A DNA stretch of 41,546 nt from Gemmatimonadales bacterium (GCA_035576905.1 DATLWA010000034.1:1-41546), one strand, 5' to 3'. Numbered from the stretch's first letter, positions 1-41,546 are shown. Made by a program: numbers and translations. The notes: a model not told the origin generated them from the letters alone.

Positions 1-176
1 TCGCGCAGCTCGACTTATTGCAGCAGGTCGTGGGTCGCTTGGGCAAACGGGCGACGCTCCACCTGATCGAGGGCGGCGATCATTCGTTCAAAGTGAAGAA
101 AAGCTCGGGCAAGACCGAGCACGATGTGCTGCAGGAGCTGGCGGGGGCGATGCGAGCCTGGGCGGACGCCCTCTAG
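1..176 (+). CDS. C-terminal fragment of an alpha/beta-hydrolase-fold protein (dienelactone-hydrolase / KANL3-Tex30-like). The 5' end lies outside the window.
   Basis: The frame is open from the window edge (codons phased from nt 3) to TAG at 174-176. The tail reads AQLDLLQQVVGRLGKRATLHLIEGGDHSFKVKKSSGKTEHDVLQELAGAMRAWADAL. The LIEGGDHSF block resembles the catalytic-His strand of this hydrolase family. It is absent from the supplied ORF track because it has no start in the window. Confidence 0.45.
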   Translation, partial: AQLDLLQQVVGRLGKRATLHLIEGGDHSFKVKKSSGKTEHDVLQELAGAMRAWADAL

Positions 177-1123
177 GCGAAGATCTTGTCGCCGTCGAAC
201 CGCCCGTTCTCGATGAAGATCTCGGAGATCGCGCGACCCGCTGAAATGCTGCCCACCATGTAGATGCCGGGCACGTTGGTCTGGCGCGTGTCCGGATCGA
301 GCGTCGCGCGTAACGTTTTCGGGTCGAGCGCGATGCCCATCCCCTTGAACAGATCGAAGTCAGGGTGATAGCCGGTCAGCGCATAGACGCGCTGCGCCGG
401 GATCGCCTCTTCTTTGCGGCCCTGCTTGATCACCACGGCGTCGCCCGTGACGCGTTGGACCTCGGCGCCCAGCCGTGCCGCGATCTCGCCCGCCTTGATG
501 CGGTTCTCGATGTCGGGCCGCACCCAGTACTTGATGCTCCCGGGCAGCTCCTTGCCGCGGTACACCAGCGTGACGCGCGCGCCGGCCCGGAACAACTCCA
601 GCGCCGCTTCGACGGCCGAGTTCCGGCCGCCGATCACCACCACATCGAGGTTGAAGCCGCGGTGCGGCTCGTCGAAGTAATGGCTCACATGCGGCAGGTC
701 TTCGCCCGGCACGCCGAGCAGATTGGGATGGTCGAAGTAGCCCGTGGCGAGCACCAGCCGGCGCGTGGTGACGCGCTCTTCGCCGGTGCGCGTCGCCAGC
801 ACGCATTCGATCGCGCCGTTCTGCCGCTGGGCCGCCGTGAGCCGCACGTAAGGGCGAACGCGCAACGCTTCGTTCCGCGCCACGCCGCGGTAGTATTTGA
901 GCGCTTCTTCGCGCGTCGCCTTCTGGCCCGCGCAGGCGAACGGGTGGCCGCCGATTTCCATCTTCTCAGGCGTCGTGAAGAACGTCATGCCGATGGGGTA
1001 GCGCACGACCGAATTGACCACCGGGCCCGCGTCGATCACCAGCGGGTCCACGCCGTGCCGCTTGGCGGAGACGGCGCAGGCGAGGCCAATCGGCCCCGCG
1101 CCGGCGATGAGTGAGTCTTCCAT
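173..1123 (-). CDS. ypdA: YpdA-family FAD/NAD(P)-dependent disulfide oxidoreductase (putative bacillithiol-disulfide reductase type)
   Basis: 316-aa ORF. It has an N-terminal dinucleotide motif (AGAGPIGLACA), a second Rossmann motif (VVVIGGRNSAVEAALEL) and a C-terminal GIYMVGS block. The VVRYPIGMTFFTTPEKMEIGG block matches my recollection of YpdA-type reductases. Confidence 0.7.
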   Translation of the reverse strand: MEDSLIAGAGPIGLACAVSAKRHGVDPLVIDAGPVVNSVVRYPIGMTFFTTPEKMEIGGHPFACAGQKATREEALKYYRGVARNEALRVRPYVRLTAAQRQNGAIECVLATRTGEERVTTRRLVLATGYFDHPNLLGVPGEDLPHVSHYFDEPHRGFNLDVVVIGGRNSAVEAALELFRAGARVTLVYRGKELPGSIKYWVRPDIENRIKAGEIAARLGAEVQRVTGDAVVIKQGRKEEAIPAQRVYALTGYHPDFDLFKGMGIALDPKTLRATLDPDTRQTNVPGIYMVGSISAGRAISEIFIENGRFDGDKIFA

Positions 1124-1142
1124 GATCGGGAATCCTAATAGA

Positions 1143-1180
1143 CGAAACCCCGCGCCGCCCGGAGGCGACGCGGGGCTTCG
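1143..1180 (-). terminator. GC-rich hairpin between the coiled-coil lipoprotein gene and ypdA (possible intrinsic terminator or attenuator without a clean U-tract)
   Basis: The arms cgaaaccccgcg (1143-1154) and cgcggggcttcg (1169-1180) pair with one mismatch. An inner ccgcc/ggcgg-type stem pairs 1156-1159 with 1164-1167. On the minus strand the hairpin is followed by GTCTATTAGGATT, which is only weakly T-rich. Confidence 0.35.
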
Positions 1181-1199
1181 TGTGGTGCAACTGCGACGC

Positions 1200-2075
1200 T
1201 CAGCCCTCGACGATGATCAGGAACTTGGTGCCCGCCCAGAACCGCCCCGCATCCGCGATGGGGAGCGTCGTGGGCCCGCTGATCGTGCCGTCCTCGGCGG
1301 GCTGCACGCCCAGGGCCGAGAGGTCGTTGCGCGACACGATGCGATAGGTGGCGCCCGGGTCGGTGAGCGGAATGCTCGTCACCTGGCGCTTGTCGATCGC
1401 CGTGAAGTCATGCGGATCGAGGTGGCGCGCCGGCACCAGCGTCTTGCCCGACTTCCACAGGACGAACAGGAAGCGGCTGCCGCCTTCCTCGGAGATGATG
1501 CCCTTCTTGATCAAGTCGTCCTTGGTCCCCACGATGTAATAGACCGTGTTGGTGTAGGTCGTGAGGTTGCCCAGGGTGTCGCGCAGCGCGCCGTTCTCAC
1601 CGCGCAGCGTGTCGACCTGCGCCGCGAGCGACGCGATCTGCACCTTCTGATTGTCCATCATCTGCTGGAAGTTGGTCAGCGTGGACTCGAGCGTCGAGCG
1701 CAGGCTGTCGGAGATGTGGGTCAACCCGCGCACGTGCTCCTCGCTGGTGCGCAGCTTGGCGTCGGTCGCCTGCATCCGCGTGGCGATATAGCGGATCTTG
1801 GCCGCCACCGTGTCGCGCACGGCGTCCGACGGCGACTCCGAGCGCCCGAGCTTCAAGTCTTTCGTCTTGATCTGGACTTTCGACAGGTCGGCGCCGATCT
1901 CGCTCAGAAACCGCGTGTTCTGCGCCATCTCATTCATCAGCTGGTCGCGCTCGGCGGCCGCCGTGGTGAGCGAGTCGATACGAGCCTGCGCTTCGGGCGG
2001 CACGCCCTGGCGGCAGGCCGGGGACGCCGCGAGGATCGCTACCAGCGCGCCCTGAAGCGTTCGCTTGACGAACAT
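1200..2075 (-). CDS. Exported or lipid-anchored coiled-coil protein of unknown function
   Basis: 291-aa ORF. The N-terminal signal reads MFVKRTLQGALVAILAASPAC. A long heptad-like Q/L/T/D-rich region follows (aa ~30-170). The C-terminal globular part starts at YYIVGTKDDLIKKGII. I recognise no characterised family. Confidence 0.6.
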   Translation of the reverse strand: MFVKRTLQGALVAILAASPACRQGVPPEAQARIDSLTTAAAERDQLMNEMAQNTRFLSEIGADLSKVQIKTKDLKLGRSESPSDAVRDTVAAKIRYIATRMQATDAKLRTSEEHVRGLTHISDSLRSTLESTLTNFQQMMDNQKVQIASLAAQVDTLRGENGALRDTLGNLTTYTNTVYYIVGTKDDLIKKGIISEEGGSRFLFVLWKSGKTLVPARHLDPHDFTAIDKRQVTSIPLTDPGATYRIVSRNDLSALGVQPAEDGTISGPTTLPIADAGRFWAGTKFLIIVEG

Positions 2076-2207
2076 GGCAAATTCCTCCCTTGCTGCGTGT
2101 TGCCCGTTGTCGGGTGACTTCCGTCACGTGGCGGCGGGTCGCGTGTCGACCCTCCCCGGCCGCGTGCGGCGAACTTGGTACCCTCGCACTCGAGAAGTGT
2201 TCGCCGA

Positions 2208-3434
2208 ATGAACGAAGCAGTTGCGCCACGGATCCTGCTGGCCGACGCCGACGCGTTCTACGTGTCGGTGGCGCGCCTGGTCGACCCCGCCGGGGCCGGC
2301 CGCGCCGCGCTGCTCATCGTCGGCGGATCGGCCGAGCGCCGCGGCGTGGTCACGTCGGCGTCGTACGAGGCGCGCGCATTCGGCGTTCATTCGGCGATGC
2401 CGATGGCGCGGGCGATCCGCCTCTGTCCCGACGCAACGGTCGTGCCCGTGCCGTGGCAGGCGTGCGTCGAGAAGAGCCGCGACATCAAGCGCGCGCTCGG
2501 CGACTTCACGCCGGCCGTGGAACAGGCGTCGAGCGACGAGTTCTACCTCGACATGTCGGGCACCGAGCGGTTGTACAAAGGCGAGCCGCTTAGGGAAACC
2601 GCCCGTCGCATCCGCGCCACAGTGCAGCAGGCCACGCACCTCACGGTCTCTATCGGCGGTGGGACGTCGAAGGTCGTGGCGAAGCTCGCGGCGGGCGTCG
2701 CCAAGCCGCCGTCCGGAGGAGAAGGCGACGGCGTCTGCGTCGTGGACCCGGGCGGGGAGCTCGAGTTCATGCGCCGCTTTGCGCTCGCGGAGATTCCGTC
2801 GGTCGGCCCGCGCTTTCAGGAACGGCTCGCGAAGTTCGGCCTGCGGCGCGTGGACGACGTGCTGCGCCACGGGCGCCGCACGCTGGAGACGTGGCTGGGC
2901 GAGCGCGAAGGCGCGTGGCTATATGATCGAGTGCGCGGCATCGGCGGCGCCACGGTGGACGCGCGCGGCGAGGCCCAATCGATCAGTCGCGACGACACGT
3001 TCCCGGCCGATGTCTCGGACGACGCCGGGCTCGAGCGCCTGCTGCTCGAGCGGGTGGATACCGCGTCATCCGACCTGCGCGAGTCGGGCTTGCTCACCCG
3101 CACCATCACCGTCAAACTCCGCGACGCGGATTTCACCACGCGCCAGGCGAGCCGTACGCTCTCCGAGGCCGTGTGCAGCACCCGCGCGGTCTTTCAGGTC
3201 GCGCGCGAGCTGCTCGCCAAGCTGCGCAAGGCTCGGCGCGTGCCCGCGCGGCTGATCGGCGTGGCGTTGTCGGGGCTGGTGCGAGTTGATGTCGGCACGC
3301 AGCTGTCGCTGCTCGATGCCGAGCCCGATGGGCTGGAGTCCGAGCGCGACCGGGCCCTGTCGCGGGCGCTCGACGAAGTGCGCGAGAAGTTTGGACGCGA
3401 TAAGCTGGGGTTCGGAACGACTGAAGACTCTTGA
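2208..3434 (+). CDS. dinB: DNA polymerase IV (Y-family translesion polymerase)
   Basis: Catalytic motifs are present: LLADADAFYVSVA (the DxD-FY motif), SSDEFYLDMSG and SIGGGTSKVVAKLA. The track ORF begins at TTG 2175. The in-frame ATG at 2208 (MNEAVAPRILLADAD) gives the usual short N-terminus. Confidence 0.9.
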   Translation: MNEAVAPRILLADADAFYVSVARLVDPAGAGRAALLIVGGSAERRGVVTSASYEARAFGVHSAMPMARAIRLCPDATVVPVPWQACVEKSRDIKRALGDFTPAVEQASSDEFYLDMSGTERLYKGEPLRETARRIRATVQQATHLTVSIGGGTSKVVAKLAAGVAKPPSGGEGDGVCVVDPGGELEFMRRFALAEIPSVGPRFQERLAKFGLRRVDDVLRHGRRTLETWLGEREGAWLYDRVRGIGGATVDARGEAQSISRDDTFPADVSDDAGLERLLLERVDTASSDLRESGLLTRTITVKLRDADFTTRQASRTLSEAVCSTRAVFQVARELLAKLRKARRVPARLIGVALSGLVRVDVGTQLSLLDAEPDGLESERDRALSRALDEVREKFGRDKLGFGTTEDS

Positions 3435-3447
3435 CCTGGAGGCCAAA

Positions 3448-3801
3448 ATGGCCGCAGAGCACGACCGGCAGATCGACTACATCGAATTCGGCGCCACCGA
3501 CATCGACCGCACGAAGAAGTTCTATCAGGCGGCGTTCGGCTGGGAGTTCGAGGATTACGGTCCGGATTACACCAGCTTCAAGGACGGCCGCATCGCGGGT
3601 GGGTTCGAAAAGCGCGGCAAGGTAGCCGCCGGTGGGCCCCTGGTAGTGCTGTACGCCGACCGTCTGGAAGACGTCCTGGCCAAGGTCACCAAGGCCGGCG
3701 GCAAGATCGTCAAACCCACGTTCGATTTCCCGGGCGGCCGCCGCTTTCATTTCGCCGATCCGTCGGGCAACGAACTGGCCGTCTGGTCCGATCACCACTA
3801 G
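3448..3801 (+). CDS. VOC-family (glyoxalase / bleomycin-resistance fold) protein
   Basis: ATG at 3448 is preceded by GGAGG (3438-3442). The 117-aa product reads MAAEHDRQIDYIEFGATDIDRTKKFYQAAFGWEF...RRFHFADPSGNELAVWS, which is a typical single VOC module. The upstream part of track ORF 3286-3801 overlaps the dinB 3' end and is rejected. Confidence 0.75.
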   Translation: MAAEHDRQIDYIEFGATDIDRTKKFYQAAFGWEFEDYGPDYTSFKDGRIAGGFEKRGKVAAGGPLVVLYADRLEDVLAKVTKAGGKIVKPTFDFPGGRRFHFADPSGNELAVWSDHH

Positions 3802-3830
3802 AATCTCCCCGCCCCATACCCAGAGATCGC

Positions 3831-6578
3831 ATGTCCGCTCGTCTGACCATCGCCCTGGCTCTCCTCGCGGCGCCGCTCGCCGCGCAACAGCCCACTGCCA
3901 AGCCAGCCGCGCGGCCGCCGCGCCGCGCCGCGGCACCCGCGGCTGCCCGGCCCGACACCACCAAGCGCGACACCACCACGGTGAAGGACTCGTTGCAGCG
4001 GTTCGTCGAGAGCTTCAATTACCGCAACCTCGGCCCCGCGGCGTACTCCGGCCGCGTCACGGCGATCGCGGTGCCGCCGGGCCAGGGTCCGCGGCCCAAG
4101 ACGATCTACATCGGCGCAGCCGGCGGCGGCATCTGGAAGACCAGCAACGGCGGCATCACCTGGCGCTCGGTGGGCGACGGACTCGGCATGCAGGCGATCG
4201 GCGACGTGGCTGTGGCGCCGAGTGATTCGAATGTCGTGTGGGCGGGCACGGGCGAGCGCAACAGCCTGCGCTCCGAGTGGTGGGGCGACGGCGTCTACAA
4301 GTCCACCAACCGCGGCGGGTCCTTCACCAACATGGGGTTGAAGCAGACCCGCGAGATCGGCCGCATCGCCATCGACCCCAAGAACGCGGACGTCGTCTAC
4401 GTCGCGGCGCTGGGCCACCTTTGGGGCGCCGGGCCCGACCGCGGCATCTACAAGACGACCGACGGCGGTAAGACCTGGGCCAAGGTCCTGTTCGTGAACG
4501 ACACGACCGGCTTCGTCGATCTCAAAATCGACCCCGCCGATCCCAACGTGCTGTACGCCGCCGCGTGGCACCGGCTGCGCTGGGGCGGCAGTCACATGGA
4601 GGGCGTGGGGAAGGGCTCAGGGATCTACAAGAGCGCGGACGCCGGTGCCACCTGGAAGCGTCTCACCGATCCGGCCCTGAAGAACGGTTTGCCCACCGAC
4701 GCGATGGGCCGCATCTCGCTCGCCGTGTCGCCGCAGAACCACAACCTGATCTACGCGATGATCCAGGTGGACAAAGGGGTCACCGAGGCGTCGCAGGGCC
4801 GCTGGGGCGGCGTCTTCCGCTCGACCGACGCCGGCGCTACCTGGACCCAGGTGAACGACCTGCAGGCGGTGCCGCACTACTACTACGACGAAATCATCCT
4901 CGATCCGTCGGACACCAACCACGTCTTCCTCTTGTTCTCGCCCGTGCTCGAGAGCAAGGACGGCGGCAAGACGTTCGCGCCCGACTCGCTGTCGCGCGTA
5001 CACGTGGACAACCACGCGATGTGGATCGATCCGCTGGATCCCGATCACTGGCTGCTCGGCAACGACGGCGGCGTCTATCTCACGCGCGATCGCGGCCGCT
5101 CCTGGGAGCACCAGCAGATTCCCATCGGGCAGTTCTATACGGTGATCGTGGACAGCTCGCACACGCCGTACTTCTTGTGCGGCGGGTTGCAGGACAACGG
5201 CGTGTGGTGCGGGCCCAGCGCCACGCGCGACCGCACCGGCATCACCGACGCCGACTGGTTCCCGGTGAACGGCGGCGACGGCATGTGGGTGCAGATGCCG
5301 CCGCACGATCCCTGGACGGTTTATTCGGGCTGGCAGTTCGGCAATTTCTCGCGCCTCGACCTGCGCACCTGGAAACAGGACCCGATCCAGCCGCAGTCGC
5401 TCGACGCGGGCCACGACTCAGGGTACGAGTACAACTGGGGCTGGACCACGCCGCTGCTCATCTCGCAATTCGATTCGACCACGATCTACGCCGGCGGCAA
5501 CAAGCTGTTCAAGCTCACGCACCGCGGCGACGACTGGCAGGAGCTGGGTCCCGACATGACTCGCGCCAACCGCCAGAACCCGGCGCCCGAGGTCGGCAAC
5601 ACTAGCTACCACGCGATCTTTTCGATTGCCGAGAGCCCGCGGTCGGCGAACATCCTGTGGACCGGCACCGACGACGGCTACGTCTGGGTGACGCAGGACG
5701 GCGGCAAGACGTGGGCGAACGTGACCGCCAACTTCCCGCGCGGCGCGCCGACGCAATGCTGGGTCGGCGCCGTGGTCGCGTCGCGGTTCGCGGACGGCAC
5801 GGCGTACGTCGCCTACGACTGCCACATGCGCGACGACTACCAGCCGCACGTGTGGCGCACGGCGGATTTCGGAAAGACGTGGACGGAAATCGGCCAGGGT
5901 CTCCCCGCCGACGACGGCAGCCTCACGATCTACGAGAGCCCGCGCAACCCCAAAGTCTTGTTCGTGGGCAACGTGGTCGGCGCGTACGTCACGGTGAATG
6001 GCGGCGGGCGCTGGCTGCGGCTGGGCAAGGGCCTGCCCAACGTACCGGTGGAGCAGATCGCGATGTCGTACGCGCAGCGCGACCTGGTGGTGGCGACGCA
6101 CGGGCGCGGCCTGTGGATCCTGCCGGCCGGGCCGCTCGAGGAGCTGAGCGACTCGACGCTGGGCGAGGCGGCGCACCTGTTCGGCGTGGCGCCGGCGTAT
6201 CAATACCGCGAGGCCGACACCTATCCGAGCTTCGGCAGCCGGCCGTTCACGGCGCCCAATCCGCCGCGCGGCGCGGTGATCACTTACACGCTCAAGGACG
6301 TACAGCCTGACGGTGTGAAGTTCGTGATCACGTCCGCGGCGGGCGACACTGTCCGCACGCTCACGGGACCGGGCTATGCCGGCGTGCAGCGGGTGACCTG
6401 GGATCTGAACCGCGACAAGCCCCGCCCGCGTGAGATGGGCGGCCCGACGTCACCGCAGGAGCTGCGGCGCGTGGCCCCGGGCGACTACGTCGTGCACATG
6501 ACGGTGGGCAAGGTCAAAGCCGAGCAGAAATTCACGGTCAGCGACTGGCCGATGGATCCGCAGGGCCGGCTGCGCTGA
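3831..6578 (+). CDS. Secreted BNR/Asp-box repeat protein (sortilin/VPS10-like double beta-propeller, usually annotated as a glycosyl hydrolase-like protein)
   Basis: 915 aa. The signal peptide reads MSARLTIALALLAAPLAA|QQ and is followed by a basic Pro/Ala-rich linker. About ten Asp-box motifs (SxDxGxTW) are present: SNGGITW, TTDGGKTW, SADAGATW, STDAGATW, SKDGGKTF, TRDRGRSW, TQDGGKTW and TADFGKTW. Confidence 0.85.
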   Translation: MSARLTIALALLAAPLAAQQPTAKPAARPPRRAAAPAAARPDTTKRDTTTVKDSLQRFVESFNYRNLGPAAYSGRVTAIAVPPGQGPRPKTIYIGAAGGGIWKTSNGGITWRSVGDGLGMQAIGDVAVAPSDSNVVWAGTGERNSLRSEWWGDGVYKSTNRGGSFTNMGLKQTREIGRIAIDPKNADVVYVAALGHLWGAGPDRGIYKTTDGGKTWAKVLFVNDTTGFVDLKIDPADPNVLYAAAWHRLRWGGSHMEGVGKGSGIYKSADAGATWKRLTDPALKNGLPTDAMGRISLAVSPQNHNLIYAMIQVDKGVTEASQGRWGGVFRSTDAGATWTQVNDLQAVPHYYYDEIILDPSDTNHVFLLFSPVLESKDGGKTFAPDSLSRVHVDNHAMWIDPLDPDHWLLGNDGGVYLTRDRGRSWEHQQIPIGQFYTVIVDSSHTPYFLCGGLQDNGVWCGPSATRDRTGITDADWFPVNGGDGMWVQMPPHDPWTVYSGWQFGNFSRLDLRTWKQDPIQPQSLDAGHDSGYEYNWGWTTPLLISQFDSTTIYAGGNKLFKLTHRGDDWQELGPDMTRANRQNPAPEVGNTSYHAIFSIAESPRSANILWTGTDDGYVWVTQDGGKTWANVTANFPRGAPTQCWVGAVVASRFADGTAYVAYDCHMRDDYQPHVWRTADFGKTWTEIGQGLPADDGSLTIYESPRNPKVLFVGNVVGAYVTVNGGGRWLRLGKGLPNVPVEQIAMSYAQRDLVVATHGRGLWILPAGPLEELSDSTLGEAAHLFGVAPAYQYREADTYPSFGSRPFTAPNPPRGAVITYTLKDVQPDGVKFVITSAAGDTVRTLTGPGYAGVQRVTWDLNRDKPRPREMGGPTSPQELRRVAPGDYVVHMTVGKVKAEQKFTVSDWPMDPQGRLR

Positions 6579-7434
6579 GCGCCTCGAGGCGCGCGGCGCG
6601 GAGCAGGCTCGCCGCCGTATAGAGCACGACGACCACCACGAGCCACAGCACGGCGGTGAGCGGCAGCGATTTCACGATGAAGGCGGCGATCAGCACCGCG
6701 GGGACGCCGCCGATCAAGAGGCCGAGGCACGCGCTCGGAGAGAACGCGCCGCTCTTGATGAACCGCGCGCTCGAGACCGGCATCAGGAACGCGCACGAGC
6801 CCATCATGATCGGGAACGCGGTCACCGCGTTCATGCCGAGCAGCGAGACGAGGATCATGCACGGCGCGTAGAGCCCGATGCCGAGCGTCATCAACGCGCC
6901 GAGCGCGAAGTTGCCGGCGAGGCCGACGACGAGCCACCAGCCGCTCAAGCCGAGGGCCGCGCCGCCCGACGGCGTGAGATGCAGCTGGCGTGATACGAGC
7001 AGCGCCGCGGCGGCGATCAGCGCCCACCCCATGCCGATCCGGACCTTGCGGCGCGACCACCGCGCCACCACGCCCGCGCCGAGCCACGCGCCCGCGATCG
7101 ACGCGGCGATCATCAGCACCAGCGTGCGCGCGTCCACCGGGATCAGCCGCGTGAAGATGAACGCCTCGGCGATCGTCGGGAGCGTATGCCCGACGTTCAA
7201 GGTTCCGGGGATGCGCTCGTCGGGCACGAGCTTCCAGAAACGGAAGATCGACGTCGTGGTGGCGAACGAGCCGATCCCCAGGGTGTCGAAGAAATTCGTC
7301 ACGAACCCGGTCGCGATCTTGGCGCCGCTCACGGGTCCGTCGGGGGGCGCGCGCCGCAGGCCGGCCGTGAACACGACGAGGTAGAAGACGGCGAATACGC
7401 CGAGGGCGACGAGCAATACGGCCTTGGCATCCAT
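6538..7434 (-). CDS. TauE/SafE-family anion (sulfite/organosulfonate) exporter-type permease
   Basis: 298 aa with about 8 predicted TM helices and a two-fold internal architecture. Gly-rich helices (FFDTLGIGSFATTT, LGALMTLGIGLYAP) are typical of TauE/SafE (DUF81). The 3' end overlaps the BNR gene by 41 nt. Confidence 0.7.
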   Translation of the reverse strand: MDAKAVLLVALGVFAVFYLVVFTAGLRRAPPDGPVSGAKIATGFVTNFFDTLGIGSFATTTSIFRFWKLVPDERIPGTLNVGHTLPTIAEAFIFTRLIPVDARTLVLMIAASIAGAWLGAGVVARWSRRKVRIGMGWALIAAAALLVSRQLHLTPSGGAALGLSGWWLVVGLAGNFALGALMTLGIGLYAPCMILVSLLGMNAVTAFPIMMGSCAFLMPVSSARFIKSGAFSPSACLGLLIGGVPAVLIAAFIVKSLPLTAVLWLVVVVVLYTAASLLRAARLEALSAAGPADPSASR

Positions 7435-7470
7435 GGGCGCCTAATCTCGCTTGGGGTTATTCTTTCGGCT

Positions 7471-8292
7471 ATGCCATCCCGTCACTGCATCCTGATCGGC
7501 CTGACGGCTCTCGCCGTGGCCTGCAATCGCCCGCCCGCGGCCCGGCAAACGCCGGACACCGCGCTGCCCGCGGGACCCCTCGCCGACGCCGTGCAGCGCG
7601 GCCGGGCGCTGGTGTTGGCGACACGCGACAGTCTCCCCCGGAACGTCGGCAACAAGCTGCGCTGCGTGAGCTGTCACCTCGACGCGGGTCGTCGGGAGGT
7701 GGGCTCGTGGGTGGGCGTGTACGGCCGCTACCCGGCGTACCGGCCGCGCAGCGCCACCGTCGAAACGATCGAATTCCGGGTGAACGATTGCTTCAAGCGC
7801 TCGATGAACGGCGCGGCGCTGGCGGTGGACGGGCCCGACATGCGCGACATCGTGACGTATCTGTGGTTCGTTTCGCGCGGCGTGCCAGTGCACGAGCCCG
7901 CTGCGGGCCCGCCGCCGGCCAAGCGATTCCTCGCGCTCACCCCGGACACCGCCGCCGGTGCGCGTACGTTCGCCGCGACGTGCGCCAAGTGTCACGCGCC
8001 CGACGGGCAGGGGACGAGTGTCGCGCCGCCCCTGTGGGGGCCCGGCTCGTACAACATCGGTGCGGGGATGTCGCGGCTGTCGGCGGCCGCCAACTTCATC
8101 CGGGCCAACATGCCGTTCGACCAACCGGGGACGCTGAGCGATCAGCAGGCGCTCGACGTCGCGGCGTACGTCAACGCGCACCCGCGCCCCGACTACGCCG
8201 CCAAGCAATTCGACTGGCCGCACGGCGACGCGCCGCCTGATGCCGCCTATCCGACGGCGGCGGCGCGTCGACGCGCGGATACGCGCCCTTAG
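7471..8292 (+). CDS. tsdA: Diheme c-type cytochrome, TsdA-like (thiosulfate dehydrogenase family), probably lipid-anchored
   Basis: ATG at 7471 gives MPSRHCILIGLTALAVAC (lipobox-like). There are two CxxCH motifs (CVSCH, CAKCH). The block IEFRVNDCFKRSMNG between them matches the TsdA region that supplies the Cys axial ligand of heme 1. NFIRANMPF matches the Met-ligand region of heme 2. The upstream 95 codons of track ORF 7186-8292 run antisense through the TauE gene and are rejected. Confidence 0.65.
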   Translation: MPSRHCILIGLTALAVACNRPPAARQTPDTALPAGPLADAVQRGRALVLATRDSLPRNVGNKLRCVSCHLDAGRREVGSWVGVYGRYPAYRPRSATVETIEFRVNDCFKRSMNGAALAVDGPDMRDIVTYLWFVSRGVPVHEPAAGPPPAKRFLALTPDTAAGARTFAATCAKCHAPDGQGTSVAPPLWGPGSYNIGAGMSRLSAAANFIRANMPFDQPGTLSDQQALDVAAYVNAHPRPDYAAKQFDWPHGDAPPDAAYPTAAARRRADTRP

Positions 8293-8972
8293 CCCGCGAA
8301 GCAGTAGGTGCAGCCGTGCTCCTGGGCCCGATTCACGGCCCAGACGCCGGAAGGTACGACCTGCATCCCCGGGATCACGGACGCCAGCCAGTCCTTGCGA
8401 ATGTCCTCGGCGTTGCCGCCGGTGCTCTTGGCCATGGCGCCGCTGTAGAACCGGATCGCCATGTTGCACGCGCCGAAGAGCACCCCGGTCTGCAGCAGGT
8501 CGCCGATGTCCATTCCCGGGAGCGGCAGCTCGCCCGCCGCCGTCCGGTAGAAGATGTTGCGCACCGCGGGCGCGTTCGTCTTCGGGTCGGTGATCTTGAA
8601 GAACTCGCCGAAGTTGTACTTGGCCCAGGCGGCGTCGACCATCGCAAGCGGGATCGCCGCGTGGCGCAGCACCACCATCACCGACATGTCGGCGTCGGAA
8701 ACGCCGGTGTCGTTGTTCGTCATGTAGAAGACCCGCGACCACGCCAGCGCGAATCCGCCGTTCACTTCGGGCGTGTCGTAGATCTGCCGGTGGTGTCCCT
8801 TCAGCTTCCCCAGCCATGCGGTGACGGCGGGATCTTCCTTGGCGGGCACCTGCGCCGGCGCGGCGGCCAGCTCCAGGGGTCGTGCCAGCTGGGTGAGGCC
8901 GAGCGCGGCAGCGCCGCCGGCCACGCGTCCCAGGAAGCCACGGCGGTGAGTCGGGAGCTTCCAGTCGAACAT
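8289..8972 (-). CDS. Tat-exported DsrE/DsrF-like (sulfur-relay fold) protein
   Basis: 227 aa with a twin-arginine signal (THRRGFLGRVAGGAAALGL...AAAPA|Q). The layout HHRQIYD...MSVMVVLRHAAIPL...LLQTGVLFGACNMAI...MQVVPSGVWAVNRAQEHGCTY follows the DsrE-like pattern of strand, conserved Cys-containing helix and C-terminal VPSGV...Q..G. This is assigned from memory of the family, not from a search. Confidence 0.5.
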   Translation of the reverse strand: MFDWKLPTHRRGFLGRVAGGAAALGLTQLARPLELAAAPAQVPAKEDPAVTAWLGKLKGHHRQIYDTPEVNGGFALAWSRVFYMTNNDTGVSDADMSVMVVLRHAAIPLAMVDAAWAKYNFGEFFKITDPKTNAPAVRNIFYRTAAGELPLPGMDIGDLLQTGVLFGACNMAIRFYSGAMAKSTGGNAEDIRKDWLASVIPGMQVVPSGVWAVNRAQEHGCTYCFAG

Positions 8973-9103
8973 GGTTGGTTCTCCGGAGAAAGGTGACGGA
9001 ACGTGGAGCGGAATCGAGGGGGGAAATCATATCGCCATTCTGGATGGGCGCGCCATCCCTGAATCGCCCCGCCAACGGGCGGCGTAGGGCGGGGAGCCTT
9101 CTC

Positions 9104-9835
9104 ATGGCTACCCTCGAGCAGCTCCGAATTGAGGTCGACCGCGAATGGCGCGCCGCGCACCGTCCGCGGCCCGTCGTCGTGCCCGCCGTGCCGCGCCGCC
9201 CGGGTGTCGGGCGGGCGGTGCTGATCGCCGCGCTGCGCGTCGCCGTGATTCTCCTGCTGCCGTTCGTCGTCTTGGTCCGCTCATCGGTGTTTCTCTACGC
9301 CCGGCGCGGCGCGCCCACGTGGCTGGCGCTCTTGGGCGGCGCCGTGCTCACGCTGCTCGTGGTCACTGTCTACGCGGCGTGGCTGTCGCACCGGCTTTCG
9401 GGCCGGGCCCGTGTGGGTGCGATGGCGAAGTGGGTGGCGGGTCCCCTGGTCATCGCCTACTGCGGCTATGCGCTGTTGTATCTGTCGGCGTTGCACGCCA
9501 AGTCGCCGGTGGTGCAGGCGGAGTATCGCGCGGTCCACCCGTTGTTGCGCATCGCCGTGGCGACGTTGACGCTGGCCGATCGCGGCCTCGTCATCACCGA
9601 CCTCGAGCGCGTGCCCGCCGACTATCCGGCCATGGGCCTGCCGGTCTATGACGGCTCGCTGCACTACGTGCAGGCGGACGGTTGGGCCCACGCCATGGAC
9701 CTGCGCACCAGCGGCCGCGGCATGCTCGCGAACGCGCTGCGCCAGCTCTACTTTGCGGCGATGGGCTTCGGCACGCTGCGTCACGTGGGCACGGCGGACC
9801 ACCTGCACGTCGAGCTGGCCTTACCCCGGCGCTAG
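9104..9835 (+). CDS. Membrane protein (3-4 TM helices) with a C-terminal LAS/peptidase-M15-like metal-site signature
   Basis: ATG at 9104 gives MATLEQLRIEVDREW. TM helices span aa ~35-150. The C-terminal domain contains SLHYVQADGWAHAMDL followed by GTADHLHVEL. This loosely resembles the SxH...AxD / DxxHxE zinc site of VanY/M15-type D,D-peptidases. Confidence 0.45.
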   Translation: MATLEQLRIEVDREWRAAHRPRPVVVPAVPRRPGVGRAVLIAALRVAVILLLPFVVLVRSSVFLYARRGAPTWLALLGGAVLTLLVVTVYAAWLSHRLSGRARVGAMAKWVAGPLVIAYCGYALLYLSALHAKSPVVQAEYRAVHPLLRIAVATLTLADRGLVITDLERVPADYPAMGLPVYDGSLHYVQADGWAHAMDLRTSGRGMLANALRQLYFAAMGFGTLRHVGTADHLHVELALPRR

Positions 9836-10725
9836 GCTGTCGCCCGCCGCGGCTGGCGCATCCGCTTTACCGCGAACCAGCCCAGCACAGCCACCACGAC
9901 GAGCGGTCCCACCACGCCCAGCGCCTCGATGGCGATCGCCACCAGGGCCACAAAATTGCGCCAGCCCTGCGCGAACGACGCCGCGATCACGCTGAAACTG
10001 CCCTGCTCGCCGACGATCGGCGCCGGCTCGTGCACCGTGATGGACAGGGAGCTGGTCGCTGCGTGGGCCTTGAGGTAACGCAACCGGCCTTCATAGCGCT
10101 CGATCTCTTCCCGCACCCGTCCCAGCTCCTGCTCCAGCTCGATCACGTCCGCCAGCTTGCCCGTGTGAGTGCTGAGCAGGTCCAGCAGGCGGGCCTCGAA
10201 CCGCTTGTCGTTCTGCACGCGCGCGCTCACGTCCACGAACTCCTCGCCCACATCTTCGGCCGTCACGTTGATCGATTCGACTTTGCCGATGGGCTTGAGG
10301 CCCTGCAGCGCCTCCTCGAAACGCTCCGACGGCACTTTGACCTCGATCGTCGCGGAGTGGAAGCGTTCCTGCCCGGTCTGGATCTCAGTGTTGGCGATGT
10401 AGCCGCCCACACGCTCGGCCAACACGCGCACGCGGGCGATGGCGGCGGGCAGGGAGTCCACCTCGACCGCCACCTGGCCGGTGCGAATGATCATCGCGGA
10501 AAGGGCTGTGGCGGTGGTGATGCGGCCGAAGGGGTCCGCCGGTGCGGCTGCCGCGCCGACGCCCGACGCTTGCTCCCGGCTCAACGCGAGGTCGGGTCGC
10601 GCCTCCGTGTAACCGCGACTGCTGAACTTGTCTCGGAACAACTGTCGATCTGGAGTCTTCGACTCCTGCACGCCGCAGGCGGTGAGGAGCGCGGCGAGTA
10701 CCGCGAGGGCGATGGCGCGTGACAT
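9832..10725 (-). CDS. DUF4349-family lipoprotein with a C-terminal TM anchor
   Basis: ATG at 10725 is preceded by AGGAGA. The lipobox reads LAALLTAC|G. The blocks AMIIRTGQVAVEVDSL, ATIEVKVPSERFEEAL, VTAEDVGEEFVDVSARVQN and LELEQELGRVREEIERYEG, plus a hydrophobic C-terminus, match the DUF4349 layout as I remember it. Confidence 0.65.
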   Translation of the reverse strand: MSRAIALAVLAALLTACGVQESKTPDRQLFRDKFSSRGYTEARPDLALSREQASGVGAAAAPADPFGRITTATALSAMIIRTGQVAVEVDSLPAAIARVRVLAERVGGYIANTEIQTGQERFHSATIEVKVPSERFEEALQGLKPIGKVESINVTAEDVGEEFVDVSARVQNDKRFEARLLDLLSTHTGKLADVIELEQELGRVREEIERYEGRLRYLKAHAATSSLSITVHEPAPIVGEQGSFSVIAASFAQGWRNFVALVAIAIEALGVVGPLVVVAVLGWFAVKRMRQPRRATA

Positions 10726-10789
10726 GGGTGTCTCCTGGGTTAGCGCTGCTCCCAAGAGACGGGGGACCCCTCAGACCTTGCACACCACC

Positions 10790-11614
10790 TTACGCCCCGA
10801 ACAGCCGCTGCAGGTCCGCGTGCGTGATCGTGGCTGCCGCGATCGCCCCATATGTGCCGCGCTCCAGCAGCTCCCGCGCGCCGAGCTGCGCCACGCTGTA
10901 GGCCGCGCGCGCCAGCCCCGATCCCACGCTCACCCGCCGCACACCCAGCCGCTCCAGCTCCGCCACCGGCGGCGACACTTTCGTCCCCAACACGTTGATC
11001 GGGCCGCGAATCTGCTTCACGAGCCGGGCGATGGTGTCGCGATCGCTCGTGAACGGCACGAACGCGCAGTCGGCGCCCGCCGCGAGATACAGATTGGCGC
11101 GCCGCACCGCCTCGGCGAAGCGCTGGGCGTCGCTGCCCGGCGCTTCGAACGCGTCGGTGCGCGCATTGATCACCAGCGGCACGCCCGCGGCCGTCGCCGC
11201 CTGGCGCGCGGCGCGCACCCGCTCGGCATGCAGCTCGGCAGCGAGCAGGCCGTTTTCCCCGCCGTCCTCGAGGTTCATCCCCACGGCGCCCGCCGCGATG
11301 ACGCCGCGCGCCGTCTCCGCCGCCGCGTCGGCCGTGACACCGTAGCCGCCCTCGACGTCGGCCGTGACCGGGACGTCCACCGCCGCCGCGATGCGCTGGA
11401 TCATGTCGAGCATCTCCGCCCGCGGGATGCGCTGGCCGTCGGCGTACCCCAGTGCGTAGGCGACGCCGGCGCTGGAGGTGGCGATCGCCGGCGCGCCCAG
11501 GGCCGCGATGAGGCGCGCGCTCGCCACATCCCACGCGTTGGCCAACACCAGCGTGTGGGGACCCGCGTGCAGGCGGCGTAACTGTTCGGCTTTTTCCCGC
11601 AAGACGGCGGTCAT
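10790..11614 (-). CDS. Isocitrate lyase / PEP mutase superfamily protein (2-methylisocitrate lyase / carboxyvinyl-carboxyphosphonate phosphorylmutase-like)
   Basis: ATG at 11614 gives MTAVLREKAEQLRRLHAGPHTLVLANAWDVASARL. The blocks VTADVEGGYG, GMNLEDG and VINARTDAF are hallmark motifs of the ICL/PEPM TIM barrel. The rest of the 579-aa track ORF is an in-frame read-through antisense to the next gene. Confidence 0.8.
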   Translation of the reverse strand: MTAVLREKAEQLRRLHAGPHTLVLANAWDVASARLIAALGAPAIATSSAGVAYALGYADGQRIPRAEMLDMIQRIAAAVDVPVTADVEGGYGVTADAAAETARGVIAAGAVGMNLEDGGENGLLAAELHAERVRAARQAATAAGVPLVINARTDAFEAPGSDAQRFAEAVRRANLYLAAGADCAFVPFTSDRDTIARLVKQIRGPINVLGTKVSPPVAELERLGVRRVSVGSGLARAAYSVAQLGARELLERGTYGAIAAATITHADLQRLFGA

Positions 11615-11638
11615 GCGTGCAGCCCTCCGGTGGTGAGG

Positions 11639-13030
11639 ATGGCGGATGTGCTTCATCTTATTCCCACCATGGCGCGCGTCCAGGAGCTGCTGCGGTTCTG
11701 GTTCGGGCTGAGCGAGCCCGTGCCGCGGGGCCGCTACTTCCGCCACGGCGCGGCGCTGATGGCGTTCAAGTACGCCGTCGATTCGCTGCTCGTGTGGGGC
11801 GTGACCGGGCACGCCTGGCGCCCATTTGATTACATCAATCCGGTGTGGAGCGTGCGTTCCGCGGCGATCGGGCACATGCCCACCTGGCTCAACCTCGTCT
11901 TCGCGGTGTGGACGCTCCCGTTCTTGTGGATCGGGGTGGCGCTGACGTTGCGACGCCTGGTCGATGCCGGGCGCACGCCATGGCTGTCGCTGCTGTTCTT
12001 CATTCCCTACATCAATTACGCGTTGATGCTGTTGCTGTCCGTCCTTCCCACGGCCGCGCATGCGCCGGCGGTGCGACAGGCCGAGTTCCGGCGCCAGGGA
12101 CAGCTGCTGCGGGAAGCGCTGGTGGGGATCGCGGCGGGTCTGGCGGTGAGCGTGCCGACGGTGCTGATCAGCGTCTTCATCGTGAAGAGCTACTCCACGC
12201 CGCTGTTTCTCGGCACCCCGTTCTCGCTCGGCGCCATCACTGCGTATTTCGTGAACCGCAACGGCCAGCGTTCGCTGGGCGACACGCTGCGGGCGGTGAC
12301 CGCGGGGCTGTTGTTTCTGACGGGCGTGATGTTTTTGTTCGCGATCGAAGGAGTGGTCTGCCTGCTGATGGCCCTGCCGCTGGCGATCGTCGTCGCGGGC
12401 CTGGGCGCGATTCTGGGCCGGGCCATCGCCCGACTCGATCCCGACGCCGCGGCGCCGGCGTCGTTGATGGTGCTGATCCTGCCGGCCCTCACGGTGGTCG
12501 ACGCCCGCGTGGCGCCGCGGCCGCCGCACGAGGTGGTCACCAGCATCGACATCGCGGCGCCACCGCAGCGCGTCTGGGAGAACGTGATACGGTTTTCGGA
12601 CCTCGCGCCGCCCACCGAGTGGCTGTTCCGCGTGGGGGTCGCCTATCCCGAGCGCGCGCGCATCGAAGGCACGGGCGTCGGCGCGATTCGCTATTGCGAG
12701 TTCTCGACGGGCGCGTTCGTCGAGCCGATCACGGAGTGGCGGGCGCCCGAGCGGCTGACGTTCGACGTCACCGCCCAGCCGCCGACGATGACGGAGCTGT
12801 CACCCTACCGGTCGATGCAGCCGGCGCACCTGCGCGGCTACTTCCGGGCCACGCAGGGGCAGTTCGATCTGGTGCCGCTGCCCGGCGGTGGCACACGGCT
12901 GATCGGCACGACGCGCTACGACATCCAGATGTACCCGCAGACCTACTGGTCGCTGCTGGCGGACGCCGTCGTCGGGCGCATTCACATGCGCGTCTTGCGC
13001 CACATCAAGGCGTTGGCCGAGGCGCCCTGA
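11639..13030 (+). CDS. Fusion protein: DUF805-like polytopic membrane domain plus a C-terminal SRPBCC (START / polyketide-cyclase-like) domain
   Basis: The DUF805 signature reads WIGVALTLRRLVDAGRTPWLSLLFFIPYINYALMLLL, and further TM helices follow. The C-terminal ~170 aa (IDIAAPPQRVWENVIRFSDL...LTFDV...GGTRLIGTTRYDIQMYP) looks like an SRPBCC ligand-binding fold. The start is uncertain (GTG 11630, ATG 11639 or ATG 11669). Confidence 0.55.
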   Translation: MADVLHLIPTMARVQELLRFWFGLSEPVPRGRYFRHGAALMAFKYAVDSLLVWGVTGHAWRPFDYINPVWSVRSAAIGHMPTWLNLVFAVWTLPFLWIGVALTLRRLVDAGRTPWLSLLFFIPYINYALMLLLSVLPTAAHAPAVRQAEFRRQGQLLREALVGIAAGLAVSVPTVLISVFIVKSYSTPLFLGTPFSLGAITAYFVNRNGQRSLGDTLRAVTAGLLFLTGVMFLFAIEGVVCLLMALPLAIVVAGLGAILGRAIARLDPDAAAPASLMVLILPALTVVDARVAPRPPHEVVTSIDIAAPPQRVWENVIRFSDLAPPTEWLFRVGVAYPERARIEGTGVGAIRYCEFSTGAFVEPITEWRAPERLTFDVTAQPPTMTELSPYRSMQPAHLRGYFRATQGQFDLVPLPGGGTRLIGTTRYDIQMYPQTYWSLLADAVVGRIHMRVLRHIKALAEAP

Positions 13031-13715
13031 ACAGCGAATCGGCGAGCGGCTTTCCCGTCCTGATGTCGTCGTACTCCTCGAGCCACACCTGGCGGCCGTC
13101 CACCAGGAATTCGACCCGCGGCGACACCCACACTGGCCCCACGGCGCGGTAGCTCTCGAACCGCGTCTCGTTTGTGCGGGTCGTGTCGCGGCGCCCGGGC
13201 TCCAGCATCCGCACGAACACCAGCCGGTCCCGCTCGACCCAAAACTGCTTCGTGCGCAAATCGCCCGCTTTGGCGCCGACGACGTAGACCGGCCGGCCCT
13301 CCCAGCTGTCTTCGTGGACCACGGACAGATCGATGCCCAGTGCTTTCAGTTTCGCGAGGCTCGTCGCGACCGGCTGGGCGTACACATCAAACCCCAGCAC
13401 CATCAATGGATGGATCAGCGCCTCGGCGTGCGCCAGCGTATCGCGGTGCCGGACGTACTCGCTGTCGTTCGCGAACAACAGACCGTTCCCCGAGTCGGGG
13501 AGGAAGTCGATACGCAACCGGCCGGGAATGCGCGCGTCTTCGTGCCACGTGGAGTGCTCCTGGGAGCCGTCGGCCTTGGTGGCCGTGTTGTGCTGCACGA
13601 AGCTCAGCGTCGTATACCACTTGCCGGCGTAACGGTCGTGCATCGCGCGGATCACGTCTGCACCGGTATGAACAGCGGGACCCTGCAGGGCGAGGGCGAA
13701 CCAAAGAACGTGCAT
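13005..13715 (-). CDS. Exported LolA/RseB-like (lipoprotein-carrier fold) protein of unknown function; last gene of the two-component operon
   Basis: 236 aa. AGGAGA sits 7 nt upstream of the ATG and overlaps the response-regulator stop. The pattern GADVIRAMHDRYAGKWYTTLSF...RIPGRLRIDF...LLFANDSEYV is reminiscent of LolA-like half-barrel proteins. The N-terminus is unusually short and uncharged (MHVLWFALALQGP). Confidence 0.45.
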   Translation of the reverse strand: MHVLWFALALQGPAVHTGADVIRAMHDRYAGKWYTTLSFVQHNTATKADGSQEHSTWHEDARIPGRLRIDFLPDSGNGLLFANDSEYVRHRDTLAHAEALIHPLMVLGFDVYAQPVATSLAKLKALGIDLSVVHEDSWEGRPVYVVGAKAGDLRTKQFWVERDRLVFVRMLEPGRRDTTRTNETRFESYRAVGPVWVSPRVEFLVDGRQVWLEEYDDIRTGKPLADSLFRAPRPTP

Positions 13716-13724
13716 ACGTGTCTC

Positions 13725-14417
13725 CTATCGCTCGAGGCGGTAACCTGCCTTGCGAACCGTCAGGATGTGTTTCGGCTGCGCCGCGTCTTGTTCCAACTTG
13801 CTGCGCAGCTCGGCAACGTGCGTGTCCACGGTGCGCGACAGCACGCTCGCGCTGTAACCCCACACTTCGGTGAGTAGCTCGGTGCGCGAGGCGACCGCAC
13901 CCCGGCGCCGCAGCAGCGCGATGAGCAGGTCGTATTCCTTGGGCGTGAGCGTGACGGCCTTGCCGTGCCGCAGCACGGCGCGGGACGCGGGGACCACTTC
14001 CACGTCGCCGAAGCGCTCGCGGTCGGCGAGCGTCGCGGGGACCATCGCCGCCGCTCCGGCGCGGCGGAACAAGGCCTCGACGCGGGCGAGCAGCTCGAGC
14101 ACGCCGAAGGGTTTGGTGACGTAGTCGTCCGCGCCCAGGCGCAGGCCGCGCACCTTGTCGCCTTCTTCGCCGCGCGCCGTGAGCACGAGGATCGGCAGGC
14201 GCCGGCCCTCGTCGCGCAGCGCCCGCAGCACGCGGAAGCCGTCCATGCCCGGGAGCATGAGGTCGAGGATGATGAGGTCGGGTCCGGCGGTGCGCGCCAG
14301 GGCGAGTCCGCGCGTGCCGTCGCCCGCGACGTCGACCTTGTAGCCCTCGATCTCGAGATTGTTGCGCAGGCCGTAGGCGAGATCGGCGTTGTCTTCGACC
14401 ACCAGCACGCGCTTCAT
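13725..14417 (-). CDS. OmpR/PhoB-family response regulator
   Basis: ATG at 14417 gives MKRVLVVEDNADLAYGL. The receiver Asp lies in DLIILDLMLPGMDG, and KP occurs in YVTKPF. The winged-helix region contains LTPKEYDLLIALL and ends in LTVRKAGYRLE. The start overlaps the kinase stop (ATGA). Confidence 0.9.
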   Translation of the reverse strand: MKRVLVVEDNADLAYGLRNNLEIEGYKVDVAGDGTRGLALARTAGPDLIILDLMLPGMDGFRVLRALRDEGRRLPILVLTARGEEGDKVRGLRLGADDYVTKPFGVLELLARVEALFRRAGAAAMVPATLADRERFGDVEVVPASRAVLRHGKAVTLTPKEYDLLIALLRRRGAVASRTELLTEVWGYSASVLSRTVDTHVAELRSKLEQDAAQPKHILTVRKAGYRLER

Positions 14418-16024
14418 ACGGGCACCTCGATCACGAAGCGCGCGCCGCCCGTCGGCGCATCCTCCACCCACGTGCGGCCGCCGTGCAGCTCGGCCAGCTC
14501 GCGCACCACGGCGAGGCCGATGCCCGTGCCGGCCACCGCCGAGCCGCGGTCGCGCTGCAGCCGCCAGAACCGCTCCCAGATGCGCTCGCGATCACCCTGC
14601 GGCACACCCGGTCCCTCGTCGTCCACCAGTACGCGCGCGCTGCCGTTCTCGGCGGCGAGCACCACGGCGATGCGCTGGCCCTCGGGGCCGTATTTCACCG
14701 CGTTGTCGAGCAGGTTGATGAGCATCTGGCGCAGCGCGTCGGCGTCGACGGGGGCTACGACATTGGCGCCCTCCGGCGCGACGATGCGCATGCGCCGCGC
14801 CGCCGCGATCGGCGCGAAGTTCTCGACCACTTCGCACACCAGCGGCGCGAGCAGAGTGGGCGCCGCATGGATTTCGGTGATGCGCCGCTCGGTGCGCGAG
14901 AAGTGCAGCAGGTTCTCGACCAGGTGGGTGAGGCGGCGGGCCTCCTGGTCCATGATTTCGATCGAGCGCTGGCGTTCTTCGTCGGAGCGTACGCGGTCGA
15001 GCAGCAGGGTCTCCGAGAACATGCGGATCTGCGCCAGCGGCGTGCGCAGCTCGTGCGACACGCTGGAGACGAAGTCCGACCGCAGCCGCGACAGCTCGTA
15101 CTCGCGGCGCAGCTGGAACAGGGCGGCGGCGATCAGTCCGGCGGTGAGAATGAGCAGGCCCAGCGTCAACGGCAGGCGCGAGCGCGGTAGCCCGCCGATC
15201 ACCAGCTTGCCCGCCATCTCCGGGCGCAGGGCGATCTCCACGCGCATCCGTCCGGCCATCACGTCGACCGTGTCGCGCGCGGCGAAGTCGGACTGATACT
15301 GCACAGCGGTGCGATACAGCTCGCCGCCCGCGCCGTCGACGATGCGTACCGAGCCCATCGAGTCGTACACCACGCCGTGCGTCAGCGAGGGCGGCAGCAG
15401 CGGCGCGCTCTCCACCGTGAAGCGCACGAACGGCATGATGGCGTCGGCATCCACGTCGGCGCCCGTCGCCACGATCACCGCGCCGTCGGGCGCGCGATCG
15501 AACGTGTACAGAATCACGTGCCCGCGGGCCGGCCCCACGCCGATCACGCCGCCCATGCGCCATTCCTTGGGCAGGCGCGACTCGGCGATGAGCCGCAGCG
15601 TGTCCACGGCCCAGGCCGCGATCTGATCGGGGATGCGGCCGCGCGACTGCAGGCGGCGGGTGCGGAAGTCGTAACGGTAGGTGGCGAGCGTGCGGCGCAC
15701 GAACTGGCGGGTCAGCGCCTCGGTGTCGGCGGGCACGAGCGTGCGCGGGTCGGGCAGCGCGCCGCCGCCCTTGGCGACGCCGCGCCGCACCGCGTCGAGT
15801 TCGGGCACGAACCCGTAGAACCAGAGCGTCTGGCCGAGCCGCATGGCGAGGCGCGCGGCGGCGTACTGGGAGTAATCGCCCAGCACACGCTCGGCGGTGG
15901 CGCGGTGGTAGGTCACGGCCATCTGCGCCTGCACGGCCAGCAGGACGGCCACGAGTATCGCGCCGACCAGCAGCAGCGCCACGAAGGCGCCGCGATCGCG
16001 CGAGCCGAGCCGCCGCCCCGTCAT
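14414..16024 (-). CDS. Sensor histidine kinase (two TM helices, ~260-aa periplasmic domain, HisKA + HATPase_c)
   Basis: ATG at 16024 gives MTGRRLGSRDRGAFVALLLVGAILVAVLLAV. The H-box is SVSHELRTPLAQI, the N-box is INLLDNAVKY, G1 is VDDEGPGVP and G2 is GTGIGLAVV. The 127 upstream codons of the track ORF overlap the MBL gene and are rejected. Confidence 0.9.
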   Translation of the reverse strand: MTGRRLGSRDRGAFVALLLVGAILVAVLLAVQAQMAVTYHRATAERVLGDYSQYAAARLAMRLGQTLWFYGFVPELDAVRRGVAKGGGALPDPRTLVPADTEALTRQFVRRTLATYRYDFRTRRLQSRGRIPDQIAAWAVDTLRLIAESRLPKEWRMGGVIGVGPARGHVILYTFDRAPDGAVIVATGADVDADAIMPFVRFTVESAPLLPPSLTHGVVYDSMGSVRIVDGAGGELYRTAVQYQSDFAARDTVDVMAGRMRVEIALRPEMAGKLVIGGLPRSRLPLTLGLLILTAGLIAAALFQLRREYELSRLRSDFVSSVSHELRTPLAQIRMFSETLLLDRVRSDEERQRSIEIMDQEARRLTHLVENLLHFSRTERRITEIHAAPTLLAPLVCEVVENFAPIAAARRMRIVAPEGANVVAPVDADALRQMLINLLDNAVKYGPEGQRIAVVLAAENGSARVLVDDEGPGVPQGDRERIWERFWRLQRDRGSAVAGTGIGLAVVRELAELHGGRTWVEDAPTGGARFVIEVPV

Positions 16025-16032
16025 GCCGGAGT

Positions 16033-16929
16033 CTAATGCTTCGACAGGTCTTGGAACAGGATTTCCACGAGCCGATCGGGCGTCATGTTGCCGTGGTTCC
16101 ACTGAGCGTCGAAGTCGGCGGTGGGTTTCGCCGCCTTGACCTGATCGAGCGTTTTCCCGCGGCGGATGGCGGCGCGCACGCGGTCGCGCACGGTCGCCAG
16201 CATGTCGCGGAACGCTCTCAGCGCCACGCGGTCGCCCAAGGGTCCGTGGCCGGGGATGATCTTGGTGGCGGAATCCGCCATTGCGAGCATGCGGTCCGCC
16301 GCGCCCACCATGCCGTCCACCGAGCCGCCGGACGACAAGTCGACCAGCGGATACAGGCCATTCCAGAACGTGTCGCCGGCGTGAATGACGTTGGCGTGCT
16401 TCCACCGGATGATCACATCGCCGTCGGTGTGCGCGGGCGGGACGTGGAAGGCCTCGATCGAATCGCCGTTCAGGTAGAACGTCACCGCGTCGCTGAACGT
16501 CACGACCGGCAGCGCGATCGTGGGCGAGGCGCGGACCGTGTCGTGTATGGCGGCCACGAACTGGTCCACGCTCATGCGACGGCGCACGTTGTCCTGCGCG
16601 ATGATCAGCACGCCCGAGCGGGCGAACGTCTCGTTCCCGCCGGTGTGGTCCCAGTGCCAGTGCGTGTTGAGAATGAACCGGATCGGTCCCGAGTCGATCG
16701 CCGCGACGGCCGCGCGGATCTTCGGCGCCAGCGGCGCGAATTGGTCGTCGACCAGGATCACGCCGTCCGCGCCGGCCGACACGCCGATGTTCCCGCCCGC
16801 GCCCATCAACATGTAGACGCCGCTCGCGATCTTGAGCGTGCGCACCTGGACGGTGTCGAAATTGCGCTGGGCGGCGAGCAGGCCCGGCAGCGTGAGGGCG
16901 ATGCAGGCGACGAGGCGGCGAACGATCAC
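16033..16929 (-). CDS. Secreted MBL-fold metallo-hydrolase
   Basis: GTG start at 16929 is preceded by AGGAG. The signal peptide reads MIVRRLVACIALTLPGLLAA|Q. The zinc motif is LNTHWHWDHTGGN (HxHxDH), with later IHAGDTF and IIPGHG ligand-type motifs. Confidence 0.8.
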   Translation of the reverse strand: MIVRRLVACIALTLPGLLAAQRNFDTVQVRTLKIASGVYMLMGAGGNIGVSAGADGVILVDDQFAPLAPKIRAAVAAIDSGPIRFILNTHWHWDHTGGNETFARSGVLIIAQDNVRRRMSVDQFVAAIHDTVRASPTIALPVVTFSDAVTFYLNGDSIEAFHVPPAHTDGDVIIRWKHANVIHAGDTFWNGLYPLVDLSSGGSVDGMVGAADRMLAMADSATKIIPGHGPLGDRVALRAFRDMLATVRDRVRAAIRRGKTLDQVKAAKPTADFDAQWNHGNMTPDRLVEILFQDLSKH

Positions 16930-16957
16930 GAGTAGCTCCTGGCTGGCGGCTGACGGC

Positions 16958-18442
16958 TCAATTCACGGTGAGATCGAATGCCCCGGTCAGAATCCGTCCG
17001 CCGCGCCGCACCTGCACCCACATGCGATAGCGGCCGGGGCGCGGGAACGAATACGGGAAAGTCAGCGCGGGCGCCATCCCCGCCATGGCGGCGTGCGCGG
17101 CGGTGTCCTCGAAGGCGGTGATGCGCCGGCCCAACGTGCCCGGCGTCGTGTCGCCCGGCTGCCGCAGCTGAAAGACCAGCTGCGACGCCGTCGCGATCGT
17201 GCCGAGCGGATGGAGGTGGATGAAGACCGATCCGTCAGCGGTCGCGATCACCGCGTGCGCCGCCATTCCCATGTACGGCTCGAGCGCCACAGCGCGTCCA
17301 TCCCGCCCCACGACCGCGAAGAGCAGCTCGACGTCCTGTCCCGCGAGCAGGGGCTGCGAGTCCCAGCGCATGATCGACCCGTCCGCCAGCGTGTCCTGCG
17401 GCTGACTGACCGTGGCGGGCTGATGGCTCTCCCACCAGGCGTCGTCCGGATCGGATGGGCGCCACGCCGTAACGGGGGCGGCGATTGCCACGGTGTCGAC
17501 CAGCGTTTGCGCGAACCCGCTTTCGTGCACGACGTCGGCGTACACGCGGTAGCGGCCGGGCGGGAGCGGCGGCAGCGCGGCATTGAAGATGTTCGAGTCC
17601 TTCGCCACGGGATGGAGATGCGCGAAGGCGCTCGCATCGTCGCGGATCAGGAAGAGGTGCATCAGCTTGCCGTGGTCCGGAATCAGCGGCGTCCAAGAGC
17701 GGCGGCTGGTCCAGGTGGAGTCGTCGATCGTGAAGCGGATCACCCGGCTCGCGCCTTCCGCCTGGATGTGCGTGGCTGCATGCAGCGGTCGGAACATGTT
17801 GCGGCTGTAGTCCGCGTCCTCCGCATTCCACCACGCACGCCCGCCCCACAGGGCGACGACCAGCACCACCGCGCCCCCCGCCATCACGACACGAGCGCGC
17901 CGCCGGCGCGCCGGGTCGGCTTCCACGCCCGGATCGAGCACGCTGTCGCGGGCCGCGGCGCCCACGATGGTGAGCGCGCCCACCGTCAGGAACAGGCCCA
18001 GGCCGATCATCATCGCGCGCAGGGTGAGATCGAACGGCAGGCGCCGCGTGGCGACCGCCATCACCGGCACGATCACCGTGCCGCGCCCGCCGGCGCCGTC
18101 CACGGTGACCTGCACGCTGTAGGAGCCGAACTGCATCAGCCACAGCTGCGCCGTGTACAGGTCGCTCGTGCCCGCGACCGCACGCGCCGTGTCGGCGGGC
18201 GGCAACGCGGCCGTGCCGCGCCCGCCGCGCAGCGGCAGCACGGTGATGGTCTGCACGGCTGGCCCGCCCGTCGTGCGTACCGTGATGTCGGCGAGTCCGG
18301 GCACGACGCCCGGCAGGCGGACGACCACGCGCACGGCGTACGGACCGGCTGCTCCCTCGAACACCGTGTCGGGGCTGCCGACGTGCGCCGAGGCGACGGC
18401 GACAACGGCGGCGAGTAAGAGGAACCGCCCGAGGCGGCGCAT
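16958..18442 (-). CDS. Uncharacterised bitopic envelope protein: exported N-domain starting with His, a TM hairpin, and a duplicated H-x12-H-x-H module
   Basis: 494 aa. The signal peptide ends ...AVASA|HVGSPD. Hydrophobic helices lie at aa ~143-163 and ~186-200. Two homologous ~90-aa modules read GKLMHLFLIRDDASAFAHLHP...PPGRYRVY (H262/H275/H277) and GMAAHAVIATADGSVFIHLHP...RPGRYRMW (H396/H409/H411). The ATG directly abuts the upstream stop (TAAATG at 18445-18440). Confidence 0.6.
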   Translation of the reverse strand: MRRLGRFLLLAAVVAVASAHVGSPDTVFEGAAGPYAVRVVVRLPGVVPGLADITVRTTGGPAVQTITVLPLRGGRGTAALPPADTARAVAGTSDLYTAQLWLMQFGSYSVQVTVDGAGGRGTVIVPVMAVATRRLPFDLTLRAMMIGLGLFLTVGALTIVGAAARDSVLDPGVEADPARRRRARVVMAGGAVVLVVALWGGRAWWNAEDADYSRNMFRPLHAATHIQAEGASRVIRFTIDDSTWTSRRSWTPLIPDHGKLMHLFLIRDDASAFAHLHPVAKDSNIFNAALPPLPPGRYRVYADVVHESGFAQTLVDTVAIAAPVTAWRPSDPDDAWWESHQPATVSQPQDTLADGSIMRWDSQPLLAGQDVELLFAVVGRDGRAVALEPYMGMAAHAVIATADGSVFIHLHPLGTIATASQLVFQLRQPGDTTPGTLGRRITAFEDTAAHAAMAGMAPALTFPYSFPRPGRYRMWVQVRRGGRILTGAFDLTVN

Positions 18443-19609
18443 TTAACGCTTCACCCGCGTCATCCAGTTGCCCCACGCCAGGCCGATGCGCGCCGACAGC
18501 GTCCCCAGCAGCGCCGCCACGGGCAGCCACAGCGCCGGGCTCCTGGCTCCCAGGATGCCGTCTGCGGTATTCCAGAACTGATGCTCGAACGGGCCGGGGC
18601 GAGAACTGTAGTCCCAGCGGCTCGCGCCGAACAAGAACGTCTCGGAGCGAGAGGAAATCAGGAACGGTGCGACCGTCCACTGCACCACGAACAGCACGGC
18701 GACGAACACGACGCCCACCGCGAGCGCCTGCACCCAATCATTCGCCCGGCCGCGCAGCCGGTGCGTGACCAGGTCCACGCCCAGCGCGGGGATCACCAGC
18801 AGCATGGGGAATGGCGGCGGCACCATGTGGGTGACCGATCGGTAAATCGGCGCGAGCCGCGCCGTCGCCGGGAACAGCTGCAAGATCCACAACATCAAGA
18901 GCGTGACGGCCATGTACACGACGGCCGTTGCCGTGGCGGGCCACGCAAGCCGCGAGGCGCGCGCGGCCGCGACGAGGAACAACAGCACGCCGAACGCCGC
19001 GACCTGATAGTAGAGCGCGTTGTGCATGTCGTTGGCGAACGCGATCTGGTTGAAGCCCATGATCGTCACGTTCGTGACCAGCAGGCCGGCGGCGTACACG
19101 AACATCCACTTGAGCGCGGGCGGCGGCGGACCGGCGGAGCGGTTCTGCAGCGCCAGCGCCATCAACAGGGCGCCGAGCTGGATGCCGGTGAAGCCCAGCG
19201 CCAGCAGCACGTGCGGCGGCGACAGCACCTTCACGTCGAGGCCGTAGGCGTTGTGCCACCAGTTGTCGAACGGCGCGCTCGTGATCATGGCGAACGCGCC
19301 CCAGATCGCCACCCACGCGCCCAGCGGCCCGCGGAATCCCCAGAACCGCACGCCCGCCGCGCGCTCCTCGGGTGTGCCCGCGAACGTGGTGCGCAACACG
19401 AGGAAGCCGCACGCGCAGCCCGCCAGCACGCCGCCGAGATAGATGGCCATGTGGGCGGGCGTCCAGAACGTGTCGCGCCCGATGGTGCGGTGCCACGAGA
19501 TGTCCCAGATCACACCGACGACGGTGCTCGTCGCGGCCAGCAACACGGCGCTGAGGTACCAGGGAACGGGAGCGGTGGTGCGGGGGTCGGGTGCGGTGGC
19601 TGCGGTCAT
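18443..19609 (-). CDS. Uncharacterised polytopic membrane protein with four conserved-looking His motifs
   Basis: 388 aa with about 10 predicted TM helices. The motifs WDISWH, TPAH, DNWWH and SPPH all fall in the first ~140 aa near helix ends. It is the first gene of the minus-strand run. I recognise no family. Confidence 0.6.
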   Translation of the reverse strand: MTAATAPDPRTTAPVPWYLSAVLLAATSTVVGVIWDISWHRTIGRDTFWTPAHMAIYLGGVLAGCACGFLVLRTTFAGTPEERAAGVRFWGFRGPLGAWVAIWGAFAMITSAPFDNWWHNAYGLDVKVLSPPHVLLALGFTGIQLGALLMALALQNRSAGPPPPALKWMFVYAAGLLVTNVTIMGFNQIAFANDMHNALYYQVAAFGVLLFLVAAARASRLAWPATATAVVYMAVTLLMLWILQLFPATARLAPIYRSVTHMVPPPFPMLLVIPALGVDLVTHRLRGRANDWVQALAVGVVFVAVLFVVQWTVAPFLISSRSETFLFGASRWDYSSRPGPFEHQFWNTADGILGARSPALWLPVAALLGTLSARIGLAWGNWMTRVKR

Positions 19610-19667
19610 GCGACGATCCTCTCGGTGACGAGCAAAGCTACGGACGCCGCTCTGGCGCGTCTACCAG

Positions 19668-19689
19668 GCGCGGGCTATCCTAGCCGCGC
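19668..19689 (+). promoter_or_regulatory. Leader hairpin 22 nt upstream of the OFA transporter start (function unknown)
   Basis: gcgcgggcta tcc tagccgcgc forms a 9-bp stem with one bulged G and a 3-nt loop, inside the 102-nt divergent spacer 19610-19711. Confidence 0.3.
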
Positions 19690-19711
19690 ACCGTCATTGC
19701 GGAGACGCTCG

Positions 19712-21127
19712 ATGGCCGGCTGGCTCGCCAAGCAACGGATTGTCGCGCAGCCCGGTTTCAATCGCTGGCTGGTGCCGCCCGCCGCCCTCGCCATTCATCT
19801 CTCCATCGGCATGGCCTACGGGCTCAGCGTGTTCTGGCTACCGCTGTCGCGCGCGATCGGGATCACCGCGCCCGCGGCCGGCGACTGGAAAGTCAGCACG
19901 CTCGGCTGGACGTTCTCGCTGGGCATCGTCTTCCTGGGACTGTCCGCCGCGGTCTTCGGCCGCTGGCTGGAGCGCGAGGGCCCGCGCAAGGCCGGTGTCG
20001 TCGCGGCGTTCTGCTGGGGCGGCGGCTTCGCGATCGGCGCCCTCGCGGTCCGCCTCCACAACATCTGGCTCCTCTACCTCGGCCTCGGCATCATCGGCGG
20101 CTGCGGGTTGGGGCTGGGCTACATCTCACCCGTTTCGACGCTGATCAAGTGGTTTCCCGATCGCCGCGGCATGGCCACCGGCATGGCGATCATGGGCTTC
20201 GGCGGCGGCGCGATGATCGGCTCGCCGCTCGCCAACATCCTCATGAACCACTTCAAGACGGCGACGTCGGTGGGCGTGGAGGAGACGTTCCTCACGATGG
20301 GCGCCATCTACTTCGTGGCGATGCTCGCCGGCGCGTTCGGCTACCGCCTGCCGCCGCCCGGCTGGCAACCCGCCGGGTGGACCCCGCCGCCGCAAGCCAA
20401 CGCGATGATCACCAAGCGGCAGGTGCACGTCGATCAAGCGTGGCGCACGCCGCAGTTCTGGATGCTGTGGGTCGTGCTGTGCATGAACGTCAGCGCGGGC
20501 ATCGGCGTGATCAACATGGCGTCGCCGATGCTGCAGGAGGTGTTCGGCGGCCGGCTCGTCGGCGCGATCGGCACGCTCAAGGATCTCAGCGACGCGCAGA
20601 AGGTGCAGGTCGCGACGATCGGCGCCGGCTTCGCGGCGCTCCTCAGTCTGTTCAACATCGCCGGCCGGTTCTTCTGGGCGTCGCTGTCGGATTACATCGG
20701 CCGCAAGCGCACGTATTTCATCTTCTTCTCACTCGGCATCGTGCTGTACGCGCTGGCCCCGACGGCGGGCGCTGCGGGCAGCGTGGCCCTGTTCGTGGCG
20801 ATCTTCTGCGTGATTCTCACGATGTACGGCGGGGGCTTCGCCACCATTCCCGCCTACCTCGCCGACATGTTCGGCGTGGTGCACGTCGGCGCGATCCACG
20901 GCCGCCTCCTCACCGCGTGGTCCACCGCCGGCGTGCTGGGTCCGGTGCTGGTGAACTACCTGCGCGAGTACCAGCTCGGCCACGGCGTGCCCGCCGCCCA
21001 GGCGTACAACACGACGATGTACATCCTGGCGGCGCTGCTCGTGGTGGGGTTCGTCGCGAATCTCATGGTCCGGCCCGTGTCGGAGCGGTACTTCATGACC
21101 GACGCGCAGCTCGCGGCGGTGCGATGA
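19712..21127 (+). CDS. OFA-family (oxalate/formate antiporter-like) MFS transporter
   Basis: ATG at 19712 gives MAGWLAKQRIVAQPGFNRWLVPPAALAIHLSIGMAYGLSVFW. It has 12 TM helices and the conserved FPDRRGMATG loop between TM2 and TM3. The 377 upstream codons of the track ORF are antisense to the preceding gene. Confidence 0.8.
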   Translation: MAGWLAKQRIVAQPGFNRWLVPPAALAIHLSIGMAYGLSVFWLPLSRAIGITAPAAGDWKVSTLGWTFSLGIVFLGLSAAVFGRWLEREGPRKAGVVAAFCWGGGFAIGALAVRLHNIWLLYLGLGIIGGCGLGLGYISPVSTLIKWFPDRRGMATGMAIMGFGGGAMIGSPLANILMNHFKTATSVGVEETFLTMGAIYFVAMLAGAFGYRLPPPGWQPAGWTPPPQANAMITKRQVHVDQAWRTPQFWMLWVVLCMNVSAGIGVINMASPMLQEVFGGRLVGAIGTLKDLSDAQKVQVATIGAGFAALLSLFNIAGRFFWASLSDYIGRKRTYFIFFSLGIVLYALAPTAGAAGSVALFVAIFCVILTMYGGGFATIPAYLADMFGVVHVGAIHGRLLTAWSTAGVLGPVLVNYLREYQLGHGVPAAQAYNTTMYILAALLVVGFVANLMVRPVSERYFMTDAQLAAVR

Positions 21128-21231
21128 CGCGGCGCTGGGTGACGGTCGCCGTGGCTTGGGCCCTGGTGGGAATCCCCTTGTGCTGGGGCGTCTACAAGAC
21201 GCTGCAGACGGCGGTCAAGCTGTTCCGGTAG
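21124..21231 (+). CDS. 35-aa single-TM peptide translationally coupled to the OFA transporter (MFS small-subunit type)
   Basis: An ATGA overlap with the transporter stop occurs at 21124-21127. The product is MTRRWVTVAVAWALVGIPLCWGVYKTLQTAVKLFR, with one TM helix and a basic tail. Similar mini-ORFs follow OFA transporters in other genomes as far as I recall. Confidence 0.5.
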   Translation: MTRRWVTVAVAWALVGIPLCWGVYKTLQTAVKLFR

Positions 21232-23137
21232 CCGGCCGGTCCACGACGTAGGCTTCCATCGCGTAATACTCGGGCAGCCCCAGCCGGTCGGCGTGGGCGG
21301 CCGTCTCGAGATTGCGCGCTTCCACCCGCTGCCAGAACTCGCGGTCGTCGTGCCCGCCGGGGAAGGGTGCGGTGTCTTTCTGCGATTCGTGGCGGAAGAT
21401 CGCCATGACCTTGGCCCGCAGCTCGTCCTGCGACAGCGGCACCAGCACGTCCGCTTCCGTGAGCGACCACTCCTGCCAGGCGCCGCGATACAACCAGATG
21501 GCGGGGCGCGGCGGCGTGAGCCGCTCGAGCGCGCGGTCGATCGCCACTTTGCACATGCGGTGCGTGCCGTGCGGGTCCGACAAGTCGCCCGCCACGAACA
21601 CGTAGTCGGGCCGCACGTCCGCCAGCAGCGCCGCGACGATGGCCACATCCGCCTCTGCGACGGGCCGCTTGCGCACCTCGCCGGTGCGGTAAAACGGCAG
21701 GTCGAGAAAGCGCGCCGCCGAGCGCGGCAGGCCCGCGGCCTCGAGCGCCGCGATCGCCTCGGACTCGCGGATCACTTTTTTCAGGGTCTGCACCAGCGGC
21801 GTGTCGACGTCGCCGGGCGCTTTGCGCTCGAAGCCCCCTTCGACCTCCGCGCGCACGGCGCGCGCCCGCTCCGCATCGAGCCCCAGCGCGGCGGCCGCGC
21901 GGTCCACGAAATCGAGATGGCGCTCCACGTCGTGATCGAACACGGCGATGTTGCCGCTCGTCATGTAGGCCACCACCACGGCGTTTTCGTTGTCCCACAG
22001 CTTGCGCAGCATGCCGCCCATCGAGATCACGTCGTCGTCGGGATGGGGCGAGAAGACGAGCACGCGCTGCCGCATCGGCAGCTTGGAGCGGCCGCGGATC
22101 TTGTCCTTGAGCCGGTTGAACACCTCGCCGTTGATGGGGCCGGGCGCGCCGTACTTCGCGAGCAGCGGCCCGAGATGGTGCTCGCTGTAGTCGCGCGCCG
22201 TGAGCTTGAGAATCGCTTTCCCGGTGCGCTCGGCGAGCCATACCACCGCGCGCTCGACCAGCGGCGGCGTCCACGTCACGCTCTCCAACAACCAGGGCGT
22301 GTTGACGCGCGTCAGCTCGGCTGCCGCGGCAAGGTCGAGGTACACGGTGGCGTTGGGGTGGCGCTGCAGGTACGTGGCCGCGACGTCGGCGGAGACATCG
22401 CCTTCCACGGCGCGGCGCACGATCTCGGCCTTGTGCTCGCCCGTCGCGATCAGCGCGACCTCGCGCGCCGCGAGAATCGTCGCGACGCCCATCGTGACGG
22501 CCTCGCGCGGGACGTTGTCCTCGCCGAAGAAATCGGCCGCCGCGTCCTTGCGGGTGATGGCGTCGAGCCGCACCAGACGCGTGCGCGAGTCCGCCGCCGA
22601 GCCCGGCTCGTTGAAGCCGACGTGCCCGCTCTTGCCGATGCCGAGCAGCTGGAAGTCGATGCCGCCGGCGTCGGCGATGGCGCGCTCGTAGGCGGCGCAA
22701 TGCTCGGCCAGCTGCTCGCGCGGCACGGCGCCGTCGGGGATGTGCACGTGCGCGGGCGGGATGTTCACGTGGGCGAAGAAATTCTCCCACATGTAGCGCC
22801 GGAAGCTGCGTGGGCTGTCGGGCGCGATCGGGTAGTACTCGTCGAGATTGAACGTGACGACGCGGGCGAAGTCCACCTCGCCCGCCTCGTGGCGGCGGAT
22901 CAGCTCCTGGTAGACGCCCAGCGGCGTACTGCCCGTGGCGAGGCCCAGCACGCAGCGGCCCTTGGCGGCGGTCTCGCGCTCGATCGTCGCGGCGATGCGG
23001 TCGGCGAGCAGGCGGGCGAGGTCGTCGTGATCGGGCAGGATGACGGTGGGGATGCGTTCGCGGTCGCGAGCGCCCTCCACGAACGCGAAGGGCCCGCGCC
23101 GCGCGCGGGCCCCCGAGACCGAATCGCGTGCGTCCAT
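21215..23137 (-). CDS. nagB: Long-form glucosamine-6-phosphate deaminase: NagB domain fused to a C-terminal LmbE/PIG-L-type deacetylase domain
   Basis: 640 aa. The NagB-like half contains LGLATGSTPLGVY, FNLDEY and LLGIGKSGHVGFNEPGS. The LmbE-like half contains VLVFSPHPDDDVISMGG, VAYMTSG and DLSDPHGTHRMC. Confidence 0.8.
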   Translation of the reverse strand: MDARDSVSGARARRGPFAFVEGARDRERIPTVILPDHDDLARLLADRIAATIERETAAKGRCVLGLATGSTPLGVYQELIRRHEAGEVDFARVVTFNLDEYYPIAPDSPRSFRRYMWENFFAHVNIPPAHVHIPDGAVPREQLAEHCAAYERAIADAGGIDFQLLGIGKSGHVGFNEPGSAADSRTRLVRLDAITRKDAAADFFGEDNVPREAVTMGVATILAAREVALIATGEHKAEIVRRAVEGDVSADVAATYLQRHPNATVYLDLAAAAELTRVNTPWLLESVTWTPPLVERAVVWLAERTGKAILKLTARDYSEHHLGPLLAKYGAPGPINGEVFNRLKDKIRGRSKLPMRQRVLVFSPHPDDDVISMGGMLRKLWDNENAVVVAYMTSGNIAVFDHDVERHLDFVDRAAAALGLDAERARAVRAEVEGGFERKAPGDVDTPLVQTLKKVIRESEAIAALEAAGLPRSAARFLDLPFYRTGEVRKRPVAEADVAIVAALLADVRPDYVFVAGDLSDPHGTHRMCKVAIDRALERLTPPRPAIWLYRGAWQEWSLTEADVLVPLSQDELRAKVMAIFRHESQKDTAPFPGGHDDREFWQRVEARNLETAAHADRLGLPEYYAMEAYVVDRPATGTA

Positions 23138-23147
23138 ACCAGCGATT

Positions 23148-23705
23148 CTAGAAGAATTTGTCGTTTATGACAACGTGGGCGTGCAAGGCCGTGAGGACGA
23201 GCTTGCCGTTGGCGATCGGCGTGAGGCCCGCCTGCAGGTGCCCCCGGATTCCGATCCACACCTTGGACTTGGTGAACAGCGTATCGATCGCCTGCGTCAA
23301 ATTGCCGCTGAGGTGCAGCGTGTCGGGGCCGCCCGTGGTGATCGTCACGGTGTCGGAGTACAGGGCGGGCGCGCCGCTGAACGTGGACGCGGAGTCGCTC
23401 GCGAAGAACACCTGGTAGTACATCGAGCCGCTGCCCGTGGTGTTCGTGTGCACCATGACACCGGTCAGGCTCACGGTGTCCACCACGGAGTTGCTCAGCG
23501 AAGGCGGCAGCTGCACGCTCATCGGCGTGTTGTCGACCGTCACGCCGGTGCTCGCCGGGATCGGCGTGGGGAAGGTGATCGTGTCGCTGCCCGACCCCAG
23601 AATGAAGCTCCCGATATCCACGTTAATGATGAGATGCCCCTCACCGCACGCCAGCGCCACACAGGCCCCTACGGCCAGCGCCAGTCCCAGTCTGGTCTTG
23701 TTCAT
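23148..23705 (-). CDS. Lipoprotein of unknown function (Thr/Ser/Gly-rich beta-type sequence)
   Basis: 185 aa. AGGAGA lies upstream. The lipobox region reads LALAVGACVALAC|GEG. The gene sits 10 nt downstream of the barrel gene and 10 nt upstream of nagB. Confidence 0.55.
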   Translation of the reverse strand: MNKTRLGLALAVGACVALACGEGHLIINVDIGSFILGSGSDTITFPTPIPASTGVTVDNTPMSVQLPPSLSNSVVDTVSLTGVMVHTNTTGSGSMYYQVFFASDSASTFSGAPALYSDTVTITTGGPDTLHLSGNLTQAIDTLFTKSKVWIGIRGHLQAGLTPIANGKLVLTALHAHVVINDKFF

Positions 23706-23715
23706 GGCGCGTCTC

Positions 23716-25047
23716 CTAATAGATCGTCAGCGAGGTCGCCATCACGATCCCGCGTTCGCTCGAAAGGTTTTGACTGGTCGTGGCGAAGCCCACGTCCAGG
23801 CCCAGGAACCCCAGGCGCACGCCGCCGCCCCAGCCGAACTGGATCTGCTTGCGGCGGTCGCGCGCGACGCCGCCGCGCAGCGCGAGGGGCCCGAATCTCT
23901 TCTCCGCGCCGACGTGGACGGTCGTACCGCGGCCCGAGTTCAGGATGTTGACGCCAAAGGTGATGTCGCCCGTGTGATATGTGACGTTGCCGAGGTACGA
24001 GACCGGCAGCTTGCTCTTGCTCTGCGCGTTCGAATCGAGCACCGTCTTCACGAACTTGTTGCTCGCGGTGTCGTACGCCACGCTGTCGATCTCCGTCTGC
24101 GGCCACGTGAGGGTCGCCCCGATGTCGTTCACGCCGAGGCCGAACTCGATCGGGCCCTGGATCACCACGAGGCCCACGTCGCCGCCCGTGCCCGTGCCGA
24201 AATGCTTGCCCGGGTGGTTGGTGAAGCGGTAGACCACGGAGCCTTCGGGCGTCACCGATACGCTGTCGCCGAAGATCGGGCTGCCGGTGCGGAGGCCCGC
24301 CACGCCGCCGCCCTGGGCGTACGCGACGCCGAAGTAGCGGTGCACGTTGGCGCCGAGATAGAGGCCGTGGTCCGGGTCCGGCCCGGCGATCTTGCCGGCC
24401 CAGCCGAGCGACGGCGCGAAACCCGCCTGCGCGCGGCCGGATGGGAGCAGGTCGTAGGACGTGGTGTCGTGTGCCTGGCTGCCGTTGCGCAGGAAGGCGC
24501 GCAGGGTGTCGCTCAGGTCGACGCCAATGTCTTCCTCGATGAACGCGAACACACTGAGCCGCACACCCTTGATGCCGAAGCCGATATCCATCAGGCGGCT
24601 GGACCCGCCGAACGCGAAGCGGTCCTGAGGGATCAGCGCCTTCGCCAGGCCGAGGTCGATGGACAGCGAGTCCTTACCGACCCCGATCGCGATGTCGTTG
24701 GTGGGGGTGGGCGGTTTCTTGATCTGATAGAAGATCGGCGGATTCAGGATCAGGTTCGCGATCGCGATCGGATTGAAGTTCGGATCCTTGGTGTCGAACG
24801 TGATGTTGGAGTCTTTGATCGCCTGGAGGATGCCGAGCGGGATCGGGATGGTGAGCCCGCCCTGGTCGTTCTTGCCCTTGGGCGCCGCGCGATAGGCGGC
24901 GTTGTAGCGCTGCAGGTCGCCGTCGCGGTGCAGGCTCACGCCCGCCATCCCGATGCGCCGGGCATCGAAGCTGAACTGGGCGCGGGCGGGAACCGCCGCT
25001 GCCGCAGTGAGGACGACGAGACCGATGGCTGACGGGCGAAACCTCAC
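23716..25047 (-). CDS. Putative outer-membrane beta-barrel protein (FadL/PorV/TraF-like N-terminal motif)
   Basis: GTG start at 25047. The signal peptide reads MRFRPSAIGLVVLTAAAAVPARA|Q. The N-terminal motif FDARRIGMAGVSL resembles the aRslGMGGa motif of FadL/PorV-type barrels. The sequence alternates hydrophobic residues and is Gly-rich throughout, and it ends with an aromatic residue (...MATSLTIY). Confidence 0.55.
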   Translation of the reverse strand: MRFRPSAIGLVVLTAAAAVPARAQFSFDARRIGMAGVSLHRDGDLQRYNAAYRAAPKGKNDQGGLTIPIPLGILQAIKDSNITFDTKDPNFNPIAIANLILNPPIFYQIKKPPTPTNDIAIGVGKDSLSIDLGLAKALIPQDRFAFGGSSRLMDIGFGIKGVRLSVFAFIEEDIGVDLSDTLRAFLRNGSQAHDTTSYDLLPSGRAQAGFAPSLGWAGKIAGPDPDHGLYLGANVHRYFGVAYAQGGGVAGLRTGSPIFGDSVSVTPEGSVVYRFTNHPGKHFGTGTGGDVGLVVIQGPIEFGLGVNDIGATLTWPQTEIDSVAYDTASNKFVKTVLDSNAQSKSKLPVSYLGNVTYHTGDITFGVNILNSGRGTTVHVGAEKRFGPLALRGGVARDRRKQIQFGWGGGVRLGFLGLDVGFATTSQNLSSERGIVMATSLTIY

Positions 25048-25074
25048 GAAGCACCTCGTTGCCGAAGACTAGGC

Positions 25075-25106
25075 CGCCGCCCCCGGAGCAGATTCCGGAG
25101 GCGGCG
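25075..25106 (-). terminator. Strong hairpin between the 4-helix membrane protein gene and the barrel gene (terminator or 5'-UTR element)
   Basis: Positions 25075-25087 pair with 25094-25106 (13 bp, 6-nt loop). The single imperfect position is C-A on the plus strand but G-U on the minus-strand RNA, so the structure is better in the sense transcript. There is no clean U-tract. Confidence 0.4.
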
Positions 25107-25152
25107 CGAACACTGGCCACTCCAAGCTAATGCTTGCCTGACCTCGGTGGGC

Positions 25153-25166
25153 GTGACCGCGGTCAC
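25153..25166. repeat. Perfect 14-nt palindrome GTGACCGCGGTCAC, 12 nt downstream of the 25178 stop
   Basis: Read directly from the sequence. It could be a short hairpin or a dimeric protein-binding site. Confidence 0.5.
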
Positions 25167-25177
25167 TTCACGATGCT

Positions 25178-25810
25178 TCAAATCTTGACTTCGATCGTGG
25201 CGCCGCGCTTGTAGCGGATGTAGAGCCAGGCCATGGGGATAACCAGCGTGCCCGCGGCGAGGATGGTCAGACCCAGGAGCCCGGCCGCGAGCAGCACGCC
25301 GCGCTGCGAAGTCTCGGCGGCCTGGAACATCGCGTTGTCCTGGTGCGCCAGCAGCACGATCATCGCGGTGCGCGCCTGCGTCGTCACGGCGGGATCGATC
25401 GTCGTGAGTCCGTCGAGCACCTGATGGACCAGCTCCTGATCGGCCGTGTCGGTGAGCGAACGCGACAGCTGCACCATCTGGTTTTGCAATTCGGCGCGGA
25501 TGCTGTCGCGCTGCGCCACGGCGTCCGCCCGTTTGTACGCCGGGTCGGTGCTGGTCGCCATCTGGCGCCACACCTCCAGCTTGGCGCTGGCGCCGTGCAG
25601 GGTCTGCAGTGCGGTGGCGCCCAGGCGCACGCTGACGGCGGCGCGCTGCAGCGACGTCACGAGGGTGAGGCCCAGAATCAGCGCCACGATGAGCGTGACG
25701 GCGCTGATGGACACGGCGATGCCGGGGCGGATGAAGGTGTAGTCCTTCATCGCGATCGCGAATGACGAGCGCCCAGCCGAGGGCCGCGGCGGCATCGGGG
25801 GAGTGGTCAT
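25178..25810 (-). CDS. Two-TM membrane protein with a periplasmic helical bundle resembling a 4HB sensor domain but with no output domain
   Basis: The ORF from ATG 25810 (MTTPPMPPRPSAG) encodes 210 aa. TM1 reads GIAVSISAVTLIVALILGLTLV. It is followed by ~110 aa of predicted helices, then TM2 (VLLAAGLLGLTILAAGTLVIPMAWLYI) and only 11 cytoplasmic residues (RYKRGATIEVKI). The start is uncertain; MKDYTF is an alternative. Confidence 0.5.
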   Translation of the reverse strand: MTTPPMPPRPSAGRSSFAIAMKDYTFIRPGIAVSISAVTLIVALILGLTLVTSLQRAAVSVRLGATALQTLHGASAKLEVWRQMATSTDPAYKRADAVAQRDSIRAELQNQMVQLSRSLTDTADQELVHQVLDGLTTIDPAVTTQARTAMIVLLAHQDNAMFQAAETSQRGVLLAAGLLGLTILAAGTLVIPMAWLYIRYKRGATIEVKI

Positions 25811-25878
25811 GTCTCGGAAGTCCGGGATAAGGGGGGTTCGGGACGCCCCACGGTATCGCCCGCGGCCGATGGTGTCAA

Positions 25879-27996
25879 CTACTTGAGCGCGGCCGCCAGC
25901 GCGCTCGCGGCCCGGTCCACCTGATCGGCGTAGCGTCCGAACGCCTGCGCCACGCGCGCCGCCTGTGCCTGCGCGTCGGCCGCCTGATGCTGGTCCAGCG
26001 CTTCCCGAATGCCCGGCAGCGTCTTCACGCCGTAACCCGTGTAATAGCCCGGCGCGTACGCCAGGTGGGTGAACCAGGGACGGCGCGGCAGGCCCGCGGA
26101 GTCGGCGAGCTGCCGCTCGCTCGTGTAGAGCAGCCGATTCACGTCCGCCAGCGCGCGGCGCCGCGCGGTGACGCCCGCGTCGGGCAGCGCGTCGAGCGCC
26201 GCGAGCGCTCGCTCGTATCGTGCCGCGGCGCTGTCGAGACGGGTGAGGGCGGCGCGGACGGCGCCGAGGTCGAGCCCCTTGGTCGAGTCGTTCTTGCCGG
26301 CGAGCGAATCGAGCTGGGCCGCGTAGCCGCGATAGGTGCGCGCGGCGGCGGTGAAGTCGAACGGCAGCACCGGCGCGTCGGCCATACGCAGCAGCGCCGC
26401 GCCCATCGTCTGCGATTCCGCCACGCCGTACACGAACGACGTGTCGAGGAAGCGCTCGTAGAACGTGTAGCTGTCGTAGATCGAGTGGTAGATCCCATCG
26501 TGCGTGGCGCCGCCGTAGCTCACATTGAGCGACGCGATGCCGAGATGATCGATGAACGCCGTGTAATCGGATCCCGATCCCAGCGCGTCGATATGGAAGA
26601 CTGTGTCCTCCTTCTGGTCGCGCTGATGCGCGCGCCACGCGTCGAGCACGCTCTTGCCGGTCGCCGGGTCGCGCATGTCGCGCGCCAGCTCGCTCACGAA
26701 CGTCTCGAGCGCGTGCGACCCCGCCGCGCCGAGCCAGCCGCGGTCGTTGGTGTCGGAGTTGTAGTACGCGACGCCCTTGGTGGCGAGCTCGGCCGCGTGC
26801 GCCTCGGCCCACTCCGTCGAGCCCAGCAGGCCCCATTCCTCGCCGTCCCACGCCGCCAGGATGATCGTGCGCGCGGGCCGCCAGCCGCTCTTGAGCAACG
26901 CGCCGAGACCGCGCGCCGTCTCGCCCAGGGCCACCTGGCCGGAGATCGGATCGTTGGCGCCGTTCACCCAGGCGTCGTGATGGTTGCCGTGGATCACCCA
27001 CTGATCGGGCCAGACCGCTCCGGGAATGGTGGCGATGACGTCGTACAGCGGCCGCACCTGCCAGTCGAACTTCACCGCGAGGTGCACCTTCGCCGGCCCG
27101 CCGCCGATGTGATATGTGATCCCCAGCGCGCCGCGCCAGCGCTCGGGTGCCGTGGGCCCGCCCAGATTCTTGAGCAGCGGCAGCGCGTCGCCGTAGGAAA
27201 TCGGCAGCACGGGGATCGGCTCGATCGTCTTCACCTCAGCGAGCGGCAACCGGCGGGCGCCCTGCACGTCGCCCCAACCGGGCGTCAGCGGGTCGCCGGG
27301 GTACGTGGGCATGTCCATCACGCTGCCGCGCTGCACGCCCTGCCACGGCCGCATCGGACCCTTGGGGTAGATGTCGTCCACGAAGAACCCGTCGTCGCGC
27401 GGGTCGGAGTAGATCAGACAGCCGATCGCGCCGTGCTCGGCGGCGACCTTGGGCTTGATGCCGCGCCACGAGCCGCCGTAGCGCGCGATCACGATCTTGC
27501 CCTTCACGCTGACGCCGAGACTGTCGAGAATGCGGTAGTCCGCGGGCACGCCGTAGTTCACGTAAACCAGCTCGCCCGTCACGTCACCGTCGGGGGAATA
27601 GGCGTTGAACGTGGGCAGCTGATCGGTCTGACCCGACGTCGGATCGTCGGACAGCGCCGGCTCCTTGAGGAGGGCGGTGTACTGCTCCGGGGCCACCATC
27701 TCGAGCGAGCGCTGCACGGGGCGCGGCATCAACGCGGCGAACTGCTCGATCTTCGCGTCCAGCCCGAAGCTCCGCCACCGCGCGAGAATCCGTTCGGCCA
27801 CGGCGCGCGAGCGGTCGGTGCCCGCCTCGTGCGGCACGGCGGCCAGCAGCTCCATCTGCGCGCGCAACGTGTCGCGGCGCGGCACGGCGGCGAGCATCTC
27901 CTCGCGGCGCCGCTCGCCCGCGACCTGGGCGCGGGGGAAACCGCGAATGGGAGCGACGGGCTGCTGCAGGGCGAGAGCGAAGAGAACGGCGATCAC
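25879..27996 (-). CDS. M28-family metallopeptidase of the glutamate carboxypeptidase II / transferrin-receptor-like type (PA domain + M28 + dimerisation domain)
   Basis: 705 aa. The blocks VVNYGVPADY...GKIVIARYG (PA domain), HGNHHDAWVNGANDPISG, AAWDGEEWGLLGSTEW, GSGSDYTAFIDHLGIAS and HSIYDSY match GCPII/NAALADase-type zinc ligand blocks. A helical C-terminal domain follows. GTG at 27996 is the most upstream possible start. Confidence 0.8.
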   Translation of the reverse strand: MIAVLFALALQQPVAPIRGFPRAQVAGERRREEMLAAVPRRDTLRAQMELLAAVPHEAGTDRSRAVAERILARWRSFGLDAKIEQFAALMPRPVQRSLEMVAPEQYTALLKEPALSDDPTSGQTDQLPTFNAYSPDGDVTGELVYVNYGVPADYRILDSLGVSVKGKIVIARYGGSWRGIKPKVAAEHGAIGCLIYSDPRDDGFFVDDIYPKGPMRPWQGVQRGSVMDMPTYPGDPLTPGWGDVQGARRLPLAEVKTIEPIPVLPISYGDALPLLKNLGGPTAPERWRGALGITYHIGGGPAKVHLAVKFDWQVRPLYDVIATIPGAVWPDQWVIHGNHHDAWVNGANDPISGQVALGETARGLGALLKSGWRPARTIILAAWDGEEWGLLGSTEWAEAHAAELATKGVAYYNSDTNDRGWLGAAGSHALETFVSELARDMRDPATGKSVLDAWRAHQRDQKEDTVFHIDALGSGSDYTAFIDHLGIASLNVSYGGATHDGIYHSIYDSYTFYERFLDTSFVYGVAESQTMGAALLRMADAPVLPFDFTAAARTYRGYAAQLDSLAGKNDSTKGLDLGAVRAALTRLDSAAARYERALAALDALPDAGVTARRRALADVNRLLYTSERQLADSAGLPRRPWFTHLAYAPGYYTGYGVKTLPGIREALDQHQAADAQAQAARVAQAFGRYADQVDRAASALAAALK

Positions 27997-28037
27997 GTGA
28001 GACTCCGTGTATGGTGGCGGGGGATAATCTGCGCCGA

Positions 28038-28919
28038 CTATTTCGCCGAGTCGATGGCCACCTTGAGCCCGCGAGCCACCGCGAGCGGCGCGCCGTCGGC
28101 CCAGAAGTGAATGAAGAACGCGCGCGGTTCTTCACCGACTAGGTGATTGTGGACCGCGGTGACCCGGATGCCCGACATGGTGAGCGCGCGCAACAGGGGC
28201 CGGAGCCGGGCGCCGGTCACCACGAAGTCGCCCGTCGCCACGGCGCGAGCGGGGGTGACGCTCTGAATGTTGATAGCCGTCGCGAGTCCCTGGGCCAGCG
28301 GCACGAGCCGCCCGTCCATCGTGGGATGGCTGCCCGACGTGGCGACTCCCACGCTCGCGACGTCACCCGTGACCCGGCCGTGCTCGCCGAGGGCGGCGAA
28401 CAAGGCGGCGGTGTCGAGTGTCGCGGCGGTTGCGGCCGCCGGACCCGGAGGCCCGAGCGGCGTGCCGGTGCGGCTGAGGGTGGTGCGCAGCGTTCCCGCC
28501 AGGTCGGCGGCAGGTCCGCGGCCGTGATAGTGCAGATAGTAGATCCGTGGCGCTTCGCCCAGCAGGTGGTGATGGATGGCGGTGACCTCGAAGCCCGCGT
28601 CGAGCAAGCTCGCCGTCACGATGGGCAGCTCTGCCTCGGTGAGCACGAGGTCGCCCATCACGTCGGCCGCATCGGTGGCACCCGCGAAGGCGGCCCATGA
28701 CGTCAGTGCCAGCGCCGGCTGCAGCGTGACGTCGCCGACTTTCACCGCCAGATCGCTGCGGGGGAACGTGACGCGGTACACGTCGCCGGTGGCGGGAGTG
28801 GCGCGAGCGAACGTCCGCGCGACGAGATCCCAGGGGCCCGCCTGCTGGCCGGCGAGCGGGGCGGTGACGAGCGCCAAGGCGCACAGCGTGGGAAAGCGCA
28901 TGTGGTGCAACAGCCTCAT
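28038..28919 (-). CDS. DUF1259 (LppY/LpqO-like) exported protein with an internal duplication
   Basis: The signal reads ...LCALALVTAPLAG|QQ. Two homologous halves each end in a His-rich motif: VTAIHHHLLGEAPRIYYLHYHGRG and VTAVHNHLVGEEPRAFFIHFWADG. The start may be the second Met (28901). Confidence 0.6.
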   Translation of the reverse strand: MRLLHHMRFPTLCALALVTAPLAGQQAGPWDLVARTFARATPATGDVYRVTFPRSDLAVKVGDVTLQPALALTSWAAFAGATDAADVMGDLVLTEAELPIVTASLLDAGFEVTAIHHHLLGEAPRIYYLHYHGRGPAADLAGTLRTTLSRTGTPLGPPGPAAATAATLDTAALFAALGEHGRVTGDVASVGVATSGSHPTMDGRLVPLAQGLATAINIQSVTPARAVATGDFVVTGARLRPLLRALTMSGIRVTAVHNHLVGEEPRAFFIHFWADGAPLAVARGLKVAIDSAK

Positions 28920-28963
28920 TAGTAAGGAAAGGAAAGACTGCGGCGGGCCGAGGACGGACGCCA

Positions 28964-28977
28964 GAGCGCCGGCGCTC
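28964..28977. repeat. Perfect 14-nt palindrome GAGCGCCGGCGCTC in the spacer between the cupredoxin and DUF1259 genes
   Basis: Read directly from the sequence, within the 91-nt spacer 28920-29010. Confidence 0.5.
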
Positions 28978-29010
28978 CAGGCTGTAACACCCGGAACGCC
29001 GGCGCGATAG

Positions 29011-30294
29011 CTACTGCACGATGATCACGCCCACCATGCCGGCCGTGTAACCCGAACCATGAATCGTGCATTCGAAGCGGTAGGTCCCCGGGGCGACACC
29101 TGTCAACGTCTTGACGAATGTCGGGGTCCCCGACTGCGTCGCGGACCCGCTTCCGAGGACGCCGGTATTCTCGAAGGTGACGTTGTGTCCGATCCCACCG
29201 CTGTTCCACTTCCAGGTGATGGTCCCGCCCGACGCAATCGTGATCGTGTCGGGCTTGAAGAGGTCGTTGAGCACGGAGTCGGTCGCCGAGGCAGGGGCGG
29301 TCGTGATCGTCGTGGCGAAGGAGACCGGTGATCCGGAGAGCGCGGGTGTGGACGTTGCGGTCACGGAGTCAGGTCCGTCGGTGCTGCCCAGGGTGTGCGA
29401 CACCGTCGCCAGGCCAAGCGCGTTGGTCGTATCGATGCTCGGGGTCACCGATCCGCCGCCGAAGGTCGCTGCCCAATCAACGCGGACGCCCGCGACGCCG
29501 TTGCCATGCGCATCCCTGGCTTTCACACTGAGCGTCACGTTCGCCGCATGTTGCCCGACCGTGGCGCTCTGGCTGTTGAACGCGAGGTTCGCCGGATTGC
29601 CCGGCGTCGCGATCCCCGTGAATGTGATCGGCGAGCCGATCAATCCCGTCACGGTCGCCTGCGCGTTCTGGTTGCCGGCGGTGCCGCCCAGCGTGCGGAA
29701 GATCTGCGCCACGCCCGAGCCGTCGGTATTACTGGTCGGCGCGCCGACCGAGCCGCCGCCGCTGGTCACGGCCCAGTTCACCGTGTAGCTCGCGACGTTG
29801 TTGTTCTGGTAGTCGAGCACGTGCACGCGGAACGGATTGCCCAGCTGTGCCAGGACGGTGTCGGTCTGGCTGTCGTTGGCGAACTTCTGAATGCGGTACG
29901 CGCCGTTCACTTGCGCGACCGATGTGAACGTGATGGGCGATCCCGTCAATCCGACCTTCGTCGCCGTGGTGGTGACGGTGGCGGCGCTCGCGGGGAGCGT
30001 GCGCATGATACTGGCGACGCCCAGAGCATCGCTGTTGCTCGACGCCGTGGAGACCGACCCACCGCCCACGGCCGCCCAGGCGACGGGCACGTCCGCGACC
30101 GCGTGGCCGCCGGTGTCCGTCACGAGCACCTGCAGCTGCACCTGCGTTGCAACGTTGGCGATCTGGCTGTCGCCCGCAAACTTGGCGATCTGGCTCGCCG
30201 GGGGAGGCGGCGGGGTGCCGCCGCCGCCGCCGCCGCAGGCGGCGAGGCACACGGCACCGAATGCGATGAAAATGGACGGACCATGCGACGGCAT
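29011..30294 (-). CDS. Lipoprotein with three Ig-like (Big_1/invasin-type) repeats and a C-terminal type-1 copper (cupredoxin, plastocyanin/amicyanin-like) domain
   Basis: GGAGG lies upstream. The lipobox is VCLAAC|GGGGGGTPPPPP. Three ~95-aa repeats each contain (F)xGDSQ..., W(A)xxxGGGSV, SNSD/SNTD/IDTT-xxG-xA and GSPITF/GSPVSF. The C-terminal ~95 aa carry the copper ligand pattern GHNVTF ... YRFECTIHGSGYTAGMVGVIIV (His, Cys, His, Met). Confidence 0.7.
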   Translation of the reverse strand: MPSHGPSIFIAFGAVCLAACGGGGGGTPPPPPASQIAKFAGDSQIANVATQVQLQVLVTDTGGHAVADVPVAWAAVGGGSVSTASSNSDALGVASIMRTLPASAATVTTTATKVGLTGSPITFTSVAQVNGAYRIQKFANDSQTDTVLAQLGNPFRVHVLDYQNNNVASYTVNWAVTSGGGSVGAPTSNTDGSGVAQIFRTLGGTAGNQNAQATVTGLIGSPITFTGIATPGNPANLAFNSQSATVGQHAANVTLSVKARDAHGNGVAGVRVDWAATFGGGSVTPSIDTTNALGLATVSHTLGSTDGPDSVTATSTPALSGSPVSFATTITTAPASATDSVLNDLFKPDTITIASGGTITWKWNSGGIGHNVTFENTGVLGSGSATQSGTPTFVKTLTGVAPGTYRFECTIHGSGYTAGMVGVIIVQ

Positions 30295-30460
30295 CGAGAC
30301 CTCCGAAGTGGGTGCGCGTAACCGGAGAGTTTACCCCGCACCGGCGCTCAGGGAGCCGGTTTGACAAGACCCTAACGGATGCCCCGAATCGCGCGTACCC
30401 TAGTGAGTCTTCATTTACCGTCATCCCCTAACTGTTTTCATTCACCAGGAGTCGTGAACC

Positions 30461-32029
30461 GTGAACCTTCTCCGTTGCGCTGCCGCCGCGCTCGCCGGCG
30501 CCGCGCTCGCCGTCACACCGCTCGCCGCGCAGGGCGGCGGCGCTCCGCGCACGACGGGCGTCCCCGGCATCACCGTGGACACGACCGGTGTCGGTGCCCT
30601 CATCGACCAGGGCATGAACAAGTCCCAGGTCATGAAGAGCCTGCAGTACCTCACAGATGTGATCGGACCGCGGCTGACGGGGTCGCCCGCCGCGCGCGCC
30701 GCGAACGACTGGACCATGAAGCAGTTCCAGGCCTACGGCCTCGACGCCCACCTCGAGCAGTGGAATTTCGGCGGCACGTGGGAGCGCGGGCCGATGTGGA
30801 TGCGGATGACCGCCCCGCGCGCGCACGATGTGGTGGCGGCGAGCTGGGCGTGGGCGCCGGGCACGGGCGGGAAGCCCGCGAGCGGCCCCGTCGTCCGCAT
30901 CGACGCGAGCACGCCGGAAAGCCTCGCCGCCAACAAGGGGAAGGTCAAAGGCGCGTGGGTGATGCTGCGCGCGGCGTCGCTGGTGTGGAACAACGACGGT
31001 CCGCCGATGACCGCCGCCGACTCGCAGCGCCAGCGCGACTTCTTCCGCGGCTTCCAGCAGGGCGCGCCGCGCGACTCGGCGGCGCGGGCGCGGCAGCAGC
31101 AATTCAACGCCGACCAGCCGTTCCTGCTGCGCGACGCCGGCGCGTTGGGAATCCTGCTCGACGCGGGCAAGGAGCAGGACCTGCTCAACATGAGCGGCTC
31201 ACCGACGCGCGTGCTGCCGCTGCCCCAAGTGGTCGTGGCGCACGAGGAGTACGCGATGTTCGAGCGGCTGCTCGGCCTCGGCATCACGCCGCAGCTGCAG
31301 GCCAGCATCGCGAATGCGATCAACATGAAAGACTCGGTGCCGCAGTGGAACACCGTCGCCGAGATCCGCGGCACGGAGCATCCGGGGCAGGTTGTGATCG
31401 TGGGCGCCCATCTCGATTCCTGGGACCTGGGCACCGGGGCGACCGACAACGGCACGGGCTCCGCGGCGACGCTCGAGGCGGCGCGCATCATCGCGCAGTC
31501 GGGGATCAAACCGAAACGCACGATCCGCTTCATTCTCTTCACGGGTGAAGAGGAAGGACTGATCGGCTCGCGCAAGTACGCCGAGCAGCACGCCGGCGAC
31601 GCCGATTCGATTCAGGCGGTGATCGTGCTCGACAACGGCGCCGGCGCCATCACCGGCCAGGCGCTGCAGGGCCGGCCCGAGCTGTTCGGATTGTGGCGGG
31701 CGATTCTGGCGCCGGTGCACGACTTCAACGCCGACGAGGTGACCGACGGCTTCAAGGGCGGCACCGATCACCTGTCGTTCCTGCCCTACGGCGTACCCGG
31801 GTTCAACTTCAATCAGATCACTCGGGGCTACAACCACACGCACCACTCACAGTCGGACACGTGGGACAAGGCGATCGACTGGGACCTGCGGCAGGCGTCG
31901 ACGGTGATGGCCGTCTCCGCGCTCGAGCTGGCGAACCTCACGGGGATGATTCCGCGCGGCCAGCGCACCACGCCGCCGGTCGTGGCAGCCACGAAAGTAT
32001 CGCCGGAATTACTGAAGGCGAATCGCTAG
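30461..32029 (+). CDS. Secreted M28-family aminopeptidase
   Basis: GTG start at 30461, 10 nt after AGGA. The signal reads MNLLRCAAAALAGAALAVTPLAA|Q. The zinc-ligand blocks are VVIVGAHLDSWDLGTGATDNGTGSA, FTGEEEGLIGS and GGTDHLSF. Confidence 0.8.
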   Translation: MNLLRCAAAALAGAALAVTPLAAQGGGAPRTTGVPGITVDTTGVGALIDQGMNKSQVMKSLQYLTDVIGPRLTGSPAARAANDWTMKQFQAYGLDAHLEQWNFGGTWERGPMWMRMTAPRAHDVVAASWAWAPGTGGKPASGPVVRIDASTPESLAANKGKVKGAWVMLRAASLVWNNDGPPMTAADSQRQRDFFRGFQQGAPRDSAARARQQQFNADQPFLLRDAGALGILLDAGKEQDLLNMSGSPTRVLPLPQVVVAHEEYAMFERLLGLGITPQLQASIANAINMKDSVPQWNTVAEIRGTEHPGQVVIVGAHLDSWDLGTGATDNGTGSAATLEAARIIAQSGIKPKRTIRFILFTGEEEGLIGSRKYAEQHAGDADSIQAVIVLDNGAGAITGQALQGRPELFGLWRAILAPVHDFNADEVTDGFKGGTDHLSFLPYGVPGFNFNQITRGYNHTHHSQSDTWDKAIDWDLRQASTVMAVSALELANLTGMIPRGQRTTPPVVAATKVSPELLKANR

Positions 32030-32033
32030 CGCG

Positions 32034-32507
32034 TTACGCTTCCTGGAGCAGTTTGTCGAGGTCGAGTGGCCGCGTGTGCATCCGGAGCGTTCCGTCCGGC
32101 GCACGCGGCCATTCCGCTTCCGGCCGGTCGCGGTACAGCTCCACGCCGTTGCCGTCGGGATCGCGCAGGTAGATCGCCTCACTCACGCCGTGATCGGACG
32201 CGCCTTCGAGCGGATAGCCGGCGTCGAGCACGCGACGCACGGCCTGCGACAGGGTCTTGCGGTCGGGAAACAGAATCGCGAAGTGATACAGGCCGGTGGT
32301 CCCCGGCGCGGCCGGCGGCGCGCCGCGTCCCGCCCACGTGTTGAGCCCGATGTGGTGATGATAGCCGCCGGCGGAGAGGAAGATGGCGTCGGCGCCATAG
32401 CGAGTGGTGACTTCGAAACCCAACGCGTCGCGATAGAAAGCCAACGCGCGGTCGAGGTCGGAAACGGTCAGGTGGACGTGACCGATCTTGGTGCGGGGAT
32501 CGAGCAT
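32034..32507 (-). CDS. VOC-family protein (glyoxalase / extradiol-dioxygenase fold)
   Basis: 157 aa: IGHVHLTVSDLDRALAFYRDALGFEV ... LYHFAILFP ... SEAIYLRDPDGNGVELY. This is a paired beta-alpha-beta-beta-beta module with metal-ligand-type His and Glu positions. Confidence 0.75.
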   Translation of the reverse strand: MLDPRTKIGHVHLTVSDLDRALAFYRDALGFEVTTRYGADAIFLSAGGYHHHIGLNTWAGRGAPPAAPGTTGLYHFAILFPDRKTLSQAVRRVLDAGYPLEGASDHGVSEAIYLRDPDGNGVELYRDRPEAEWPRAPDGTLRMHTRPLDLDKLLQEA

Positions 32508-32551
32508 ATCTACAGAACAACCATCAGTTCCCGACCCGGTTAGATTCCAGC

Positions 32552-34174
32552 ATGACCTCCAAGATCCCCCAGCCAGTCAACGAGCCGATCCTCTCATACG
32601 CGCCCGGCACCGCCGAGCGCGCCCAGCTCAAGCAGACCCTCCGCGACCTCTCCGGGCGCCAGATCGAGATCCCCCTCGTGATCGGCGGCAAGGAAGTGCG
32701 GACGGGCAAGACCGTCGACGCCGTGATGCCGCACTGCCACCACCACGTACTCGCCAAGATTCATCAGGCGGGGGCAAAGGAGATCGAGGCCGCAGTCGCA
32801 GCGGCGCGCACTGCCTGGGCGGAATGGTCGGGCTGGACGCTGGAGCGCCGCGCGGCGGTCTTCCTCAAGGCTGCCGATCTGCTGGCGACCCGGCACCGCG
32901 CGCCCGTGAACGCGGCCACCATGCTGGGCCAGTCGAAGACGGCCCACCAGGCGGAGATCGATGCGGCGTGCGAGCTGATCGACTTCTGGCGGTTCAATCT
33001 CCACTACGCCGAGCGCCTCGATGCCGAGCAGCCGCTGTCGCCCGCCGGCCAATGGAACGCCTTGGAATACCGCCCGCTCGAGGGGTTCGTCTACGCCATC
33101 ACGCCGTTCAACTTCACGTCCATCGGCGGCAATCTCCCCAGCGCGCCCGCGATCATGGGGTGCACGGTCGTGTGGAAGCCCGCCGGCACGGCGGCGTATT
33201 CGAACTACTTCATCCTCAAGGTGCTGGAAGAGGCGGGGCTGCCGCCCGGCGTCATCAACTTCATCCCCGGCCCCGCGGCGCAGGTCTCGGAGATCGTGCT
33301 GAACCACCCGCGGCTCGGCGGCATCCACTTCACCGGATCGACCGAGGTGTTCCAGGCGCTGTGGCAGCAGGTCGGAACGAACCTCCCCAAGTACGCCGAC
33401 TACCCGCGCCTGGTGGGCGAGACCGGCGGCAAGGATTTCATCCTGGCGCACCCCAGCGCGGACGCCGCGGCGCTCGCCGCGGCCATCGTCCGCGGGGCGT
33501 ACGAATACCAGGGCCAGAAGTGCAGCGCCGCGTCGCGCGCCTACGTGCCCGCCAACCTCTGGCCCCAGGTCAAGGAGCGCGTCATCGACATGCTGGGGTC
33601 GGTGAAGGTTGGTGATATCACGGACTTCCGGAACTTCATGGGAGCCGTAATCGACAAGCGCGCCTTCGACAAGATCAAGGGTTATATCGACGGCGCCAAG
33701 AAAGCGAGCGGCGTGCAGGTCCTGTTCGGCGGCGGCTGCGACGACGCGGACGGCTATTTCATCCAGCCGACGCTGCTGCAGGTCGACGACCCCAATTACC
33801 GCACGATGTGCGAAGAAATCTTCGGGCCCGTGCTCACGCTCCACGTCTATCCCGAGAAGCAGTGGACGGAGACGCTGGCGCTGGTGGACCGCACCTCGCC
33901 GTACGCGCTCACCGGCGCCGTGTTCTCGCAGGATCGCGCCGCGGTGGCCGAGGCACAGCGCGTGCTGCGCTATGCGGCGGGCAATTTCTACGTCAACGAC
34001 AAACCGACCGGCGCCGTGGTGGGCCAGCAGCCGTTCGGCGGCGCGCGCGCCAGCGGCACCAACGACAAGGCGGGCTCGCTCTTCAATTTGATCCGCTGGA
34101 CGTCGCCGCGCACCATCAAGGAGAACTTCGTGCCGCCGCGCGACTTCACTTACCCGTTCATGGCGGAGCAGTGA
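32552..34174 (+). CDS. pruA: L-glutamate gamma-semialdehyde (1-pyrroline-5-carboxylate) dehydrogenase
   Basis: 540 aa. The N-terminus (PQPVNEPILSYAPGTAERAQL) is typical of long PruA proteins. Aldehyde dehydrogenase motifs are present: VWKPA, GETGGKDF and the catalytic Cys in YQGQKCSAASRAYV. Confidence 0.9.
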   Translation: MTSKIPQPVNEPILSYAPGTAERAQLKQTLRDLSGRQIEIPLVIGGKEVRTGKTVDAVMPHCHHHVLAKIHQAGAKEIEAAVAAARTAWAEWSGWTLERRAAVFLKAADLLATRHRAPVNAATMLGQSKTAHQAEIDAACELIDFWRFNLHYAERLDAEQPLSPAGQWNALEYRPLEGFVYAITPFNFTSIGGNLPSAPAIMGCTVVWKPAGTAAYSNYFILKVLEEAGLPPGVINFIPGPAAQVSEIVLNHPRLGGIHFTGSTEVFQALWQQVGTNLPKYADYPRLVGETGGKDFILAHPSADAAALAAAIVRGAYEYQGQKCSAASRAYVPANLWPQVKERVIDMLGSVKVGDITDFRNFMGAVIDKRAFDKIKGYIDGAKKASGVQVLFGGGCDDADGYFIQPTLLQVDDPNYRTMCEEIFGPVLTLHVYPEKQWTETLALVDRTSPYALTGAVFSQDRAAVAEAQRVLRYAAGNFYVNDKPTGAVVGQQPFGGARASGTNDKAGSLFNLIRWTSPRTIKENFVPPRDFTYPFMAEQ

Positions 34175-34773
34175 GCCCGGCGGCGGGCGCCGCCCGCCCG
34201 CCGATTCTGCTGTGGGTGCTGGCCGCCGCATTCGTCCTGCTCATCGCGGCGATTCTGATCGGTGCGCTCGCCAAACCGGAATTTCCGCCCTACGCCCTCA
34301 GCGTGGCGCGCCCCGCGCCCGTAGGCGATTCGCTCGTCGGTCCCGCCACCTACACGCTCGACGCTTCGGACGGGGACCGCTGGCTGACGTTCGACTTCGC
34401 GCGCAACGCCGTTGTGACCGACGGCAAGTGGGACCTCGCGTTCCGCCGCTTCCGCCTCATCGCGAGCCCGGGTGCGGGCATCGCCGACCTGGGGCCGGTG
34501 CCGTTCGATTCGGTGCGCGAGTTGCCCGACACGGGCTATCGCGCCAACCTGACGGGGCCCGATACGGTGAATCCCGGAGTGGGGAAGTGGTACGAATACT
34601 CCATGCTCAGCCACCTGCTCACATCGAAGGGGCATGTCTACGCGGTGCGCACGGCCGGCGGTCGCTATGCCAAGCTCGCGCTCCTCGCCTACTACTGTAA
34701 GGATGTGGGCACCGCGTGCGTGACCTTCCGGTACGCCTACAACGGAGCCGGATCGCGCCGGGTGGGAAAGTGA
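34171..34773 (+). CDS. Membrane-anchored HmuY-like protein (function unknown)
   Basis: GTG at 34171 overlaps the pruA stop (GTGA). The N-terminal TM helix is ILLWVLAAAFVLLIAAILIGAL. The blocks WDLAFRRFRLI and HVYAVRTAGGRYAKLALLAYY...VTFRYAY match my recollection of the HmuY-like family profile. Confidence 0.5.
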   Translation: MSPAAGAARPPILLWVLAAAFVLLIAAILIGALAKPEFPPYALSVARPAPVGDSLVGPATYTLDASDGDRWLTFDFARNAVVTDGKWDLAFRRFRLIASPGAGIADLGPVPFDSVRELPDTGYRANLTGPDTVNPGVGKWYEYSMLSHLLTSKGHVYAVRTAGGRYAKLALLAYYCKDVGTACVTFRYAYNGAGSRRVGK

Positions 34774-34774
34774 A

Positions 34775-34802
34775 GACCCCCGGCGGAAGCCCGCCGGGGG
34801 TC
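34775..34802. terminator. Bidirectional hairpin terminator between convergent genes
   Basis: The perfect 12-bp stem GACCCCCGGCGG / CCGCCGGGGGTC has an AAGC loop. It starts 2 nt after the HmuY-like stop and sits 31 nt from the DUF5679 stop. It is the only convergent junction in the window with a spacer. Confidence 0.6.
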
Positions 34803-34833
34803 GCAAGTCGTCGGTGGTCGGTTCCCAGCCTGC

Positions 34834-35010
34834 TTACTTGGACGGCGGCAGAATCTTGAACATCCCCGTCCCGCAGACCGGGCACACGCCCTTCAGAGCC
34901 GGACGGCCGTTCGCCATCTTCACCTGCTGCGCGTTCGAGATCTTGCGCTTCGCCTTGCACTTCACGCAGTAGCCTTCATCGGCGGCCATCGGGGTTTTGC
35001 CCTTCGCCAT
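34834..35010 (-). CDS. DUF5679-type small zinc-ribbon protein
   Basis: ATG at 35010 is preceded by GGAGGA. The 58-aa product is MAKGKTPMAADEGYCVKCKAKRKISNAQQVKMANGRPALKGVCPVCGTGMFKILPPSK, with CxxC...CxxC. Confidence 0.6.
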   Translation of the reverse strand: MAKGKTPMAADEGYCVKCKAKRKISNAQQVKMANGRPALKGVCPVCGTGMFKILPPSK

Positions 35011-35088
35011 GTCGGTCCTCCGTTCGGGGGCACTGGAGCTCGGGCGCAGCAGCCGCCCGGTTTCGGCCACAACTATAATACGGCAAGC

Positions 35089-35319
35089 TCAAACCGTGGG
35101 AGCCGCCGGGGCGTCGGAAAACCCTACCCGCTTGTGGGAACCGTCGCAAAATGGCTTGGTTGCTGAACTTCCGCAGCGGCACAGCTTCACGACCGGGGCC
35201 GGGGACCCGTCTTTCAAGGGCGGAATCGGCAGGTCCCTGCCGTCCGGGCCTACCACCCGGACAGGTCCCTCCACTACGAGCGGGCCGTTCGACTTGGGTG
35301 TAATAATGACGTCGGTCAT
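35089..35319 (-). CDS. CDGSH-type iron-sulfur domain protein
   Basis: ATG at 35319 gives MTDVIITPKSNGPLVVEG. The diagnostic motif is CRCGSSATKPFCDGSH. The product is 76 aa. Confidence 0.8.
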   Translation of the reverse strand: MTDVIITPKSNGPLVVEGPVRVVGPDGRDLPIPPLKDGSPAPVVKLCRCGSSATKPFCDGSHKRVGFSDAPAAPTV

Positions 35320-35803
35320 GGGCCGGAATATACGAGGTTCGCTGATCGCGCTCGCGGTGCTCGTGGCACCGCGCACGGCGGCCGCGCAGGCGGCTGTCGG
35401 GCCCGAGGCGGGCGTGCTCACCGGGTTTGGCGACCATACCACTCAAGTGGGCTGCCGTTTGACGGAGCTGTCGCCGCACGGCGGCGTCGATGTGCTGTTT
35501 GCGACGTTCCCCGAGGCGTTCGGCAGCGGTGGTGTGCCGGTGGCGCTCGACCTCGACGCGACGGTGGCGGTGCCCGTGTTTCCCGGCTTGTTCGTCGCGC
35601 CGCGCGTGGGCGCGGGGTTGGTCGGCGCCGTCGGGTCATCGGGCGGCGGCGGCACGTTCACCGTCAACCTCGGCGTGGGCGTGATCGGCCGCGTGGCAGG
35701 CCCGCTCGCCCTGCGGGCGGACGTGACGGAGCACCGCTTCATCCAGGACATCTCGACGCCGTTTCGCAGTTTCACTGTGGGAGTGACGTGGCTGCTTCGC
35801 TGA
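35306..35803 (+). CDS. Small exported Gly/Ala/Val-rich protein, possibly an 8-stranded outer-membrane beta-barrel
   Basis: The product starts MTSVMGRNIRGSLIALAVLVAPRTAAA|Q. Alternating patterns and Gly-rich turns follow, and the protein ends TVGVTWLLR. The 5' end overlaps the divergent CDGSH start. The alternative ATG at 35318 shares a CATG with it. Confidence 0.45.
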   Translation: MTSVMGRNIRGSLIALAVLVAPRTAAAQAAVGPEAGVLTGFGDHTTQVGCRLTELSPHGGVDVLFATFPEAFGSGGVPVALDLDATVAVPVFPGLFVAPRVGAGLVGAVGSSGGGGTFTVNLGVGVIGRVAGPLALRADVTEHRFIQDISTPFRSFTVGVTWLLR

Positions 35804-37320
35804 ATCGGTTCCGCCGGTCCGTCGTGCTCGTCGTGCTCGCCGGGTGCGTGGCGGAGCGTGGGCCCCTCACCAATCGCATGTCGCAGGCGACCACGCCCTA
35901 TCTCGCGCGTGCGGCGCGCCAGCCGGTGGCGTGGCAGCCATGGGGGCCGGACGTGTTCGCGCTCGCCGCGAAGCTCGACCGCCCGGTGATGCTGTATATC
36001 GGCGCCGACGATTGCCGCTGGTGCGCCGCGATGGACCGGGAAGTGTTCGGCGACCCCGGCGTCGGCGCGATGATCGATTCGCTGTTCGTGCCGGTGCGCG
36101 TGGATCGCGACGAGCGCCCCGACCTGGCGCAGCGCTACCAGGACGCGCTGCAGGCGCTCGCCGGCCTGCGCGGCTATCCCCTCACGTTGTTCCTCACGCC
36201 CGACGGCTCGGCGTTCTTCGGCGGCACGTTCTTCCCGCTGGACGATCCGATCACGGGCCGCGGCCTGCGGCAGCTGTTGCCGGAAGTGGCGCGCAGCTAT
36301 CGCGCGGAGCGTCCCGAGGTGCTGCAGCACGCCGCCCTGGTGCGCCAGATGGGCGTGGCGCGCACGGCCGCGGCGCGCGGCATGCTGCAGCTCAAGGGCG
36401 TGCGCAGCGACATCGCGGCGGTGCGCCAGGCGCTGGCCGCCGCGGCGGCCGCATCGGCGCCCCTCGCGGGATTCCAACCCACGCAGGCCGTGGCGCTGCT
36501 GTTCGCGGAGTACGGCCGCAGCGGCGACACGCTGGCACTCGTCACGGCGCGCGTCGCGCTCGAGCGCCTCGCCGACTCGGGGCTCGTGCTCGCGCCGGGT
36601 GGCCCTACCGACGACCCGCCGGCCGTCGTGCGCGCCGGGCTGCTGCGCGACCTCGCCGCCGGCTGGGCGTTGACCGGTGACCCGCGCTATCGCGAGGCCG
36701 CGGCCACGCTGACCCACACGCTGGTGCGCGACTTCGCGTTGAGCGACCCGCAGTCGCGCTTCGCGGATCGCGACGCGTACGTGCTCGGCGCGGTGCTCGA
36801 GGCCGGCGCGGCCGTGGGCGACACGGCGGCCGAGCGCGGCGCGCGCGCGCAGCTCGACACGCTGTTGACCCGCGTCTACACGCGCGGCCGCGGCGTGCGC
36901 CACGCTCCCCGGGGCTCGGTGCACGGATTGCTGCAGGATCAGGTGCAGGTGGCCGGCGCGGCGCTCGCCGCATACGACGCGGCGGGCGACCGCCGCTATC
37001 TCGACGTCGCGCGCGACCTGGCCGCCGTGCTGGAGCGCGACTTCGCTGATCCGCTGGGCGGCTATTGGGACGAAGCAGCCACGGACCCCGCGGCGCCGGC
37101 GCTCGCCGACCGCACCAAGCAGGTGCTCGACGATCTGCTCCCGGGCGCCAATGCCTGGGCCGCCCGCGTCCTGCTGCAACTCTCCGAGGATACAGGGGAC
37201 GCCCGATATCGCCGGCGCGCCGAGGCGACGCTCGAAGCGTGCGCAGGCGCCGCGCACGGCCAGGGCGCCCGCGCTGCGACGTACCTCGACGCCGCGCGCC
37301 GCGCGTTAGGGCCACGCTGA
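35788..37320 (+). CDS. Lipoprotein with a DUF255 thioredoxin-fold domain plus an alpha/alpha-barrel-like region (YyaL/SSP411-like, shorter than usual)
   Basis: The GTG start at 35788 overlaps the previous gene by 16 nt. The lipobox is VVLVVLAGC. The DUF255 block reads TPYLARAARQPVAWQPWGPDVFALAAKLDRPVMLYIGADDCRWCAAMDREVF...VPVRVDRDERPDL...GYPLTLFLTPDG. Confidence 0.7.
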   Translation: MAASLNRFRRSVVLVVLAGCVAERGPLTNRMSQATTPYLARAARQPVAWQPWGPDVFALAAKLDRPVMLYIGADDCRWCAAMDREVFGDPGVGAMIDSLFVPVRVDRDERPDLAQRYQDALQALAGLRGYPLTLFLTPDGSAFFGGTFFPLDDPITGRGLRQLLPEVARSYRAERPEVLQHAALVRQMGVARTAAARGMLQLKGVRSDIAAVRQALAAAAAASAPLAGFQPTQAVALLFAEYGRSGDTLALVTARVALERLADSGLVLAPGGPTDDPPAVVRAGLLRDLAAGWALTGDPRYREAAATLTHTLVRDFALSDPQSRFADRDAYVLGAVLEAGAAVGDTAAERGARAQLDTLLTRVYTRGRGVRHAPRGSVHGLLQDQVQVAGAALAAYDAAGDRRYLDVARDLAAVLERDFADPLGGYWDEAATDPAAPALADRTKQVLDDLLPGANAWAARVLLQLSEDTGDARYRRRAEATLEACAGAAHGQGARAATYLDAARRALGPR

Positions 37321-37327
37321 TTCCAGC

Positions 37328-37915
37328 GTGACCTCACACCCTTCCGGCAGGTCCTATGTGATGGCGAGCGGCGGGCCCCCCGACGTCGAGGTCGTGGCCC
37401 GGGTGTTGGGTGGGGATGGGGAGGCGTTCGGCATCATCATCCGTCGCTACGAGCCCGGTCTGTTGCGCTTCGCGACGCGGATGCTCGGCCAGCACGACGC
37501 CGCCGCCGACGCCGTCGCCGAAGGGCTGGTGCGGGCGTACCGCCACCTGGCGAGCTGCCGTGATCCGGCGCGACTGCGCACGTGGCTGTATCGCATCGTC
37601 GCGAACCGCTGCAAGAGCCATCTGGCGCGGCGGTCGTCCATGGAAGTGCGGCTCGACGACGCGCCGCCGATCGCGGACCCGTCGGACAGTGAGGCGATGG
37701 TGGAGCGCAACGAGCAGATGGAACGGGTGCAGCGCGCCCTGGCGACGTTGCCGCCCGACAAACGCGAGGCCTTCGTCATGAAGCACGTCGAAGGGCTGAG
37801 CTACGAGGAAATGGCACAGGCGACGGGCGATCGCATCCCGGCGCTGAAAATGCGGGTGCATCGCGCACGTGAGGCGCTGGTGGCCGCGCTGCAAGAGCAT
37901 GAGGAGGTACTATGA
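37328..37915 (+). CDS. ECF-type RNA polymerase sigma-70 family factor
   Basis: Region 2 reads FGIIIRRYEPGLLRFATRML...LRTWLYRIVANRCKSH. Region 4 reads REAFVMKHVEGLSYEEMAQATGDRIPALKMRVHRAREAL. The start is GTG 37328 or ATG 37361. Confidence 0.85.
   Translation: MTSHPSGRSYVMASGGPPDVEVVARVLGGDGEAFGIIIRRYEPGLLRFATRMLGQHDAAADAVAEGLVRAYRHLASCRDPARLRTWLYRIVANRCKSHLARRSSMEVRLDDAPPIADPSDSEAMVERNEQMERVQRALATLPPDKREAFVMKHVEGLSYEEMAQATGDRIPALKMRVHRAREALVAALQEHEEVL
37401..37421 (+). other. Canonical G-quadruplex-forming motif on the sense strand inside the sigma-factor gene
   Basis: GGGTGTTGGGTGGGGATGGGG has four G-runs of at least 3 with loops of 1-4 nt. Confidence 0.4.
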
Positions 37916-38517
37916 CGCACATCGATCCCCGGGTGCACGAGGCGCTGGACGGCGAGCGGCCGCTGGAGTCGCTGCCGCCCGATCTGCGTGCCGAAGCCGA
38001 GCGGCTGCTCGAAGTCGCGGCGTTGCTCGCCGCGGCGCCGGTGGCGGCGAGCGTGGCGACCCGCGTCATGGCACACCTCGCGGAGCCGCGCCCGTCGCGC
38101 CTGCGTCGCGTGCTGCGGTGGGTTGCGCGGCCGCAGGCGGTGACGTTCCACCTGCGCCCGGTGTGGAGTCTCGCGTTGGCGGCGGCCCTGGCGGTGTTCG
38201 CCCTGTTCCCGGGCGGCGGGCCGCTCGAGCTCGGTCCTGAGGAGGGCATCGCGGAGTTCGTGCTGCCCGCCTCCGGCGCGCACTCGGTGCACGTGGCCGG
38301 ATCGTTCAACGACTGGCGCGCCGGCGGCATCGCCCTGGAAGACCGCGATCACGACGGCGTGTGGCGCGCCACCGTCGTCCTTCCGGTCGGCCAGCACGAG
38401 TACATGTTCGTCGTGGACGGCGAGCGCTGGGTGGCGGATCCGAACGCGGGCCGCTACGTCGACGACGACTTCGGACGCGAGAACGCCGTGTTGATCGTGA
38501 GGCGCGCGAGCCGGTGA
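37912..38517 (+). CDS. Single-pass anti-sigma factor with an extracytoplasmic CBM48 / AMPK-beta glycogen-binding-like domain
   Basis: The start forms an ATGA overlap with the sigma stop, with GAGGAGG upstream. The TM helix is VWSLALAAALAVFALFP. The C-terminal domain reads EFVLPASGAHSVHVAGSFNDWRAGGIALEDRDHDGVWRATVVLPVGQHEYMFVVDGERWVADPN...ENAVLIV and follows the GSFNNW...G.H.YKF.VDG.W pattern. There is no zf-HC2 Cys/His motif. Confidence 0.65.
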   Translation: MTHIDPRVHEALDGERPLESLPPDLRAEAERLLEVAALLAAAPVAASVATRVMAHLAEPRPSRLRRVLRWVARPQAVTFHLRPVWSLALAAALAVFALFPGGGPLELGPEEGIAEFVLPASGAHSVHVAGSFNDWRAGGIALEDRDHDGVWRATVVLPVGQHEYMFVVDGERWVADPNAGRYVDDDFGRENAVLIVRRASR

Positions 38518-39164
38518 GACCGCTGCTGTTGCTGGTCTGCGCGGCGCTGCCGCTTTCGGCCCAATCGATCCGCCCGCGCCTCGAAGGGCGTGTGCCGGCG
38601 GAGGTGATTCCCGTCATCGATTCGATCGTGCAGGCGGCGGCGGCCGACAGCCTGCCGACCGAGCCCCTGGTGCAGAAGGCGTTGGAGGGCGGCGCCAAGC
38701 ACGTCTCCGGCGATCGCATCGTCCTCGCCGTGCGGTTGCGCCGCGACCGGCTGGAGGCCGCGCGGGCACTGCTGGTCCGCGCCGGCGACGCCACGCCCGT
38801 CACTCCGCTCAAGGTCACCGCCGTCGCCACGGCACTGTCGCGCGGCGTCCCCGGGCCCACGGTGCAGCGTGTCGTGGCCGGTCTCCCCGGCGAGCCCCAC
38901 GCCGCCGCGCTGCAGGCGGTGGCCGACCTGCTCGCCCACAAGTTCGACCCCGACTCGTCCGCTCAGTTGATTCTCGACGCGGCGCGTCTGGGCGTGCCGC
39001 ACGACCGCTTCCTGGACGTGGCGACCGCGGCGATCCATGAGATGCAGCGGGGCAGCACCCGGGAGGACGCCCTGGCGCGGGTCCGCGCTGGGCTGCCCAA
39101 TCTGCCGCCCCCGGCGCGACCGGCTCCCAAGGCTGTCTCCGACGCCAAGCGGCCGGGGGTGTGA
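38514..39164 (+). CDS. Secreted all-alpha protein of unknown function; third gene of the sigma/anti-sigma unit
   Basis: The GTG start overlaps the anti-sigma stop (GTGA). The signal is VRPLLLLVCAALPLSA|Q. The protein is Ala/Leu/Arg-rich and helical, with a Pro-rich basic tail. Confidence 0.5.
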   Translation: MRPLLLLVCAALPLSAQSIRPRLEGRVPAEVIPVIDSIVQAAAADSLPTEPLVQKALEGGAKHVSGDRIVLAVRLRRDRLEAARALLVRAGDATPVTPLKVTAVATALSRGVPGPTVQRVVAGLPGEPHAAALQAVADLLAHKFDPDSSAQLILDAARLGVPHDRFLDVATAAIHEMQRGSTREDALARVRAGLPNLPPPARPAPKAVSDAKRPGV

Positions 39165-39165
39165 C

Positions 39166-39184
39166 GGGTGGGGGGATGGGTGGG
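39166..39184 (+). other. Canonical G-quadruplex-forming motif in the intra-operon spacer
   Basis: GGGTGGGGGGATGGGTGGG has four G-runs with 1-2-nt loops. It starts 2 nt after the TGA at 39162-39164 and lies 62 nt upstream of the next ATG. Confidence 0.4.
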
Positions 39185-39245
39185 TCTCTGGACTGCAGCG
39201 GACCAGTGGGGTCCGCGGCTCAACACACTCCGGAGGAACACCGCA

Positions 39246-39467
39246 ATGATCCGTCGCACCCTGTTGACGCTCGCGTTGGTCGCAGTCCCGGCACTCGCCG
39301 TGGCGCAGCAGCCCACGCAGGCGCCGGCGCAGCAGCCCATGGCGCAGGCCCCGGCGCAGGACAGCACCAAGGCGAAGCCGAAGGCCAAGCCGGCCGCCAA
39401 GAAGCCCGTGCATCGCGCCGCGAAGAAGCCCGCCGCGGCTCCCCGCGACACGACCAAGAAGCCGTAA
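39246..39467 (+). CDS. Small secreted, basic Lys/Ala/Pro/Gln-rich low-complexity protein (signal peptide plus a disordered tail only)
   Basis: ATG at 39246 is preceded by GGAGGA. The product is MIRRTLLTLALVAVPALAVA|QQPTQAPAQQPMAQAPAQDSTKAKPKAKPAAKKPVHRAAKKPAAAPRDTTKKP, 73 aa. Confidence 0.5.
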   Translation: MIRRTLLTLALVAVPALAVAQQPTQAPAQQPMAQAPAQDSTKAKPKAKPAAKKPVHRAAKKPAAAPRDTTKKP

Positions 39468-40760
39468 TTACGACGTGTAGTCGGCGTTGATCCGGACGTA
39501 CTCCGGAGTCAGATCGCACGTCCACACCACCGCCTCCGCCCGGCCGATTCCTAGGTCCAGGCGGAGGCGGATGGTTTTCTGGGCAAAGATGGCGCGAGCG
39601 TGCGTCAGGTCGGGATGCGCGGTGGCGCCGCCCGCGGCGAGCATGAGCCAATCGCCGTCGGCGGCGGCCGCTTCGAGCTGCAGGCGGTCCACGGGCAGCG
39701 GGACGCCGGCGGCGCCGGCGGCGGCGAGGATGCGCCCCCAGTTGGGGTCCGCGCCGTAGATCGCGGTCTTCACCAGCGCCGAGCGCGCGATCGCCCGGCC
39801 CACCTCGCGCGCCGCCGTCTCGGTGGGTGCATTGATCACGTGAATCTCGAGCAGCTTGGTGGCGCCCTCGCCGTCCTGGACGATCGCGAGCGCCAGCGTC
39901 CGCGCCACCACCTGTACCGCCTCCTCGAACGCCTTCCACATCGCGCCGTCGCGCGAGGGGTCGATGCCCGACGCCCCGTTGGCGAGCAGCAGGACCGTGT
40001 CGTTGGTGCTGGTGTCGCCGTCCACCGAGATGGCGTTGAAGCTGCGATCGGCCACCCGCTTGAGCAGCGGCGCGAGATTGGCGGCGTCGCAGGCGGCGTC
40101 CGTCGTGAGCACGGCGAGCAGGGTCGCCATGTCGGGGTGGATCATCCCGGCGCCCTTGGCGATGCCGCCGATGGTGATCGGCCCGCCCGGCGTGTCGAGC
40201 CGGACCGCGCAGTGCTTGGGGCGCGTGTCGGTGGTCATGATCGCGCGCGCCGCGGCGAGTCCGCCGTCGGGGGCGAGGTGCGCCGCCGCCACGCGCAGGC
40301 CCGCGGCCACCTGGTCCAGCGGCAGCGGGACGCCGATCACGCCGGTCGACAGCACCAGGGCCGTGCGCGGCGGCAGGCCCGCCGCTTGCTCCGCCGCCTG
40401 GGCCATGGCGCGCGCCGCGGCGAGGCCGTCGGAGCCGGTGCACGCATTGGCCACCCGGGCGTTCATCGCCACCGCGCGCACGCGGCCCGGCCGCTCCGAC
40501 AGCAGATCCTGATCGTAGAGCACGGGTGCCGCGCGCATGGCGTTCTTTGTGAAGACCCCGGCGGTGGCACAGGAGGTGGCGGAGACGAGCAGGGCGACGT
40601 CGAGCGCGCCGCCCGACTTCAAACCGGCGGCGGCGGCCGCCGCCGTGAATCCCTGCGGCGTCGTCGCCGAGCCGTCGGGCAGCTCCTGCACGTTGGCGGT
40701 CACGTCCGCCAAAATAGCGGCGGCGGGTCGCTTGTGTAACGCCCCGGGTTTTCTTATCAT
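39468..40760 (-). CDS. argJ: Bifunctional glutamate N-acetyltransferase / amino-acid acetyltransferase
   Basis: GFTAAAAAAGLK lies near the N-terminus. The autoprocessing site is in GMIHPDMATLLAVLTTDA. SVDGDTSTNDTV is present, and the protein ends in the characteristic YVRINADYTS. The start is taken as ATG 40760 and could be slightly downstream. Confidence 0.9.
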   Translation of the reverse strand: MIRKPGALHKRPAAAILADVTANVQELPDGSATTPQGFTAAAAAAGLKSGGALDVALLVSATSCATAGVFTKNAMRAAPVLYDQDLLSERPGRVRAVAMNARVANACTGSDGLAAARAMAQAAEQAAGLPPRTALVLSTGVIGVPLPLDQVAAGLRVAAAHLAPDGGLAAARAIMTTDTRPKHCAVRLDTPGGPITIGGIAKGAGMIHPDMATLLAVLTTDAACDAANLAPLLKRVADRSFNAISVDGDTSTNDTVLLLANGASGIDPSRDGAMWKAFEEAVQVVARTLALAIVQDGEGATKLLEIHVINAPTETAAREVGRAIARSALVKTAIYGADPNWGRILAAAGAAGVPLPVDRLQLEAAAADGDWLMLAAGGATAHPDLTHARAIFAQKTIRLRLDLGIGRAEAVVWTCDLTPEYVRINADYTS

Positions 40761-40789
40761 AGCGCAACCTTCCCGGAGGGTCCCGTTCG

Positions 40790-41546
40790 ATGTCGGACCG
40801 TTTCTTGAGCTCCGACGAATACGACGAACGCGCGCACCAGCTCTACAACGAAGGACAATACGACGAGGCCATCGAGACGCTCCGTGAGGGGCTCGGCCTC
40901 TACCCCAATGCGGTGGAGCTCCACGTCGGCATGGGGTACGCGCGGGTCGCGCGGGAGGAGTACGCCTGGGCACGGCGCGCCTTCGAAGAGGCCCTGGCGT
41001 TGGACCCCGACCACGAAGACACCCTCGCCGGCCTGGGCGAAGTGCTGCTCAAGTTCGGCGACAAGCGCGGCGCCGTCGGTGCGTTCGACCGCATTCTGGC
41101 CCTCGGTTTCCGCGACGATCACGATCTGATGCTGCAGGTGGGGCGCGCCCTGTTCCGCGACGGCGTGCTCGACCACGCCCGCCGCTTCTTCGAGATCGCC
41201 CTCAGCGCCCATCCCGACTCCACCGAGGCCTCGGCCTGCGTCGGTTACGCCGCCCATCGCCTCGGCGACGAAGCCACGGCGCTGCACTGGCTGCGGCGCG
41301 CGCTGGAGCTCGACGCGCAGCACGGGGAAGCGCGCATCTACCTCGCCAACCTGTTATACGACCGCGGCGAGTACGAGGCGGCGCTGTTCCACCTCGAGCG
41401 CACCGAGCCGGACGATCACTTCGACACGCTGGCGATCTGGCGCCTCGTGGAGCTGAAGCGCAGCGTCTACCGCCTGCCCGAGACCGATCCCGAGCTGGTG
41501 CCGTGGCACGAGCGCCTGGGCGAGCTGACCGGCGAAGCCGAGCCGG
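40790..41546 (+). CDS. TPR-repeat protein; the 3' end lies outside the window
   Basis: ATG at 40790 follows GGAGGG (40775-40780). The frame stays open to the window edge and is not in the ORF track. Repeated 34-aa TPR-like units are present (YNEGQYDEAIETLREGLGLYPN, GYARVAREEYAWARRAFEEALALDPD, GEVLLKFGDKRGAVGAFDRIL, GYAAHRLGDEATALHWLRRALELDAQ, LANLLYDRGEYEAALFHLE). Confidence 0.75.
   Translation, partial: MSDRFLSSDEYDERAHQLYNEGQYDEAIETLREGLGLYPNAVELHVGMGYARVAREEYAWARRAFEEALALDPDHEDTLAGLGEVLLKFGDKRGAVGAFDRILALGFRDDHDLMLQVGRALFRDGVLDHARRFFEIALSAHPDSTEASACVGYAAHRLGDEATALHWLRRALELDAQHGEARIYLANLLYDRGEYEAALFHLERTEPDDHFDTLAIWRLVELKRSVYRLPETDPELVPWHERLGELTGEAEP

Follow-up and report, generated by a model that had tools for sequence, protein, structure and literature searches.

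Closest described systems

The systems closest to the locus described here are the copper membrane monooxygenases and the copper-acquisition modules of the CopC/CopD and YcnI/YcnJ type. PmoC/AmoC (PF04896), subunit C of the particulate methane and ammonia monooxygenases, is a protein of ~250-270 aa whose metal core is C-terminal. The ligands are D156, H160 and H173, with R165, at the CuC site and N227, H231 and H245 at the CuD site (PMC12576850). In PmoB/AmoB (PF04744), a signal peptide and an N-terminal His precede a beta-sandwich, two TM helices and a second beta-sandwich, and His137 and His139 belong to the CuB site. The CopC/CopD and YcnI/YcnJ systems, including CrdA, which is a relative of CopC/PcoC, are two-gene modules found in variable contexts, in which a periplasmic copper-binding beta-sandwich protein with an N-terminal His is associated with a polytopic membrane protein bearing His residues. 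In the 'anglerase' systems, an N-terminal-His capture domain is coupled to permeases of the HupE/UreJ type (PMC12537917).

Organization of the gene cluster

The locus lies in a window of 41,546 nt, the whole stretch of DNA that was analysed, from a Gemmatimonadales bacterium (GCA_035576905.1 DATLWA010000034.1:1-41546). Six ORFs run in succession on the minus strand: g1 (18443-19609) encodes an integral membrane protein of 388 aa, in which 10 long helices are modelled, g2 (16958-18442) a 494-aa periplasmic multi-domain protein anchored by a TM hairpin, g3 (16033-16929, GTG start) an exported MBL-fold hydrolase, g4 (14414-16024) a sensor histidine kinase, g5 (13725-14417) an OmpR-type response regulator, and g6 (13005-13715) a 236-aa protein which is possibly LolA-like. 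The TAA stop codon of g1 directly abuts the ATG of g2; gaps of 28 and 8 nt separate g2 from g3 and g3 from g4, g4 and g5 overlap by ATGA, and the 9 nt between g5 and g6 contain AGGAGA. The coordinates and the junction sequences bear out the sequence-only reading, which had described these ORFs with their spacings and His motifs. The six genes do not have the same standing: g1 and g2 make up a gene pair that is widespread and has no name, and g3 to g6 are lineage-specific neighbours outside the conserved system. We propose, with a probability of roughly 45%, that g1, as the membrane subunit, and g2 form a two-subunit copper-binding complex of the inner membrane which captures and supplies copper.

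Conservation of the g1-g2 pair

In all the 80 related loci analyzed, which belong to the five phyla Gemmatimonadota, Acidobacteriota, Verrucomicrobiota, Eisenbacteria, and Methylomirabilota, g2 directly follows g1. The median distance between the stop codon of g1 and the codon of the mature N-terminal His of g2 is 60 nt (75 loci), and even a g1 subfamily of ~30% identity is still paired with g2, with overlaps of 4 nt. As a module of two genes, the pair is self-contained and translationally coupled, and it is conserved in all five phyla. The 150 flanking ORFs recorded across the phyla belong to 121 different Pfam families, none of which has more than five members, which argues for the autonomy of the module. 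AMO and Monooxygenase_B are absent from the top 25 families listed for these ORFs. Neither a pmoA/amoA or pmoB/amoB partner nor any other conserved extra partner was found across the 80 loci; L083 and L087, which are real operons, served as the comparison for linkage to these genes.

The g1 homologues are numerous: about 8000 sequences were word-matched, and the representatives at 50% identity number 2386. The g1 protein was assigned to no family of Pfam or NCBIfam, and neither these databases nor the literature that could be searched contain a description of the g1-g2 family. The view that these are two uncharacterised His-motif proteins holds, and the pair can be described as a conserved, His-dependent envelope pair.

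The membrane protein g1

The AF2 model of g1 (pLDDT 78, pTM 0.84) consists of 10 long helices, and the motifs WDISWH, TPAH, DNWWH and SPPH reported earlier, along with about 10 helices, are all present. Residues ~17-157 (19139-19561, minus strand) make up a four-helix core of two duplicated 2-TM hairpins. Judging from the sequence comparisons, this N-terminal part of g1 is distantly homologous to PmoC/AmoC, where it aligns with the C-terminally located core that binds the metal. Using phmmer, residues 36-148 matched the AmoC chain 9cl6_C of the PDB (E = 0.009). When 58 g1 relatives were scanned against Pfam at E <= 10, AmoC was the only recurrent family, with weak, sub-threshold matches in 13 of them (best E = 0.0011), while every other family had at most two members; the g1 protein of the window, which lies below the Pfam gathering threshold, did not match AmoC at E <= 0.1. 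The hhalign probabilities of the g1 core against PmoC/AmoC were 87% and 84%. Hairpin 1 alone reached 95.9% (E = 6e-9) against the CuC hairpin, and hairpin 2 alone gave a non-significant 0.1% against the CuD hairpin.

These scores were compared with those of shuffled and reversed decoys and of unrelated membrane ORFs. The AmoC HMM scored at least 10 bits in 148 of the 270 g1 relatives, with a maximum of 23, whereas its maxima were 6.8 bits on 540 decoys, ~3 bits on the unrelated ORFs, and below 0 bits on g2. The reciprocal g1-core HMM scored up to 25.5 bits on AmoC and at most 2.9 bits on decoys. Among the PDB chains searched with Foldseek, the top matches of the g1 model were AMO and pMMO chains, the next match having a probability of 0.14, and nothing exceeded a probability of 0.10 in the viral library.

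It is highly improbable that the likeness to PmoC reflects convergence or chance, g1 being an unrelated membrane protein. What speaks for this is that the significant signal is confined to ~27 columns around one motif, that the narrow-family g1 profile (A1) has no match in the PDB, and that AmoC ranks only 46th in the fold search. It is contradicted by the fact that four independent methods pick out the AmoC family from libraries that comprise 24,736 models for Pfam and 177,635 sequences for the PDB, and by the scores of the decoys and unrelated membrane ORFs, which do not exceed 7 bits versus 20-25 bits for the true pairs in both directions.

Two sets of putative metal ligands can be recognized in the core. 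At site 1 (19451-19504, minus strand; WDISWHRTIGRDTFWTPAH), the motif D36-x3-H40-x4-R45-x7-H53 aligns with the CuC set, in which the pattern Asp-x3-His-x12-His is accompanied by an Arg at position +5 from the first His. At site 2 (19211-19267, minus strand; DNWWH...SPPH), the motif D115-x3-H119-x13-H133 is collinear with the CuD set Asn-x3-His-x13-His and has the same spacing, but Asp replaces Asn, and the hairpin taken alone is non-significant. Residues D36, H40, H53, D115, H119, and H133, as well as H196, are invariant in the 34 relatives showing at least 60% identity. Based on the positive-inside rule, both ligand sets are predicted to face the periplasm. The sequence-only reading had spoken of a His-lined membrane partner, and had not recognized that the motifs correspond in spacing to the CuC- and CuD-type ligand sets of PmoC/AmoC.

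There are also differences from PmoC/AmoC. With its 388 aa and 10 helices, g1 is longer, its core is N-terminal and not C-terminal, and it never occurs beside pmoA or pmoB. In addition, the duplication of the hairpins is still detectable in g1 (hhalign 92% between hairpins 1 and 2), but not in AmoC, the two hairpins of which give only 0.1%.

The periplasmic protein g2

The AF2 model of g2 (pLDDT 78, pTM 0.73) contains three beta-sandwich domains and a TM hairpin. The protein begins with a signal peptide of residues 1-19, with a predicted cleavage site, which together with the codon of H20 (18383-18385) occupies 18383-18442 on the minus strand, as do all the following segments. It is followed by domain 1 (18053-18382), a CopC/CrdA-like beta-sandwich identified with Foldseek; by the helical hairpin (17798-18028, residues 139-215), in which an Arg-rich loop separates the AF2 helices 139-166 and 177-215; by the beta-sandwich of domain 2 (17483-17779), where D256-H257 and the triad H262/H275/H277 (17612-17659) precede PGRYR; and by that of domain 3 (16964-17440), which carries PYMGM and the triad H396/H409/H411 (17210-17257), likewise followed by PGRYR. 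The N-terminal ASA|HVGSPD, the two H-x12-H-x-H triads, the two PGRYR motifs and the TM hairpin noted earlier were thus all retrieved. As regards the internal duplication that had been proposed, the identical spacing of the triads stands, but the backing of BLAST for a repeat of domain 2 in domain 3 is weak (E = 3e-4 and 0.017).

In the 64 homologues compared, which come from several phyla, H20, H257, H262, H275, H277, H396, H409, and H411 are invariant, whereas H221, H225, H340, and H450 vary. The invariant residues include nine metal-type ligands, namely the mature N-terminal His, D256/H257 and the two triads; PYMGM, beside the second triad, is invariant as well. In the homologue sequences displayed, H20 is preceded by a signal-peptide-like segment with small residues at its end, and the mature N-terminal His previously predicted for g2 involves an invariant residue (64/64) and a predicted cleavage.

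In the Foldseek comparisons, domain 1 resembled CrdA (9ll2/9ll4) with target-normalised TM-scores of 0.57-0.59, a probability of 1.0 and E-values of about 1e-3; the HMM comparison with CrdA gave E = 0.67. Unlike CopC, domain 1 has no second conserved His among the 64 homologues, and g2 is membrane-anchored and has two extra domains carrying triads. With PmoB/AmoB, g2 shares the layout of signal peptide, N-terminal His, sandwich, two TM helices and sandwich, and its H-x-H motifs resemble His137/His139 of CuB. It differs from PmoB, however, in that these motifs are located in domains 2 and 3 instead of the N-terminal domain and that there are three beta-sandwich domains instead of two. No homology with PmoB was detected either by hhalign (0.6%) or with the HMM (below 0 bits), a permissive Pfam scan did not yield Monooxygenase_B, and PmoB is missing from the top 50 fold matches of g2.

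Proposed role of the pair

The likeness of g1 to PmoC/AmoC and that of g2 domain 1 to CrdA make copper the best guess for the metal handled by the pair, in line with the metal, possibly copper, role in the envelope that had been suggested beforehand. On the copper-supply reading, g1 and g2, the association of which is suggested by gene order, would assemble in the inner membrane into a complex that binds copper. Periplasmic copper would be captured by g2 at its CopC-like N-terminal-His domain and relayed through both triads of this protein to the sites of PmoC type in g1, from which the complex would deliver it to the membrane or the cell. The mode of action would thus be similar to that of CopC/CopD or YcnI/YcnJ, but on a PmoC-type scaffold. 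Some observations argue against this reading. The link to PmoC is remote, hairpin 2 alone being non-significant, and in a divergent g1 subfamily H40, H119, and H133 are replaced by E, D or Q. In the scan of the 58 g1 relatives at E <= 10, CopD (PF05425) was not among the top 25 families listed, and no similarity of g1 to a transporter family was seen. Since all the recognized ligands of g1 are at the periplasmic face, no transmembrane route is evident.

A core of the PmoC type that has both ligand sets and an equivalent of Arg165 is known only from catalytic copper membrane monooxygenases, and the fact that this only known role is catalytic favours an enzyme. This would be a copper oxygenase or oxidoreductase of two subunits, akin to these monooxygenases, in which the active site would lie at the PmoC-type sites of g1, g2 would be PmoB-like and the six extra helices of g1 would take the place of PmoA. 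The layout of g2 and the fold search would fit in with this idea, as the two best matches of g1 among 350,542 PDB chains were AmoA and PmoA (PF02461; probabilities 1.0 and 0.99), and AmoC also appeared. We nevertheless regard this enzyme as a possible but rather doubtful alternative. The TM-scores of the g1-PmoA matches are below 0.5 (rmsd 7.6-8.3 A), the C-terminal helices of g1 gave only 1.9-3.9% with hhalign and less than 0 bits with the HMM against PmoA, and no homology with PmoB was detected in the above comparisons of g2. No reductant, cytochrome or downstream-pathway gene was found to be conserved among the 150 ORFs flanking the pair, and in the divergent subfamily only one of the four His residues of g1 is left, while g2 retains all of its own. 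As a further difference from PmoC/AmoC, the host phyla are not known for the oxidation of methane, ammonia or alkanes. The more specific proposal that g1-g2 is a newly recognized membrane copper oxygenase, akin to the copper membrane monooxygenases but made of two subunits, one with an active site of the PmoC type and the other analogous to PmoB, and widespread in non-methanotrophic soil phyla, is unlikely; if it were true, the hairpin duplication retained in g1 could mark this protein as being near the ancestral scaffold behind PmoC.

It is less probable still that the pair handles a metal different from copper, be it Zn, Ni, Fe or Mn. It would then be either an importer that relies on a capture protein in the periplasm, in the manner of an anglerase plus permease, or a metal-dependent membrane hydrolase. 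The N-terminal-His capture domains of permeases bind various metals (PMC12537917), His/Asp triads are not specific to copper, and the E/D/Q ligands of the divergent subfamily are typical of harder metals. The only detectable relatives are nonetheless copper proteins (PmoC/AmoC for g1 and CrdA for g2 domain 1), the invariant Met of PYMGM next to the second triad suits copper, and ZIP, HupE/UreJ, NiCoT or other permease families gave no recurrent match among the 58 g1 relatives. The anglerase systems share with g1-g2 the concept of a capture domain coupled to a membrane protein, but their domains, membrane partner and phyla all differ, and no homology with g1-g2 was detected.

The neighbouring genes g3 to g6

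The sequence-only reading had joined all six genes into one system with a dedicated two-component system and an MBL hydrolase. The g3 protein matches PF00753 (E = 1.1e-15, 58.6 bits versus a cutoff of 22.7) and its HxHxDH motif reads HWHWDH, as had been noticed; the kinase g4 and the OmpR-type regulator g5 are confirmed by their HisKA and HATPase_c domains and their Response_reg and Trans_reg_C domains, respectively. The claim that g6 is LolA-like has faint support: one of the six orthologues matches LolA_like (PF17131, E = 0.0032), but the protein of the window has no match and was assigned to no family.

That all six genes form one co-transcribed envelope module for metal or redox handling, under the control of its own two-component system and with the products of g3 and g6 as functional parts, seems very unlikely. 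The genes are tightly spaced here (0, 28, 8, -4, and 9 nt), no terminator-like site above chance was found in the cluster, and the kinase, the regulator and g6 occur downstream of the pair in ~7 close Gemmatimonadales relatives (L001, L002, L003, L004, L006, L011, and L021). The synteny nevertheless fails outside this genome for the four genes g3 to g6. The MBL gene is missing from the g3 slot in every one of the 80 related loci, even where g1 is 86% identical, as it is in one of them; g3, the GC3 of which is native-like (0.92), fills a variable slot outside the conserved module. The two-component system is missing from L007 and L009, which show comparable similarity, and from all the other phyla among the 80 loci. 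Several of the loci possessing it have 1.2-1.7 kb of other ORFs between g2 and the kinase, and in some of them genes lie on the opposite strand, according to a crude ORF call. No conserved upstream motif was found, and the sensor domain of the kinase matches no metal-sensor family above the cutoff. Wherever the two-component system is present, g6 always follows the regulator, and in this lineage the kinase may regulate g1-g2.

Organization of the gene cluster and conservation of the g1-g2 pair

The six minus-strand ORFs distinguished by the sequence-only reading at 13005-19609 are present, and encode a 388-aa membrane protein (g1, 18443-19609), its 494-aa exported partner (g2, 16958-18442), an MBL-fold protein (16033-16929), a histidine kinase (14414-16024), a response regulator (13725-14417) and a 236-aa protein (g6, 13005-13715). 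Their junctions are also as it described them: the ATG of g2 lies directly against the TAA of g1, 28 nt lie between g2 and the MBL gene, which starts with GTG, and 8 nt between the MBL gene and the kinase gene, the kinase and regulator genes overlap by ATGA, and 9 nt containing AGGAGA precede g6. All the motifs it quoted were found in the translations. The MBL fold (PF00753, HWHWDH), the kinase (HisKA/HATPase) and the OmpR-type regulator were recognized by both Pfam and NCBIfam, which assign no family to g1, g2 or g6. The proposed LolA-like nature of g6 is only faintly discernible, a LolA_like match being obtained with one of six orthologues (E = 0.003). No metal-sensor family was found above the cutoff in the sensor domain of the kinase.

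The cluster region has a G+C content of about 69%, and GC3 is near 0.9 in every gene, including the MBL gene, whose native-like value of 0.92 gives no compositional evidence of a foreign origin. Scans of the cluster for promoters and terminators gave no signal above chance, and no Rfam element was matched. The functions encoded by the flanking genes in the window are unrelated to copper: these are an MFS transporter (19709-21127, plus strand), a 640-aa NagB-LmbE fusion (21215-23137, minus strand) combining glucosamine-6-phosphate isomerase/deaminase and PIG-L (LmbE-type deacetylase) domains, a PEP mutase family protein, an M28 peptidase and a 466-aa protein with a DUF805 membrane domain and an SRPBCC (Polyketide_cyc2) domain (11630-13030, plus strand). 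The gene encoding the latter converges on g6, and the 3' ends of the two genes overlap by 26 nt (13005-13030).

g1 and g2 each belong to a very large family, labeled in the source only as "hypothetical protein" and occurring mostly in Gemmatimonadota. The g1 profile has 2,386 representatives at 50% identity, the best 150 of which were considered here; g1 relatives are present in at least 578 species genomes. The six window proteins were used as tblastn queries against the 80 best loci, which belong to five phyla (43 to Gemmatimonadota, 28 to Acidobacteriota, 4 to Verrucomicrobiota, 3 to Eisenbacteria, and 2 to Methylomirabilota). g2 was found directly 3' of g1 in all 80 loci, whereas the kinase, regulator and g6 genes occur downstream only in L001, L002, L003, L004, L006, L011, and L021, which are close Gemmatimonadales relatives, and are missing from the equally close loci L007 and L009. 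The MBL gene is found at this position in none of the 80, including L001, the g1 of which is 86% identical. The regulator gene is always followed by g6, and the kinase-regulator-g6 set behaves as a separate unit, tied to the pair in one Gemmatimonadales subclade only. The upstream regions of the loci bearing this set share no motif: the window aligns with L001 alone, the only locus with which the sequence of the divergent intergenic region of about 100 nt between g1 and the MFS gene (19610-19708) is conserved. Between g2 and the kinase gene there is a variable slot, occupied by the MBL gene in the window (16033-16957), by a 170-nt gap in L001 (10657-10827), the closest relative, and by 1.2-1.7 kb of unrelated ORFs in L004, L006, L011, and L021; a crude ORF call places some of these ORFs on the other strand.

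The 150 ORFs flanking the pair matched 121 different Pfam families, none of which occurred in more than five ORFs; no conserved third partner gene and no recurrent PmoA, cytochrome or copper-chaperone family were detected among them. The g1 stop and the codon for the mature N-terminal His of g2 are separated by a median distance of 60 nt (75 loci), which means that the g2 signal peptide begins at the g1 stop. In one g1 subfamily, which has diverged to about 30% identity, the g2 homologue is still the next gene, with a 4-nt overlap. In view of the pairing in 80 of 80 loci, the variable flanks, the coupling and the persistence of the pair in the divergent subfamily, the real unit is a translationally coupled two-gene module, and the MBL, kinase, regulator and g6 genes are lineage-specific context. 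Synteny thus extends across genomes for g1-g2, is restricted to one subclade for the kinase, regulator and g6 genes and is lacking for the MBL gene, so that the six-gene operon has to be replaced by the g1-g2 pair as the unit of interest.

In L021 (187-2778), g1 and g2 form a single uninterrupted ORF containing no Ns, in which g1 lacks part of its last helix and is joined in frame to the final segment of the g2 signal peptide (...SARLAALPPIALVAAVHVGSPD). Such an ORF may have arisen by natural fusion or through an error of assembly or curation. The comparable fusion in L011 was ruled out, as it corresponds to a 51-N scaffold gap.

The PmoC/AmoC-type core of g1

Several independent lines of sequence comparison point to the presence of a PmoC/AmoC-type core in g1. 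In a phmmer search of the PDB, residues 36-148 matched ammonia monooxygenase subunit C (9cl6_C, E = 0.009), with DISWH...TPAH aligned on DASWH...TPSH and DNWWH...SPPH on NEWGH...APLH. The copper ligands of PmoC are Asp156/His160/His173 at the CuC site and Asn227/His231/His245 at the CuD site, and Arg165 makes a hydrogen bond within the site (PMC12576850). In g1, D36-x3-H40-x12-H53, together with R45, has the spacing of the CuC set, and D115-x3-H119-x13-H133 has that of the CuD set. When 58 diverse g1 relatives were scanned individually against 24,736 Pfam models (E <= 10), AmoC was the sole family matched by more than two members (13 of the 58, best E = 0.0011). Comparison by hhalign of the g1 alignments with one built from bona fide AmoC/PmoC fragments gave probabilities of 87% and 84%; the search from an AmoC fragment yielded fragments only, and several chimeric ones were left out. 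An AmoC-core HMM scored at least 10 bits with 148 of 270 g1 relatives (maximum 23), as against maxima of 6.8 with 540 shuffled or reversed decoys and about 3 with unrelated ORFs of the same loci, and scores below 0 with the g2 family. The reciprocal g1-core HMM gave up to 25.5 bits with AmoC fragments, 2.9 at most with decoys and less than 0 with PmoA and PmoB. A narrow-family g1 profile (A1) matched nothing in the PDB.

Most of the signal is carried by hairpin 1, the two-TM unit bearing D36/H40/H53, which corresponds to the CuC region (hhalign 95.9%, E = 6e-9). Hairpin 2, bearing D115/H119/H133, did not match the AmoC CuD hairpin significantly on its own (0.1%), and its equivalence with CuD is based on three points: it aligns collinearly, its spacing is identical, and the hairpins are duplicated within g1, as is detectable between hairpins 1 and 2 (window 19139-19561; hhalign 92%, E = 6e-7). 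The CuC and CuD hairpins of AmoC gave only 0.1% when compared with each other. Since the hairpins are still recognizably duplicated in g1 and no longer so in AmoC, g1 may have kept a more ancestral state of the PmoC-type scaffold.

The AF2 model of g1 (pLDDT 78, pTM 0.84) contains ten long helices. The Arg and Lys counts in the loops suggest that the N-terminus is inside, and both ligand sets, H196 and a conserved Pro-rich loop are predicted to be periplasmic. The top two Foldseek matches of g1 in the PDB were AmoA (9cl6_B, prob 1.0, E = 0.024) and PmoA (7s4l_B, prob 0.99, E = 0.075), with target-normalised TM-scores of 0.39 and 0.49, respectively. The third match had a prob of 0.14 and AmoC (9leg_C) ranked only 46th, whereas the sequence methods all indicate AmoC/PmoC and none of them PmoA. 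The hhalign comparison of g1 with PmoA provided no profile support (1.9-3.9%), and values below 4% were obtained for the C-terminal half of g1 with PmoA, for the two halves of g1 with each other and for PmoA with AmoC. These matches may mean that the C-terminal part of g1, with its six helices, resembles PmoA, or they may reflect a loose helical-bundle similarity. Because some phages encode PmoC, a viral library was also searched with Foldseek; nothing was found above prob 0.10, and this search doubles as a negative control.

Domains and conserved residues of g2

The AF2 model of g2 (pLDDT 78, pTM 0.73) shows a signal peptide followed by a beta-sandwich (residues 26-127), a pair of long helices (139-166 and 177-215) connected by an Arg-rich loop, and further beta-sandwiches (222-320 and 335-493). 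The histidines from which a metal-handling role had been proposed turned out to be conserved: H20 and the two H-x12-H-x-H triads (H262/H275/H277 and H396/H409/H411) are invariant in 64 g2 homologues from several phyla, as is H257. Five further residues (D256, P389, Y390, G392, and M393) are likewise fully or nearly invariant, H306 is kept in 50 of these 64 sequences, and H221, H225, H340, and H450 are not conserved. The periplasmic domains carry nine invariant metal-type residues, including the predicted mature N-terminal His; in the homologues displayed, a signal-peptide-like segment with small end residues directly precedes H20 (ASA/H, ARA/H, AWA/H, SMA/H). The two triad modules show weak mutual similarity (E = 3e-4 and 0.017).

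Whole-chain Foldseek searches with g2 returned mostly generic multi-Ig/FN3 proteins with TM-scores of about 0.15, which were discarded. The sole domain-sized match was Helicobacter pylori CrdA (target-normalised TM-score 0.57-0.59, prob 1.0, E about 1e-3), which was also the only PDB match of the g2 profile (E = 0.67, g2 residues 60-121). CrdA is a relative of CopC/PcoC, and CopC binds Cu(II) via its N-terminal His (PMC9182242). g2 is not a canonical CopC, and no meaningful family recurred when the g2 homologues were scanned permissively against Pfam. The layout of g2 is like that of PmoB, the CuB site of which consists of the N-terminal His33 and His137-x-His139 (PMC12576850), yet no homology was detected between them (hhalign 0.6%), and g2 is not a PmoB.

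Proposed role in copper hand-off and possible oxygenase activity

We take g1-g2 to be a putative copper protein complex that faces the periplasm and has a scaffold of the PmoC type, and favor a role in copper acquisition or hand-off. g1 and g2 would form a copper-binding membrane complex, in which the CopC-like N-terminal His domain of g2 would take up periplasmic copper and the two triads would relay it to the PmoC-type sites of g1. This role is favored because the pair is an autonomous module present in variable contexts, like copCD and ycnIJ, and because g2 resembles a multi-site relay. The main rival explanation is that the pair is an oxygenase like the copper membrane monooxygenases (CuMMOs): the PmoC-type core is otherwise known from catalysis only, and the fold matches of g1 are with AmoA/PmoA. 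The divergent g1 subfamily (P0295, P0325, P0329, P0332, P0369, and P0374; loci L088:213-3022 and L089:4001-6645) is hard to square with this explanation. In its members, H40 is replaced by E, D or Q, and H119 and H133 by Q, D36, H53, and D115 being kept, while in their g2 partners the N-terminal His and the eight invariant His are all intact. The loss of three His from g1 and none from g2 fits a g1-centered active site poorly and is a further reason for favoring acquisition or hand-off; the replacements may reflect the binding of a different metal or the loss of the second site. That g1-g2 might be a membrane copper oxygenase of a truly new class seems to us unlikely.

Relations with known families

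g1 has the ligand-bearing core of PF04896 but falls outside this family: it is sub-threshold, its length and the order of its domains are different, and it does not belong to a CAB operon. The PmoC/AmoC copper sites are now favored as the active site of the methane/ammonia monooxygenases. We know of no PmoC/AmoC relatives described outside the methane/ammonia monooxygenases, and no description of PmoC-like families outside the CuMMOs was found in the literature searched. A recent "signal-strapping" survey of N-terminal-His proteins deals with families other than g1 and g2 (PMC12537917). A large family with PmoC-type ligand geometry is without any Pfam or NCBIfam model. The g1-g2 family provides a tractable comparator for the roles of CuC and CuD and for the evolution of the CuMMOs and, if the pair traffics copper, it would represent a new way of handling copper in the Gemmatimonadota and Acidobacteriota, which are abundant in soil.

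An orphan partial pmoC/amoC ORF, to which neither pmoA nor pmoB is adjoining, was observed in the related locus L084 (270-3403), where it lies beside genes of the DsrE, GDT1, HvfC and MbnB/TglH families, in a cluster of the peptide-modification type.
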